A DNA stretch of 64,000 bases from an uncultured Verrucomicrobiae bacterium (GTDB lineage: Bacteria; Verrucomicrobiota; Verrucomicrobiia; Chthoniobacterales; JAFAMB01), in the NCBI GenBank assembly GCA_963813025.1, contig CAWEXO010000013.1, forward strand, positions 448,001-512,000, written 5' to 3'. This document shows, piece by piece, positions 1-64,000 of this stretch. Made by a program: the position numbers and the translations under genes. The number at the start of each line of letters is the position of its first letter. Positions within the stretch are counted from its first letter, which is position 1. A model generated the notes under the pieces. It did not search any database and had not been told where the DNA came from. It worked only from the letters and a program-made list of their open reading frames with translations.

Positions 1-432
1 GCGAGCAAAAGATCAAGAAAAGCCGTTCCTGGAGCAGTTGCTGCAGGAAGGAGCCAGGAAGCTGTTACAGACGGCCATTGAGAATGAGGTGGTCGATTAT
101 ATCCAGTTCCACAAGGATCGAAGGGATGAGCATGGAAAACGATTGGTGGTGCGCAATGGGCGCTTGCCGGAGCGGGAAGTGATTAGTGGAGTCGGTCCGA
201 TCCGGGTTCGCCACGGGTCCGACATCCTGACAAGGGTCGATTTTCCAGTGCGATTCTGCCCAAGTACATGCGGCGCGCTCCCAGCATTGATGCGCTGATT
301 CCAGCCCTTTACCTCAAAAGGATCTCGACCGGAGATTTCAACGAAGCGTTGACAGCGATTTTGGGCGAAGGAGCCAGTGGGCTCTCAGCCACCAATATCG
401 TCAGACTCAAGAGCAGTTAGGAAGCCGATTAC
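1..432 (+). pseudogene. IS256-family transposase, N-terminal fragment
   Basis: Close paralogue of the 3075-4317 copy (LEQLLQEGARKLLQTAIENEV, RNGRLPER). It has a 4-nt deletion near 212, an in-frame TAG at 418-420, and is truncated at about 432. Confidence 0.85.
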
Positions 433-451
433 TGTAGCGCCTCACGTTATT

Positions 452-2125
452 TCCGGGATTTTTCTCAGATTAATTGCGACGGATTTCTCACGCTGTTCAC
501 GGCTCTAGGAGCCGTGACGTAGCTGGTCACGAAGGGTTCTAACCCGCTTTTTGCACCATGTAACGGTTTACGCAGAGGAAAGAGAGAGCCCGGGTTAATG
601 GTAGAGTGTTTTTCCAAAAGCGGGCTAGATGATGCCGCGGAAGCGGCATCTGGGGACACCGCAGGTATGCCGCCGTTGTTTTTCGGGTGCCGGGGTCAGC
701 ACCTCTGTAGGAGCACTAGCCATAGAAGCAAACCAAGCAGGAGCAAAAGAGCTGCTGAAAGGGAAAGCTCGAACTCAACCACAAGCGAATGCGGCGAGTG
801 TTTCGGGTGATGACCGCCCCAATTTTCAGCAGACGCAAGCGAATGGTTCCCACCTGAGCGCGGGCCAGTTCAGAACCGCTTAAGCCCAGACGACGGAGCG
901 CTTCTAAGAGCACATAGGCCGAGGAGGAGAGCAAGAGCCGGAACTGATTCGCCCACCAAGCATGGCAGCTGGTGCGATCACTAAAGAGACCAAGCTGTTG
1001 TTCCTTGATGCGATTTTCTATCTCACCCCGGGCGCAGTAAATCCCATCATAGAGCGCCTGGGCAGACCCTTCCAGATTGGTCAAAACATAACGCGGATTA
1101 GCCCCTTTTGGGCTGTGTTCGGCCTTGGCAATTACCCGTCGCTTCCGGTCCCAAGTTTTGGCCTTGTATTTAAATTGCGTGAACAGTCGCACCTTTTCTC
1201 CGCTCATTTGGTGTTTGCGTTCCGCCCGTTTCTGTAACTTAGCCGAGAGTGCCGCCAAGCGCTCATTCTTGGCCAGTCCGACCAGGTAGTTGACTCCCGC
1301 TCCCTCGCACCAGCGCAGCATCTTCCACCGGCAAAAGCCGCTGTCGGCGCGCAGGGTAATTTTGACCGCCGGCCAGTGTTGGCGCAGCGCCTTTACCAAT
1401 AAGGCCAGGATCGCCCAGGCATGTTTGGCCGAATCGATATTACTCTCGCGCAGATAACTCACCAGCAACCGCTCGCCGCAAAAGACGTACAGCGGTAAAA
1501 AGCAGAAGTCGTAGTAATAACCGTGAAAGTGTCGCCCTTCTTGCAGGCCATGCACCCGATCGTCGGTGCAATCAAAATCCAACACCAGTTCAGCCGGTGC
1601 TGATTCGAAGCTGCCCACGAATTGCTCGAACAACACTTCGTGCATCAACCAAGCTTCCCGGCGTCCAGCACGATTTTCTAAGCGGCACAACGTCGAACAA
1701 CTCGCCAGTTCCTCGGTTCGCTCACTGGCCGTTTGCCAAAGCAAATCTTTGCGCAAAAAATCATGGTCGTTGAGATCTTCGTACCCAAGGGCCAAAGCGT
1801 AAATGCGCTGCCGCAGCATGCTCTCCAACGAATGCTCGATCTTGTCGGGATCGCGCGGGTCGGGTAACCGCTGCGCCAACCCTTTGGTTAATCCAATCCA
1901 GCGATCCACTTGGCGCAGCAAAACCACTCCGCCGTCGCTGCTGACATTTCCTCCTTCGAAATTTCCTTCGATTTTTCTCCCACTAAAGCCTGGCAATTCA
2001 AATCCGAACTCAGTACATTCTGTCATTAGCGAAGTCTCCTGTTGGTTTGTTTGTAACTGATTCATTCCTAACAGGTTCCATAAAAGACTTCGCTACTTTT
2101 TTGTCCTTATGGTGCAATTTCCGGA
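452..2125 (-). mobile_element. IS1380-family insertion sequence (about 1.67 kb)
   Basis: Imperfect terminal IRs TCCGGGATTTTTCTCAG (452) and TCCGGAAATTGCACCAT (minus strand, from 2125) enclose a full transposase. No clear target duplication. Confidence 0.75.
716..2026 (-). CDS. IS1380-family DDE transposase, intact
   Basis: Family motifs FEGGNVSSDGG, GYEDLNDHD, LDFDCTDD, HGYY, RADSGF, YCARGEIENRIKEQQ. The ATG at 2026 is preferred over the TTG at 2065. Confidence 0.93.
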   Translation of the reverse strand: MTECTEFGFELPGFSGRKIEGNFEGGNVSSDGGVVLLRQVDRWIGLTKGLAQRLPDPRDPDKIEHSLESMLRQRIYALALGYEDLNDHDFLRKDLLWQTASERTEELASCSTLCRLENRAGRREAWLMHEVLFEQFVGSFESAPAELVLDFDCTDDRVHGLQEGRHFHGYYYDFCFLPLYVFCGERLLVSYLRESNIDSAKHAWAILALLVKALRQHWPAVKITLRADSGFCRWKMLRWCEGAGVNYLVGLAKNERLAALSAKLQKRAERKHQMSGEKVRLFTQFKYKAKTWDRKRRVIAKAEHSPKGANPRYVLTNLEGSAQALYDGIYCARGEIENRIKEQQLGLFSDRTSCHAWWANQFRLLLSSSAYVLLEALRRLGLSGSELARAQVGTIRLRLLKIGAVITRNTRRIRLWLSSSFPFQQLFCSCLVCFYG

Positions 2126-2506
2126 CTAAGCTCATCGATGATCCTGTTGCGTTGCTCTTCGTTTATGAGGGGAAGTGGAGTTGCCTTAGGCGTCGGATCT
2201 GGGGGCTGAGCTGCGGCCTTCAGACGCGTACGACTGATATTCAAGTCCTCCTCGAAGCGATCCAGTTGTAGGAGATTGGAAAGTTTCAGTGCGCCGATAT
2301 TCCGGCGCGTGGCGCGTATTTCCTTTTGGAGATAGGCGATGACTCGCCTCAAATCAGCAGCGTTAACTAAAGTCGGCCCGGAGGAACTCATACCAAAGCC
2401 GCTCACGGTCGAAGCGCAGGCTTAAATTCTGACCGGTGCACTGGCAGTAAAGCTCGTGGAGCTCGCGCACCAGTTGAGGGCAGTTTTGGATGATGGGCTC
2501 TGTCAT
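2126..2506 (-). pseudogene. Small hypothetical protein, frameshifted and truncated by IS1380
   Basis: ATG at 2506 reads MTEPIIQNCPQLVRELHELYCQCTGQNLSLRFDRERLWYEFLRADF. After a shift near 2368 it continues NAADLRRVIAYLQKEIRATRRNIGALKLSNLL... up to the IS1380 end. Confidence 0.5.
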
Positions 2507-2532
2507 GGGGAGGATAGCTCCTCTGGTTGAGA

Positions 2533-3005
2533 TCAGACAGCGCCCTGCTCCTGCAGCAGGTTAACCAGCCATGGCAAGCGATCGATTCCAGCTTGAACAT
2601 GGACGGCAGTGACATCGACACTGCTTTCAGCGGCTGCGGCTTCCATTGAGCGTTGAGCCAAGTGATTGATGGTTCGGGGCATCCCGCCGCCAGCTTGGAT
2701 TAATAGTTCCAAGGCATCAGGCTGGAACGGGCTAGCGTGGATGCTGGCGCTGCGCAAGCTGTGTTCGACGTATTGGCCACTTTGTTGGGCATTGAGCGCT
2801 CCCAGTTGCAGGCAGTATTCCAGCCGGCTGCGCAGCGGGGCATGAACTCCGAGCTTGAGGTTGGCCAAAAGCCCGTCGTCACCGACCAACATAAGGCTGA
2901 AGGGAACCTTATCAAGCTTGGCACAGGAGAGCAGACGCAGTTCTTCGAGGGCTGCCGCCGAGAGATTTTGGGCATCTTCGATCAAGACTTTCATTTCAAC
3001 AAGGG
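2533..3005 (-). pseudogene. ExeA/GspA-like AAA+ ATPase, C-terminal half (N-terminus lost at IS256)
   Basis: Walker B-like VLIEDAQNL, LEELRLL, LMLVG, PLRSRL and GGMPRTINHLA. No Walker A. The ORF abuts the IS256 IR at 3006. Confidence 0.8.
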
Positions 3006-4422
3006 GAGATATTGTCAAAAGTTGTGTATCGGGTTACTGGCGCATCCTTCGAAAACGATCGCGTTAAATGATGGTTAGGCTGCCTGTTGGGTTTGTTCTT
3101 CGCCATCGACGAATCGAACACCGGTAACTACCTTTGGGATCAATTCGAAGCCCTGGAGCCGGCGCCAATGCTTTTGGGCTTCCAGGCCGAGCTTGAAGAC
3201 CATGGTCAGTGTGGCGATGCGTGAACCGGAACCCTTGGTTCGATGAGTTCGAAGCCGAACGGTAGCGAAGGTTGATTCGATGGGGTTGGTGGTGCGTAGA
3301 TGCGGCCAATGTTGGGCCGGGAAATCGTAAAAAGTGAACAGAACTTCTTTATCTTTCTCCAAGCATTCGCAAGCTTTTGGGAATTTCTTTTGGTAACTGG
3401 AGAGGAACTGATCATAGGCAGCCAGAGCGGCTTTGCGGGTCGGCGCCAGGTACATTTCATGGATCAGTTGCTTGGCTTTGCCCTGGACGCTCTTGGGCAT
3501 TTTATCCAGGATGTTGGCTGTCTTATGCACCCAGCAACGTTGCTGGGCAACGGGGCCATATTCTTCCTGCAACGCGATCCAGGAGCCAAGCGAACCGTCT
3601 CCAATGGCCAGCTTGGGCGCACTGGACAGGCCCTGGCGTTTGAGCTGCCCAAGCACTTCACGCCAGCATTGAGAGCTTTCCCGGTACCCATCGACAACGG
3701 CTATCAATTCCTTGGTGCCATCCTCGGTGGCTCCAATCAAGATCAGCACGCAGGTGCGTTCCTCATCGAGCCGGACGTTGAAATAGACGCCGTCGGCCCA
3801 CCAATAAACGTAGCGCTTCTGGCTCAAATCCCGCTGACTCCATGCCTTGTAAGCGGCTTCCCATCCGGCCTTGAGTCTGACAATGTTCGTGGCCGATAGA
3901 TCCGCTGGCTCCCTCACCCAGGATCGCCTCCAGGGCTTCCGTAAAATCTCCAGTCGAGATCCCTTTGAGGTAAAGGGCTGGGATTAAGGCGTCAACGCTG
4001 GGAGCCCGACGCATATACTTAGGCAGAATCGCACTGGAAAAGCGATCCTTGTCGCGATGTCGGACCCGTGGCTGACGAACCCGGATCGGACCCACTCCGC
4101 TGACTACCTCCCGCTCCGGCAAGCGCCCATTGCGCACCACCAATCGTTTTCCATGCTGATCCCTTCGATCCTTTTGGAACTGGATATAATCGACCACCTC
4201 ATTCTCAATGGCCGTCTGTAACAGCTTCCTGGCTCCTTCCTGCAGTAACTGCTCCAGGAACGGCTTCTCTTCATTTTTTGCTCGCTCTTCAAGCGAGACC
4301 ACTTTATTCTCTGCCACGGGTGCATCCTGATACGGCTTCCATAGTTATGCACCGGCGCCGGCAGAAGGACCATTGCAGGCCACATTATTCATCGGAGCCG
4401 GTACATAACTTGCCCACGACTC
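3006..4422 (-). mobile_element. IS256-family insertion sequence (about 1.42 kb)
   Basis: Ends GAGATATTGTCAAAAGTTGTGTATCGG (3006) and GAGTCGTGGGCAAGTTATGTACCGG (minus strand, from 4422) share the AAGTT.TGTA.CGG core. The flanks are not duplicated. Confidence 0.85.
3075..4317 (-). pseudogene. IS256-family (Mutator-like) transposase with one +1 frameshift near 3900
   Basis: Motifs WADGVYF, LAIGDG, QRCWVHK, LRTTNPIES. One extra base relative to the GASGLSATNIV frame of the other copy. Confidence 0.9.
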
Positions 4423-4444
4423 GACTTGGGGTTGTTAATAACTC

Positions 4445-4613
4445 CAGGCAGTGTCAGAAGGTGATTGGCAGCTTTGCCTGCGGACCGGTACGGTCCGGTG
4501 CATCCCGCTCTACGAGAGCTCAAGAAAGATTACCGGCCGGTTCGGAGGCTTCCGTCCCAAAGTCTGAGAGAACGACATCCCAAGAGGATCCTGTATCAGG
4601 TCGACTCAGGACT
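4445..4613 (+). ncRNA. Putative IS110 bridge RNA (5' hairpin, target-binding loop, donor-binding loop)
   Basis: Stems CAGGCA/TGCCTG (4445-4480), CCGGTA/TACCGG (4485-4536, inner GCTCT-ACG-AGAGC) and CTGAG/CTCAG (4564-4609, inner ATCC-CAAGA-GGAT). Loop segments match the element junctions. Confidence 0.7.
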
Positions 4614-4670
4614 GAGGCCAAGGCTGATGCTGCGCGATACAGCTCCCAAACCTCCAAACGGAAATGCGCA

Positions 4671-5917
4671 ATGTCTTCTCCTGATTCCCTTGTAGCTCAC
4701 TTTGCCGGTCTTGACTGGGCGAAGCAGCATCATTACGTCGTCGTCGTCAACGCTGGTGGCCAGATCGTGACCGAGTTTAGTTTTTCCCATACGCTCGAAG
4801 GCTGGCAAGAGTGGCGCCAGCAAGCAGCCCGCTTTGCCCCTTTAGCAGTGGCAGTCGAAACCAGTCGAGGTGCCGTCGTCGACCAACTGCTTCAGACACC
4901 CGATTGCACGATTTATCCGCTGAACCCCAAAGCCGCTCGAGCGTACCGAAATCGCAAAGCTCCGAGTGGCACCAAGAGCGATCATTTAGATGCGTGGAGC
5001 TTTGCCGACGCCCTTCGTCTTGATGGTTCCACCTGGAAGCCGCTCTCAAAGCAAGATCCCCTTTTGGAGCAGTTGCACCTGCTGTGCCGTGACGAGATCG
5101 CCTTGATTGAAGAGCGCACGGCCTGGTCAATCAACTGATCGCTGCCCTGCATGAATATTATCCTACTGCTCTGGCGGCTTTTGAGGACTGGACGCTGCCC
5201 GCAGCGTGGGCCTTTGTGGAAGCCTTTGCCACGCCACAAGCCTTAGTCAACGCCGGCAAACGCCGATGGGAAAAGTTTTTGCACACCCATAAGCTGGCTC
5301 GACCCAATACCTATCAAAAGCGTCTGGAGCTCTTCGCTAAAGGTACCGAATTTGGTGCTTCGGAGGCTCTCACACTGGCTAAGAGCCGTCTGGCCGTGAC
5401 GCGTGCCAGGCAGCTACGGGTGCTGCAAACGCAGCTGGAGGACTATCGTCAGCAAATCGAAAAGCTCTTTGCGCACCATCCCGATCACGAACTGTTCGGC
5501 TCCTTGCCGGGAGTCGGCCCCAAAATCGCACCCCGCCTATTAGGCGAGCTAGGGGAGGACCGTCATCGGTTCGAGTCCCCTCAGGCTCTGCAATGCTACG
5601 GGGGGACTGCTCCGGTCAGCTATCAATCCGGTCCCGTCCATCAAGTCAGACTTCGCACCCAGTGCAACTTAGTCCTGCGATCTACCATTCACCTCTGGGC
5701 TGACCGAAGCCGACACGCCTGCCCTTGGGCCGACACCTATTACCAGAGCCTTCGAAAAAGGGGCAAAACTCACGCCTGCGCCTTACGGTGCCTAGGCCAG
5801 CGCTGGCTCAAAATCCTCTGGAAGATGTGGCAAACCCGGACCCGCTATGACGCGGAGCTGCATCAGAAACATCAGATCCAACACGGCTCCTGGGTGCTCA
5901 AACTGCACAACGCCTAA
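4671..5917 (+). pseudogene. IS110-family DEDD recombinase/transposase with one -1 frameshift near 5122
   Basis: GLDWAKQHH, AVETSRG, KSDHLDA (D-E-D-D), SLPGVG and APVSYQSG (Tnp-domain Ser). Adding one C to GCC(C)TG restores an ORF of about 415 aa. Confidence 0.92.
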
Positions 5918-6083
5918 CCTTCTATTTCCCATGTCAATAGCTTCACGCACAAATCAACTTGTAAACCAGAGAACATCTTTCTTTTTGGCGTCCTCGAGTG
6001 AGGCTGCCGTGTTTCTTTTTCTTACTGAAAGGATGCGCCTTTCTTTAGCTCCTCATCCACAAAATTCGGTTATAGCTCTCAAC

Positions 6084-6125
6084 AAGGATGCGCCAGCCCC
6101 AATACACAACTTTTGACAATATCTC
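6084..6125 (+). repeat. Solo IS256 right end
   Basis: 6102-6125 ATACACAACTTTTGACAATATCTC is the exact reverse complement of 3006-3029. It is preceded by AAGGATGCGCCAG, which is also shared. Confidence 0.85.
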
Positions 6126-6171
6126 GTCAGGGTGCCTAAAAACCTACAGACAAAAATTGAGGTCAACCAGT

Positions 6172-7475
6172 TCAGGTGCTCCCCATCGTCTGGACAGGTT
6201 CGATGGGTTTGTTAGCTATAAATTTCCTTCAAAAGGAGCGGGGAAAACCAGCCGATTCTTCCGCGCTACCTTTTGTCGGAGTTTTGTAGGGATTCTGTTA
6301 TATACGGCAGCAGGCGACCGATTGGCAAGACTGCTGTGCGGCCGCTGATCGTTGTAGAAGGAGAAGTAGCGACCGATACTCCGCCAGGCCTCGGTGACGG
6401 AGTCGTACTCACGCAAATAGACCTCCTCGTATTTCAGGCTGCGCCAGAGTCGTTCGACAAAAATTTTGTCATAGACTCTACCACGACCGTCCATGCTGAT
6501 AGCAATCTGGTGCTCGGTGAGGACCCCGGTCCACTCCAGACTGGTAAACTGAACTCCTTGATCGGTGTTACTGATCTCTGGTGGCCCGTACTTTTTCAAG
6601 GCCCGGCGGAGAGCCCGCACACAGAAGTCGCTTTCCAAGCTGTTGCTCAGTTCCCATTCCAAGACGTAACGGCTATAACAGTCCATTAAGGCGAAAAGAT
6701 AAACAAAGCCTTCGGCTAACCCGATGTAAGTGATGTCGCTACACCAGACCTGATTGCGGTGCTCGATGAGCAGGCCTTTGAGCAGATAGGGAAAACGCAG
6801 GTGTGCGCCGCCGTTGGAGCTCAGGCGAGGCCTAGGATAAACGGCTTCCAGTCCCATTAGGCGCATCAAGCGGCGGGTTCGCTTGTGGTTGACGGACCAA
6901 CCCTGGTCGTGCAACGCAAGGGTCATCCGGCGTACCCCGTAAAAGGGCCAGCGGGTATAGATAGAGTCGGTCCAGGGCGCTCATCAGCACCAGATTAGCG
7001 CTACTCTCTTCCTGCGCTTGGTAATACCAGCTGCTGCGGGCCACCCCGAGCAAGGGCGCATTGCTGCACGAGGCTCATTTTGTCGGCTGGGCCGATCAGC
7101 TGCCCGCCGCTGCTGGAGCGTAAAGCCCCGTACTTTTTTTTAAGCCACTCCAGTTCCATTTTGAGCCGTCCAATCTGCTCGAACAATTCGCTCTCCTGAC
7201 GTCTGAATTCCTGGTCGCCCACCCGAATCTCCCCGTCGAAAAACCCGCTCAGGCTTTCGACCGCTTGGCGTTTCCACGCCGAAACTTGCGTCGGGTGCAC
7301 GCCGTATTCAGAGGCGATCTCGTTGAGGGTCCGACGTTCTTGAATGGCCTCCAGGGCCACTTGTGCCTTTAGGGTCGCGCTATGCTGTCGTCGGCGCCTC
7401 ACGCCAGCTTTCTTGCCGTTCATCTCCAGGTCTTTTTTCTATCTTAGCGACCTGTCCAGATTGGGGAGCAATTCA
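6172..7475 (-). mobile_element. IS3-family element (orfA from 7423, orfB ending 6216), with extra frameshifts
   Basis: IRs share TGCTCCCCA..CTGGACAGGT. orfA has the HTH KAQVALEAI..GVHPTQVSAWK and an A-run slippery site near 7134-7142. orfB has WCSDITYI, NTDQGVQF and ERLWRSLKYE. Confidence 0.9.
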
Positions 7476-7764
7476 GTACTCTGTCAGTGGACAGCTCAGA
7501 GAAGCTGAGTAAGTCTGCGCGTCAAGAGGCAGGTTCGATGCTAAGGCGCTGACAATAAAAAGAGAGTAGCTTTGGAAAAATGTTTATACATTTGCCGTCG
7601 GACAAGGCAGAATGGTTTTATTAGTAGAAGCAGGCTGGATCACCTCTGAAGAATTGCTTAATTTGTCGAGTTTGCGGCCGAAACTGCATGCTTGATCATT
7701 AACGGTCACAGAAAATTGTTGTTGACACCGCATGACTACTCTGCTTGAAGGGCGTTGTTGCGGC

Positions 7765-7981
7765 GGTCCCAGGCACGAAGGTGAAGGGTATTGCGCGGCG
7801 GGTGCTGCGCAGGGAGGCCTACGGTAACGGCGGAAACAGATTTTTGATTAGACCCAGGTCGTGAGAAAACGACCGAGGTAAGTGGGACCAGGAAAATCCT
7901 GAAGCCTAACCGCCCGAACCTCGAAACGACTGACGCGGTTAAATACCAGAAGGGAACGAAACGAGTGCGTTTGCACTCGTT
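7765..7981 (+). promoter_or_regulatory. Highly structured leader upstream of the EPS operon (candidate cis-regulatory RNA)
   Basis: Six nested or serial stems, including GGTCCCA/TGGGACC, TGCGCGGC/GCTGCGCA, GGTCGT/ACGACC, TAACCGC/GCGGTTA and AACGAGTGC/GCACTCGTT. Confidence 0.4.
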
Positions 7982-8007
7982 GGGCGTGGAGTCTGCAATG
8001 TGTCCGC

Positions 8008-10086
8008 GTGAATACGAAAATACAATCTGCACAGTTAAACGATGCTCAAGGGCTAAACCTTGATTTCTCTCATTTGTGGCACCTACTGCTGGGCAAGTCC
8101 TGGGTAATTATTCTGTTTTTCGTTTTGAGCCTGGGCGTGGCAATTGCGTATTTGCTCCGGACGCCAAAAATCTACGAGTCGCGTGCGGTGATCCAGGTCG
8201 AACAGGAGGCGCCGAAGATTGTCAAGATCCAGGAGATTAACCCTGAAGACTACACGTTGCCCGAAGCCCTAAAAACGGTCGAGCAGGCTTTAATGAGCGA
8301 CACACTGCTTGTGCGGGTGGTTAAAAGCAGCGGGCTGGAGAAGGACCCCTCGTTCGCTCCGCCGAGAGCCGATGGTGCACTCTATTTGGATAGCGAACTT
8401 GCGCAACGCTTTAAACGGAAACTTTCCGTCGGGCTCCGGCGCGGAACGCGACTGATCGATATCGTGATCCAGGACACCGACCCAAAGCGAGCCCAGCAGT
8501 TAGCGCAGTCCATGGTTGACGAATTCGTCGCCCAGAGTTTCGAGCAGCAGACCAGTGTGGCCAAAGCTGCCAATGACTCTCTCCTGCAGGAAGCCGAACG
8601 TCTCAAGGAAAAGCTCCACAACTCCGAGCAGGCACTGCAACAATACCGGGAAGAGCACCACGCGGTTTCCCTAGAGGACAAACAGAACATTATCGTCGAG
8701 AAACTCAAAGAACTGAATTTGAAGGTGATCGAAGCCAAAGGCGCACGCCTCAAATTGGAGTCCGATCTTGGGACAATCCAGCAAGGCAGAGCAAAGACTC
8801 CGGAGAAGCTGCTGCAACTAGCCAGTGTGACAGCGCTTCCAGAGGTTGCGGATCTGCGCAAGCAGATCGCGCTCAAGGAAGGCGAGTTCAAGGCGCCTGG
8901 TCCAATCGGCGGACTGAAGGAAACGCTAAATCGGACGCTGCTCAATGCCGGAGCACTGTTGATGAAGTCTTATGAAGCCGCTAAAACCACTGAAGCCAAG
9001 CTGACGGCAGCGCTCAAAGAGCAAGAGGAAGCCGCGCTCGAGCTCGACGGGATTGCTATTCCCTATCACGCCCTCCTCCGGGATGTTGAGACCGACCGGG
9101 TCCTCTATGAGTCCGTTCTGTCGCGCATGAAGGAGACCGGTGTGACCAAGAGTTTGGGGGAAAACAGCATCCGTCTCATCGAATCTCCGCTCGTCGCGGC
9201 CAGGCCGGTTAAGCCGGCCAAGTTAAGAATTCTGGAGCTCGCGGCTTTGGCCGGTTTCATCGTCGGGATTGGCATGGTGATAGGCATCGACATGACCGAC
9301 AGCTCCATCCACAGTATCGACCACGCGGAAAAGTTGTTAGGTCTGCCGGTGCTGACCTCGGTCCCCGAATCCAAACGCAAAGATCTTGTCAAAGAATCCG
9401 CTCTCATCGCTGACCCGGCGTCCCACGAGGCAGAAGCATTCCGTTCACTCCGAACAGCGCTCTCTCTCATTGGGCAGGATAAAGGCACTAAAACCATCCT
9501 TTTCACGAGCGCGAATCCCGCCGAGGGTAAAAGTTATTGCGCCTTCAACCATGCAGTATCCCTGGCTCAGTTGGGATTTCGAACCCTCCTGGTGGATGCC
9601 GATCTCCGTCGGCAGAATCTAAGCAAACTGGTCCTCTCAGGAAGGAAAGTTCCAGGACTTACTGCTTGTCTCACCCGGCGCCTCGCCATCGTGGATTGTT
9701 GCAAATCGAACGGCGTCGAGAATCTATTTATTCTCGGCACAGGCCAGCGTGTAGCGAAACCGGCCGAACTGCTTGCTTCCAGTGACTTTGCCCGCCTGCT
9801 TGAAGACGCTTTGCGTCACTTCGATCGGATCGTGCTCGACAGTGCCCCGATCAACCCGGTGAGCGACACTCGGCTTATAGCCAAGAGCATTCAGTCGGTC
9901 TGTCTCGTCGTCCGGGCGGGCAAGACTCCAAGGCGGGCGATTGTTAGGGCGTGTTCGCTCCTTGGCCAAGCGACCCATGACCCCGAAGGAATTGTCTTGA
10001 ACCGGATGGCGAGGAAATCCCCCGATAATTACTACTTCTCTGAATACGGTCAGGAGTACAGAGAGGCCGGCGTGAATGCGAGCTGA
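8008..10086 (+). CDS. wzc: Polysaccharide co-polymerase / BY-kinase (GumC/Wzc family)
   Basis: Two TM segments flanking a coiled coil. Walker A SANPAEGKS, A' LLVDADLR, B IVLDSAP, and a C-terminal Tyr cluster NYYFSEYGQEY. Confidence 0.93.
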   Translation: MNTKIQSAQLNDAQGLNLDFSHLWHLLLGKSWVIILFFVLSLGVAIAYLLRTPKIYESRAVIQVEQEAPKIVKIQEINPEDYTLPEALKTVEQALMSDTLLVRVVKSSGLEKDPSFAPPRADGALYLDSELAQRFKRKLSVGLRRGTRLIDIVIQDTDPKRAQQLAQSMVDEFVAQSFEQQTSVAKAANDSLLQEAERLKEKLHNSEQALQQYREEHHAVSLEDKQNIIVEKLKELNLKVIEAKGARLKLESDLGTIQQGRAKTPEKLLQLASVTALPEVADLRKQIALKEGEFKAPGPIGGLKETLNRTLLNAGALLMKSYEAAKTTEAKLTAALKEQEEAALELDGIAIPYHALLRDVETDRVLYESVLSRMKETGVTKSLGENSIRLIESPLVAARPVKPAKLRILELAALAGFIVGIGMVIGIDMTDSSIHSIDHAEKLLGLPVLTSVPESKRKDLVKESALIADPASHEAEAFRSLRTALSLIGQDKGTKTILFTSANPAEGKSYCAFNHAVSLAQLGFRTLLVDADLRRQNLSKLVLSGRKVPGLTACLTRRLAIVDCCKSNGVENLFILGTGQRVAKPAELLASSDFARLLEDALRHFDRIVLDSAPINPVSDTRLIAKSIQSVCLVVRAGKTPRRAIVRACSLLGQATHDPEGIVLNRMARKSPDNYYFSEYGQEYREAGVNAS

Positions 10087-10177
10087 GAAAGAAAGGATTT
10101 AACAGCTGTTAGAAAGCATCTATCAGTTTAAGGGTAGTAGGCTTGCACTGACCAAGACCGGGGCGAGCCGGGCGGAT

Positions 10178-11602
10178 TTGGGATTGACTGATCAATCCAG
10201 GCAATTGCCGCATCGGATCGCTTTCCTCTGCTTCGCTGGAGATGCGGTCATCGTTGGGGTGTGCCTTTTAGTGGCGTTCTGGCTGCGGTTTGACACCGGT
10301 CTCCGCACGTTGGGTGTAGAGGCGCCGGGACTTGGCCTCAGCGATTATTACAGTTATATTGGCTGCGGTTCGATCTCGTTGCTGCTCGTGCTTGCGCAGA
10401 AGCGGATGTATGACAGCAATTGGCTGCTGCACCGGTATTCGAGGCTCAAGCATGTCATCGTAGCCTGCCTGATCTGGGGCGCAGGTTTTCTGGGCTTTTC
10501 GTTGCTCTTTAAATTCCAACCCCCCCTGTCCCGTGTCTATGTCGCCTTGGCAACGGTTTCCGTAATGACCGGCCTTTACGCCTGGCGAACCTTCTTCTCG
10601 GGCTACGTGCGGCAGGAAGCCGTCGCTCGCAAGCTCCGGCAGCGAATCCTCGTGGTCGGCTGGACTCCGTATGCCCAACGACTGAAAGACATCATCGACC
10701 ATGATCCGTCGCATCCTTACGAGGTGGTTTGCTGCGTTCCCGCCCCGGACGGTGATTTCCAGCAGGAACCTTCGAGTGGTGTAATGCGGGCTGACAGTTA
10801 CAACGAGATTCGCCGTCTGGTCGAGACCCTGGCGCTCGATATCGTTCTAGTGGCCGATGTCAACGTTCCGGTGAAAGATTGGGAGGCCTTGGCCTCTTTT
10901 TGTGAGAAGGAATTGGTTCAGTTTAAGGTAGTTCCTTCGTATTTCAGCGTCCTTGTCTCTGGACTCCATTTGGAAATGATCAGTGGTATTCCCATCCTCG
11001 GGGTATCCCGCTTGCCCCTCGACTGCATGTTTAACAAGCTGATAAAGCGTCTCATCGACATCGTTGGCGCCAGCGTCGGTTTGCTCCTATCCGCCCCGCT
11101 CATCGTCATCTTTGGCGCGCTAGTCTATCGCGAATCGCCCGGGCCGATCTTTTACAGCCAGCGACGCCTTGGTAGGAATGGCAAGATGTTCAAGATGTTC
11201 AAAATTCGCAGTATGCGGCTGGACGCGGAGAAAGACGGGAAAGTCGGCTGGTCCACGAAAGACGACCCGCGCCGGCTTCGAATCGGCGCGTTTATACGAA
11301 AATGGAACATCGACGAAGCGCCACAATTCTGGAATGTTCTCAAAGGAGAGATGAGTCTGGTTGGGCCGCGGCCGGAACGTCCGGAGTTGATCCACAATTT
11401 TAAGCACGACATTCCGCACTACAATGCCCGGCATACAGTGAAACCAGGGGTCACTGGCTGGGCCCAGGTGAACGGTCTCCGGGGTGACACTGACCTGGCC
11501 GAGCGAATCAGTTATGACCTTTATTATGTTGAGCACTGGAATGTATTTTTTGATCTCCAGACCATGTTCCTGACATTCTTTAAACGTCAAAATGCTCATT
11601 GA
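10178..11602 (+). CDS. Undecaprenyl-phosphate sugar-1-phosphate transferase (WcaJ/CpsE type)
   Basis: N-terminal TM helices, then [50 protein letters not shown]. Confidence 0.95.
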
Positions 11603-11843
11603 AGATGCGGCGCAGGTAAACACTCTCTTGGCCGACGCGATCTGGGAGCAGGTCATCGTTGGCAGGATCGGCATCCTGCTGGTCAAGGATTAGTACACGC
11701 TAGAAGCTTGCGACCTCGAGAGTTGGGTGCTACACGTCGCTTCGGAAGGTGCGGCCAATGGAGAGCAGCGGTCGTTCGAGACGGCGGTGATAGTTGAGAA
11801 AATGAACGGAAGTATCAATCCAACCGGAATGGTTGCGACCAAG

Positions 11844-11855
11844 GGCGGCAGCTTG
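11844..11855 (+). promoter_or_regulatory. ops-like pause element
   Basis: GGCGGCAGCTTG versus the ops consensus GGCGGTAGnnTG (1 mismatch), about 40 nt upstream of the RfaH-like gene. Confidence 0.4.
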
Positions 11856-11893
11856 CCGGTATTGCTCGTTCACTTCTGGCGAACGAAAAAGCT

Positions 11894-12445
11894 ATGCTAC
11901 TGACTGTCTCCGAACTTTGGCATTGCTCGGTGAGAGATCGGTGGTTCTGTCTGAGGGCTCAGCCCAAACGGGAGCATATCGCAGCGGCTTGCCTGCGGCA
12001 GATCTCAGAAGTGGAGGTTTTCTGTCCTCGGGTACGTTTTCGCAAATCCACAACCCGTGGGCTCGTCTGGTTCGTCGAATCCATGTTCCCAGGGTACCTT
12101 TTTGCCCGATTTGATTATACAGTCTTCAATCGGCAAGTCAGGCAGGGGCCGGGCGTTAGCGGTTTCGTCCAATTCGGGGAACGTCTTGCGCTGTTGCCTG
12201 ATGCGCTAATCAACGAAATTCGAACCCGCACTGGTCCGGATGAACTTGTAGAGTTAGCGCCAGCGCTGGAGCCCGGACAAGGCGTCCGGATTACCCAAGG
12301 CCCATTCCAAGGCTTGGAGGCCTTGGTTACTCGACTCATCACAGCCAGGGAGCGCGTCGAAATTCTCATCGAATGGATGGGCCGCGGTCTCTTTGCCGAA
12401 GCCAGCGTCGCAGACCTGGTGCCTCTCACCGATCCGAGAGCGTAG
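11894..12445 (+). CDS. NusG paralogue, RfaH/UpxY-type antiterminator
   Basis: NGN domain (WFCLRAQPKRE, MFPGYLFARF, GVSGFVQFG) plus KOW (PGQGVRITQGPFQG). Confidence 0.92.
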   Translation: MLLTVSELWHCSVRDRWFCLRAQPKREHIAAACLRQISEVEVFCPRVRFRKSTTRGLVWFVESMFPGYLFARFDYTVFNRQVRQGPGVSGFVQFGERLALLPDALINEIRTRTGPDELVELAPALEPGQGVRITQGPFQGLEALVTRLITARERVEILIEWMGRGLFAEASVADLVPLTDPRA

Positions 12446-12603
12446 TCCAGTATTCGTTTTTAACGCAGTCAAATCGTCCTTCGAGACGCGAGATATAGAC
12501 TGAACCGCCCCTCAGGAAACTACCAACAGATTGGAAAAATTATAACTGAGTCCTATCCTCAGCGTACCTCTGCGTGACTTTGCGCGAGGCCGCCTAATAC
12601 CTA

Positions 12604-13418
12604 ATGCACGAACTTATAATCGAACCCGGCCGCACCGAGAAAAACTATTGGCGCGACCTCTGGCGCTATCGCGAGCTTTTTTACATCCTCGCCTGGCGAG
12701 ACCTTAGCGTTCGCTACAAGCAAACGTCATCAGTGTGACTTGGGCGATTCTTCGCCCCTTTCTCGCGATGCTGATTTTTACGTCGTATTTGGCCGGATCA
12801 CCAAGATGCCTTCCAATGGGATCCCTTATCCCATCCTGGTCTTCGTCGCGATGCTGCCGTGGCAATTCTTCGCCAATTCGCTCTCGGAAGCCAGCCAGAG
12901 TCTGATTGTCAATACCAACCTTATATCGAAAGTTTACTTCCCGCGGTTGATCATTCCGGCCGGCGCAGTTATTACCAGTCTGGTGGATCTCCTGATCTCC
13001 GCCGCGCTCCTGGGGGTCCTGATGGTGGTTTCACTTCCTGCCGGACTGGCGGCTGCTTACCCTTCCTTTCTTCACGCTGCTGGCCTTTCTCGCTGCGCTC
13101 GGTCCGGGCTTGTACCTGACGGCTCTCACCGTCAAATTTCGGGATTTTCGTTACGTTCTTCCGTTTATCCTACAATTCGGACTCTTTATTTCGCCGGTCG
13201 GATTCAGCAGCGATGTTATCCCGGACAAATGGCGCCTGCTCTATTCCCTTAATCCCATCGTTGGAGTCATCGATGGGTTCCGTTGGGCCGTTTGTCGCGG
13301 CCTGCCGGGAATTTACTTGCCGGGCTTCGCTCTCTCGATGGCAACTATCATCGTCTTCCTCTGGCTCGGTATCTGGTATTTCCGCAGGACGGAGAAGGCT
13401 TTCGCGGATGTGATCTAA
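12604..13418 (+). pseudogene. wzm: ABC-2 polysaccharide export permease, copy 1 (two frameshifts)
   Basis: YWRDLWRYRELFYILAWRDLSVRYKQT, NLISKVYFPR, FRDFRY..PF, LNPIVGVIDGFR. Frame breaks near 12725 and 13030. Confidence 0.88.
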
Positions 13419-13483
13419 ACGCAGATCGCTCACTACGGAAAGCGTCGGTAATCCGAAATTCACATTCCGCAATTGGCAATTTT

Positions 13484-14150
13484 ATGTCTGACACAGTGAT
13501 CTCGGTCGAAAACCTCGGCAAGCTCTACACCGTGATCCACAAGGGCAACGGCGAGCGCTACACGACGTAATTGCCCGGCAAGCTGCTGCGCCCTCAGGGC
13601 AATTGGTGAGAAATTGCGGGGGCGAAGCGGGCCGAATGGTTCAGCTCCCCACGGTTCTGCTTCCAAAAACTCGGTTGACAACCTCTGGGCGCTTAAAGAA
13701 GTGTCGTTTGACGTTAAGGAGGGGATATGCTCGGTATCATCGGACGAGATGGCGCCGGTAAATCCACTCTGCCGAAGATTCTGAGCAGAATCACGGAACC
13801 AACCGAAGGCCGCGTAGCCAGCCTGCTGGAAGTCGGCTCTGGCTTTCACCCGGAACTGACCGGACGCGAGAACATTTATCTGAACGGTTCGATCCTTGAG
13901 ATGAGCCGGGCCGAGATCGAGGCCAAGTTCCGAGATCGTGGCTTTCGCTGAAGTGGAAAAGTTTTTGGATACCCCAGTCAAGCGCTACAGCAGCGGTATG
14001 TAGTGCGCCTTGCCTTTGCGGTCGCGGCGCATCTGGAGCCGGAAATTCTAATCGTGGATGAAGTACTCGCGGTAGGGGATAGCTGCATTTCAAAAAAAGT
14101 GCCTGGGAAAAATGAAACAAGTGAGCCGCTCAGAAGGAAAAACAGGGATC
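13484..14150 (+). pseudogene. wzt: ABC export ATPase, copy 1 (degraded)
   Basis: [64 protein letters not shown]. It carries in-frame stops (13568, 14001), frameshifts and a 3' truncation. Confidence 0.88.
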
Positions 14151-14249
14151 AGCGCCCTACGGAATTATGGTTTTTGCTGCCATTCTGCCTTGACAGTTCT
14201 TTGCGGATGCAGTTTCCGACTCCAGCCAGAGCCCGGTCGGCAATGCGAA

Positions 14250-14712
14250 GCTCATATCCGAGATTTATTTTCCTCGGCTTATCGTTCCAGCAAGCTCCGT
14301 AGGAGCATTGCCAGCGGATAAAACGCTCGCGGCCATCAACAACGCCGATATCTTTGTGCTCTGCAGTAAAACCGGAAGCAATGATGAGGCCGAAGGCACG
14401 CCCACGGTGATCATCGAAGCGCAGGCAATTGGCCTGCCCTGCGTCAGCACCACTCACGCCGGAATTCCCGAAATGATACCTCCTGAAAACCACTGGCTGC
14501 TCGCACCCGAAGGCAAGGTTGACGAAATCGCCGAACGGATGCAGTGGCTGCTTCAATGCCCAAAAGCAACTGTGCTGGAGTTAACCACTCGGGGACAGGA
14601 TTTCGTCGGCAAACATTTCGATCTGTCCACGGAAGCATCTAAATTTATGTCCCTTTACTGCGACATCACTGCCAAAAGAGCGCCTGCGCTTCCGCGGAGA
14701 ATCCTGGCATGA
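14250..14712 (+). pseudogene. GT4 glycosyltransferase (WcaL-like), C-terminal fragment
   Basis: ADIFVLCS...EGTPTVIIEAQAIGLPCVSTTHAGIPE. No N-terminal domain. Confidence 0.8.
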
Positions 14713-16157
14713 GCTTGCTTCGGCATACTTTTAGCGCCGTCAAATGGACTACCGGGGCGAAGATCGCCCAACAGGGCCTGCAGTTCGTGATGTTTACAGT
14801 TCTCATGCGGCTGCTCGGCCCCGAAGCGTTTGGCCTCATAGGCATGGTGCTTGTCTTCTCCGGGTTCGCCGGCATATTCACCGAAATGGGCTTTGGTTCC
14901 GCCCTGGTGCAACGTGACAATCTCACCGAAGCGCAACGCTCGACCATTTTCTGGTTCACCACCGGGACCGGCGCGTTGCTGACTTTGGTCTTCGCCATCG
15001 CGGCGCCTTTCATCGCGGCTTTTTACAAAGAGCCTTTGCTGAAACCAATGACGATCTGGATTGCCCTAAGCTTCGTCTTCAGCGCGCCGGGAATCGTGCC
15101 ACGATCCCTGCTTATGAAGGCGCTTCGTTTCGATGTGCTGGCAAAAGTGGATGTGACCGCCATGTTAATTTCCGGGGTTGTGGCTGCGGCAGTGGCCGCG
15201 ACCGGCGGTGGAGTGTGGAGTCTCGTGGCGCAACAATTGGTGAGCGCGGGCGTGACCACTCTCCTCCTTTTTTGGTTCGGCACGTGGCGTCCTTGCTTGC
15301 TTTGGTCCTCCCAGGGCCTCCGCGAACTTTTCGGCTACGGCGCGGGTCTGACCGGTTTCAACATGATCAATTATTGGGCGCGCTCGGCGGACAAAATGCT
15401 CATCGGCAGTATGCTTGGCACCATCGCGCTTGGTCTGTATTCGCGTGCCTATTCGCTAATGCTCCTTCCACTGACGCAAATCGTGAGTGTCGTGACGCCG
15501 GTTATGTTTCCCGCCATGTCCACCATCAAGGACGACAAAGCGCGCGTCCGTCGGGTTTTCCTGCACATGACGACCTTGCTCACGTTTATTATTTTTCCCA
15601 TGATGCTTGGACTTATCGTCGTGGCCGACCCGTTTGTGAAAGGGCTTTTCGGCACACAATGGATAGGCGCCATTCCGTTAATTCAGATTCTCGCAGCCGT
15701 CGGGATGGCCCAGACACTTTGCAATCCGGTCGGCCTGATTTACACCTCTCAAGGTCGGACGGACTGGCTGTTCTGGTGGGGAATCGGAGGTTCGGGAGCG
15801 CTGGTGATTTCCATCCTAATCGGCGCTTTCCTCGGGAGTGTCAAAGACGTGGCCATCGCCTATTTCATCGGCAACTTACTTGTTACGGGGCCGTGTTTGG
15901 CCATTCCTGGACGATTGATAGGAATGACTTGGCGGGATGTATGGCAGGCCATCGCCGGAAATTTGGCATGCGCCTCTGGCATGGCGGTTGCGGTGTGGGG
16001 AATCTCTTGCGTTCTGCCCAAAGGCATGGCGCCGCTCTTGCAACTGTTGATTTTGGTGCCGTTTGGAATTCTCGTTTTCGGAGCTTTGGCTTACGTTTCG
16101 AAGCTCACGGTTCTGTCTCAATTGGCTCAGATGCGTTTGCGGCTCGCTTCAGCCTAG
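14709..16157 (+). CDS. wzx: Wzx flippase (WzxC-like, MOP superfamily)
   Basis: About 12-14 TM segments. Motifs RLLGPEAFGL, GFGSALVQ, GVWSLVAQQL, LGLYSRAY. Confidence 0.92.
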   Translation: MSLLRHTFSAVKWTTGAKIAQQGLQFVMFTVLMRLLGPEAFGLIGMVLVFSGFAGIFTEMGFGSALVQRDNLTEAQRSTIFWFTTGTGALLTLVFAIAAPFIAAFYKEPLLKPMTIWIALSFVFSAPGIVPRSLLMKALRFDVLAKVDVTAMLISGVVAAAVAATGGGVWSLVAQQLVSAGVTTLLLFWFGTWRPCLLWSSQGLRELFGYGAGLTGFNMINYWARSADKMLIGSMLGTIALGLYSRAYSLMLLPLTQIVSVVTPVMFPAMSTIKDDKARVRRVFLHMTTLLTFIIFPMMLGLIVVADPFVKGLFGTQWIGAIPLIQILAAVGMAQTLCNPVGLIYTSQGRTDWLFWWGIGGSGALVISILIGAFLGSVKDVAIAYFIGNLLVTGPCLAIPGRLIGMTWRDVWQAIAGNLACASGMAVAVWGISCVLPKGMAPLLQLLILVPFGILVFGALAYVSKLTVLSQLAQMRLRLASA

Positions 16158-16167
16158 ACGTCAAATC

Positions 16168-16830
16168 ATGATAGTAACCATTGAGGACTCCGGTATCGGT
16201 TACAAGGCATATTACCAAAAGTACTATGCTGACCGTGCTCTGGAGCACTATAGCTGGCTCTTATCGGACATCGTTCATTATGGCCGGGCTGGAAAAATTC
16301 TCGACCTCGGATGCGGGACGGCGCTGTTTGTTGAACTGGCATGCAAATGGGGATTGGACGCAATGGGATGTGATGGTTCTGAAGAAGCCTTGGAAATCGC
16401 CCGACGCCGTAATCCAAAATTGAATTTGTCCCACTTCAAATTGAGCTGCGACCTGCCGTTCGATGACACGTCCATTTCTAATGTGCTGCTAAACCAGGTA
16501 ATTGAGCACTTGCCGCCCGCCGTGCTGTCTCGCTTGTTGCTGGAATGCAGACGCGTGCTGCTCACCGGCGGCATGCTGTTTATTCATTCCCCGAACAAGG
16601 CGAACAAACACGAGGTCTCAAAAGATCCAACTCACATCAATCCGTTGTATCCCTCCGAACTGCGCGATTTACTCAATGCCGCCGATTTTGAGGTCATGGC
16701 CGAACCAAATGGACTGCGATTCTCCTGCGGAAACTTTTTGCCTTCGAGGATCAGCGGACTGCTTTTGCGTGGCCCACTCCAAAATTGGTTAAGCTCGACG
16801 ACCAATGCCTACGCCCGCAAGACCGAATGA
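16168..16830 (+). CDS. Class I SAM-dependent methyltransferase
   Basis: ILDLGCGT, VIEHL, RRVLLTGG, DPTH. Confidence 0.85.
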   Translation: MIVTIEDSGIGYKAYYQKYYADRALEHYSWLLSDIVHYGRAGKILDLGCGTALFVELACKWGLDAMGCDGSEEALEIARRRNPKLNLSHFKLSCDLPFDDTSISNVLLNQVIEHLPPAVLSRLLLECRRVLLTGGMLFIHSPNKANKHEVSKDPTHINPLYPSELRDLLNAADFEVMAEPNGLRFSCGNFLPSRISGLLLRGPLQNWLSSTTNAYARKTE

Positions 16831-17600
16831 GAAAGGAAGCTTTTTGGACAGAAAGGTTGCGCACGCACGGCCATACCGGCTGGGCTGACCCGGTGATTTA
16901 TCCTTACGATCAACTTGAACGTCTCGCCTTGGTTGAAGCCACAATTTCCAAGTCTCATGTCGCCCGCGGGGCCGCGCTCGATTTCGGATGCGGTACCGGC
17001 GATTTTTCCAGATTGTTATTCAGACTTGGATTCGATGTTTTCGGTTACGATCCATTTGTGCGCCCCAATATTAATTCTGAAAATTTCAAGTATTCAAATA
17101 CCTATGAAGGCATCCCTTTGGAAAACAATACTGCCGCGCTTGTGGTTTCGATAACGACACTCGATCACATTCTGAAAGAACAAGACCTCCTCGAAGCCCT
17201 TGGGTTTATTCGCCGCGTGCTAAAAAAAACAGGCATTTTTTTACTTTTGGAATATGCGGTGGATTCGACTGCCGACCGGGAACGTCTTGGTTTGAAAAAC
17301 AGTTATCAGTCATTTCGGACACTGGCCGAATGGAGGACTTTGCTGGCTCAAACAGCTTTCAAAATTAATGACGTCCTCTCTGTTCCTCATCCGTTGTTTA
17401 GCCCTTCGCCTGGTTATTCAGCCTATATGCAGACCCCGATCGCACGATTGAGAAAACGCTGCGGGCGCCTCCCGTTGGCCAGGCATTGGTATGATCCGCT
17501 TCTCTGGCGGCGCGCGGCAAAATTGATCGAAGAATATCCGCCTGCATCGGATGCCAATGTCTCCACGCCGCTGAAGTTGCTTGTTTGTTCCGCGGCGTGA
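16827..17600 (+). CDS. Class I SAM-dependent methyltransferase
   Basis: ALDFGCGTG, ITTLDHI, N-terminal GHTGWADP. ATGA overlap with the previous gene. Confidence 0.85.
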   Translation: MRKEAFWTERLRTHGHTGWADPVIYPYDQLERLALVEATISKSHVARGAALDFGCGTGDFSRLLFRLGFDVFGYDPFVRPNINSENFKYSNTYEGIPLENNTAALVVSITTLDHILKEQDLLEALGFIRRVLKKTGIFLLLEYAVDSTADRERLGLKNSYQSFRTLAEWRTLLAQTAFKINDVLSVPHPLFSPSPGYSAYMQTPIARLRKRCGRLPLARHWYDPLLWRRAAKLIEEYPPASDANVSTPLKLLVCSAA

Positions 17601-17649
17601 ATCCTTTTCATCAACTTCCGTTATGGACCGTGGTCCACAACCAATCTGA

Positions 17650-18192
17650 ATGGCCGCGCACGACAGTTTTTTGAATCCCACCTGCTCGCGTTCGACGCTG
17701 GACCTCTATCAATGGCGAAAGTCAATCTTGCATGCGCTGGTTGAGCAGCTTCCTGGTTTTGAAGGCACTTTCCTGGACGTTGGCTGCGGTCGGATGCCCT
17801 ATAAGCCTCTCGTCCTCGCCCCGCCCAGCTGCGTTCAAAAGTATATCGACATGGATTTGGGAATGGACAAATACGGCCAACCGGATTTGAAGTGGGATGG
17901 GCAAACGATTCCGTTGGAAGGAGGCCTGGTCCAATGCGCCATGGCAATAGAGGTGCTCGAACACTGTCCAGAGCCGGAAATGGTCTTGCGCGAAGTGGCA
18001 CGGGTACTCGCGCCAAATGGATTGTTCTTTTTTACCGTCCCCTTTTTATGGCCGCCGCACGATGCGCCGTATGACGAAAACCGTTACACACCTTTCGCCC
18101 TGGAGCGTCATCTTCGCAACGCCGGATTTGAAAACATCAAATTGAAATCCCTGGAACGCCAGCCTGGCTGGTCGCGTGCGTTGATTTCCTAA
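17650..18192 (+). CDS. SAM-dependent methyltransferase (type 11), probably 3'-truncated
   Basis: LDVGCGRMPY, EVLEHCPEP, RVLAPNG, TVPFLWP.HDAPYD..RYT. The end runs into a wzm relic. Confidence 0.82.
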   Translation: MAAHDSFLNPTCSRSTLDLYQWRKSILHALVEQLPGFEGTFLDVGCGRMPYKPLVLAPPSCVQKYIDMDLGMDKYGQPDLKWDGQTIPLEGGLVQCAMAIEVLEHCPEPEMVLREVARVLAPNGLFFFTVPFLWPPHDAPYDENRYTPFALERHLRNAGFENIKLKSLERQPGWSRALIS

Positions 18193-18513
18193 TTTCCTCT
18201 CTGACCCGGATTAGTCGTGACGGCTTTGAACGTCAAATTCTAAGACTTTCGATTTGTGATCCCTTTCCTGGTTCAGTTCGGTCTATACCTTTGTCCGGTG
18301 GGATTCAGTAGCACCGTAGTTCGAGAGAAACTTGGGGATACCATTTTCATGCTCCACTCACTGAACCTATGGTCGGCATCATTGACGGCTTCCACAATCC
18401 GAGTATCTACCTGGCCGGCTTCTGCGTGTCCATATTTATTGCTGCGGTGTTCCTGATCGTCGGTATCTGGTACTTCCGTAAAACCATAGCGAACGTTTGC
18501 GGACATTATTTAG
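18165..18513 (+). pseudogene. wzm: wzm relic, copy 2 (C-terminal part)
   Basis: TALNVKF*DFRFVIPFLVQFGLYLCPVGFSS...GIWYFRK..FADII*, homologous to copy 1. Confidence 0.8.
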
Positions 18514-18557
18514 CCGCCACAAATTATTTGATTAAGAGTAGTAAATAGCCGACCGCT

Positions 18558-18720
18558 ATGGCCTCGGACGCCGTCATTAAAGTCGAAAACCTTTCGAAGA
18601 AGTACACCATCCGGCGCCAGACTGGTGGGTCCGGGAACGGATTACGTCATGTGGTTGAGGCTGCCAGTGGCGGCACCATTTAAAGCGTCGGGTCGAAAAT
18701 TGCGGAAGCACATGCGTCTT
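18558..18720 (+). pseudogene. wzt: wzt relic, copy 2 (N-terminus only)
   Basis: MASDAVIKVENLSKKYTIRRQ directly after the wzm relic. Confidence 0.7.
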
Positions 18721-18760
18721 CTCTCAAGCGTCGAGTCAAAAAGCTGATCCATGCGTAGCA

Positions 18761-19918
18761 GTGCGATATAATTACTTAGTTTTCGGCCAACCGCTGATTG
18801 AAGAGGCGGAAATCGAAGAGGTGGTCAAGAGCCTGCGGGCAGCGTGGCTCGGGACCGGGCCCAAGGTCGCAACGTTCGAAAAACTCGTCGCCAAATACAA
18901 GGGCGTGCAGCACGCAGTCGCCGTCAATTCTTGCACTGCCGGGCTGCACTTGGGTTGTCTAGCGCTTGGCCTGCAGCCGGGAGACGAGGTGATTGTGCCG
19001 GCGATGACGTTTTGCGCGACGATCAACGCGGTCATTCATGCCGGTGCAACGCCTGTGTTGGTCGATGTTGAACGCGACACGTTCAACATGGATCCTAAAC
19101 AAGTGCGCCGGAAGATTTCCCCGAGAACGAAGGCTCTCATGCCAGTGCATTTCGCGGGTCGTGCCTGCAACATGGATGCATTAAGCTCACTCGCTCGTGA
19201 ACACAATTTGAAGATCATTGAAGACTGCGCTCACGCCATTGAAACGGAGTATCGGGGAAAGAAGGCCGGCGCGATTGGCGACTGCGGTGTGCTTAGTTTT
19301 TATTCTACAAAAAACATCGTCACCGGCGAAGGCGGCATGGTGTTAACCAACAGCGCCGAGGTAGCCGCTCGTGTCAAAATGTTGGCCTTGCATGGGATGT
19401 CGCAGGACGCCTGGAGGCGCTTTTGCGACGACGGCTACAAACACTACGAAGTCCTAGAAGTGGGGTTCAAATATAACATGATGGATTTGCAGGCGGCGAT
19501 CGGGATGCACCAAATCGAGCGCGTGGAGAAATACTGGCAAAGGCGGCTGGAAATATGGAAAAAATACAATTCGGCATTTGCCGGCCTGCCCGTGCGACTT
19601 CCTGCACCAAACGAAGCCAGCTCCCGGCACGCGCTGCATCTTTACACGGTCTTGATAGATGAAAAGAGAGCGTCTTTGAAGCGGGATGAGTTTATCACTG
19701 CCCTTCATCGGCGCAATATCGGCACGGGAGTACATTACCGGTCCATCCCGGTTCACCCCGTGTATCGGCACCGCTTTGGGTGGAGACCGGAAGATTATCC
19801 GAATGCTGGAGCCATTGGGCAGAGGATTGTATCACTGCCGCTTTCAGCTAAGTTAACAGATCAAGACGTTGAGGATGTGATTAGTACCGTCAGCGAAGTC
19901 TTGAACGCCGCTGGATGA
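18761..19918 (+). CDS. DegT/DnrJ/EryC1/StrS PLP-dependent NDP-sugar aminotransferase
   Basis: VNSCTAGLHL, IEDCAHA, SFYSTKNIVTGEGGM, GFKYNMMDLQAA. Confidence 0.95.
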   Translation: MRYNYLVFGQPLIEEAEIEEVVKSLRAAWLGTGPKVATFEKLVAKYKGVQHAVAVNSCTAGLHLGCLALGLQPGDEVIVPAMTFCATINAVIHAGATPVLVDVERDTFNMDPKQVRRKISPRTKALMPVHFAGRACNMDALSSLAREHNLKIIEDCAHAIETEYRGKKAGAIGDCGVLSFYSTKNIVTGEGGMVLTNSAEVAARVKMLALHGMSQDAWRRFCDDGYKHYEVLEVGFKYNMMDLQAAIGMHQIERVEKYWQRRLEIWKKYNSAFAGLPVRLPAPNEASSRHALHLYTVLIDEKRASLKRDEFITALHRRNIGTGVHYRSIPVHPVYRHRFGWRPEDYPNAGAIGQRIVSLPLSAKLTDQDVEDVISTVSEVLNAAG

Positions 19919-21105
19919 ACATGACGCATACAACCATGCGAGTGCTGCACTCAGTCGCCACTTATCTGGGTCTTTCGGAGAATTGGATTTATCCGCAGAT
20001 TGTTCATGTTCCGGGCGTTGAAAGCCGCGTGATCTGTAGTTCGCTAACGAACCTCCAAGCTTTTCCCATCGACAGACGAGAACTTATAGTAAATCCGCCA
20101 CCGTGGAATTCGACATTCGGAATTCCTCGAGCGTTGAATGCGTTGGGGAGGCGTTTAGGTTTTGGTGGGTACGTGTCCAGATTGAAAATGCGCGTATGGC
20201 GTCCACAGATAATTCACGCCCATTTTGGCACGCGCGGAGTAAATTGTTTGCGTCTGGAAAGATTACTCAAGGCTCCGCTAATAACTTCGTTTTACGGATA
20301 CGATGCGTGGATGCTGCCGCGACTCGAACCGGTTTGGCTGGAGCGATATCAACAACTATTCACCACTGGCGACACATTTCTTGTAGAAGGACCAGCCATG
20401 CGTGATCGTTTGATCCATTTGGGATGTCCGCCAGAGAAAATTCGGGTTCACAGAATAGGAGTCGATATCGCTGCGCTTCCTTTTGCCCCGAAGGCGATCT
20501 CTGCCCCGCTTCAGATCGCAATGGTTGGACGGTTTGTGGAAAAAAAGGGGCTGACAGACGGCTTGCATGCTTGTCTTCTCGCGCGTTCGCGTGGTGTCGA
20601 TCTTAGGATAACCGTGATTGGGGATGCTTCAAACGGCGACAATGCTGGCCGCCAAATCAAGGAGGAATTAGCCAAGCTGGCCAGCGAGCCTAAATTGTCC
20701 GGACGTGTCGAGTTCACCGGGTTTCTGCCAATGGAGATAACCAGAGAAACCATTCGAGCGCACCAGATATTCTTGTGCCCGAGTAAACACGCGAGCGATG
20801 GAGACGCAGAAGGAGGGTCGCCAGTCGTCCTGACAGAAGCCATGGCGGCCGGCTTGCTTTGTATCGGTACACGGCACTGTGACATCCCAGAGGTTATCGT
20901 TGATCGCAAAACTGGTTATCTCTGCTCAGAAGGTGACGCCTCCAAAATGGCAGACGTTCTTTGCCAGTTGGCAGATGATTCCACTGGCGTAACTACGCTG
21001 GTCGCGCAGGGTCGGAAACATATCGAGGAGCATTTTTCTCTGAAGGCTCAGTTGCAAAAACTACGTCAGATGTATGGTTCACTTGTTGGTTGCCAATTGG
21101 TTTGA
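19915..21105 (+). CDS. GT4 glycosyltransferase (WcaL-like)
   Basis: IIHAHFG, SFYGYD, VGRFVEKKG, EGGSPVVLTEAMAAG. Confidence 0.92.
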   Translation: MNMTHTTMRVLHSVATYLGLSENWIYPQIVHVPGVESRVICSSLTNLQAFPIDRRELIVNPPPWNSTFGIPRALNALGRRLGFGGYVSRLKMRVWRPQIIHAHFGTRGVNCLRLERLLKAPLITSFYGYDAWMLPRLEPVWLERYQQLFTTGDTFLVEGPAMRDRLIHLGCPPEKIRVHRIGVDIAALPFAPKAISAPLQIAMVGRFVEKKGLTDGLHACLLARSRGVDLRITVIGDASNGDNAGRQIKEELAKLASEPKLSGRVEFTGFLPMEITRETIRAHQIFLCPSKHASDGDAEGGSPVVLTEAMAAGLLCIGTRHCDIPEVIVDRKTGYLCSEGDASKMADVLCQLADDSTGVTTLVAQGRKHIEEHFSLKAQLQKLRQMYGSLVGCQLV

Positions 21106-21239
21106 ATGCCATTTGTGTAGAGGCGCGATGAAAGAAGTCCAATCGTAATCCAATGTTAGCGCCTGTCTGGAAAGTGGTCGTGGGGTAATGCATTTTCCTC
21201 TTGGGGTATAATTGCGGGCTATGATCTTGGCACGTTATC

Positions 21240-21530
21240 CGACTGATTTGGCCGATATTGCTCCAGTCGGTATAAGTGAGATTCCGGCGCACTTTGTCTT
21301 AAAGGGAGAATTGCCGAGAATGGTCTGGAAAACTAATTCGTCCGGGCAATTGGTATTTACGAAGAACTTCATGATACGCGGATTGCGGGCAACGAAATTC
21401 CGGATATGGGTCCAGGCATCGTGCGTCAGCGCCCACCCATTCGCTGCCCGCGTACGCAGTGAGCGCGCCAAAGCATGTTTTGTAGGTGGCACGCGCGTAA
21501 AAATGACCATGGCGAGAAAAGGGCGAAGAA
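21240..21530 (-). pseudogene. GT14 (core-2/I-branching beta-1,6-GlcNAc transferase-like) relic, inverted
   Basis: The minus strand reads AYAGSEW(+1)WALTHDA...KFFVNTNCPDELVFQTILGNSPF...RRNLTYTDWS. Confidence 0.75.
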
Positions 21531-21570
21531 CGGACGCCCCCTCCACGCGAACTGACTTTCGTGCTTCTCC

Positions 21571-24108
21571 ATGAGTTCGAACACTATTATTTGCGTCGAA
21601 AACGTCGGCAAACGCTACACCCTGCGCCATAAGGGCAAGGGCGAGCCATACACTACTTTCCGCGAAGTGATTGCCCGACACGCCGCAGCGCCATTCAAAG
21701 CAATCGGTGAGAAAATGCGAGTCCGGATCGGTTTGAATGGTTCGCATTCCAACGGTTCCACCTATCCTCCGTCCAACGAATCTTTTGAGAACGTTTGGGC
21801 GCTCAAGGACGTGTCGTTTGAAGTCAAGCAGGGGGAAGTGGTCGGCATCATCGGGCGAAATGGTGCGGGTAAATCCACCGTGCTTAAGATTTTGAGCAGG
21901 ATCACGGACCCAACCGAAGGTCGGATCCGCATCAGGGGGGGCGTTGCCAGTTTGCTTGAAGTTGGCACCGGTTTCCACCCGGAACTTACCGGGCGCGAAA
22001 ACATTTATCTGAATGGTGCAATCCTTGGGATGAGCCGCTCCGAGATCAAGGCGAAGTTCGACGAGATCGTAGCGTTCGCCGAGGTTGAAAAATTCCTTGA
22101 TACGCCAGTGAAGCGTTACAGTAGCGGTATGTATGTGCGGCTCGCTTTTGCCCATCGCTGCCCATTTAGAACCCGAAATTTTGATCGTGGATGAAGTGCT
22201 TGCGGTCGGCGACGCGGAATTTCAAAAGAAATGTCTCGGGAAGATGCATGGCGTTGCGGAACAAGAGGGGCGCACTGTCCTATTCGTGAGCCATAACATG
22301 GGCGTTGTGAGCACGCTCACCGAGCGGTGTATTTATTTGCAAGACGGACTAAGGTTCCCCCGTTTTGACGGACAGAGATTTTGGGCGCAACAGAGTGACC
22401 AGGAATGGAAAGAAGCTTATCATTGAATGCCGTGCCCAAGAAATACGATGAAGCCTTTAAGCGCCAGGCCGTGGAGCTGGTTCTGCAGGGCGGAAAGACG
22501 GTCAGGGAAGTGGCCGAGGATCTTGGGGTGAGCCAATACTCGATCTACCAGTGGAAGAAGAAGTTTTTCCCGCTGGCCGCCGTGGCGGGAGCGCCGGGAA
22601 AGCCGTCAGGTTGGGCCCGGATCGCCTGAGGATGTCGAAGCACTCCAGAAGCTGGTTCGCGAGCAACAGCGCCAGATCGCTGATCTGACGCAACAGCGGG
22701 AGATACTAAAAAAAACGCTGGGACATTGTCTGCGAGGGGCCCTCGGGCGCTACAAACGGATCGAAGAAATGAAGAACGGTTACTCGACAGAGGTGCTCTG
22801 CTCTGGCCTTCTGCGTCAGCCGGAGTGGTTTTTATGACTGGCTGGAGCGGCGCAGTAATCCCAGTGCTCGAGCCAAGGAAGATGTGCAGCTAGCTGAACA
22901 GATCAGTGAAGTTCACCAACAAAGTCGTGGTACCTATGGAACGCCGCGGCTGCATGCAGAGCTACGGGATCGAGGGCACAAGCACAGCCGGAAACGGATC
23001 GATCGGATTCGGCGCAAGCTCGGGCTTAGTGGCCGAGCAAAGCGGCGTTACAGGCCTCAGACGACCGATAGCGGCCATGATGAACCGATCGCTCCTAACC
23101 GGCTTGCCCAGCTGCCCAAGGGGAGCCGGCGCGACCAGATTTGGGTGAGCGATCTGACCTACATCCCAACCGAGGAAGGCTGGTTGTACCTGGCCGTGAT
23201 CATGGATCTGTACAGCCGGCGAATCATCGGGTGGGCTTTCGCGCATCACCTGGGCACCGAGCTAGTAGCCGCGGCCTTGGCGATGGCCCTGGTGCATCGC
23301 CGGCCGCCGGAGGGACTGATCCATCATTCCGATCGCGGTGTGCAGTATGCCAGCGCCGCTTACCGCCAGGTGCTCAAGGCGCACGGCGTGGTGGCCAGCA
23401 TGAGTCGTAAGGGGTGCTGTTACGATAACGCGGCGATGGAAGCGTTCTGGCAACTAACCAAACAAGTAACCATCAATAGAGAAATCAGCCCAAAATCAGT
23501 GTCCGGAAAATCGGGGCAAGCGCAGACAGATCGCGGCGTCCGGAGATTCGCGCGACATCGTGCAGATGTATTTGATGAAGTCGGTCGAAACGCAAAGTAC
23601 ACGCACGAAGGGCATCGAAACTTGCAGGCGCAACCAGAATAGCGATGCCCCTGTGAAAATTACGAGCATTGGGGTGAATGGGTGCGGGAGCCATTCGGGA
23701 GCTCTACCGAGTATCGAAATTGGCGCTGACTTCACCATTGATGTCGAACTCGAGCTCAGAAAAGTGCTACACGGTACAATGCTGGAAATATTGTTAAAAA
23801 CATCACACGGCGATCGTGTTGCGGTGCTGTTCTCCGTGGATCAAGGTTTCATTTTGTCTCTCGCTCCGGGACGGCATACGGTGACAGTCAGAGTTAGCAA
23901 CTTGCCTCTGGCCCCGGGGCATTACTTTGTTGACGTGGGTATTAATCAATCCGAGCAGACTATTGCTTATGACGTTATTGTTGATTTTCCCTTTTTCAAC
24001 GTCGTGAACAACGGACAAGTCACGCGCTGGCTGGATCGTGCGTGGGGACTATTGCATAGCAATTCCGTTGTCTGGAATACAGCGTCATCGTGCGGACAAG
24101 ATGAATAA
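21571..24108 (+). pseudogene. wzt: ABC export ATPase with Wzt C-terminal domain, copy 3, split by IS3
   Basis: [40 protein letters not shown]. Removing the IS gives YLQDG|QIAASGDSRDIVQMYL followed by a beta-rich Wzt_C-like domain (LPLAPGHYFVDVGI). One extra frameshift near 22152. Confidence 0.88.
22350..23524 (+). mobile_element. IS3-family element with internal 3' deletion and 3-bp target duplication GAC
   Basis: IRs TAAGGTTCCCCCGTTTTGACGGACA and TGCGCTTGCCCCGATTTTCCGGACA. GAC at 22347-22349 and 23525-23527. orfA KKYDEAFKRQAVEL. orfB WVSDLTYIPT, HSDRGVQY, DNAAMEAFW, then truncated. Confidence 0.92.
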
Positions 24109-24877
24109 CTTATCTGATTTCTGGAATGAGAGACTGGTCAAGTTCGGTCATACCGGATGGGCTGATCCAGTCATTTACGCTTATGATCAGCAAGAGCGAC
24201 TGGCCCTCATCGGAGCAGCCATAACCAAGTTGTCAATTAAGCGTGGTAGTGCGCTCGATTTCGGTTGCGGCGCTGGGGACTTCTCGAAACTCCTGCTTTC
24301 AAATGGATTTAACGTATGCGACTACGATCCTTACGTACATCCTATCATTAACTCCGCAAGCTTTACTTACGCGGACTCATTTCAACAAATCGAACTCACA
24401 GACCAATCTAAGGATTTGGCAACTAACAATTACAACATTAGATCATATCCTTGATGAGCACGAGTGTTCGATACTTTGTCTAAGATCCGTGCCTGCCTTA
24501 AACCTGCCGCTTTTTTTTAATGCTCGAATACGCTCTTGATTCTGCTACAGACCGTAAAAAGTTTGGGCTAAAAAAACAGGTACGAGTCTTTTTGACTGCT
24601 TCAGAATGGTTGGATTTGCTTAGCAAGAGCTACTTTCGTGTGGAGGAAGTTTTGCCAATGCCTCATCCACTTATAAGCCCGTTGTTTGGCTATGCCACTT
24701 ACAGCCGTAATTATCTCGCTCGGATTCGGCGGCGGTTTTCAAATTTGCCTTTAGCAAGATTCTGGTGTGATCCCGCTTTGAAATTGGTATGCAAACACAT
24801 TCGTCAAAGGGCCTTTGACAGCCCTTAGCCCCCATACCGACTCGCCTTTGAAGTTGATTCGCTCGCGCGCAGTATAG
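24101..24877 (+). pseudogene. SAM methyltransferase, paralogue of 16827-17600, frameshifted
   Basis: FWNERLVKFGHTGWADPVIYAYDQ, ALDFGCG, ITTLDHIL and LEYALDSATDR spread over three frames. Confidence 0.85.
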
Positions 24878-25330
24878 GTGACAAACTCAGCCCGCTAGCA
24901 GATCCCAATTTTCCCACGTCGGCGATGACGTGCTGGCAAACAGCGGAAAAACGGTAGCAGCTTCATTTTTTCTCGAAACTTGTAAAGTCAGCAAAACAAG
25001 TCTGGCTACAATTCGCGGCGAATTTGACGCACCGGAAAAGCCATGATTCTGAGCCTTGTGATATCACTATACAGAAAAGCGTGATAACTAGAGTCGGTGT
25101 GGTAGCAATAACCTCACTCCGCCGTGCTTGTTGATACTATAGTGAGTAATGCTTTGGACACCGAGAGTACTCAAGTCGGTATTAGTGTAGCTCGTCTGCC
25201 CCCTCGCTGGGACAGCAATAGTAGGCAAATTAAAGTTTATATCTTAAGAAACCATCAAAACTCTCCAACCCATGGGGAACACCTCAGAGCCCAGGCCTTG
25301 CAGCCGTGGCCGACCAAAGAGCAGAAAGAG

Positions 25331-26077
25331 ATGAAGATCCTGAAGTCCGTAGCCAAGAGAGTCATCGCCTACGATCGTCTGCTACACGGCAAACGATGGA
25401 TACATTTCGGCCTTGCCCGCTTCTGTCCCTGCTGCAAGGCACGTGTCCGCAGGTTCATACCATTCGGGCTTGTTAAAAGGCCAGAAGCAAGATGTCCCGT
25501 ATGCGGGTCACTGGAAAGGCACCGTCTCATGTGGCTTTACATGACCCAGAAAACAAGCTTGTTCGACAGGAATCAGAAGAAAATGCTTCATGTTGCTCCC
25601 GAGCCACAGCTATCTCCATTGATCCAGCAAGCGAATTATATCAATTATCTCTCTGCTGATCTGTCCGCTCCCAATGCAATGGTGAAAATGGACATCACAG
25701 ACATTCAATATCCAGATAACACCTTCGATGTTATCTACTGTAGCCATGTTCTTGAACACGTTCAGGACGACAGAAAGGCGATGGGTGAATTTTACCGTGT
25801 TCTCAAGCCCGGCGGCTGGGCGATCCTACAGGTTCCGATCACAGCCGATACAACCTTCGAGTATCCGACGGTCATCAGCCCTAAAGAAAGGGAGCGGTTG
25901 TTCGGACAAGACGATCACGTCCGTCGGTACGGGCCCGACTATAAGGATCGGCTTAAGGAAGCAGGCTTCTCGGTTACGGTTGATGGTTTCGTGCGCGAGT
26001 TAGATAATCGCGCTGTCAGGCGTTTTGGTCTGATGCGGCGCGAAGATGTGTATTTCTGCCGGAAAGAGGCAACATGA
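25331..26077 (+). CDS. SAM methyltransferase (type 11) with N-terminal CPxC/CPxC motif
   Basis: FCPCC..CPVCGSLERHR, LHVAPE, DVIYCSHVLEHV, RVLKPGG, FGQDDHVRRYG. Confidence 0.88.
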   Translation: MKILKSVAKRVIAYDRLLHGKRWIHFGLARFCPCCKARVRRFIPFGLVKRPEARCPVCGSLERHRLMWLYMTQKTSLFDRNQKKMLHVAPEPQLSPLIQQANYINYLSADLSAPNAMVKMDITDIQYPDNTFDVIYCSHVLEHVQDDRKAMGEFYRVLKPGGWAILQVPITADTTFEYPTVISPKERERLFGQDDHVRRYGPDYKDRLKEAGFSVTVDGFVRELDNRAVRRFGLMRREDVYFCRKEAT

Positions 26078-26233
26078 AGGTTTTTGAGTCGTTCTTTATC
26101 GGCTTTCCAGAAGACGCCGGTTGAGGGGTGCTCGGGGTTGGCTGTGAGCGCGCCAGCAGCAGCGAGCAAAGTGAAATGCACCTATTTTAGGACTAGAGGT
26201 AGTGGAAAAGCTGTCAAAAAACATGCATGAACC

Positions 26234-27407
26234 CTAGTCACATGTCTCTTAAATAATAGTGACATTTATTTCTCCTCAAGAGCGGCCTGCCAAGCGCGCT
26301 GGATCTTGGCCAGAATCTCTTCTCCTTGAGCCCTCCAAACATAACGCTTCGGAGGGAGATTATGTTGAGCCAGGTATTGCATGATCGCCTCAACCAGTTG
26401 GCCGACACTGCCAAAGCTGCCGGGCAGGATCGTCTGCTGGCTCAGATCGCGGAAGAAGCGCTCGACCATATTCATCCAGGAGGAACTGGTTGGGGTATAA
26501 AGTGCAGTTCGAAACGCGGATGGCGTTCCAACCAATTCCGGACGCTCGGATGTTTGTGAGTGGCGTAATTGTCCAGAATGATGTGGATGTGTTGGCTCAC
26601 GGGGATCTCCCGGTCAATGCGCTTGAGGAATTCGAGCCATTGGCGGTGCGTGTGTTTGTGAGCGGTGTGGGCGATTACTTTTCCCTGCAGGTAGTCGAGC
26701 GCGGCAAAGAGGGTGACCGTGCCATTGCGATAGTAATCGTGGGTTTGGGTACGAATATGCCCTTTGCCCAGCGGCAGACCGGGTTGGCTGCGTTGCAGCG
26801 CTTGGATCTGGCTTTTCTCGTCACAGCAAAGCACCACCGCATTCTGGGGCGGATTGAGGTAGAGCCCGATCACGTCCCAAAACTTCGCTTCAAAGTCCGG
26901 ATCGGTCGAAAGCTTAAAGACCCGTGTCAGATGCGGCTTGATTTCATTCTCGCTCCAAACCCGCTGCACGGTTGCCTTGGACAGTCCCAACTCCCGAGCC
27001 ATTGCTCGACAAGTCCAGCGCGCTTGACCGTGCGGAGGCCGGGTGGCTTGATCGAGGATCTGCCGCAAGACAGCGGCTGCAATGCGGCCCTTACGGCCCG
27101 AGCGCGGCTGATCCTGCAAAGCGGCCAGCCCGCCTTCGCTGAAGCGCCTTCGCCACTTCCTGACTTGGTTATAGTGCATATCGACCTCTCGGCCGATGCT
27201 CCGATCCCTTTTGCCTGCTGCCGCCAACTGGATCACTCGCGCCCGTTGGGCCAAGCCATGAGGAGTGCTTTGGGCGCGCAGCAATTGCTGCAGTCGCTGC
27301 TCTTCAGCCGAACTCAATTCCACTTTTCGCCGCGCCCGCTTAGCCATGCAGCCAGCGAAGCATTTTTCCCTTAGAATGTCACTATTATTTAAGAGACACT
27401 AGACTAG
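26234..27407 (-). mobile_element. IS630-family element (transposase 26266-27347, frameshift near 26495)
   Basis: Perfect 24-bp IR TGTCTCTTAAATAATAGTGACATT (26243-26266 and 27375-27398), CTAG at both ends, motifs CCDEKSQIQAL, ILDNYATHK, WMNMVERFF. Confidence 0.92.
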
Positions 27408-27689
27408 TTGTTTTTTACGATCCGCCACGAACCATGGCTAAAGGCGACTTACTCATATTCGTGGATGACGACAATGTACTCCACACCTTGCGTTCCTTAA
27501 GCAGTTTAGCAAATCAGCGGAGGACAAACCCGAAGTATTTGGTGCCTTAATCGGGTGCGGTTTAGTGCTTATGCGCCAAATCTACGTGAGGAACTGGCTG
27601 CGGTCGCAGACCTTGAATACGTCGCGCGCCTTTCTCATCGGTCGTTCAACGGGGAAAGAAAATGCCAGAGTCCTTGCGGCTTCCCGACA

Positions 27690-28565
27690 ATGAGCATCAT
27701 GTGTGCAAGAGCGAAATCAAAGCAACTAGGGATCGGCATCACCACGAAGGACCGGTGGGATGATCTTGCTGTAACCCTGTCTAACCTGAGGATGAAAGGA
27801 TATGAGGACGTGGCGACCGTCGTCATTGATGACGCCTCTAAAGAGCCATTGCCACCGGGTCTCCGGGAGGTATTCCCGAAAGTCCGTTTTGAAAGAGTGG
27901 ATCACTCTCTTGGATACGTGGTTCAGCGAAATCGCTTGGCGCAGATGCTAAGTTCAACTTATTACTTAAGCCTGGATGACGACTCCTTCCCGGTGGCTGG
28001 TGACATTAGCGATGCCGTCATTTGGCTTGAGGATCACCCCTCCGTAGCCGCTCTGGCGTTCCATATCGTAGAGGGGGATGATACTATTCCCGGCGCCGAA
28101 ACGCCGGGAGAACCATTCCCTGTGCAGTATTTTATCGGCTGTGGGCATCTGGTGCGGCGGAAACAGTTTCTTGAGTTGGGCGGTTACCTGGAGCGATTGC
28201 ATCATTTTGCCGAGGAAAACCAATTTTGTCTGGACGCTTTACTCCAAGGCTTCAGCACCTATGCCTATCCGGCAGTCGTCATTCGCCATAATCGGACGCC
28301 GGTGGCGCGCAATTCGGCTAAAGCGTGCCGCTATTATATTCGCAACCAGGCAATTCTCGGGTTGCTTTATTTCCCCTTTCCCTTTTCCATTCTCCGTGTC
28401 TTGAACTGCCTGCGCCTTCTCAGGAATCCAGAGTGGAATCTTCATCCGAGCAGACTACTGCTGGGATGGCTGGAGGCACTGGTTTGTGCAATCAGCTGGC
28501 GAAAACTGCGTCGGCCGTTATCCCTGGCGCAGTTTCGCGCTTGGAAAGAGTTGCCCTTGCCTTGA
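27690..28565 (+). CDS. GT2 glycosyltransferase
   Basis: GITTKDR, VVIDDAS, LSLDDDS, FIGCGH. Confidence 0.9.
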   Translation: MSIMCARAKSKQLGIGITTKDRWDDLAVTLSNLRMKGYEDVATVVIDDASKEPLPPGLREVFPKVRFERVDHSLGYVVQRNRLAQMLSSTYYLSLDDDSFPVAGDISDAVIWLEDHPSVAALAFHIVEGDDTIPGAETPGEPFPVQYFIGCGHLVRRKQFLELGGYLERLHHFAEENQFCLDALLQGFSTYAYPAVVIRHNRTPVARNSAKACRYYIRNQAILGLLYFPFPFSILRVLNCLRLLRNPEWNLHPSRLLLGWLEALVCAISWRKLRRPLSLAQFRAWKELPLP

Positions 28566-29887
28566 ACAGCACCAGCACGTTTACGAGTTCAATAAAGGGC
28601 CTTCCCGGCTGGTTTATGCCCCTCTGGTGCACCGTGATGCCGCTGACCTCGTTTCTCCTCATCCCATCCATCCAGGGGACCATTCCGGCGTATCTGCTGG
28701 CATTTGCCTCCGCACTCTTTGTGATGCTGGGTCGCAACGACAAGGGGGAAACCAACATCCAGCGAAATCGTTACCTCACGGTAGCGTTCTCAGTGGCGGC
28801 AATCTGGCTTCTGCTATTGTGCGGCAGCCAACTGGGACACCTTCTCTCAAATCGGCACGACTTTGGCGACATGTTCCTGATCAACACCGAGGACACACGT
28901 GTTGCGTTCCGCTCGGCCCTATTTACCCAGAGTCTGTATCTGGCTGCTTGCCTTTGCATCGCGTTGTTCTTTCGCTTTTTCTTTCGGGAGGAGTGGATGT
29001 GCTATGTCCTCTGGGGAGGATGGTTCCTGGCGCTCTACGGAATTTATGAATGGCTTTTCTTTTTAATCTTCAAACATCCAGGCGATTTCATTGTGAACCG
29101 CAGCTACGGAGAGCACACGGCGAGCTGGTCGCAGGTAGTCCAGGTGGGGTCTCTCAGCTTGTTACGCATAAAATCTACGTTTGGGGAGCCATCCTGGTTT
29201 GCCGCCGGGGTCATCCCCTATTTTTTTCTTGCTCAGGAATACAAACGGAAATGGCTCTTCGCCGCCCTTCTTTTTTGTCTCCTTTTTTCTATGTCCAGCT
29301 CGGCATTCGTCGCCTTTCCGCTTGCTTTGATTTTGCAAAGTTTATTCCAACGCAAACTGAGCCGCGCGACGGCTATTACTGTTCTTCTGTTCGCCGCGGC
29401 CTTTGCGACCCTTTATTACGTTTTCCCCGACACCTATAACCAAATGTTCACCGCCAAGATGAACGGCGAGAACGATTCCGGCCAAGTCCGACAAGAAGCC
29501 GGGGAAGCGATGACCGACACCGCAAAAACGTTTACGTTCATGAACCGCGTCTTCGGGATAGGTTTCGGGTACTGTTATTCAGGGGTGTTCTATGCCGTTC
29601 TGGTGAATACCGGCTGGATCGGCATGATAGTGTACTTTTACGCGTTTTTGAAACCCGCAATATTCTTACGACCAGAGTATGGAGCCCTTGCTTTTAAAGT
29701 AGCAATGGCATCGCTTTTCTTCCTCTTCTACGTTTCTGTGTCGGAGCTTTTTTTGCCGACGACATGGATGTTCTTAGGGCTCGCTTATTGGCGACTTGAT
29801 CAGCAAAAGGACAGGAAGAGGACAGCGCAACTTGGAGGTATCGGCTCTTCCCTCGATGGCAGCCTTCTGCACGCGGGGAAGAGATAA
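28562..29887 (+). CDS. wzy: Wzy-type polymerase / O-antigen ligase-like membrane protein
   Basis: About 10-11 TM segments, RIKSTFGEPS, a periplasmic loop with SGQVR, FGIGFG, LVNTGWIG. The TTG start overlaps the previous stop. Confidence 0.75.
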   Translation: MNSTSTFTSSIKGLPGWFMPLWCTVMPLTSFLLIPSIQGTIPAYLLAFASALFVMLGRNDKGETNIQRNRYLTVAFSVAAIWLLLLCGSQLGHLLSNRHDFGDMFLINTEDTRVAFRSALFTQSLYLAACLCIALFFRFFFREEWMCYVLWGGWFLALYGIYEWLFFLIFKHPGDFIVNRSYGEHTASWSQVVQVGSLSLLRIKSTFGEPSWFAAGVIPYFFLAQEYKRKWLFAALLFCLLFSMSSSAFVAFPLALILQSLFQRKLSRATAITVLLFAAAFATLYYVFPDTYNQMFTAKMNGENDSGQVRQEAGEAMTDTAKTFTFMNRVFGIGFGYCYSGVFYAVLVNTGWIGMIVYFYAFLKPAIFLRPEYGALAFKVAMASLFFLFYVSVSELFLPTTWMFLGLAYWRLDQQKDRKRTAQLGGIGSSLDGSLLHAGKR

Positions 29888-29953
29888 ATCCTCGGCATTC
29901 GAAAAAAGGGCCTACGCATCTTTGAAGACGGAAGGGCGAGGCGAAAGGTCGAA

Positions 29954-30889
29954 GTGCGAATGAAGGGAAATTTGTCCGTCTCGGTCATTATACCGAGTTT
30001 CAATCGTCCTCAACTTACATTGCGGGCGGTCAAAAGCGTCCTGGCCCAGACGTGGCCCAATTTCGAGATCTTAGTGATCGACGATGGTTCTCGTGAGGAC
30101 CAAATCTACCCAAGCGAGCTCTTCAATGATGAGCGGGTGAGAATGATTCGCCATCCGGCTAATCTGGGAGTTTCAGCAGCTCGCAATACGGGAGTGAAAG
30201 GGTCCCGCTTCCCGCTCATTGCTTTTTTGGACTCTGATGATCACTGGCTACCAGAGAAACTCGAGAGGCAACTCGCAGCGTACGACAGGCACCGCTCGAA
30301 ACACAATATCTTGGTCTTTTCTTCCTATTATGGCGAGCAGGGTGAAATGCGGACAATCTATCCCTTGAGTCCATGGAGAAGGAACCAAGCCTTAAGTGAC
30401 TTCATCTTTCTGGGTTGCGGCAGTCTAGCTACCTGCACCTGGCTAACGAGCCGGACGCTGCTTCAGCAATTTCCATTCGATGTCCATCTTTCGCAGTGCG
30501 AGGATTACGACCTGCTCTTGCGGATGGAGGCGGCAGGCGTGGAGTTTGTCTGGTGCAAAACCCCGGACACCGTGGTCCATTATGATCTAAGGGAAGATCG
30601 GCTCAGCAGTCGGTTGCGCACGAAATTTTACTCTAAATTTCTGGAACAGAACAGCAAACGTCTAACTCCAATGTCCTATGTGGTCCTGGAATCGATCATT
30701 TTGAATGCGACGGATGAGGCTTCGTCGGGAAGAAAGCTGCAAAATCACATTCGCCGTTTTCTCTCTAGCCCTCGTTTGAATTGGCTGGCAAGGGTACGTT
30801 TGGTGCTGACCTATATTATTCGACGCTCCGCTGCAAGAATGAGGCTAAGGCTCAAGCTCAGGGTGCAGAACAACAGCGTGCTTTGTTGA
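29954..30889 (+). CDS. GT2 glycosyltransferase
   Basis: VSVIIPSFNR, IDDGS, GVSAARNTG, FLDSDD, EDYDL. Confidence 0.93.
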   Translation: MRMKGNLSVSVIIPSFNRPQLTLRAVKSVLAQTWPNFEILVIDDGSREDQIYPSELFNDERVRMIRHPANLGVSAARNTGVKGSRFPLIAFLDSDDHWLPEKLERQLAAYDRHRSKHNILVFSSYYGEQGEMRTIYPLSPWRRNQALSDFIFLGCGSLATCTWLTSRTLLQQFPFDVHLSQCEDYDLLLRMEAAGVEFVWCKTPDTVVHYDLREDRLSSRLRTKFYSKFLEQNSKRLTPMSYVVLESIILNATDEASSGRKLQNHIRRFLSSPRLNWLARVRLVLTYIIRRSAARMRLRLKLRVQNNSVLC

Positions 30890-31292
30890 TAGCATATCTC
30901 AAGCAGGAGGGACTGTTTTCGGGCATGGCCCTGGCAATCGTCGACGTCGGATGGAACAAAAATCTTTAGGGTTCGCTCAGTATTGTCCTAAAGCAGGAAG
31001 GTTGCAAACCGACAGGCACTTTCGATGTGGGCTCGAACGATCGCGAGTCTGGACCGAAGACTGGCGATCGTAAGGCACATCTATTTGGCCTCGATCCTAC
31101 CTGGAGGCTGCCAATCCCGCTGCCGCAGATTGAGCTTATCGTTGCCAAGCAAGGGCAGTCAAGGAGTATGTGAGCTGGATAACTTCAGGCAATAACCAAG
31201 GTGCAAAAGTTGGAGCAAGTAGATGTTAAGGATTTGCTCATGGAGATGTTTTTTCAACCAAGCATCGGCAAGGTTATGGGTTATCCTGATGC
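30886..31292 (+). pseudogene. Relic resembling the C-terminal region of EPS-locus HAD-family proteins
   Basis: YLKQEGL..AIVDVGW..*GSL and MEMFF...G.V.GY, with stops. Recognised by resemblance only. Confidence 0.35.
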
Positions 31293-32741
31293 TGACCTGA
31301 CCCCCAAAAAAGTAGAGATGTGAAAAAATGCAGTTCTGCCCGATAAGAAGGAGCAGAACCAATGAAAAGAAGTCGATTCAGTGAAGAGCAAATCATCGGA
31401 GTGCTGAAGGAAGCTGGAGCAACGACAGTCAAGGGCACGTGCGCCAAGTACAACATCAGCGATGCGACCTATTACAACTGGAAGCGCAAATACAGTGGGA
31501 TCGATGTGGATGCAGCGCGGCGATTGCGAGCGCTTGAAGACGAGAATGGACGGCTGAAGCGATTGGTGGCCGAGTTGTCGATCCAGAATCAGATCCTCAA
31601 AGAGGTCAATTCAAAAAAATGGTAAGTCCGTCAAGCCGGCGACGGGCTGTAAGCTACATAGTCGAACAAGGCTTGGGCAGCGCCGCCCAATGCTGCCGAG
31701 CCCTTGGGTTGGCGCGTTCGAGCTATTATCGCAGGAGTCGAGTCAGTACAAAGCGAGTGCTCATGAAGCAACGGATTATCGAGTTGAGTGAAGCGCATCC
31801 CCGGTATGGCTATCGACGAGTCAGGGCGTTACTGCGTCGAGAAGGCCAACGGGTCAATACCAAGTGTGTACAGCGGATTCGGCGCCAGGAAGCTTACGGG
31901 TACGCAAGAATCAACGCGCGACTCGACGGGTTGGAATCTCGACGGCGCTTCGCCAACGAGCCGAGCGTGCCAATCAGGTCTGGAGTTGGGACATCATTCA
32001 TGATCAGACCGAGGCAGGAAGCACATTACGTATCCTGACCCTCATCGATGAATGCACCAAGCAGTGTTTGGCCATCGAAGTGGGCCGATCAATCCGAGCA
32101 GTTGATGCAATCAGAGTCTTGGGCAGAGCGATCCAACGCTACGGTCAGCCTGAACAAATCCGCAGCGACAATGGCCCGGAGTTCATCGCCCAAGCAATTC
32201 GACAATGGATGAGGACAAGTCAAATTAAGAGCTTCTACATCCAGCCTGGTTCGCCTTGGGAACAAGCTTACATCGAGAGCTTTCAAGATAAGTTTCGCGA
32301 CGAGTGCTTGAATGGGGAGCTCTTTGGAACGCCGGCCGAAGCGCGTGTGGTCATTGAGAGCTGGCGAAGAGAATACAACCAGCAGCGACCACATAGCGCG
32401 CCGGGTTATCTGACGCCCGATGAGTTCGGCGCTCTGCAACCCGGAGCCACAACATCTTGCGAGCGCCAAAATGGGTGGCTGAAAACAAAAGGCACCCGCT
32501 GGACTTCGGTCACACTCGGCTCCAATGCGCGACTTATCCACAATCGCCTTTCTCCGGCCCGTCGCGCTGCTGCGACGTCACGGACCCGTACCGGGCATTC
32601 TCGCAGCACGCCGGTCCGGGGCGATTGTGGATAAGTCTGGACGCCGGCTTGTACTCACCTTTCGATCCCGAGAAGAACAGAAACAGAAAAAAGAACTGCA
32701 GAACTGTAATTTAGAATTGTCCGCTCTGCGGGGTCACGGCA
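31293..32741 (+). mobile_element. IS3-family (IS407 group) element with 4-bp target duplication ATGC
   Basis: Ends TGACCTGACCCC and TGCCGTGACCCC. ATGC at 31289-31292 and 32742-32745. orfA MKRSRFSEEQIIGVLKE (31362-31625), A7-TGGTAA slip site, orfB WSWDII, RSDNGPEF, PGSPWEQAYIESF. Extra frameshift near 31890. Confidence 0.93.
32531..32637. repeat. 107-bp hairpin with a perfect 18-bp IR containing TTATCCACA
   Basis: GACTTATCCACAATCGCC (32531-32548) pairs with GGCGATTGTGGATAAGTC (32620-32637). Inner stems TGCTGCGA/TCGCAGCA and CCCG/CGGG. Confidence 0.85.
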
Positions 32742-32772
32742 ATGCGCCGCACCGAAATCCAATCCGCGCAGC

Positions 32773-33606
32773 ATGAAGGTTTCGCTTATTTTGGGGACAA
32801 AGGCTCGGGTAAAGGAGGTTGACAGATTACTTCGATCGTTAGCTGATCAGGGCTACGACGATTTTGAGCTAATTGTCGTAGACCAAAACGAAGACGACCG
32901 ACTCAAAAGCATATTACTTGGCTCGAAGATTTTTTCTCACATCATACATTTAAGGTCCGAACCAGGGATCTCCCGAGCACGAAATATCGGTTTAGGCTCA
33001 GCAATAGGTGACATCATAACGTTTCCAGACGATGATTGCTGGTATCCAGAGGGACTGCTCGCCTGGGTTCTCTCGGAGTTCCAGAACCATCCATCAGTCG
33101 ACGGTCTGACTGGACGTTCGGAAGACGGACGAGGACAAGCTTCTGGAGGCTCCTTCAAACGTCGCCAAGGCCGAGTCGATGTAAGGAACGTATGGAAGCA
33201 AGGGATTTCTTACACGATTTTTTTGCGATCGTCGGTCTGTGTCGCTGTAGGGGCTTTTGATGAAGAATTGGGCGTGGGAGCGTCCACCCCCTTCGGCTCA
33301 GGGGAAGAGACCGACTATCTCATTCGGGCGATCAAATTAGGATTTAATATCCAATATTTACCAGAACTGATAGTTTCTCATCCAAATCCGATTTTATATG
33401 ATCGAAATCACTGTAGTAAGGCGTTTCGTTACGGAGTCGGAATGGGGCGGGTGTTATCCAAGCATCGCTACAAGCTTTCCTTCAATCTTTATGCCATTTT
33501 GCGACCAGTAGCCGGCGCTTTAGTATCCCTGCTCACATGGCGAGCCCGGAAGGCCAGGTACCACCTGGCAATCGCGCGAGGCCGGCTATGCGGCTTATGG
33601 TCGTAG
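32773..33606 (+). CDS. GT2 glycosyltransferase
   Basis: LIVVDQN, GISRARNIG, FPDDDCWY, FDEELGVG, GEETD. Confidence 0.92.
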   Translation: MKVSLILGTKARVKEVDRLLRSLADQGYDDFELIVVDQNEDDRLKSILLGSKIFSHIIHLRSEPGISRARNIGLGSAIGDIITFPDDDCWYPEGLLAWVLSEFQNHPSVDGLTGRSEDGRGQASGGSFKRRQGRVDVRNVWKQGISYTIFLRSSVCVAVGAFDEELGVGASTPFGSGEETDYLIRAIKLGFNIQYLPELIVSHPNPILYDRNHCSKAFRYGVGMGRVLSKHRYKLSFNLYAILRPVAGALVSLLTWRARKARYHLAIARGRLCGLWS

Positions 33607-33679
33607 GAAGACAACCTTACCGGGGCGCGCGGCTAATGGGCGGCCAGACCGGTGTTAATCTGTGTAATTGTGTTAATCT

Positions 33680-34582
33680 GTGGTTCCAATGGGAAGTGTT
33701 GACATAGCCATCATCATCGCGACAAAAGGTCGCCCTGAAACCCTGGCGGAGACGCTCCACTCCATCAAGCGGCAAACCCGCCCCGCTGCTCATGTTTACG
33801 TTAGCGTTAGCGCCCTCGAAGACGCTCCCCCGGGCGATTCTGCGGAAGGAACTATTGTGCTCGTCGGCTCGGCTGGAGGAAGCGCGCAGCGTAACGCCGC
33901 CATCCGGCAAGTGCCTCCCGAGGTGAAATACATTGCGTTTTTCGATGACGATGTGGAGATCCATCCCTCCTATCTCGAACAGGCGGTGAGGTTTTTCGAA
34001 AAAAAACCAGATGTAGTGGCAATTTCCGGCATGATGCTTGCCGACGGGAATATCTCTCGGGAGGCGGCCCGCGCTCTCTTGGAACAGGATGCGACCTGGG
34101 TGAGTAATCCTTACCTGCAGGACAGCGGGCCTCATCATGTTCTGTATGCCTGCAACGCGGTCATCAGAGCGGGGCCGCTGCGGGAAACGCTATTCGACGA
34201 AAATTTGCCGCTCTACAGTTACGGCGAAGACTACGAACTCTCTCTGCGCCTCAAGAAATTCGGGCGGGTCGGCCGCCTGTCCAACGCAGTCGGCGTCCAT
34301 TTGCAGACGCAGACCGCGCGTATTTCAGGCAAACGATATGGTTACGCCATAATCGCTAACAATTGGTATTTTCTCCAGAAAGGGGTGTGTCACCTTGCTG
34401 CTCCCTGGAGTTATGTCCGTTTCGTGCTGATCGTCGTCCTGAAGCCACTTTGGATCAACTTGAGGAATGCCCTTTCCGGGCAAATACAACGGGACCCTTG
34501 GGGACAGATTCAAGGCAATCTGCTTGCCGTCGTCGACATCATCTGCGGACGATCTTCTCCCCAGCGGATCCTTGATCTTTGA
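33680..34582 (+). CDS. GT2 glycosyltransferase (paralogue of 49346-50275)
   Basis: IATKGRP, QRNAAI, FFDDDVE, FDENLPLYSYGEDY. Confidence 0.9.
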   Translation: MVPMGSVDIAIIIATKGRPETLAETLHSIKRQTRPAAHVYVSVSALEDAPPGDSAEGTIVLVGSAGGSAQRNAAIRQVPPEVKYIAFFDDDVEIHPSYLEQAVRFFEKKPDVVAISGMMLADGNISREAARALLEQDATWVSNPYLQDSGPHHVLYACNAVIRAGPLRETLFDENLPLYSYGEDYELSLRLKKFGRVGRLSNAVGVHLQTQTARISGKRYGYAIIANNWYFLQKGVCHLAAPWSYVRFVLIVVLKPLWINLRNALSGQIQRDPWGQIQGNLLAVVDIICGRSSPQRILDL

Positions 34583-34610
34583 TGAGCGGTCGAAAACGAG
34601 GTTGATCAGC

Positions 34611-34700
34611 GTGCGTATCATGCATTTCTTGAATCACACCCGATCAAGCAACGGTGATGTGCATGTTGCCGTCGACCTGGGATACGTTCAGTCAAGGATC
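34611..34700 (+). pseudogene. N-terminal stub of a GT4-like gene (repeat copy 1)
   Basis: MRIMHFLNHTRSSNGDVHVAVDLG. 30 bp are identical to 39516-39545. Confidence 0.6.
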
Positions 34701-34860
34701 GCGCATTCGGCTGGATCATTTTTACTGTCGATCGCGCTGCTAAAGAGTGCGAATCTGTATACGATAGTCTGTTAAATTAAATAAGCGCGCCAATCTCGAT
34801 CTTCAGGGAAACTGCCATGTCTGTTTCGCCGTTCCAAAACATAGCCTTATATGACACATA

Positions 34861-35990
34861 CTAGTACTTAGTTGCTTTAGTTCTTTATATTTATGAAAAA
34901 TTATGATTTGTTGGATGGATGGCAATGGGTTGCATCAAACTTTCTGTGGAAAACCGCAAGCTCTTGGAGGGTTGGAGTCGAGCGCAACGGGTCGAACACC
35001 GGCTCAAGGTCAGGAGTCAGATTATCTTGAAGGCGGCAGCGGGCTTGAGTGGACGTGCGATTGCCAAGAGCCTGCGCATTCCCGAGGTGACGGTGAGTAA
35101 ATGGCGGCGGCGCTTTGTGCGCCAAGGCCTGGCTGGCTTGGAAGACGCGCCACGCAGTGGAAAGCCGGCCAAGTATGATCAAATGACGGTCAAGCGGGTC
35201 TTGGCGCTGCTGGATGAAGATCCACCGGCGGGCTACGGGCGCTGGAATGGGCGACTGCTGGCGCAGAGTCTGGCCGATGTTTCCTCCGATCAAGTCTGGC
35301 GCATTTTGCGCCAACAAGGCATTGAATTGGAACGGCGCCGCAGCTGGTGCATTTCCACCGATCCGGAGTTTGTGCGCAAGGCCGCTGACATTGTCGGTCT
35401 TTATCTCAATCCGCCCCAGAATGCGCTCATCTTGGCCATTGATGAAAAACCAGCCATTCAAGCCCTGGAAAGAGCCCAAGGTTGGATTCGCTTGCCCAAT
35501 GGCAGGGCGCTGACGGGTTTTAGCCACGAGTACAAGCGCCATGGCACCTCCACTCTCTTTGCCGCCCTCAACATTGCCAGCGGCCAAGTGCAGGCTGGTC
35601 ATTACCGGCGCCAGCGCCGACGGGAATTCCTGGAGTTTATGAACCAGGTAGTTGCCGGAAATCTCGACAAAGAAATTCATGTGGTCTTAGACAACCTTGC
35701 GACCCATAAGCCAAAGCAAGATCGCTGGTTGAAGGCTCACCCCAATGTGCATTTTCATTTCACTCCAACCCACGCTTCTTGGCTCAACCAGATTGAGATC
35801 TGGTTTAGTATCTTGAGCCGCCAAGCCCTCCAGGGGGCAAACTTCACCAGCGTGGCAGAGCTGCGCAACGCCATCGACACCTTCATCAAGAACTACAATA
35901 ACAATGCGGCTCCCTTCGAATGGACCAAATCCCAGGTACATCAGGGGAAAGTCGCCATACATATAACTAACTTACGCAATTAGGCACTAG
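34861..35990 (+). mobile_element. IS630-family element with intact 354-aa transposase (34919-35983)
   Basis: IRs CTAGTACTTAGTTGC and CTAGTGCCTAATTGC. Motifs AIDEKPAIQAL, VLDNLATHK, WLNQIEIWF. Confidence 0.93.
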
Positions 35991-36012
35991 AATCTCTGCG
36001 GCGCTCGTTTTT

Positions 36013-36882
36013 TTGGTGATATTCAGCTCGCCCCGGTTCTCCTCGCTGCAGGCCCAGGTGAAAGAGGGGGCCAAATGGCTTTCAGGCCCCGATCTTAGCG
36101 GTTATACATTGACCTTTGACGAGGAATTTAGCAGGCCACTGAGTGTATCAGGCTACGGACCGGGCACGAAATGGATTGCGCACACTCCGTACGGAGGCGA
36201 CTTTGGAGATGCCTGGTTTACCGATCCGACGGATTCGCCTTCGCCGTTCAAGATTAAAGATGGAATTCTGGATATTACAGCTTCGAAGGACCCCAAGCAC
36301 AACAACCACTGGAGGTCTGGGCTTTTGTCTTCGGTAGATACCACCGGAAAGGGCTTTTCTCAAGCCCTCGGTTACTATGAGGCACGGATGCAGCTTCCTG
36401 CGGGGCCGGGCGTTTGGCCGGCTTTTTGGCTCAATGGTCTGGGGAATCTGAAGACTCCAAAGACGAAATTTGCCGAAGTCGATATACTCGAAGAATATGG
36501 AGTCGATCCCCGGATTGCGCATCAGACCGTTCATGTCTGGAATACCAATGGGAGCGAATACTCCGCGATAGGCCATTCGAGCGCGTGTCAGGGAATGACG
36601 ACTGGTTTCCATACTTACGGTGCGTTGATCAAATCAGATTATATTCACTTTTACTTTGATGGGGTGGAACAATGGAAAACGCCGACTCCGCCCGAGACGA
36701 AAGAGCCGCTCTATGTCATGGTGGACCTCGCCTTGGGAGGAGGCTGGCCCATTGACCAGACACCCGATCCATCTCATCTCTATGTCAAGTACATCCGCGT
36801 CTACGCACCTCCTGGCGGCGCCACACTTTCCGGTACCGGACGAAACATCGGTTCAGTGAATGATCGGCGCGACCCCTTATAA
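36013..36882 (+). CDS. GH16 glycoside hydrolase, separated from its native start (ATG 34851) by IS630
   Basis: LTFDEEF, GYYEARMQLP, GVWPAFWL, catalytic EVDILE, FHTYG, FYFDG. Confidence 0.9.
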   Translation: MVIFSSPRFSSLQAQVKEGAKWLSGPDLSGYTLTFDEEFSRPLSVSGYGPGTKWIAHTPYGGDFGDAWFTDPTDSPSPFKIKDGILDITASKDPKHNNHWRSGLLSSVDTTGKGFSQALGYYEARMQLPAGPGVWPAFWLNGLGNLKTPKTKFAEVDILEEYGVDPRIAHQTVHVWNTNGSEYSAIGHSSACQGMTTGFHTYGALIKSDYIHFYFDGVEQWKTPTPPETKEPLYVMVDLALGGGWPIDQTPDPSHLYVKYIRVYAPPGGATLSGTGRNIGSVNDRRDPL

Positions 36883-37029
36883 TAGTTGGACGATCAGGCG
36901 AGCGATTGTACGGATCGCCATACACGGTCCAACGTGTATCCGTTTTGCCAAGCCGTCTTCTGCTGATCATCGTGGTGCAGCGACTGTGGATAAATTTAAG
37001 GGGAAGCGACGCGAGCATCCAGTCCTCCA

Positions 37030-38058
37030 ATGATGTTAGAACCTTGTGTTAATCTACGTACGCTTGGATACCGCATCACGGGTGTTCAGAGATATTTGCT
37101 CAACCTTTTGCCTTACATGCCTGCGGAGTTGGGTTCAGTGAAACCGTCACACGCGTTGCAGGGGATGAAAGGCCATCTCTGGGAGCAACTTTACCTCCCT
37201 ACTCAACTACGGCGCCGGCTGCTGTGGAGCCCCGGGAATACCGGCCCTCTTGCAGTAAGCCGGCAAGTGTTGACGGTACACGATGCTGCCAGTCTTGATC
37301 ATCCTGAATGGTTCGAGCGGAAGTTCGCTCTGTGGTATGGAGCTTTACTGCCACGTCTGATCCGGAAGGTGCGCGCGATCATCACGGTTTCTCATTTTTC
37401 CAGGGAACGGATCGTTCGGCACACGGGGGTGGCACCAGAGCGTGTTCAAGTTATCTTCAACGGAGTTGACCGATGTTTTCGCCCGGTAGATCCCAAGATC
37501 GTCGAACAGGTGAGGACGGAATTGGATCTCAATGGTCCATACATTCTGTTCGTGGGTTCACTTGAGCCTCGAAAGAATTTAAAAACCCTGCTGAAAGCCT
37601 GGCGGTTGGCCGGTTTTGACAGAACAACCTTGGCGGTGGTGGGAGCGAGCGGCCATCTTTTCGCCAGATTGCAGTTCGACTCCATACCGGACAGAGTCCG
37701 ATTCCTCGGCTCCGTGGAGGACGAAGTACTACCGGCTCTTTATTCTGGCGCGAGGGGATTCGTTTATCCTTCTCTTTATGAAGGATTCGGCATGCCTCCA
37801 CTCGAGGCCATGGCCTGCGGCTGTCCGGTTATCGTCTCGGATATTTCCGTGCAGCGAGAAGTATGTGGAGCAGCTGCTACCTATTTTGACCCGTTCAGGC
37901 CGGAAGATATTTTAAGCAAGTTGGACGCCATGTTGCGGCTTGATCCAGCGGCACGAAGGTCGGTGGTAGAATGCGGACTGCACCGCGCGGCTGGCTATCG
38001 TTGGGAGACCGCTGCCTCGGAGACGTGGCGCTTACTTGAGACCGCGTTGAGTAGCTGA
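37030..38058 (+). CDS. GT4 glycosyltransferase (WbpY/mannosyltransferase-like)
   Basis: TGVQRY, TVHD, VGSLEPRKN, PSLYEGFGMPPLEAMACG. Confidence 0.93.
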   Translation: MMLEPCVNLRTLGYRITGVQRYLLNLLPYMPAELGSVKPSHALQGMKGHLWEQLYLPTQLRRRLLWSPGNTGPLAVSRQVLTVHDAASLDHPEWFERKFALWYGALLPRLIRKVRAIITVSHFSRERIVRHTGVAPERVQVIFNGVDRCFRPVDPKIVEQVRTELDLNGPYILFVGSLEPRKNLKTLLKAWRLAGFDRTTLAVVGASGHLFARLQFDSIPDRVRFLGSVEDEVLPALYSGARGFVYPSLYEGFGMPPLEAMACGCPVIVSDISVQREVCGAAATYFDPFRPEDILSKLDAMLRLDPAARRSVVECGLHRAAGYRWETAASETWRLLETALSS

Positions 38059-38080
38059 GCTGAGAGGCGAAGCACCATCG

Positions 38081-38323
38081 CGGTCAGCTCGGAAATCTGA
38101 CCCTACCCGAGCCGCACAACCGGAGCAAGAGCAACTTCGGTTTGGTAGGGTCGCATCTCCGAGGCGACCGCCCCCGGCGCAGCTCGCCCCCCTCGTCCAG
38201 CGGCCGCCGGACTACGGAACTACGGCGCCCCCTGAAGAATTGCGTTGCATCAATTCTTGAGGGCCACGTGATCGGATCTGGACCGACATAGCTTCGGCGA
38301 CGTCGGCGAGATCTGACCCTACC
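38081..38323. repeat. Cluster of three GTAG-type REP elements (inverted pair plus third copy)
   Basis: GGTAG-GGTCAG-ATTTCCGAG-CTGACC (minus, 38081-38107), GGTAG-GGTCGC-ATCTCCGAG-GCGACC (plus, 38144-38170), and a degenerate copy ending at 38323. Confidence 0.8.
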
Positions 38324-38352
38324 AGAGGTCGCGGCAGCAATACCTAGAAGAT

Positions 38353-39495
38353 ATGCGAGTAGCGATAGTTCATCATTGGTTCATTTCTCGTGCTGGTGGC
38401 GAGCGGGTAGTCGACACCATCGCAACCCTTTTCCCCAGCGCCGACGTATTCACCCTCTTCCTCGAGAAGCAGAAGCTTTCGCCGGCGCTACACAAACATA
38501 AGATAACCACATCCTTTCTCGACAAAGCTCCAGCAGCGCGCAGAGCACATCGCCACTTTCTACCATTTTTTCCGCTAGCGGTTGAAATGTTAGATCTGAG
38601 CGGTTATGACCTGGTCATCACTTCCGATAGTGGGCCCATGAAAGGCGTGCTTACGGATCCCCAGGCAACGCATATCTGCTATTGCCATTCTCCTATGCGT
38701 TACCTCTGGGATGGACACTCTGCATATCTGCGCGGCATGTCCCCGCTCACCCAGACAATCTTCGGGATTGCGTCTCATTATGTCCGGAACTGGGACTACG
38801 CTGCAGCGCAGAGAGTAGATCACTTCATAGCGAATTCCCGCTATGTCGCTGGGCGTATTCGCAAGTATTATCGGCGCGACAGCACCATCATTCATCCGCC
38901 CATCAATACTTCCCAAGGTTTCCTCGCCACCAATCATGAAGATTACTACCTGGCGGTCGGACGGCTGGTTCCGTACAAACGCACGGATATCTTAGTGGAC
39001 GCTTGTCGGGAGCTAGGCAGAAAGTTAGTGATTGTGGGCGATGGATCGGAAATGAAGCGGCTCAAGAAACGTTCAGGGAAAAATGTTGAATTCCTGGGAG
39101 AGGTTGACGAATCCCAATTGAGAAATGTCTATGCTCATTGCCGGGCGCTCCTCTTCGCCGCTGACGAAGATTTTGGCATAGTACCATTGGAGGCGCAATC
39201 ATACGGCCGGCCAGTGATCGCATTTGGAAAAGGGGGTTCCCTGGAAACGGTCATCGGTACCTATACCCCGATTCTGGAGGAGAAAACCGGAGAAGATGAA
39301 GCGATTACCGGCATCTTTTTCCGGGAACAAACAGCCGCTTCGCTCGCCAACGCAATTCTTTCCTTCGAGTCCTGCGAGGAGATGTTCCTTCCCCACCATA
39401 TCCAGTTACATGCCCGCCATTTTGACACCTCTATTTTTCTAGATCGCATGCGGAACTATATAAATTGCGTAACGGCACAACCCTGTAATTCTTAA
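38353..39495 (+). CDS. GT4 glycosyltransferase (WbaZ-like)
   Basis: MRVAIVHHW..GGERV, YCHSPMRYLWD, GRLVPYKR, EDFGIVPLEAQSYG. Confidence 0.93.
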   Translation: MRVAIVHHWFISRAGGERVVDTIATLFPSADVFTLFLEKQKLSPALHKHKITTSFLDKAPAARRAHRHFLPFFPLAVEMLDLSGYDLVITSDSGPMKGVLTDPQATHICYCHSPMRYLWDGHSAYLRGMSPLTQTIFGIASHYVRNWDYAAAQRVDHFIANSRYVAGRIRKYYRRDSTIIHPPINTSQGFLATNHEDYYLAVGRLVPYKRTDILVDACRELGRKLVIVGDGSEMKRLKKRSGKNVEFLGEVDESQLRNVYAHCRALLFAADEDFGIVPLEAQSYGRPVIAFGKGGSLETVIGTYTPILEEKTGEDEAITGIFFREQTAASLANAILSFESCEEMFLPHHIQLHARHFDTSIFLDRMRNYINCVTAQPCNS

Positions 39496-39514
39496 ATTCT
39501 AAAGGTTGATCAAA

Positions 39515-39567
39515 ATGCGTATCATGCATTTCTTGAATCACACCCAGCCGAGTAACGGTCACGTGCC
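39515..39567 (+). pseudogene. N-terminal stub of a GT4-like gene (repeat copy 2)
   Basis: MRIMHFLNHTQPSNGHV, a duplicate of the 34611 stub. Confidence 0.6.
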
Positions 39568-39940
39568 CTCCGGGACACACCGCCGCCAACTCACTGCACT
39601 CGGACGAAGGACGGCGCTGTTCTCAGGTTGGATTTTATTGGCCAGGCCACAGACTTGGAACTGATTTAAGTGACACGTCAAAATGTAGTGTTTGCGTCGG
39701 AAACAGTACTATGATTCACTTGCTCGTCGTTTTTCCGTTTCAGTACCGTTGCAGCAAGTCACGAGCGAGTCATATCCAGTGGTGGTGATGCCGAGTTTTG
39801 AGGGAGCCAAACTGAACGCAAAAAGCCAGGTGCCTGCGGAGATTGGCGACGTGACTATCACTTTCAACGATGGCCGGAGTTCGAATATATGCGTCTCTGC
39901 TGGATTACGGTCGCGCGCGCGCGGATAGCTATTCTTCTCC

Positions 39941-40990
39941 ATGACTTCCACGGCCAAAGTCTCAGTGGTCATTCCCATCAAGGGTCGCCCGCAGCTATTC
40001 GAGTTGACGGCACAATCGCTCGTTGAGCAAACTTATCCTCACTGGGAGGCGGTGGTGGTGGACGATGGTTCCAGTGCGGATGAATTCAGGCGGATTGCGG
40101 AGATCGCGGGCCGCGACCAACGCATGAGACTGACGAAAAACCCCGGCCCGCGGCGTGGGGCGTCCGCGTGCCGAAATGCCGGACTGGCCGCCAGTTGCGG
40201 GGAGTACGTTGTGTTTTTGGATGGCGACGATGCGCTGGCGCCGACCTGTCTGCAACGCCGTGTCGAGGTGATGAAGTCAACCCCGAAGGTTGATTTTGCC
40301 GTTTTCCCAACCTGGATCTTTCGCGCAATACCCGGAGACACCCGGCTTTTCTGGAACCAATTCACGTCGGAAAATGATCTCGACCGATTTCTTCGTTTCG
40401 ACCCATCGTGGCATACATCTGGTCCGATTTGGAAAAAAACGAGCCTCCGTCAAAAGGGTCCATGGGATGAACGCGCTCTCTGCGCGCAAGATTGGGAGTT
40501 TCACATTCGTGCCATCGCGGCAGGATTGAGCTATATCAAGGTTCCCGAACCGGATTCATTTTGGCGGGTTTCGGAGGCCCGCTCGATCAGTTGCTCCTGG
40601 GCGAGCCGGCGCCATGTGTGTAATCGGGTCCGACTCTTCAAACGAGTGATCGCGTCTCTTCGCTCAGAGGGTGCGTTAACTGGGCGGCGGCGGCGGATCC
40701 TCGCGGGGGAGTTTTGTGTTCATGCGTTCCGCTCTGGACTCAACCGCCGCCTAGGATTGAAAATCTGGCGCGCGGGACGGCGAACGAGAGTTGTGGGGTC
40801 GCTCGAATTCATGGCTGTGCTGGCGAGCGAATGCGCGTGCTGGATGTGCGAGCGGCTTTTATTTCCGGAATTGCGAATGATCAGGACACACCTCGTGGCG
40901 ACGACCCCGGCTGCGCCCAGGGATCAGCGCGCGACGGATCGTGAACGGGATTCCACTGTGCCAGAGGCGCTCATGGCCGGAGATCGCTAA
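39941..40990 (+). CDS. GT2 glycosyltransferase
   Basis: VSVVIP, VVDDGS, GASACRNAG, FLDGDD, QDWEF. Confidence 0.92.
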   Translation: MTSTAKVSVVIPIKGRPQLFELTAQSLVEQTYPHWEAVVVDDGSSADEFRRIAEIAGRDQRMRLTKNPGPRRGASACRNAGLAASCGEYVVFLDGDDALAPTCLQRRVEVMKSTPKVDFAVFPTWIFRAIPGDTRLFWNQFTSENDLDRFLRFDPSWHTSGPIWKKTSLRQKGPWDERALCAQDWEFHIRAIAAGLSYIKVPEPDSFWRVSEARSISCSWASRRHVCNRVRLFKRVIASLRSEGALTGRRRRILAGEFCVHAFRSGLNRRLGLKIWRAGRRTRVVGSLEFMAVLASECACWMCERLLFPELRMIRTHLVATTPAAPRDQRATDRERDSTVPEALMAGDR

Positions 40991-41309
40991 AGACCGCATT
41001 GGGAGAAAGGGAAGCCAGTTGAACGCGGACTGATGGCTCGGGAACGAAATCTTCTTAATTGGGCGGCTTTTCGAGTGCGGAAGAGCTTTCGGCGCTTAGC
41101 AAATGTCCGCAACCGGGCGAGTAAGGATCCAGCATGATCTTCGAAATTTAGGCTAAGGCCAGCTCCGAATGGCGCCAACATAAGGTGGAAAAAGCGAGGT
41201 TCTTCTCGAGTTCTCGAATACTTGAGTTCTTGAGTATCCCGGCTGCATCTTCCTTCGAGCAATTTCTGTCTTAGCCAACGAACGCCAAATATTTCGCCTT
41301 ACTTATTCC

Positions 41310-42375
41310 ATGCGTATCATCGTAACAGGCGGCGTCAGGCTTTATCGGCTCAGCCGTATGCCGGCATCTGATCAGCGAAACGATGCGGAGGTAGTCAATA
41401 TCGACAAATTGACCTATGCGGGCAATGTCAATTCGCTCCGAATACTATGCGGCGATCCGCGCTACCGCTTTATCAAAGCTGATATCTGTGACGAAGCGGC
41501 CGTCGGAGGTCTGTTCAACGAGCTCTGCCCAGACGCAGTAGTGCATCTCGCCGCCGAAAGCCATGTGGATCGTTCGATCACAGGCTCGCGAAGCTTCATT
41601 GATACGAACATCCTTGGTACCTATACGATGTTGGAGGGGGCGCGCCGCTATTGGTACAGCCTGCCGGGCACGTCACAGGAAGGATTTCGTTTCCTGCACG
41701 TCTCGACGGACGAGGTCTATGGCTCGCTCGGAGCAAAGGGACTATTCAGTGAGTCGACCGCCTATAGTCCCTCGTCGCCCTATGCGGCCTCGAAGGCGGC
41801 ATCCGACCATCTGGCAATTGCGTGGCATCGTACCTACGGTCTGGCCGGTTATTGTTTCCAACTGTTCGAATAATTATGGCCCGTATCAATTCCCGAAGAA
41901 ACTGATCCCATCGATGATTTTGAACGCCATCGAGGGCAAGCCGCTGCCGGTTTACGGGGACGGCTCCAACGTGCGTGATTGGCTTTATGTCGAAGATCAC
42001 GCCAGGACGCTATATTTCATCCTCACAAAAGAAAGATCCGGGGAAACCTATAACGTCGGCGGGCGCAACGAACGTACCAACCTTGAGGTCGTAAAAGCGA
42101 TTTGTAGTGCCATTGATCAGGTGCACCCACATGGCGCGCCACCTGATCGACTCATCACCTATGTCGCGGATCGACCCGGACATGACCATCGTTATACGAT
42201 CGACGTCGGCAAGCTTGAAAGGGAGCTTGGGTGAGGGGCCGGAGAATCTTTTTTGTCAGGACTCGTCAAAACCGTGCGTTGGTATTTGGAAAACGACTGG
42301 TGGTGGTCTCCTCTGCGAAAGAAGGTCTATGCCGGCGAGAGGATTGGCCTTCTAACGGCCGAAAGGCAGTTCTGA
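41310..42375 (+). pseudogene. rfbB: dTDP-glucose 4,6-dehydratase with several frameshifts
   Basis: [63 protein letters not shown]. Frame breaks near 41335-41370, 41843 and 42235. Confidence 0.9.
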
Positions 42376-42485
42376 TGTCGCTCCGTGTGGGGCGGCGATT
42401 GTGGTTGTGGCTACGCCGCCTTTATGTGAGAGATCTGTGGTTTATCTCTTAGTCGGTTTTTGGGCCCAATTACGGAAAATTTCCT

Positions 42486-43370
42486 ATGAAAGGCATTATC
42501 CTCGCCGGCGGCAATGGCACGCGCCTCTATCCATTGACGCTGGCCACTTCCAAACAGCTTATGCCGGTTTACGATAAACCGATGATCTATTATCCGCTGA
42601 GCGTGCTGATGCTTGCCGGAATCACCGAGATCCTGATCATCTCAACGCCGGCCGACTTGCCGCAGTTTCAACGTCTGCTCGGCGATGGTTCGCAATGGGG
42701 GTTGGCGTTCACCTATGCGGTACAACCGAGCCCGGACGGCTTAGCGCAGGCCTATATTATCGGCGCCGATTTTATTAAAGGAGGACAGTCAGCGCTTATC
42801 CTCGGCGATAATGTTTTCTACGGCCATGGGTTGCCAGACCTGTTGGCTCCCGGGCATGTTGCGCCGAACGGTGCCACCGTTTTTGCCTACTACGTCAATG
42901 ACCCCGAGCGGTACGGCGTCGTGGAATTCCACGTAGACGGCGCCCCACGCTCCATCGAAGAAAAGCCGCACGCACCGGTCTCAAACTGGGCGCTGACAGG
43001 GCTTTACTTCTGCGATGAGCAGGTTGTCAGTATTGCCGCGGGGCTGAATCCCTCTGGGCGAGGTGAACTGGAGATCGCCGATATCATTCGTGCATATCTT
43101 GAGCAGGGCAAACTCAGCGTGCGGCGAATGGGCCGCGGTTTCGCCTGGTTCGACACGGGCACGCATGACAGTCTCCTTGAGGCAGCAGCCTTTGTACAGA
43201 CACTAGAAAGACGTCAGGGACTGCGTATCGCTTGTCCGGAGGAAATTGCTTATCTCCAGGGTTTCATTACACATGACCAATTTGCTGCGCTCGCGAAAAA
43301 CTTCGAGAAAAGCACCTACGGCAGATACCTCTTGAAAGTCGCGAGCGAAAGAGAATCAACTGGTTCGTAA
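42486..43370 (+). CDS. rfbA: Glucose-1-phosphate thymidylyltransferase
   Basis: [57 protein letters not shown]. Confidence 0.97.
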
Positions 43371-43374
43371 AACC

Positions 43375-43711
43375 GGCCCGGATCCGGCGCCTCGAGCCGT
43401 CCGCTGGCCTTGAGTTCATCCAGCCGGCCCAGAGTCCCAAAGACCTGCTGGCGCACCTCCTCATCCTGCGGATGCTATGGACGATCTGGAGATATTGGTA
43501 TGAACCGGCGCTTTTGACTCGGAAAAACATTGTTCGCTGCTAGCGGTTGTGAATAACTCCGCGCCGCTACTCTAAGAGGGTTAACTGGAGACTACCGGTC
43601 GAGCCGGAGGCCCTTGCTACGACATCTAATTGAACGAAGCCTCACGAAGGCCACTATATCAGCGCGATGGATGGCAAGGCAAAGCGACGACAGCTACAAT
43701 GAAAAGCCCGG
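43375..43711 (-). mobile_element. IS1634-family relic (left end plus transposase N-terminus)
   Basis: ATG 43530 MFFRVKSAGSYQYLQIVHSIR, then in a shifted frame VRQQVFGTLGRLDELKASG. Confidence 0.65.
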
Positions 43712-43739
43712 ATCTTGTATTTAAACAATACAAAACAGT

Positions 43740-44877
43740 GTAAGCGTCTTACTAACTACACCGCGGGCGGTGGCGGCGGCGGCGACGATCGGTTTCGATT
43801 GCCCCAAGCGACGGCGGTTAGTTCTGTGATTTGGCTGATTGGGCGATCTGCCAATCCCGGCAGGACCGAAGCCAGATAGTCGCGGATGGGGATGTTGAGC
43901 CGTCGGCAGGTCTCAACGACCGATACGATCGCTGCAACTCGAGGGCCCGCCTCCTTGCTGCCGATGTGGATCCAATTCTTGCGGCCAAGTGCCACGGGGC
44001 GTATCGCGTTTTCAGCCAGGTTATTGCTCAACTCCAATTGCGGGTAGTCCAGGAAGCGGGTCAGCCGACTCCAAAGCGTCAGGGTGTAATTACAGCCCTT
44101 GGCCAGGGCGCTACCGGGCAAGGCTTGCATCCGCGCCGTTTCGATTGCCCCTTTAATCTGCTCCAGCAGCGGCCGCGCTTTTTGCTCTCGCAGAAGGTGA
44201 CGATCACTGTGGGTTAATTTCTGAGCCCGAGCCTGGGCGTCGATGGCAAAAAGTTGGTCCATCTGCGCCACGATCCCAATGGCGGCCTGATCTTTGGGAT
44301 TGAGTTTGACCGCGTCAAAAAATTTGCGCCTCGCATGCGCCCAACAGCCTGCATGCACGATTCCGGGTCCGCCTACTCGATCATAGGCACCGTAGCCGTC
44401 GCTTTGGAGGACCCCTTCGAAATTGCCCAAGAAGCGTTTGGGACCTTCCCTTTCACGCCCGAGCCTTCCAGCACCTCGACCGCACGACGCAGTTGCACCG
44501 CGTCAAAATCCCGGCTCAGTTCGATTCGCCGCCCCTTGGCTAAAATCACTTCTAATCCGCAGCAACCCTCCTGTGGTCTGCCTCGGACTAACCCGTCGCC
44601 ATCGGTTAGCTCTACCGCCACCAGCCCTTTGACTTCCCCTTGCGAGCCTGAGGCTATCCGCTCTCTCCTGAGGCCTCGCTGCAGCGTCCCATGCGTCAGC
44701 CCGTGGATTCGACAGTACTCACTCTGTCGCAACCCGCTGGTCCGAAACTCTGCCACCAGTCGCTGGATTTCCTGGCTGCTACGCCGCCGCCGTCGCTTAA
44801 CTTCCTCGTCTTCGCTCATCCACCCACTTGAGCAAAATCCGACGTCGCCGACCAGATGGGGTTAGTAAGACGGATAC
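43740..44877 (-). mobile_element. IS66-family element with large internal deletion (tnpA joined to tnpC 3' half, no tnpB)
   Basis: IRs GTAAGCGTCTTACTAAC and GTATCCGTCTTACTAAC. tnpA-like LVAEFRTSGLRQSEYCRIHG. tnpC LQSDGYGAY, CWAHARRKF, NNLAENAIRPVALGRKNW. Confidence 0.9.
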
Positions 44878-45500
44878 TTCTGCTTCGGCACGGGCTACGC
44901 ACGGTGATCCCCGAAGCCATGCGCGCCCGGATGCGTCCCTATCGAAGGCCGGATATCGCACAAGACCAATGGGAACAGGAATATCGAGACGGCTGCTGGA
45001 ACTACCTTCAGAGCGCGCGCGAACTGGCACACTATAGCGTGATTCTGGGCTACTACATGCATTACTGTTCCGGCGGAAGCGTGCTCGATGTTGGTTGTGG
45101 CGAGGGCGTCTTGCAGCGACGGTTGCGCGCGTTAGGCTATGCTCGTTACCTCGGGATTGACAGCTCGGAACAGGCGATCGCGCGGGCGCAAGCGCAACAA
45201 GATACCCTAACGGAGTTCCGATGTGCAAACGCCGAGACGTATTCGCCGCAGGAGAGGTTTGATGTGATCGTTTTCAACGAAGTGTTATATTACCTGAGGG
45301 ACCCGGTTGGTGTCGTCCGGCGACTCACCTGCGCTCTTAACCCAGACGGAATCGCGATCGTTTCAATGTTTCGAATAGGGAGTAGGCGACAGATCTGGCT
45401 ATCCCTTGAGCGAGCTGTGCGGATCGAAGATGGGGTAACGGTGACACACCACGACGTTGGGTCGTGGGACGTCAAAGTGATCCGCCAGCTGGACCTTTAA
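44878..45500 (+). CDS. SAM methyltransferase, N-terminus cut by IS66
   Basis: WEQEYRDGCWNYL, VLDVGCGEG, GIDSSEQAI, FNEVLYYL. The ORF start lies inside the IS66 IR, and an internal ATG at 44919 is possible. Confidence 0.82.
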
Positions 45501-45628
45501 TTAACAAAGTCACAGGCTTCGATGAGAAAAGAAGCTCGGCGCCCGCTTACATCAACGCCAGCGTTCTCTGTCTCCGGCGCTGCGAAGTTCAGGGGAGAGC
45601 CCAACCCGTGAGAATCACTACGACACTT

Positions 45629-46393
45629 ATGGAACGGGATAAGGAGATCCGATCGGCAGTCCCGATTTTGATGTATCATAAGATCGGACTTGCGCCGCCG
45701 CGCTCGACGCTGTCGTGGTTGTACTTCTCGCCCGAGGGTTTTCCTAAAATGATTGGCTCGTTGATGGCTAACGGATTTCAGACATTGTCAATGGACAACG
45801 TGCTGCGGGCGCAGGAGCCAAGCGCTCCTCGCTTTGTAATCTCATTCGACGATGGTTACGAGAGCGTTTTGAAATATGCGGCAGATTACCTGCGTGAACA
45901 CAAATTCAGCGCCATTCAGTTTCTCGTGGCGGATCTCCTCGGTCGCGCAAACGAATGGGACTTCGGCCAGCGGGTCGGAATAGAGTCCCTGATGGACCGA
46001 ACGCAGGTAATGGAATGGCTCTCGCTCGGGCATGAAATCGGTGCGCACACCCTAACACATCCGCGATAAACTCAGATTCCTTTGGGTCGCGCGCGAGAGG
46101 AGATCTATTCGAGCAAGAAGAAGCTTGAAGACCTCTTTGGTGTTCCGGTCCGGCACTTCGCTTACCCGTACGGCGACCACAATCAGAACGTCGCGGTTCT
46201 CGTACAAGAAGCGGGCTTTCATACAGCATGTACAACCGATTCAGGATGTGTTCGAACAGGCGATGATCCTTTTCAGTTGCCTCGGCTTACGGCCCGGGAG
46301 CGGAATCTTCTCAATTGGGCCGCTTTCCGACTCCGGAAGAGCGTTCGGAGTTTAACACGTCTTGGTAAACAAGTAATCAAGGATTCAGCATGA
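45629..46393 (+). pseudogene. Polysaccharide deacetylase (CE4/NodB), frameshift near 46065
   Basis: PILMYHKI, ISFDDGY, GHEIGAHTLTHP, FAYPYG, LPRL. Confidence 0.88.
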
Positions 46394-46535
46394 TTTGGAA
46401 TCACACCTTCCCGATTCGGAGGGTCGCCAGCGTCGGCTGCCTGCTTCGCCATGGGTTACGCGCGGCGGTCCCTCCTGAAGCCGTTCGTGCTCGCCTTCGT
46501 CCTTACCGAAAGCCACACATCGCGAAAGAGCAAGG
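46390..46535 (+). pseudogene. N-terminal stub of a methyltransferase paralogous to 44878-45500
   Basis: LLRHGLRAAVPPEAVRARLRPYRKPHIAKEQ versus LLRHGLRTVIPEAMRARMRPYRRPDIAQDQ. Confidence 0.75.
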
Positions 46536-46560
46536 ATCGCCGATAATTTCCGATGCCAGC

Positions 46561-47405
46561 TCAGTTTGCGCCCTGGGCTAACGTAATCTCCGTGACTTCA
46601 GGGGGGCAATTGAACCGGAAGGGAATGCCTACCATCCCTATCCCGCGGCTGGTGTAGACCTGGCCTGCACCGACGTGATAGAGGCCTTCAACATACGCGT
46701 GACCCCACGGCGGCAGAATGACTGCGCCGAGGCCTGGAACACGGACCTGGCCGCCGTGAGTGTGACCGGACAGTTGGAGATCCACCGGAACCAGCTTAGC
46801 CAGCCGCTCAATATAATCCGGTTCATGAACTAATGCCAAACTGACGGTCTCATTTTTCCGGGTCGAAAAGGCGGCTCTCGGTTCGGTTGGCCGGCTAATA
46901 CCGAATCAATGCCGGCCAGGAAGATGGATGCTTCACCGATCGTTAACTCGACTCCTGCATTCATCAGGATAGGAATTGACGCACGACGGAATGCGTCCAA
47001 GACGGTACGGGCTCCTCGAAAGTGATCGTAGTTGCCGAGTACGGCGAAAAGCCCGTGTTTGGCATCAAGACTCGCTAAAATCGATCCCAATTCAAAGGCA
47101 GCTTCCGCGAAGCCGCAAACAAAGTCGCCGCCCAGCAGGACAAGGTCAGGCTTTAGGGCATTGCTGATTTCTACCGTCCGCCGAATCAGGCTGGCCGTGG
47201 TGAACGGATGAAAATGGAGATCCGTCAGGAGAACGATTCGAAAGCCGTCGAACGCGTTCGGCAGCTTCGGCAACTGCACCTGCTTCCGTTCGAGAACCAA
47301 GTTGTTTGGCTCAAACGCTGCTGCGTGGCCAGCCACCGCACCAAGGCCAGTGGCAATCGTTGCTCCCCCGGTTAATTGTAAAAATTCGCGCCGATTGATA
47401 GATAT
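46561..47405 (-). pseudogene. YkuE-like metallophosphoesterase, frameshift near 46870
   Basis: Tat-like NRREFLQ, LTDLHF, GGDFV, LGNYD, HEPD, LSGHTHGGQ, SRGIG. No in-frame ATG was found. Confidence 0.85.
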
Positions 47406-47931
47406 TCGTCCAGGTTGGGTAGCCGCTTTTACAGGCTTCCCGTATTTTCGATCAGTCCACCGGATAATAGCCTGGATTGTAGTGGTTCGAAAGCGAGTCG
47501 ATATTTCCTCCTGGAGAAAGGCGCTAACTGCTGGGGGGCGATGTCCCGTATGATCCTTACATCCCTACCGGCGAGTCACTCCTGCATCGGTCATCGAGCT
47601 GGCCCCCGAACCGGATGACCAATGTGCGAATAGTTCGCAAGGCTGTCTTCTACGATGCTTCTCCTCCATCCGGAGACATACAGATACGAATCCTTGTTCC
47701 GTAAAATGCGCACCAGAGTGGTATGAAAAAATGTCGAAAGAGTTACCTAAAAACGCACGAGTGATGTTCCCTTGAAAGGAGACAACTCATCTTGCACGAA
47801 GCCAACTGCTGAACAGTTCGACAACGTGGTCGCTCTTCTCGTCCATGGCGAGGAGACATGCGGTGCGAAGGCGGCGTAGTCCCCGGTTTTCCCCGGTCTC
47901 TGTCGGCTTTACCAATAACAGCACTGCAGCC

Positions 47932-49104
47932 TCAACCTTTTCTGGCGCAGGCGGCAAAATGGGTCAGATACTGGTCGACGGTGGTGCGCAGATCAAAACA
48001 GGCTTCAACCCGGGCGCGCCCGGCCGCGGCGATGGGGGCGAGGTCGATCTGGCCTTGGAGTATCTTCGCCAGGACGTTGGCCAGTTCACGGCTGTCGTTG
48101 GCCGGAACCAGTAAGCCCGCCCGCCCATCATCAACGATCTCAGGCGAGCCGCCCAAATTGCTGGCGATGACCGGCTTGCCCATGGCCATCGCCTCATAGA
48201 TGGTCGTGCCCAGCGGTTCGGGTTCAATCGAAGTGTTCAGGACGATGTCCAAATCGAGATAGACGTCCCGCATGTTCTTGTGTTTGCCGGCAAAGAGGAC
48301 GCGATCCTGAAGACCATCTTTTTGGATTTGCTGCTCAAGTCGCGTTTGGTGGGCCGCGCCGAGTGTGCTGTTTTCGAAGACTTCACCGACGAAAATAAAG
48401 CGCCATGGGGCGGCAACCGGAAACTCGTCGCGCAAAAGGCGGGCGGCTTCGATCACGACATGGTGGCCCTTTGCTTCGCTGATCGTTGCGACCAGACCGA
48501 TGAGCTTCACGTTATCATCCAGACTGACTTTACCGCGCAAGAGATGCGAACGGTCGGGACTCGGCGCATAATTCGCCACATCCAGGCCGTTGTAGATGGT
48601 CTTGATCCGTGCTGCTGGTACACCGGAGATTTGCAACCCTCGATTCATCGCCTCGGAGACCGCAATGAAACCATCGCAGAACTTGGCGAGAAGAAAGACC
48701 AGCTTGGCGTCGGATGTGCCGGGTTGGAGAACGGGATGGTAGTGGATGCAAATATTGGGTACGCCCGCTAGTCGGGCCGCCGGGCCCGCATAGGGGAGAG
48801 GACCGAGTGCATTGCTGATGACGAGGTCGGCGTGAAACGTTCGGATGATCCGTCTTAAACGTTGCACGACGCCGGGGAAGCGGCCCGCCAAGCGTGGAAG
48901 GGAAAAGGCGTCTTCAGACCGAGCCATCTTCGTCAGGCCGGGCTCAATTTCAACGGCAATCCCCGCCTGCCGTAGGCGATCCGCAAAAGCGCCCTCTGGC
49001 AAAACCACGAGAATGGGGTGATCCTTGATGCTCTCGACAATCCGCTGCGTGCAGATCTCGGCCCCGGAGACATCGCGCCGATGGGAGACAAACAGCAAAT
49101 TCAC
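47932..49104 (-). CDS. GT4 glycosyltransferase
   Basis: SGAE, AVSEA, IYNGLD, KGH, EPLGTTIYEAMAMGKPVIAS. Confidence 0.92.
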   Translation of the reverse strand: MNLLFVSHRRDVSGAEICTQRIVESIKDHPILVVLPEGAFADRLRQAGIAVEIEPGLTKMARSEDAFSLPRLAGRFPGVVQRLRRIIRTFHADLVISNALGPLPYAGPAARLAGVPNICIHYHPVLQPGTSDAKLVFLLAKFCDGFIAVSEAMNRGLQISGVPAARIKTIYNGLDVANYAPSPDRSHLLRGKVSLDDNVKLIGLVATISEAKGHHVVIEAARLLRDEFPVAAPWRFIFVGEVFENSTLGAAHQTRLEQQIQKDGLQDRVLFAGKHKNMRDVYLDLDIVLNTSIEPEPLGTTIYEAMAMGKPVIASNLGGSPEIVDDGRAGLLVPANDSRELANVLAKILQGQIDLAPIAAAGRARVEACFDLRTTVDQYLTHFAACARKG

Positions 49105-49345
49105 GTGGCGAGGGGATAGGTAGTGCGGGGCTGGTTACGGTAGGGAAAGAGCGAGACTCATGGGACGCATTTCTGTCAGATTTATCACGTTAGGTTTGAT
49201 CTTCCTTTTTAAGCAAATAACATTTTAGGTCTTATGTACACTCGGTTTTATCGAGCAACAGCCTCGAATCATCCAAGGAGGTGACGCTTGTTTTGGTGTT
49301 CCTTCGTGAACGGGTTCAGACAAGACCCGTCCGCTTGTTGACCGC

Positions 49346-50275
49346 ATGAGTGATTCTATCCCCACCTCGCCGGATTGGGCTCACCGCTCGATCAGCATTG
49401 CCATTATTTCCAGAGGAAGACCCGGGATCCTCGACGACACCCTGGAGGGCATCTTGCGTCAGTCGCAGCAGCCGCAGCAGGTCATTGTGGTGGTTCCCAC
49501 GGCGGAGGATCTTCCCCGGAAACAGTGGGGAGAGTCCGTCCAGTTTATCGTCGGCCCCCATGGCGGCTGTGTGCAACGCAACAAGGCGCTAGAGGCTATT
49601 CCCTTGTCGGTCGATTACGTCGGTTTTTTCGATGATGATATTGAACTGAGAGTCGATTTCTTAGAGCAGGCTACTCTGTTCATGCAGCGTAACCCGACGA
49701 CGATCGCCTTTTCGGGTCACCTCCTGGCCGATGGCAGCGATCTCACCCGCGCAGAAGCCAGGCGCTTACTTGCGCATCACACCCATCTGGAAAACCTGAA
49801 TGGGCTTTTCCGTAGCAAGGGCAAATTTCATTCCCTGCATGGGTGCAACATGGTCGTTCGCCGCTGCATTCTCGATTACGAAAAGTTCGATGAAAATCTT
49901 CCGCTCTACTCTTTTGCGGAGGATTACGACCTTTCGATGCGTCTGGAACGCTATGGGAATATCGGCAAGTTTGGCCTTTGCATCGGGGTGCATCTGGCTT
50001 CGCCGGGAGGGCGAGTGCGCGAAGTCCTCCGTGGTTATTCTTTCGTGGCGAATCACTGGTACTTTCTGAAAAAAGGGACGGTTCATCTGCCGCCTTTACT
50101 CGCCTGGGTACGCTTTTGGCTGACCGTTTTGGGGAGAACGTTTTTATTCACGCTCTGGAAAGTTTTGACCCGGGATCGGTCGCTCGATTGGCCGGGGAGG
50201 CTAAAGGGGATATTGCTGGCGTTCCAAGACATCGTTCTTGGACGGTCCCATCCCCGACGCATTTTGGAGCTGTAG
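49346..50275 (+). CDS. GT2 glycosyltransferase (paralogue of 33680-34582)
   Basis: SRGRP, QRNKAL, FFDDDIE, GCNM, FDENLPLYSFAEDY. Confidence 0.9.
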   Translation: MSDSIPTSPDWAHRSISIAIISRGRPGILDDTLEGILRQSQQPQQVIVVVPTAEDLPRKQWGESVQFIVGPHGGCVQRNKALEAIPLSVDYVGFFDDDIELRVDFLEQATLFMQRNPTTIAFSGHLLADGSDLTRAEARRLLAHHTHLENLNGLFRSKGKFHSLHGCNMVVRRCILDYEKFDENLPLYSFAEDYDLSMRLERYGNIGKFGLCIGVHLASPGGRVREVLRGYSFVANHWYFLKKGTVHLPPLLAWVRFWLTVLGRTFLFTLWKVLTRDRSLDWPGRLKGILLAFQDIVLGRSHPRRILEL

Positions 50276-51210
50276 TCGTTCCTCCCAGGGAGCTTTTCTT
50301 CGCGGTCCGCAAGATAGCGCTTAAGTCACTCCGAGCAACTTCTCAAGACAGCCTTTGAGTTCGAATATAGTCGAGAACGAACTTCTTTAAGGAGAGTTCT
50401 TCCAGCGTCAACGCGTTCTCGGTTGGAAGAAAGCGATGTGTATGAAATCCAAGGGTTGATCATCTGGCTCAGCCCGGGCTTTTGAAGCGAGTAATCGCCG
50501 GGTCGCTTCCGAGTGGACCCTCGTCTCTTCCGATGCCTCGCATTTGGCAAATGATTATCGACGATGAGATCGAGGCGCATAACCTGCCGAGCGGAATTAT
50601 TTTTCACATGCATCGAGAGGCTGCAGCAGGCGCCCAGTCGTTTTGTCAAAGGTTGGCATTGACACTTTCGATGCTCGTAGCGGACCAAATCTGGCGGATC
50701 GATCAGCGCGAACCGGAGATATTTTGGGTGGTCTCCGCGGGCGGATATTTAGAGGAGTTTCTGCAACTGATCATTCATATGCCGCGATATCCATTAACAG
50801 CTGTGAGATTTGGCGTTTCTAGCCTTGTTGTCCGCCCGCCAATTGGTTCTCAGCCATTTTTTACGAGAAACCGCAGGAGCTCTCTTCGCGGGTTTAGCTG
50901 CACACTCTTGTCTGCCGCTGTCGTGCGCTGGTTCTGCGACCTTTGGTCTTATGCTGGGAATGCTTGGCCATGCGGTTCGATGGCCGATTCCGAGCGGCGG
51001 CGCTCAGATGATTTCCATCGTTAACTAAAACATCATCGTATTATGTTCCAATTTAAGGACGCGACCGGAAATCGTCGCTGGGCAATCTTGGGGGCTTAGC
51101 TCTCGGTCAGCCCGTGATCAAGGATTCAGCAAGCAACTTACAAAAGTTAAAATGTTATATCTTGCCAAGCCTCAAGCCAATGCGGCCAAAATCCGATCTG
51201 TGATTTGCAA

Positions 51211-53322
51211 TCACGAAGGCGGCGCGGGCAGAGCGGCAAGTGGTTTACCCTCAAGCTGACGGGTGTAATAGTTGTAGTAGCCGGTTAGCCGTCGGGGCAC
51301 GCAATTCACGACGACAGCTGGTACCTGAATTTGCCGGGCTCTCAGATCCTCCAACGCAAGCTGTGAATGTTGCGGACCGCTATAGCCCAAGCGGACCACA
51401 AACATGGTCCAGCTAGTGTTCGCGGCTAACGTGACCGCATCATCCGTGGCGAGTACCGGTGGGGTGTCTACCAGGATAAAGTCAAAGTGCTGTCCGAGTT
51501 CTCCCAGTAGTGCACTGAATCCGAACGCCAGAAGTTGCTCCGCAAGGTTCGGAATATGCGGGCCGGACGGTATCAGGAACAAGTTGGGCACTCGCGTGGG
51601 GTACACCACCTCCTCAAGGGGGCTTCTGCCGGTGATTAAGCCCGAAAATCCGGGACCGGGTGCGCTTCTCAGAAACTGGTGAAGTCTGCCACGATGAATG
51701 TCTCCGTCGATCAAGAGGGTACGCGCGTTGGTGCCGGCCAACGCAATTGACAAATTTACTGCGATGACCGACTTACCTTCGCCGGATACGGCGCTCGTGA
51801 TCGAGAAGCAGCCCTTATCCCGAACCTCACCGGGCAAATGCAACAGGCCGGAACGGAGATTTCGAAACGATTGGGCAAACTCCAAGTGATTGAGATCACA
51901 GTCGAGCACGGTGGGACGACGCGTTGCCCTTCGATCAGCCATGATCCGCCCGAGAATCGGGACGGGAAGAGCTTTTTTCACTGCAGCAATGGTCTGAAAT
52001 CTCTGGATTGAACGTGACAAGACAAACACACCGAGAACCCCCGAAACCAGACCGGCTAACCCGCTCCAGAGAATGACCGGACCGAAGCGGCGCGGCTGCA
52101 CTTGTGGCGAGCTGGCGTTTTCCAAGATGTCAATAATATCCTGGTCGGAATTAGTCTGCGGATCGATCGCTTGCAAGCTCGCGGCCAGCTTGTCCGAAGC
52201 TGCCTGGACCGAGTTCGCCCTCCTTTTCAGCGTCTGATATTGAGAGAGCTTGCTACTGAGATCACCGAGCTCCGATTGTTTTTCGGCGATCTCGGCGTTG
52301 AGCCCGGCCGCCTCGCGATCGATCGACGCCAAGCGATCCTTTTGGTCACGTTCCGCCTGAGTAATGCGGTCTTTTCCTTGCTCTAGAGCTTTGCTGGAAA
52401 GAACTCGGTCTTGAGCCCTAGTCGAAAGAGCGGCAATCGTCCGTTCCATCTCAGCGATGCGAGCAGTGATCGCCCTTACCTTCGGATGCGCCCGACGCAA
52501 GTTGACGAGAAGGCGTTCGCGTTCCGCTTCGAGATCGCCCAACGTCAATTTAGCAGCAGCAACTCGTGGATCGGATTCTGTGGTGGCATTCTCCGGGGAG
52601 TCAGTTGTCGTTGTGTCTACTGGGTCTATGGGAATGGAGGCGCCCGCCGCCGCCGCCGCCAAGTTCGTGCCGGCATTGACTTGGGACCGTTGCAAACGAA
52701 GATCGGTCTGACGTTTGCGAATGCTGGCCAAGTATGCCGTATCGGCGTTCAGCTGATCCTGCAGCGCGGCTATATTATGGGCCTGCTGGAATTCGTTCAA
52801 TGCGGCGACCGCCCGCTCGCGATCGGCCTCGGCGAGGGCGGCATTTTCTTTGAGATTAGCCGCTGCTTCATCGAGGCGTTGTCTGCGAAATTCACGGCGG
52901 AACGCCAGAAACTCGGCCATAGTGCGCTGAACCCATTCCCGAGTGTACTGCGGGTTTGGCCCGGTCGCGCGAACGAGCAGAATCGACGTTTGCGGAAGGT
53001 TAATGGCGGTCAGCTTTACGGGTGAACTGTTTGACGCGGCCGACAACAGAGCTTTCGCGACGCGATCGCGCACGTGGTCTCCGGCCAGGATTGCTGCCTG
53101 TGTGCCGAGAAAAGCCGGATTACTCTGCGCTTCCGCAATTGACGGGTTTCCCGGTGTACTCGGTCGCGGCTCCACCAGCATCCGAGCCTCGGAAATGTAC
53201 AGCAGAGGATGGCGCAAAATAGACCAAAATCCCAGGGCTATAGCGGCGGCTACGGTGACCAGCAACACCCACCAGAACCGCCGAAGCTCGAGCAAAAAAG
53301 CCTGGGAATCGAGAAAATTCAT
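51211..53322 (-). CDS. wzc: Second Wzc/GumC co-polymerase BY-kinase
   Basis: TM-coiled coil-TM, HPKV motif, Walker A SAVSGEGKS, LLIDGDIH, ILVDTPP, C-terminal GYYNYY. Confidence 0.92.
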   Translation of the reverse strand: MNFLDSQAFLLELRRFWWVLLVTVAAAIALGFWSILRHPLLYISEARMLVEPRPSTPGNPSIAEAQSNPAFLGTQAAILAGDHVRDRVAKALLSAASNSSPVKLTAINLPQTSILLVRATGPNPQYTREWVQRTMAEFLAFRREFRRQRLDEAAANLKENAALAEADRERAVAALNEFQQAHNIAALQDQLNADTAYLASIRKRQTDLRLQRSQVNAGTNLAAAAAGASIPIDPVDTTTTDSPENATTESDPRVAAAKLTLGDLEAERERLLVNLRRAHPKVRAITARIAEMERTIAALSTRAQDRVLSSKALEQGKDRITQAERDQKDRLASIDREAAGLNAEIAEKQSELGDLSSKLSQYQTLKRRANSVQAASDKLAASLQAIDPQTNSDQDIIDILENASSPQVQPRRFGPVILWSGLAGLVSGVLGVFVLSRSIQRFQTIAAVKKALPVPILGRIMADRRATRRPTVLDCDLNHLEFAQSFRNLRSGLLHLPGEVRDKGCFSITSAVSGEGKSVIAVNLSIALAGTNARTLLIDGDIHRGRLHQFLRSAPGPGFSGLITGRSPLEEVVYPTRVPNLFLIPSGPHIPNLAEQLLAFGFSALLGELGQHFDFILVDTPPVLATDDAVTLAANTSWTMFVVRLGYSGPQHSQLALEDLRARQIQVPAVVVNCVPRRLTGYYNYYTRQLEGKPLAALPAPPS

Positions 53323-53331
53323 CGCCGTCCA

Positions 53332-54018
53332 CTACCAATTCACCAGTCGCTGCGGTACCTCGATGATATCCCCGGATTGCACTACCGGGTCCAGATCTCT
53401 CCGCCCTTGGTCCATAGCTGCGGTAACATTTACAATTGTGGTATTCAGAATGCTACCCGTTCTCCGAATCAGTTTCACCTTTTTCCGATCAGCGAATTCA
53501 GAAAAACCGCCGGCCCGAAGGATGGCGCGACTGACGGTCAATACTTCGTCGGTCGGCAGATCGAGTGCACCCTGTTTGTTCACTTCACCGGAGAGATAAA
53601 TCCGGCCAGCGGAGCGGATGGTTTCGCCCGCCGCGGTGGCAGCCCTAGTCGACTGTCTTCGACTGAGCGCGATCATCACAGTTGCCTTTTTGTAAAGGCT
53701 GCGTTCCAGGGATCGTTTGATCTCGGCCGCCAACTCGGCCGTTGTTTTGCCCGCAGCTGGCACTTTGCCCAAATACGGCACCTTCACTTGGCCGGCCTCA
53801 TCGACCTTCAGCATCATCGGTGCGCCATCGTCCTCCACGATACGAAACGCGAGAGTATCTCCGATTGCGATTTTTGAGCTTGTCGAACCGGGTTGCTCCG
53901 CTTGGATGGCCGGGGCTGTGCGCTTTGATTTTGTATGCTGCAGCGCTTGCGCTTGGTCACAGTTTCCGAATGCGCCAAGCAGTGAAAGAACCAAAAGACT
54001 AGAATGCGTACGAAACAT
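53332..54018 (-). CDS. Short OPX/Wza-like polysaccharide export protein (Poly_export + SLBB)
   Basis: Signal peptide, IGDTL, VKVPYLGKVPAAGKT, GEVNKQG, AILRAGGFSEFA, GDIIEVP. ATG 54018 is preferred. Confidence 0.88.
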   Translation of the reverse strand: MFRTHSSLLVLSLLGAFGNCDQAQALQHTKSKRTAPAIQAEQPGSTSSKIAIGDTLAFRIVEDDGAPMMLKVDEAGQVKVPYLGKVPAAGKTTAELAAEIKRSLERSLYKKATVMIALSRRQSTRAATAAGETIRSAGRIYLSGEVNKQGALDLPTDEVLTVSRAILRAGGFSEFADRKKVKLIRRTGSILNTTIVNVTAAMDQGRRDLDPVVQSGDIIEVPQRLVNW

Positions 54019-55297
54019 TGAAGTCCACGAGGTTCCGTTGGTAGTACCCCAGATCAGCGTCCCGAAGCACGAACTGGTACCCGAGTGAGGTGGTGATCCT
54101 CCGAGAAAGGTTGTAGCCGAATCCGACGTCAACTCCGTATTGTGTAAAGTTTCCTGGGTTTTGTCCACTGATGACCCTTCCCAGTCCGACGAATCCATCC
54201 GTTGAAAACGTGAGATTGCGTCGGAGCAGATAACGAGTGCCGAGTGCGAATCGATTGTTCTTGGTGACATCGGTCCCCGTAGAAAACTCGAGGTCGCGGT
54301 TGAACGAAGCAACGTATTGCAAATAACGGCTGATCTGATGGGTAACATTGAGCGAAATGTAATAGTCGATCGGTTTGATTCCCTGGCCGTCAGTGTCGTA
54401 AAGACCCGCGGCGAGGTCTAGCGTGATAAGCCTTGTTAATTTTCCGCGGAGAAACGGTCCGACTGCGGCGCTACTGATCTCGCCGCTATTAGCGGTGGCA
54501 AAACCGCTGTTGTTGCTGGATGAGAGCGTTTTCGAATACACAAATTCCAAGCCGGTGTTCATGGTCGGCGTTAGGGCGACAGCCGCGGCGAGCGAGGGTC
54601 GGATCGTGCTCCGCAAGCCGTTAATGTTGTTGGTGTTGCCGTTACCGCCGGTCCCATCGTCCGAGCTGTAGGAGTAGTCAAAACCAGCCGTCAATATTAA
54701 CTTTGCGAGGAACCAATTCACCTGCACTCCCGCATCATTGGTTATCCGATTCAGGCTGTTTTGGTTCGATGCACCCGGGTCCTGGGCAGGATCCTGGATT
54801 ATCGAGAAATAGTCGTGTACCTGGAAAAGGAAGTCGCCCGCGACTAACTTCAGTTCAATCTTCGAATCAGGCTCAATTGCAAGCTGTACCGCGCGATTCG
54901 TAGTGCCTCCGACGATCTCGCTCAGGGTCGCGCCGAGTCGCAGATCAATTTCATTTAAATGGCTGAGGTCCCACTTGACGTCCGCTCCGAGTGATTGGTT
55001 AAAAAGCGCTTCACTCTTCGCCTTGCTGGACGAGAGATCAGCGTTATCATCGACTTGAACGCCTACTCCCAAATAAATTGTTCCTCGGAACGGGCCAACG
55101 GTGACGAAGCTGGGCTGCTTGCCAACCTGAAACTGGGCGATTGGGACTTGGCTCAACGAAGCGCGCAACGATTCCTGCGCAAAACTTCGGCTTTCTTCCG
55201 CGAACAGAGCAAGTAAGACGACAAAAAATATTTTGCTTGGCCACTCGGCCTTCCGCGCTGGGGCTTTTCTCGAAGTCTTTCCAAATGGGTTTCTCAT
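53999..55297 (-). CDS. Outer-membrane beta-barrel protein associated with EPS export
   Basis: Signal peptide, amphipathic beta strands, C-terminal Phe (VDFNVSYAF). First gene of the barrel-OPX-Wzc operon. Confidence 0.8.
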   Translation of the reverse strand: MRNPFGKTSRKAPARKAEWPSKIFFVVLLALFAEESRSFAQESLRASLSQVPIAQFQVGKQPSFVTVGPFRGTIYLGVGVQVDDNADLSSSKAKSEALFNQSLGADVKWDLSHLNEIDLRLGATLSEIVGGTTNRAVQLAIEPDSKIELKLVAGDFLFQVHDYFSIIQDPAQDPGASNQNSLNRITNDAGVQVNWFLAKLILTAGFDYSYSSDDGTGGNGNTNNINGLRSTIRPSLAAAVALTPTMNTGLEFVYSKTLSSSNNSGFATANSGEISSAAVGPFLRGKLTRLITLDLAAGLYDTDGQGIKPIDYYISLNVTHQISRYLQYVASFNRDLEFSTGTDVTKNNRFALGTRYLLRRNLTFSTDGFVGLGRVISGQNPGNFTQYGVDVGFGYNLSRRITTSLGYQFVLRDADLGYYQRNLVDFNVSYAF

Positions 55298-55537
55298 GAT
55301 ACAGACCGTGCGCAGCCAAGGTTCTCGCCGGACACCGGTGATCGGAGATTCTCAAATGCGTTTAGATTTTCCGAGAAGAAAATTCCAGCGAGGACGCCAG
55401 CGCTTGCGGCGGATACGTCGCCACTGGGAACGACACAGCGCAATCATCAGTTATTGGAATACCGCAAAAGAACCCCCGATCAATTTATCGAGATTCTAAA
55501 AAATCCCGAGACGTGGATGCAAGCTTGATTTTTTCGG

Positions 55538-55822
55538 TTAGACCGAAACAAGGTCAAGAGCCGAGACGCTCAGTGTCAGTTTCACCAAAGCCGACGCCGT
55601 GCCGTTTTGCCCGTCTGTGATCGTATAGCGGAAGCTTGCAGGTCCGCTATTGTTTGAGCTGGGATAATCCGGATTCGGCACAAACCTTATGGTCTGCGCA
55701 GCCGCATCATAGAGACCGAGACCATTGGTCGGATCGCTTACGCCAATGATGGAGAGAGCATAACCGTCCGGGTCAGTATCGTTCGCGAGGAGTTGTGGAA
55801 CCGCGATTGTCTTATCGTGATT
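55538..55822 (-). pseudogene. Cadherin-like / Ig-like repeat domain relic (not in the ORF track)
   Basis: LLANDTDPDGYALSIIGVSDPTNG...IRFVPNPDY...SFRYTITDGQNGTASALVKLTL, preceded by an in-frame TGA. Confidence 0.8.
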
Positions 55823-56030
55823 TCACATAAGCTCCCCGGAGTGGCGTTGACGCGAAAATTCGATTACGATCCCGTGAATGCGCGGTTCAGGGACAGACAT
55901 TAGCCACCGAACCACGGGAACCACGTGAAGCCGAAGCTAAAATCGCCGTGAAGTACTGGTGAGTTCGCGAACGGCTCCGATCGATAATGATGCAACAAAC
56001 CCTGCGCGTAAGCCGAACTTTTTGCAGCCC

Positions 56031-56716
56031 ATGTTAAACCGCTATTTATCCAGTTTGGAGCAAGTGCCAAGTCGAGCGTTGCTTTCATTGTCTCGCAGGA
56101 GTGAGGTCAACCGAGTTTTTTTTCTGTCGTCGGCCTGTGCTTTTGGTTCCCTGTTCCTTTTAAGCTGTTTAGGTTGTAGCAGCAGCCGGCCGACACCTTT
56201 CCCCGGTGCGTTGAGCGGCCAGAACGTCGTGGCACTCTCGAACGGTGATGTGGTAAAAGTTCTTTCACAGGCGCTCCGGAGCTAAATCAGTCTCAAAAGG
56301 TTGGCCCTGATGGAAAGATTAGTTTGCCCTTGGTCGGGCAAGTCACTGCAGCTGGGAAGAGTTTGATGCAGTTGCAGCTCGAGTTGAGTAACCTCTATAA
56401 AACTCAGCTCCAGAATAGCGACGTGATTGTCACGCTGGAAACACGCGCGCTCCCTGTCGTGATTTCCGGCGCAGTGCAAAAGCCGGGCAAAGTTATTTTC
56501 GATAGACCGGCCACCGTTCTGGAAGCGATTATGCAGGCTGGCGGTTTCACCCCGGAAGCAGACTTGAAAAAGGTCTTGCTTATTCGGATCGTGCACGGCC
56601 AGCACTACAGCAAGATTTTTGATCTCCGTGCGGTGTTGCAGGGACAACCGACACCGGCTGTCTACGTCAGCAGTGGCGATGTGATCTACGTGCCGGAGAA
56701 ACTGCTCAATTTCTGA
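56031..56716 (+). pseudogene. Second OPX/Wza-like lipoprotein, frameshift near 56262
   Basis: Lipobox-like CLGC, GDVVKV, PDGKISLPLVGQVTAAGKS, GAVQKPG, AIMQAGGF, GDVIYVP. Confidence 0.85.
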
Positions 56717-56850
56717 GGCGTTCCCTACCACTCCAATTGCAGAAGTGCGGACCCGTTCCAGCAGCGTTTGGCCGATTCTATTTTGCTTGTGGTCATTCTT
56801 CGTGGGCGACCGCCAGTGCGCCCGTAGTTTCCTTGCAGCGCCAAGTCCTG

Positions 56851-58019
56851 CTAGTGCACTGTCTCTTAAATGTCTTTAGGAAGTGGCAGGATTTGTGGCG
56901 GCCTCCCATGCCCTGTGGATTTTGTTGAGAACTTCCTGGCCGTTGGCATGCCAGACGTAGCGTTTTGGTTCTAAGTTATGTTGTGCCAGATAACGATTGA
57001 TTGTGTCGACCAGTTCGGCGACCGAGCCGAAGCTGCCTGGCAGGATGGCTTGTTGGCTCAGATCGCGGAAGAAACGTTCGACCATGTTCATCCAGGAAGC
57101 GCTGGTGGGCGTGAAGTGGAGATGAAAGCGCGGATGACGCTCCAGCCAGCGACAAACCTTTTGGTGTTTGTGCGTCGAAGAGTTGTCCACGATTAGATGA
57201 ATGCTTAAGTCCGCAGCGATTTCGGAATCGAGTTTCTTCAAGAATTTGAGCCACTCATTATGCCGATGGCGTGGTGCCACTTGGCTTATGACTTTGCCAC
57301 TGAGGTAATCGAGTGCGGCAAAAAGGGTCACAGTGCCATGCCGATAGTAATCGTGAGTGATCGTCCGGATATGGCCTTGGGCTAAGGGCAAACCGGGTTG
57401 GCTGCGCTGCAACGCCTGACACTGACTTTTTTCATCGCAGCAGAGCACCACCGCATGGTCTGGCGGATTGAGATAGACCCCGATCACGTCCCAGAACTTG
57501 GCTTCGAATTGCTCGTCGCACGACAATTTGAAGATCCGCGTCCGGTGCGGCCTAATGTCATTGGTGGACCACAGACGCTGAACGGTTGCCTTGGATACTC
57601 CCAGATGCCTGGCCATCGAAGGGGTACTCCACCGCCCCAAGGTCGCTGGCGGCCTGACGGCTTCACTCAAGATTCGGCCCTTGAGCGCCGGCTTAATACG
57701 CTCTGGGCGCCCACTGCGGGCCAAGTCCGCCAAACCTCCTATGCCTTCTTGTCGGAAACGACCCCGCCACAACGTGACTGTTTGTTCGGTCGTAGCTAAG
57801 CGCTTGGCCACTTGCACGTTATCCGCTCCAGTAGCGCACTCGAGGATCAACCGCGCTCGGAAGACCATCCGTTTTTCGCCCGTGCCAGCTCTCACCAGAC
57901 GTTCTAATTCCTGCCGTTGCACTTCGGTGAGCTCCAAATTTGCCTTCGGGCGACCTGTCATCCCTCCAGGCTACAGAAAATCTCACATTATTAAAGCGAA
58001 TTACGAGACGCTACACTAG
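56851..58019 (-). mobile_element. IS630-family element with intact 361-aa transposase (56876-57961)
   Basis: Ends CTAGTGCACTGTCTCTTAA and CTAGTGTAGCGTCTCGTAA. Motifs CCDEKSQCQAL, IVDNSSTHK, WMNMVERFF. Close relative of the 26.2-kb copy. Confidence 0.93.
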
Positions 58020-58548
58020 CGTTCGCTCGACGATTAACTCTCGTTCCACCATATGCGAGACTAGCCATGACGTGCGAAACAAACCGACTCGCAGGCGTCT
58101 CAGTGGTCAATTCTGTCGGTTAGGCTTCTGAAATGAACCTGGCGTGTCCCGACTGGAACAAGCCGGCAGTCAAAAAGAATCACTGCGGCGCAACAGTGCT
58201 CGCTCCGAGACTGTTGTTCAGTGGACCCGACGCACCAAAACCGCCCCAAAAGAGGCGACGAACGCCACGATTAATGCAGCCAAGCTAATCCACCGCAAGC
58301 CGTCTTCTCCAGGAACTGGCTAGCCGGAGGGCCTGTGTATGCTAGTTACGGGATGCGAGCGGCTTTCCCACGCGCTCAACACTTTCCTGCACGGGCCGCA
58401 CGCACCACAGCGGCATTGCTTCGCGAGGCCTCGTCAACCAGTAATGCTGTGCTATCCCGAGCTGCTCGGAATGCTGCATCAAGCTCTGATTCGCCAGCTG
58501 TTTCGACTGGTCGGTCCAGAGCGTCTGAGTTTTCCCGAGGGCAGACTC

Positions 58549-58853
58549 AAAATCGCTCAGGAATTTCTGATGTTGGATTGCGTTTGCGGCCGGAGTGGAC
58601 GGGATCAGTTCGAAGAGATCGAACAAGCGGGACTGGAGCCTGGCTCCGGGACCGTGGAGGCCAGTTGCGCAATAAGAGCTATCGGTGTGCTGTGCTGCGA
58701 CGAGTCTACATCCAAAAGCCAATAGTAAACTGCGCCCACCCCACTAGGAATCCCGACCATTCGGGATCGAGTGGTGCAACGCGCGGTACTGTTGGTCTTG
58801 GAACCGATCTTTGAAGCCCATTTGGAAGACTATTCCTACGGATTTAGAGCTGG
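58549..58853 (+). pseudogene. Group II intron reverse transcriptase relic (RT0-RT2)
   Basis: AAGVDG (58586), [55 protein letters not shown] (58741-58854). No YADD region. Confidence 0.88.
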
Positions 58854-59520
58854 CAAGATTGGATTTTCCAGGACGATGGTTACAGCGGCGGTGTTCTAGC
58901 CCGACCCGGACTGGAGTGGCTGCGAGATTTGGTGGCCGAGGGATTCATTGAGACTTTGCTTGTCTACGCGCCGGATCGGCTCAGCCGCAAATACGCCATA
59001 CAATTTCAAGGCGTGATTGCCGAGTATAAGAGAGCGCAGATCGCGGAGAGGACTCGTCGAGGCAAAAGACATCTGCTAAAACAGGATGTGTCAACGTGCT
59101 TTCAGGAGCGCCGGATGACTATCGATATTGTCAGGAAAAGCGATGCGGCAGAAGCCTATTACGCGGTGATCGAGGCGGAAGCCGAGGTGGTCCGAGAGGT
59201 TTTCGAGCTCTATACCGAAGAACTTTGGAGCATCGGAGCAATCGGGCGTCACCTCAACCAGCGGGGCGTTTGGACGCAATGCAATAGAGGACCGTGGAAA
59301 AGATGCAGGAATCCAGGGATCAGGGCACGGTCTGTTATTGGGAAAACTGAAAGGGTCACGCGCCAAAAGATCACCAAGCCTTTACGGCAGAAGGGCGGTT
59401 TTTCGACACGATCCAGCACGCGTCGCGAACGCAACGCGCAGGAGTGGATTTCTGTCCGGTTCCTGCGCTGGTCAGCGAAGATATCTTTGCCATGGCCAGG
59501 AACGATTAGTTGAACAAGCG
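58854..59520 (+). pseudogene. Large serine recombinase relic
   Basis: [55 protein letters not shown]. Catalytic N-terminus missing, with internal deletions. Confidence 0.85.
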
Positions 59521-59727
59521 CTTCCCGGCACGAAGAACGGATTCCTCTCTTTGCCCTGCTTGTGAAAAAAGAGCTTTTACGTGCACATGCCGAAGCCGGG
59601 ACACCGTCATCGGGATGGTTTGATCCACTCGTTCCATGCCGGAGCAAAGATAGACAAGAAAATGGCGAATCTTTTTAAGGCTATTCATGGCGCCAAAGCT
59701 CAGACGTCAGAAAACAGCAAGCCATCC

Positions 59728-60125
59728 CTAATGTTGGGTTAGCTTCAAAGCCCAGCTCAGGCCGTGTGCCCGGTCATTAAATGAGCCATGTGCGCCCCGG
59801 TCTCCCGATACTGGTTCCCAAAGATCGTCGGGGCGATTCGGGTCTGCAGGTCCGCCGTATTGTTGGGCCCGATATCTCGTCTTGCCGAGATAAGAATCCA
59901 ACAGACCGGGGTACGAATCGTTGACCAAGAATCGCCTCATGGGTCGAAGTGCCGACCCAGATTTCTCGACGATGGTGGTCTGCCACCCACAAAATCGCTT
60001 CCGCAGCAACTTCGGGCTGGAAAATTGGCGGCACTGGTTGCGCCTTGTGAGGTAGACGACTTTTTATCCAGTCGAACTGGGGGGTATTCAGCGCAGGCAT
60101 GCATCCCGATCTTCTGGGCAAATGC
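59728..60125 (-). pseudogene. SDR oxidoreductase C-terminal relic
   Basis: MPALNTPQFDW...PVPPIFQPEVAAEAI...RREIWVG...DLWEPV.GD.GAHGSF across two frames. Confidence 0.75.
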
Positions 60126-60284
60126 CATGAAGTAAGGCATCGGCGCGGATTCATAGTGAGCGCCTCGAACCACGAAGGAGTTCTGGACGAGTATGGCGCC
60201 AAAGATCTGGGAATAAATAGCTTCCGCCATCGGTAGAGACACTGAGAGATGTGACGATCCTCTCAGCGGAGGTACACATAAAAA

Positions 60285-60878
60285 ATGACCCAGTCAGGCG
60301 ACAACCATTGGTATCAAGTGGCCAGAAAGGCCAGGATGCACGTCCTGGAGATCTTCAGAGTGTTTCTCCCTCTCAGCATTTGTGTATGCTGTCTTGGAAC
60401 GGTTGCGGCGAGGGCCTCTGGCGGTGGAGGTGGGGGAGGTGGCTCCGCTCAGAACAGCGCTCTACAACAAGAGGTCGGCAGTTCGGCTTTCAAAGTTTAC
60501 AACCAAGGCGTCGATCTCATGTATGCCAAGAAGTTCGCCGCGGCACAGCTCAAATTCGAACAGGCGATCCGCGAGAATCCGAACTTCGCTGAGGCACACA
60601 ACGACCTCGGATTCACGCTTCGGCAGCAGGGTCCGCAAAACTATCCGAAAGCCCTTGAACAATACAACAAGGCTATTGAACTGAAACCGCGTATGGCCGA
60701 GACCTATGAATATCGGGGGGTGCTCTTTGCAAAAATGGGCAGGAAAGCCGACGCAGAAAAGGACCTCGCTACTCTCAAGAAGCTGAACCCGAAGCTTGCT
60801 CGAGAGCTTGAGGAGTTTCTCCAGACCGGCAAGGAAGAAGATGAGTACGGTCCTACCTCGCCAAAGCAGAGAAGCTAA
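60285..60878 (+). CDS. Secreted tetratricopeptide-repeat protein
   Basis: Hydrophobic leader and Gly linker, then TPR units (FEQAIRENPNFAEAHNDLG; YNKAIELKPRMAETYEYRG). Confidence 0.85.
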   Translation: MTQSGDNHWYQVARKARMHVLEIFRVFLPLSICVCCLGTVAARASGGGGGGGGSAQNSALQQEVGSSAFKVYNQGVDLMYAKKFAAAQLKFEQAIRENPNFAEAHNDLGFTLRQQGPQNYPKALEQYNKAIELKPRMAETYEYRGVLFAKMGRKADAEKDLATLKKLNPKLARELEEFLQTGKEEDEYGPTSPKQRS

Positions 60879-60922
60879 ACTGAATTACTATTAAGGAAAG
60901 ATTATTGTGCAGTTCCCCCTCT

Positions 60923-63457
60923 TCAAATGGCGTCGTCTTGCAAATACTGTTTCAATTCCACCTTGACCGGCTTCGCATTCCAAATGTGCTGGCAATATTC
61001 CCGAATCGCACGGTCAGAGGAAAACTTGCCCACGCGGGCTATATTGAGAATGGACATTCGCGTCCAATTGTCTTTGTCTTGGTAAGCCTGGCTGACTTTT
61101 TCCTGACAATTAACATAGGAACGGTAATCCGCAAAAAGCATGTACGGATCGGATTTTATCAGGGAGTCTACCAGTGGCCTGAACAAGTTAGTGTCACCGT
61201 GAGAAAAGTGCCCGCAATTTATTAGATCAATTGCTTCTCGCAGATGCGGATCAGCATGGTAATAATCCCAGGGATGATATCCGTCGGCCCTTCTTTCTCG
61301 AACTTCTTCAGCAGTCAATCCAAACAAGAAAAAGTTTTCTGGTCCGACCTCGTTGCGGATTTCAATATTTGCGCCGTCCAATGTCCCGATCGTCAACGCT
61401 CCGTTCATGGCAAACTTCATATTACTGGTACCGGAAGCTTCGTAGCCGGCCGTGGAGATTTGTTCAGACAGGTCAGCAGCGGGATAAATCCAGCGAGCTT
61501 GTTTTACGTTGTAGTTAGGCAAAAAGATTATTTTGAGGCGATCACGTACATCTGGATCTTTATTCAACACCTCTCCCACAGAGTTGATCAATTTGATGAT
61601 CAGCTTGGCCATGAAGTAACCTGGGGCGGCTTTGCCGCCAAAGATAAATGTGCGGGGCACGATCTCGATATCGCGATCTTGTTTGATGCGGTTGTAAAGC
61701 GTGATGATGTGCAGCACGTTCAGATGTTGCCGCTTATATTCGTGCAGGCGTTTAACCTGAACGTCGAAGATGGTTTCGGGATTCACGGTAATACCCGTCT
61801 GCCTGTGAATATACGCGGCTAAATCCTGCTTATTTGCCAACTTGATCTTTTGACACTCACTGCGAAAGCCAGGGTCTTCTGCAAACGCCTGCAGCTTTCG
61901 GAGATCGTCCAGCTGTTTGATCCAGCTATCCCCGATTTTCTGGGTCGCCAGGCTCGAGAACCGAGGGTTGCACGCCACCAGGAACCGGCGCGGGGCAACG
62001 CCATTAGTGACGTTAAGAAATTTTTCAGGCCAAAGTTCATAAAAGTCGTGCAGCGTGGTCTCCTGCAGAAGCCGGGAATGCAGTTCGGCCACCCCATTGA
62101 TAGCATGGCTGCCGACCGTGGCGAGATAAGCCATGCGGACGTATCTTTCTCCGCTTTCGTCAATCAGCGACATTCGGGCGATCCGCGGGGCGTCATTGGG
62201 ATACCTGAGGCGGATCTCGTCCAGGAAGCGGCGGTTGATCTCGTAAATAATTTCCAGATGCCGGGGCAAAAGGCGGCCAAACAAATTGATCGGCCACTTT
62301 TCCAGGGCTTCCGGCAGCAGCGTGTGGTTGGTGTAAGCAAACGTTTTCTGAGTGACGTCCCAAGCCACATCCCAGTCAATCTGGTGCTCATCCACCAGCA
62401 ATCGCATGAGCTCCGCGACCCCAATCGATGGATGGGTATCATTCAGCTGTACGGCAAATGCTTCGTGGAAGTTGTTTAAGCTTCCTCCGGTATACAAGTG
62501 TATACGGATCATGTCTTGCAGGGAGCAGCAAACGAAGAAGTATTGTTGCTCCAGACGCAATTGCTTCCCTTGCACGGGCTCATCGTTTGGATAGAGGACT
62601 TTGGTGATGTTCTCTGTCACCACTTTGTCGTGGACCGCGCCGTAGTAGTCACCCAGGTTAAACTCTTGAAAGTCGAAGGATTCAAGTGCTTCCGCTTTCC
62701 ACAGACGCAGGGTATTGGCGGTGTTAACCTTATATCCAAGGATAGTCATATCGTGCGGAACACCCTTCACCACCTGCGCAGGAATCCACCGCACCCGATA
62801 TCGTCCTTGATCGTCAGTATATGCTTCTGTATGACCGCTGAAGTTCACCTCGACGGTTGACTCTGGACGAGGCAGCTCCCAGGGGTCTCCCAGGCGCAAC
62901 CATTTGTCTGCAATTTCAATCTGCCAGCCATCCCGAATCTCCTGGCTAAAGATGCCGAATTCGTAGCGGATGCCGTAGCCGATCGCGGGGATTTCCAGAG
63001 TTGACAGGGAATCCATGTAGCAAGCGGCCAGCCGTCCCAAGCCGCCATTGCCCAGGCCGGGTTCCGCTTCTTGTTCCAGCAATTCGTTCAGATCCAGTCC
63101 CAATTCCGCGAGAGCTTGGCGCACTTCATTGTAGATGCCTAGATTAACTAAGCTGTTCCCCAGGCGCGGTCCCAGCAGGAACTCTGCCGATAAATAACAG
63201 ACGACTTTAGGTTCTTTGTGCCTAAGATAGGTTTCAACTGTATTGATCCAACGATGCAACTGCCGATCGCGCACGGTATACGCCAGCGCCATGTAGAAAT
63301 CATTCTTCGTGGCGATCGCCGGAAATCTCCCTTGGGCGTAGAAAAGGTTATCCGCCAGGGCTCGTTTGAGAGTTTGTACATCCAACCCTGTACGATCGCC
63401 ATCGACGGCTACGTTCTGGCTTTGAAAATCCGGCGATGTGCTTGTGGGTGGATTCAT
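60923..63457 (-). CDS. glgP: Glycogen/starch phosphorylase
   Basis: GLGNGGLGRLAAC, QLNDTHP, YTNHTLLPEALE, KRLHEYKRQ, PLP-lysine motif EASGTSNMKF. Confidence 0.97.
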   Translation of the reverse strand: MNPPTSTSPDFQSQNVAVDGDRTGLDVQTLKRALADNLFYAQGRFPAIATKNDFYMALAYTVRDRQLHRWINTVETYLRHKEPKVVCYLSAEFLLGPRLGNSLVNLGIYNEVRQALAELGLDLNELLEQEAEPGLGNGGLGRLAACYMDSLSTLEIPAIGYGIRYEFGIFSQEIRDGWQIEIADKWLRLGDPWELPRPESTVEVNFSGHTEAYTDDQGRYRVRWIPAQVVKGVPHDMTILGYKVNTANTLRLWKAEALESFDFQEFNLGDYYGAVHDKVVTENITKVLYPNDEPVQGKQLRLEQQYFFVCCSLQDMIRIHLYTGGSLNNFHEAFAVQLNDTHPSIGVAELMRLLVDEHQIDWDVAWDVTQKTFAYTNHTLLPEALEKWPINLFGRLLPRHLEIIYEINRRFLDEIRLRYPNDAPRIARMSLIDESGERYVRMAYLATVGSHAINGVAELHSRLLQETTLHDFYELWPEKFLNVTNGVAPRRFLVACNPRFSSLATQKIGDSWIKQLDDLRKLQAFAEDPGFRSECQKIKLANKQDLAAYIHRQTGITVNPETIFDVQVKRLHEYKRQHLNVLHIITLYNRIKQDRDIEIVPRTFIFGGKAAPGYFMAKLIIKLINSVGEVLNKDPDVRDRLKIIFLPNYNVKQARWIYPAADLSEQISTAGYEASGTSNMKFAMNGALTIGTLDGANIEIRNEVGPENFFLFGLTAEEVRERRADGYHPWDYYHADPHLREAIDLINCGHFSHGDTNLFRPLVDSLIKSDPYMLFADYRSYVNCQEKVSQAYQDKDNWTRMSILNIARVGKFSSDRAIREYCQHIWNAKPVKVELKQYLQDDAI

Positions 63458-63869
63458 AATGCTCTGTAAGATGAATCCTTGGGATGGCAAAGAGGACTTT
63501 ACCAAACTCAGTGCCCGTCACGAAGATCCAGGCGTCCTTTCGGAAGCTTAGGCTGATTTTCTTCCATGGTTGGGCCATTGGTCCTGAGCAGGCCACCTGA
63601 AGCGGTTGTGGGGGTGGTGGCCTTCTCGAGTAGTTCCAGCTCGGCCGGGGGTGTCGCACGTACCTTCCTCGGTGTTTTGCGATTTGCTCCTCAAAACTCG
63701 AGGAGCACTCCCGATTTTTTGGCCCGCTGACCCTTTACGGATAGCTGATAAAACCCGGCTTGGGTCCGACTTCCTCGACATGCTACCAGTTCTGGAACAA
63801 TACCGCACCCAAACCGATCCGCTGAGGCACACAATACGAACTCTCGATATGCGACACGAAGTTTGGCAA

Positions 63870-63974
63870 GATCGCGCTCCAGTCGTGGTTTTTCTCGCCT
63901 CCGATGCTGCCTCGCGAGTCACCGGCGCAAGCTACGATGTTACTGCCGGGGATAGCGCAAAATACACCGCGTAA
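63870..63974 (+). pseudogene. SDR C-terminal tail relic
   Basis: APVVVFLASDAASRVTGASYDVTAG with no recognisable SDR body upstream. Confidence 0.6.
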
Positions 63975-64000
63975 AGAGGAATGTTTTTGGCCGGGGCCGA

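What the first reader, a model, noticed from the sequence alone, without database searches (positions are those of the whole stretch)
4423..5983. IS110 bridge RNA whose guides can be read against the element's own junctions
Seen: the non-coding left end folds into a 5' hairpin (4445-4480) and two stem/loop/inner-hairpin/loop/stem units. Unit 1 (CCGGTA/TACCGG) carries AAGAAAGAT (4522-4530), the exact reverse complement of ATCTTTCTT (5975-5983), which is the DNA right after the element. Unit 2 (CTGAG/CTCAG) carries AGAGAACGAC (4567-4576), equal to the right end AGAGAAC (5968-5974) joined to the left end GAC (4423-4425), i.e. the predicted circle junction. Unit 2 also carries CAGGTCG (4597-4603), which pairs with the junction sequence CGACTTG with one G:T. 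Established: IS110 DEDD recombinases (IS621) use a bispecific bridge RNA with target- and donor-binding loops. Inference: this is a programmable recombinase with target about CCGGTGC|ATCTTTCTT and donor AGAGAAC|GACTTG. Target and donor share only a C at the crossover instead of IS621's CT core, so the geometry may differ from IS621.
Basis: partly seen in the sequence, partly recalled or inferred. Interest (0 to 1): 0.88.

Follow-up and report, generated by a model that had tools for sequence, protein, structure and literature searches.

The report
Bridge RNA with sliding left guide
This is a jumping gene of the known RNA-guided IS110 kind that lands inside another jumping gene; what is unusual is that in its family one of the four RNA guide segments reads the DNA in either of two positions, one base apart.

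Summary
Other genome copies, nine empty sites and an independent metagenome place the element at 4329-5976, between two CT cores (4327-4328, 5977-5978), as in IS621. Target is GGTGCATC-CT-TTCTT in the 5' leader of an IS256; donor is AGAGAACAT-CT-GATAC. AAGAAAGAT is the right target guide plus two handshake bases; the right donor guide is GTATCAG (4593-4599), not CAGGTCG. Homologues confirm the fold and the reprogramming: the right guide matches its flank 5/5 in 65 of 86 loops.

New observation: with an ungapped scaffold, the left target guide pairs in the IS621 position in 33 of 98 loops, one base further out in 25 (as in this element) and two out in 1; 39 unassigned; shuffles give at most 4. 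The state flips among close relatives. The left donor guide sits two bases out. I found no description of this in the papers searched, though IS621 tolerates target insertions off-target. Expression and circles were not seen. The window copy is frameshifted; an intact copy exists. This scan has already noted IS256-targeting IS110 elements on other DNA.

The parts
4329..5976 (+). IS110-group element (1648 bp between the CT cores)
   Evidence: junctions of genome copies and empty alleles; joint 4326 to 5977 skipping 1650 with 2 ambiguous letters in run X3
4319..4326 (+). left target GGTGCATC (P0-P7), in the 5' leader of the IS256
4327..4328 (+). left CT core
4329..4333 (+). right donor GATAC (element left tip)
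   Evidence: complement of guide 4593-4599; conserved left tip in homologues
4343..4410 (+). long hairpin or inverted repeat 5' of the loops, bounded by DnaA-box-like repeats; function unknown
   Evidence: fold; compensating changes visible in close homologues; motif count
4484..4541 (+). target-binding loop: invariant A 4490, closing stem 4491-4494/4532-4535, 12-nt left loop 4495-4506, hairpin 4507-4519, 12-nt right loop 4520-4531
4497..4505 (+). left target guide GGTGCATCC, pairing P0-P8 (one base out from the IS621 position)
   Evidence: 7/7 at P1-P7 in the shifted position, 1/7 in the IS621 position (row L031)
4522..4528 (+). right target guide AAGAAAG (pairs CT-TTCTT)
4529..4530 (+). target-loop handshake bases AT (pair donor P7, P6 after top-strand exchange)
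   Evidence: definition in PMC11208158
4554..4612 (+). donor-binding loop: invariant A 4560, closing stem 4561-4564/4603-4606, hairpin 4577-4589
4567..4576 (+). left donor guide: AGAGAAC pairs donor P-1 to P5; G wobble at P6, mismatch at P7, C at P8
4593..4599 (+). right donor guide GTATCAG (pairs CT-GATAC)
4600..4601 (+). donor-loop handshake bases GT (G pairs target P7 = C)
4671..5917 (+). IS110 DEDD recombinase gene, frameshifted near 5123 in this copy (one base shorter than the other copies); 415 aa in the intact copy L001:1064-2308 minus
   Evidence: PF01548 and PF02371; NF033542 above cut-off; pairwise comparison
5968..5976 (+). left donor AGAGAACAT (element right tip)
5977..5978 (+). 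right CT core
5979..5983 (+). right target TTCTT
3006..6078 (-). host IS256-family element, interrupted by the IS110 element about 10 bases upstream of its GTG start (4317); its transposase is itself in two frames

Best explanation
An IS110-group element that works like IS621. Its left end encodes a bridge RNA; the donor loop pairs with the joined ends AGAGAACAT-CT-GATAC, the target loop with GGTGCATC-CT-TTCTT in the 5' leader of an IS256, and the recombinase swaps top strands 3' of the CT, helped by the handshake bases. Shown here from sequence: ends, core, fold, guide-flank covariation, handshake covariation. Taken from IS621 work: expression, circle, chemistry. Variant feature, shown from sequence: the nine left-guide columns are fixed in the RNA, but the DNA pairs with them at P1-P9 or P0-P8 (target; this element P0-P8) and the donor at P-1 onward, while the right target guide never moves. 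Inferred: the right guides fix the crossover and the left guides only hold the opened bottom strand, with 0-2 bases of slack.
For: Copies and empty sites give the CT core in two unrelated targets; exact 14-mer ending the shifted target occurs 9 times in the genome, the unshifted expectation 0 times; empty site in an independent run. Fold: 22 of 26 pairs with two-sided changes over 63 sequences, no gaps in the target loop. Right guide 5/5 in 65 of 86 loops, at most 1 in any shifted frame, shuffle maximum 7. Left guide unambiguous in the IS621 position 33 of 98, one out 25, two out 1; shuffle maximum 4; wobble-aware 47, 29, 2 of 98, shuffle means below 2. Handshake: 86 of 98 and 84 of 86. State needs 17-18 changes on a 60-protein tree, shuffled mean about 20. 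A second shifted element has 172 near-exact empty sites. Catalytic D15, E63, D104, D107, S320 invariant in 25 proteins; best structural matches ISCro4 and IS621.
Against: No RNA or circle junction seen: the one RNA run laid does not cover 4200-4727 and no go-back joint was listed (contigs only). 39 of 98 loops unassigned by the strict rule (20 by the lenient one). Copy c2 sits in a REP-like hairpin that matches its own guides poorly (2/7 left, 2/5 right). Empty-site searches for three other shifted elements found none in G012, G031, G065. Loops and ends were picked by my patterns, which inflates pairing and donor-match counts. Protein is only 16-18% identical to IS621 in structural alignment, so equating the scaffold anchors (invariant A plus 7) is an inference.
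Confidence: 0.85

Rival explanations
1. Same element, but the shift reflects only local RNA flexing: extra guide bases bulge at the 5' side and the hairpin end frays, so both strands are cut and exchanged exactly as in IS621.
For: IS621's own right donor guide has a two-base bulge (PMC11208158; PMC11208160); IS621 off-targets tolerate insertions in the target; junctions with known empty sites carry no indel.
Against: In the shifted class the outermost guide column still pairs (P0 19 of 25, versus 7 of 33) and T9 is rarely paired (3 of 25, versus 22 of 33), so the whole guide moves rather than bulging; the hairpin's first pair covaries.
Confidence: 0.5
2. The left guide can slide because this clade joins only top strands; the bottom strand is resolved by host repair or replication, so its cut position is unconstrained.
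For: Right target guide never shifts while left guides take three positions; left junctions carry the donor's P6-P7 in 0 of 113 loci; top-strand-dominated integration reported for CazIS110 (10.1101/2025.10.25.684509) and single-strand excision for IS621 (10.64898/2026.08.31.748434).
Against: IS621 structures show bottom-strand cleavage (PMC11208158). The 0 of 113 count has low power, since handshake selection already disfavours T at target P7 (5 of 113).
Confidence: 0.3
3. One reading: left end 4423, donor AGAGAAC|GACTTG, single C core.
For: The strings exist; the two target guides do overlap at one C in this element.
Against: All copies and homologues start 94 bases further left; empty sites show a duplicated CT; the 4423 context is not conserved.
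Confidence: 0.02
4. The one-base shift is an artefact of mis-called left ends or chance matches.
For: Ends in most homologues were called by pattern, without an empty site; low-complexity guides fit several positions.
Against: Empty sites verify the extra base for this element and for L099-L106; the extra base varies (G10, C8, T4, A3) and is matched by the guide in 23 of 25; shuffles give at most 4.
Confidence: 0.05

Closest known systems
IS621 (E. coli) bridge RNA and recombinase; ISCro4/IS622. PMC11208160 (passages and section 12 read), PMC11208158 (passages and section 12), 10.1101/2025.05.14.653916 (passages), PMC13626964 (passages)
   Same: RNA in the long left end; target loop then donor loop; four invariant A; CT core; 7-base right guides; handshake bases A/U and G/U; donor P6-P7 = AT; DEDD plus Ser.
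   Different: 415 aa versus about 326; 16-18% identity; both inner hairpins 4 bp with a 5-base loop; left target guide in two positions; left donor guide two bases out and poorly paired at P6-P7; longer 5' region with repeats.
ISEc21 and IS4321/IS5075, elements that target other mobile elements. PMC11187229 (passages; IS4321/IS5075 seen only as a reference title)
   Same: Guide aimed at a conserved site of another mobile element; natural retargeting by a few guide substitutions (ISMch6).
   Different: Target is an IS256 leader; a CT core is duplicated (none reported for ISEc21); retargeting in relative L120 comes with a one-base change of position.
CazIS110 and half-match recombination. 10.1101/2025.10.25.684509 (passages), 10.64898/2026.08.31.748434 (parts 1 and 3 of 6), 10.64898/2026.08.14.744561 (passages)
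   Same: Loose left-side constraints and off-guide insertions such as copy c2 fit these reports.
   Different: The passages read describe missing arms, not a full left match displaced by one base.

Membership tests
IS110 family, IS110 group | DEDD RuvC domain plus Tnp domain with conserved Ser | tested here: met
   PF01548, PF02371; NF033542 166.8 versus cut-off 140; invariant residues; fold matches. Window copy frameshifted, c2 intact.
IS110 family, IS110 group | Long non-coding left end, short right end | tested here: met
   342 bases before the ATG, 59 after the stop.
IS110 family, IS110 group | Insertion at a specific site with a short duplicated core | tested here: met
   CT core at IS256 and REP sites; left core CT in 142 of 144 loci, partly by pattern.
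IS621-type bridge RNA | Two stem / internal loop / hairpin units with covarying stems | tested here: met
IS621-type bridge RNA | Four guides: left guides read the bottom strand, right guides the top strand; target guides covary with flanks | tested here: met
IS621-type bridge RNA | Handshake bases pair with the non-cognate DNA at P7 | tested here: met
   86 of 98 and 84 of 86
IS621-type bridge RNA | All four guides cover the core, left guides starting 7 bases after the flipped A | tested here: not met
   This element's left target guide covers only C8 and starts at P0; left donor guide P9 matches 0 of 87. Met by the 33 unshifted target loops. IS621's own left donor guide also omits P9. This lowers 'identical geometry', not family membership.
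IS621-type bridge RNA | Promoter formed across the circle junction and RNA expressed | tested here: inconclusive
   No sigma-70 match in 4250-4700 (linear form only, junction not scanned); no RNA cover, no circle joint.
IS621-type bridge RNA | RNA-dependent, reprogrammable recombination | not testable with these tools
   needs an assay

The most novel reading that the evidence does not exclude
In this ~415-aa clade the crossover is set only by the right guides and only top strands are joined; the left guides are sliding specificity modules with 0-2 bases of free play, so target length (14, 15 or 16 bp) is programmable without changing scaffold or protein. The clade would be natural evidence that bottom-strand exchange is dispensable in bridge recombination.
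Probability: 0.3. Interest if true: 0.72.

Novelty: new variant of a known kind. Interest (0 to 1): 0.5.

Why it matters
Bridge recombinases are being developed as editing tools, and design and mining both assume guides at fixed columns around the core. Here about a quarter to a third of natural target loops use a left guide displaced by one base, so fixed-column models would misread them and off-target prediction should allow it. It also gives a direct test of an open dispute, whether IS110 integration needs bottom-strand exchange: two relatives (this element and L120) share scaffold and right guide, differ by five transitions in the left guide, and hit two sites of the same IS256 leader in different positions.

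Tried and rejected
Rfam scan of 4300-6200: no match. An AT core (CCGGTAC at 4398 as left target) was considered and dropped: that stretch is inside the element in all copies. Single-sequence PDB search: 0 hits; the profile found IS621 and ISCro4. Idea that c2 was placed by a sister RNA aimed at the REP: no such loop in G000 (genome 80% complete); 3 pattern hits in 43 family genomes, none beside an IS110 gene; left unexplained. One RNA using two positions: only L096 suggests it (5/7 two bases out, versus 5/7 unshifted at three sister sites with identical flanks); in the other 10 multi-site guides the on-guide sites kept one position; weak. Empty-site searches negative in G012, G031, G065; G063 gave 10 sites with one base between the arms and none with zero or two, but with T or A rather than the G seen at insertions. 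Reads: 4 of 21 listed runs laid, all contigs; runs with small shares give no evidence on habitat or expression. The careful tree did not finish; the quick tree was used. Literature searches for a shifted left guide, for IS110 with IS256 and bridge RNA (0 papers) and for IS110 with DnaA box (listing only, nothing relevant by title or abstract start) found no description; figures and bioRxiv supplements (for example Figs S9-S10 of 10.64898/2026.08.14.744561, Fig. S12 of 10.64898/2026.10.21.760802, Extended Data Fig. 10c of PMC11208160) were not visible and may show it.

Full report
Observation. The quoted strings lie at the quoted places and 4423-4640 folds into two stem-loop-hairpin units (z -1.6). 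The ORF carries PF01548 and PF02371 in two frames. It is one base shorter near 5123 than copy c2, which encodes an intact 415-aa protein. Contigs of runs X1 and X3 carry the extra base, so the break is copy-specific or an assembly error.

True ends. The genome holds the window copy, c2 (C13:18.5-20.15 kb), c3 (C13:351-354 kb, interrupted), a 3' fragment c4 and two left-end fragments on C8. Window and c3 read GGTGCATC-CT-GATAC at the left and AGAGAACAT-CT-TTCTT at the right; the empty allele GTGCATCCTTTCTT occurs 9 times, in IS256 leaders. c2 lies in a REP-like repeat whose empty allele is also split at a CT. Run X3 has the empty site as a joint skipping 1650 bases with two ambiguous letters. 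The core is therefore CT, as in IS621 (PMC11208158).

Guides. 4593-4599 is the right donor guide and G4600 its handshake with target P7. 4567-4573 matches the element's right tip, and 4497-4505 matches the left target.

Homologues. Searches gave 197 loci including duplicates. After dropping loci with less than 38% identity, truncated 5' ends or no parsed loops, 159 remained, 136 after removing repeats: 98 distinct target loops with a left flank and 86 with a right flank, first locus taken per loop (for this element that was the off-guide c2, so it counts as unassigned). An alignment of 63 RNAs has no gap across the target loop and four invariant A; 22 of 26 proposed pairs show two-sided changes and RNAalifold finds the same core stems. 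The sequences were chosen by a stem-requiring pattern, so pairing percentages are inflated. The right target guide matches P10-P14 fully in 65 of 86 (shuffle maximum 7). Handshake P7 pairs in 86 of 98 (donor loop with target) and 84 of 86 (target loop with donor). A sister element in the same genome has a different target loop that matches its own site in the IS256 right end, with 16 empty copies.

The variant. In IS621 the left guides start seven bases after a flipped A (numbering). Here that position holds in 33 of 98 target loops; in 25 the DNA pairs one base further out, in 1 two out, and 39 are unassigned; shuffles give at most 4 per position. A wobble-aware rule gives 47, 29, 2 and 20 unassigned. 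The same nine RNA columns pair in both classes: P9 matches in 22 of 33 unshifted and 3 of 25 shifted loops, P0 in 7 of 33 and 19 of 25. The right target guide never shifts. The left donor guide sits two bases out: P-1 to P5 match in 86-87 of 87 (partly by pattern, but variants at P0 and P5 track), P6 50, P7 29, P8 76, P9 0. The class is not clustered on a 60-protein quick tree: 17-18 changes against about 20 shuffled, at least 8-9 forced by strong branches. It is thus set by the guide sequence, not by protein lineage (inference). L120 (82% identical protein) has the same right guide and a left loop differing by five transitions, and sits unshifted at a second site of the same IS256 leader. Empty sites verify the extra base for this element (9 versus 0) and for L099-L106 (172 sites within one mismatch); three other searches found none.

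Mechanism. Most likely IS621-like: circle, RNA from the left end, top-strand exchange at CT driven by handshakes (established for IS621, inferred here). IS621 cuts bottom strands at a fixed place in the left-guide duplex. A sliding left guide then means either scaffold flexing with unchanged cuts (about 0.5) or a moved or unused bottom cut (about 0.3), the latter in line with top-strand-dominated integration reported for CazIS110 and single-strand excision for IS621. Sequence alone cannot separate them. Inserting about 10 bases upstream of the IS256 start probably gives a multi-copy, low-cost site and separates that transposase from its upstream signals (inference).

Against and unknown. No expression or circle was seen (contigs only). 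c2 matches its guides poorly and no responsible loop was found. The protein is distant from IS621, so anchor equivalence is inferred. Durrant et al. note that some IS621 off-targets tolerate insertions in the target, which foreshadows the effect. The passages read in 10.64898/2026.03.19.712850 and 10.64898/2026.10.21.760802 do not describe a displaced left guide; figures and bioRxiv supplements were not visible.

Verdict. New variant of a known kind; interest 0.5.

Noticed in passing
window 4343-4443 and 5933-5942; homologous left ends: Repeats resembling a DnaA box (consensus recalled, not from a call): 93 of 98 left ends have at least one site within one mismatch, 166 sites against 5.6 shuffled and 0 in coding controls. 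They could bind DnaA or the recombinase, or form the base of an RNA hairpin; relatedness inflates the count.
   Followed up: partly
L001 (G000:C13:18498-20151): Intact copy c2 sits off-guide in a REP-like hairpin and has G instead of A at donor P6, like sister elements at C13:99208, C11:72158 and a lone right end at C5:314155, all followed by TCCAG. Possibly a half-match insertion into a sister's junction; unproven.
   Followed up: partly
L004 (G000:C3:82.9-84.5 kb); empty site at window 6103-6116: Sister IS110 (57% identical protein, same donor) whose guide matches the right end of IS256, so both ends of IS256 are targeted in this genome.
   Followed up: yes
L120:1148 and window 6032-6045: A third IS110 site in the same IS256 leader; the corresponding site in the window is empty.
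   Followed up: partly
window 38-7423: Nest of mobile elements: DDE_Tnp_1_4 transposase (716-2065), IS256 (3006-6078) apparently inserted in another IS256 right end, IS3-type pair (6216-7423), next to a polysaccharide gene cluster from about 8008 (cluster named by recall from the translations).
   Followed up: no
G000:C13:93076 and about ten other places: A second, distant IS110 family (29% identity) with at least 10 near-identical copies.
   Followed up: no
L124:2745-2870: Right end duplicated in tandem (about 55 bases), consistent with an event at the left-donor half site.
   Followed up: no
L005 (G000:C13:100.6-100.7 kb): Sister element whose target loop is two bases shorter than the clade standard and does not match its own site.
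   Followed up: partly
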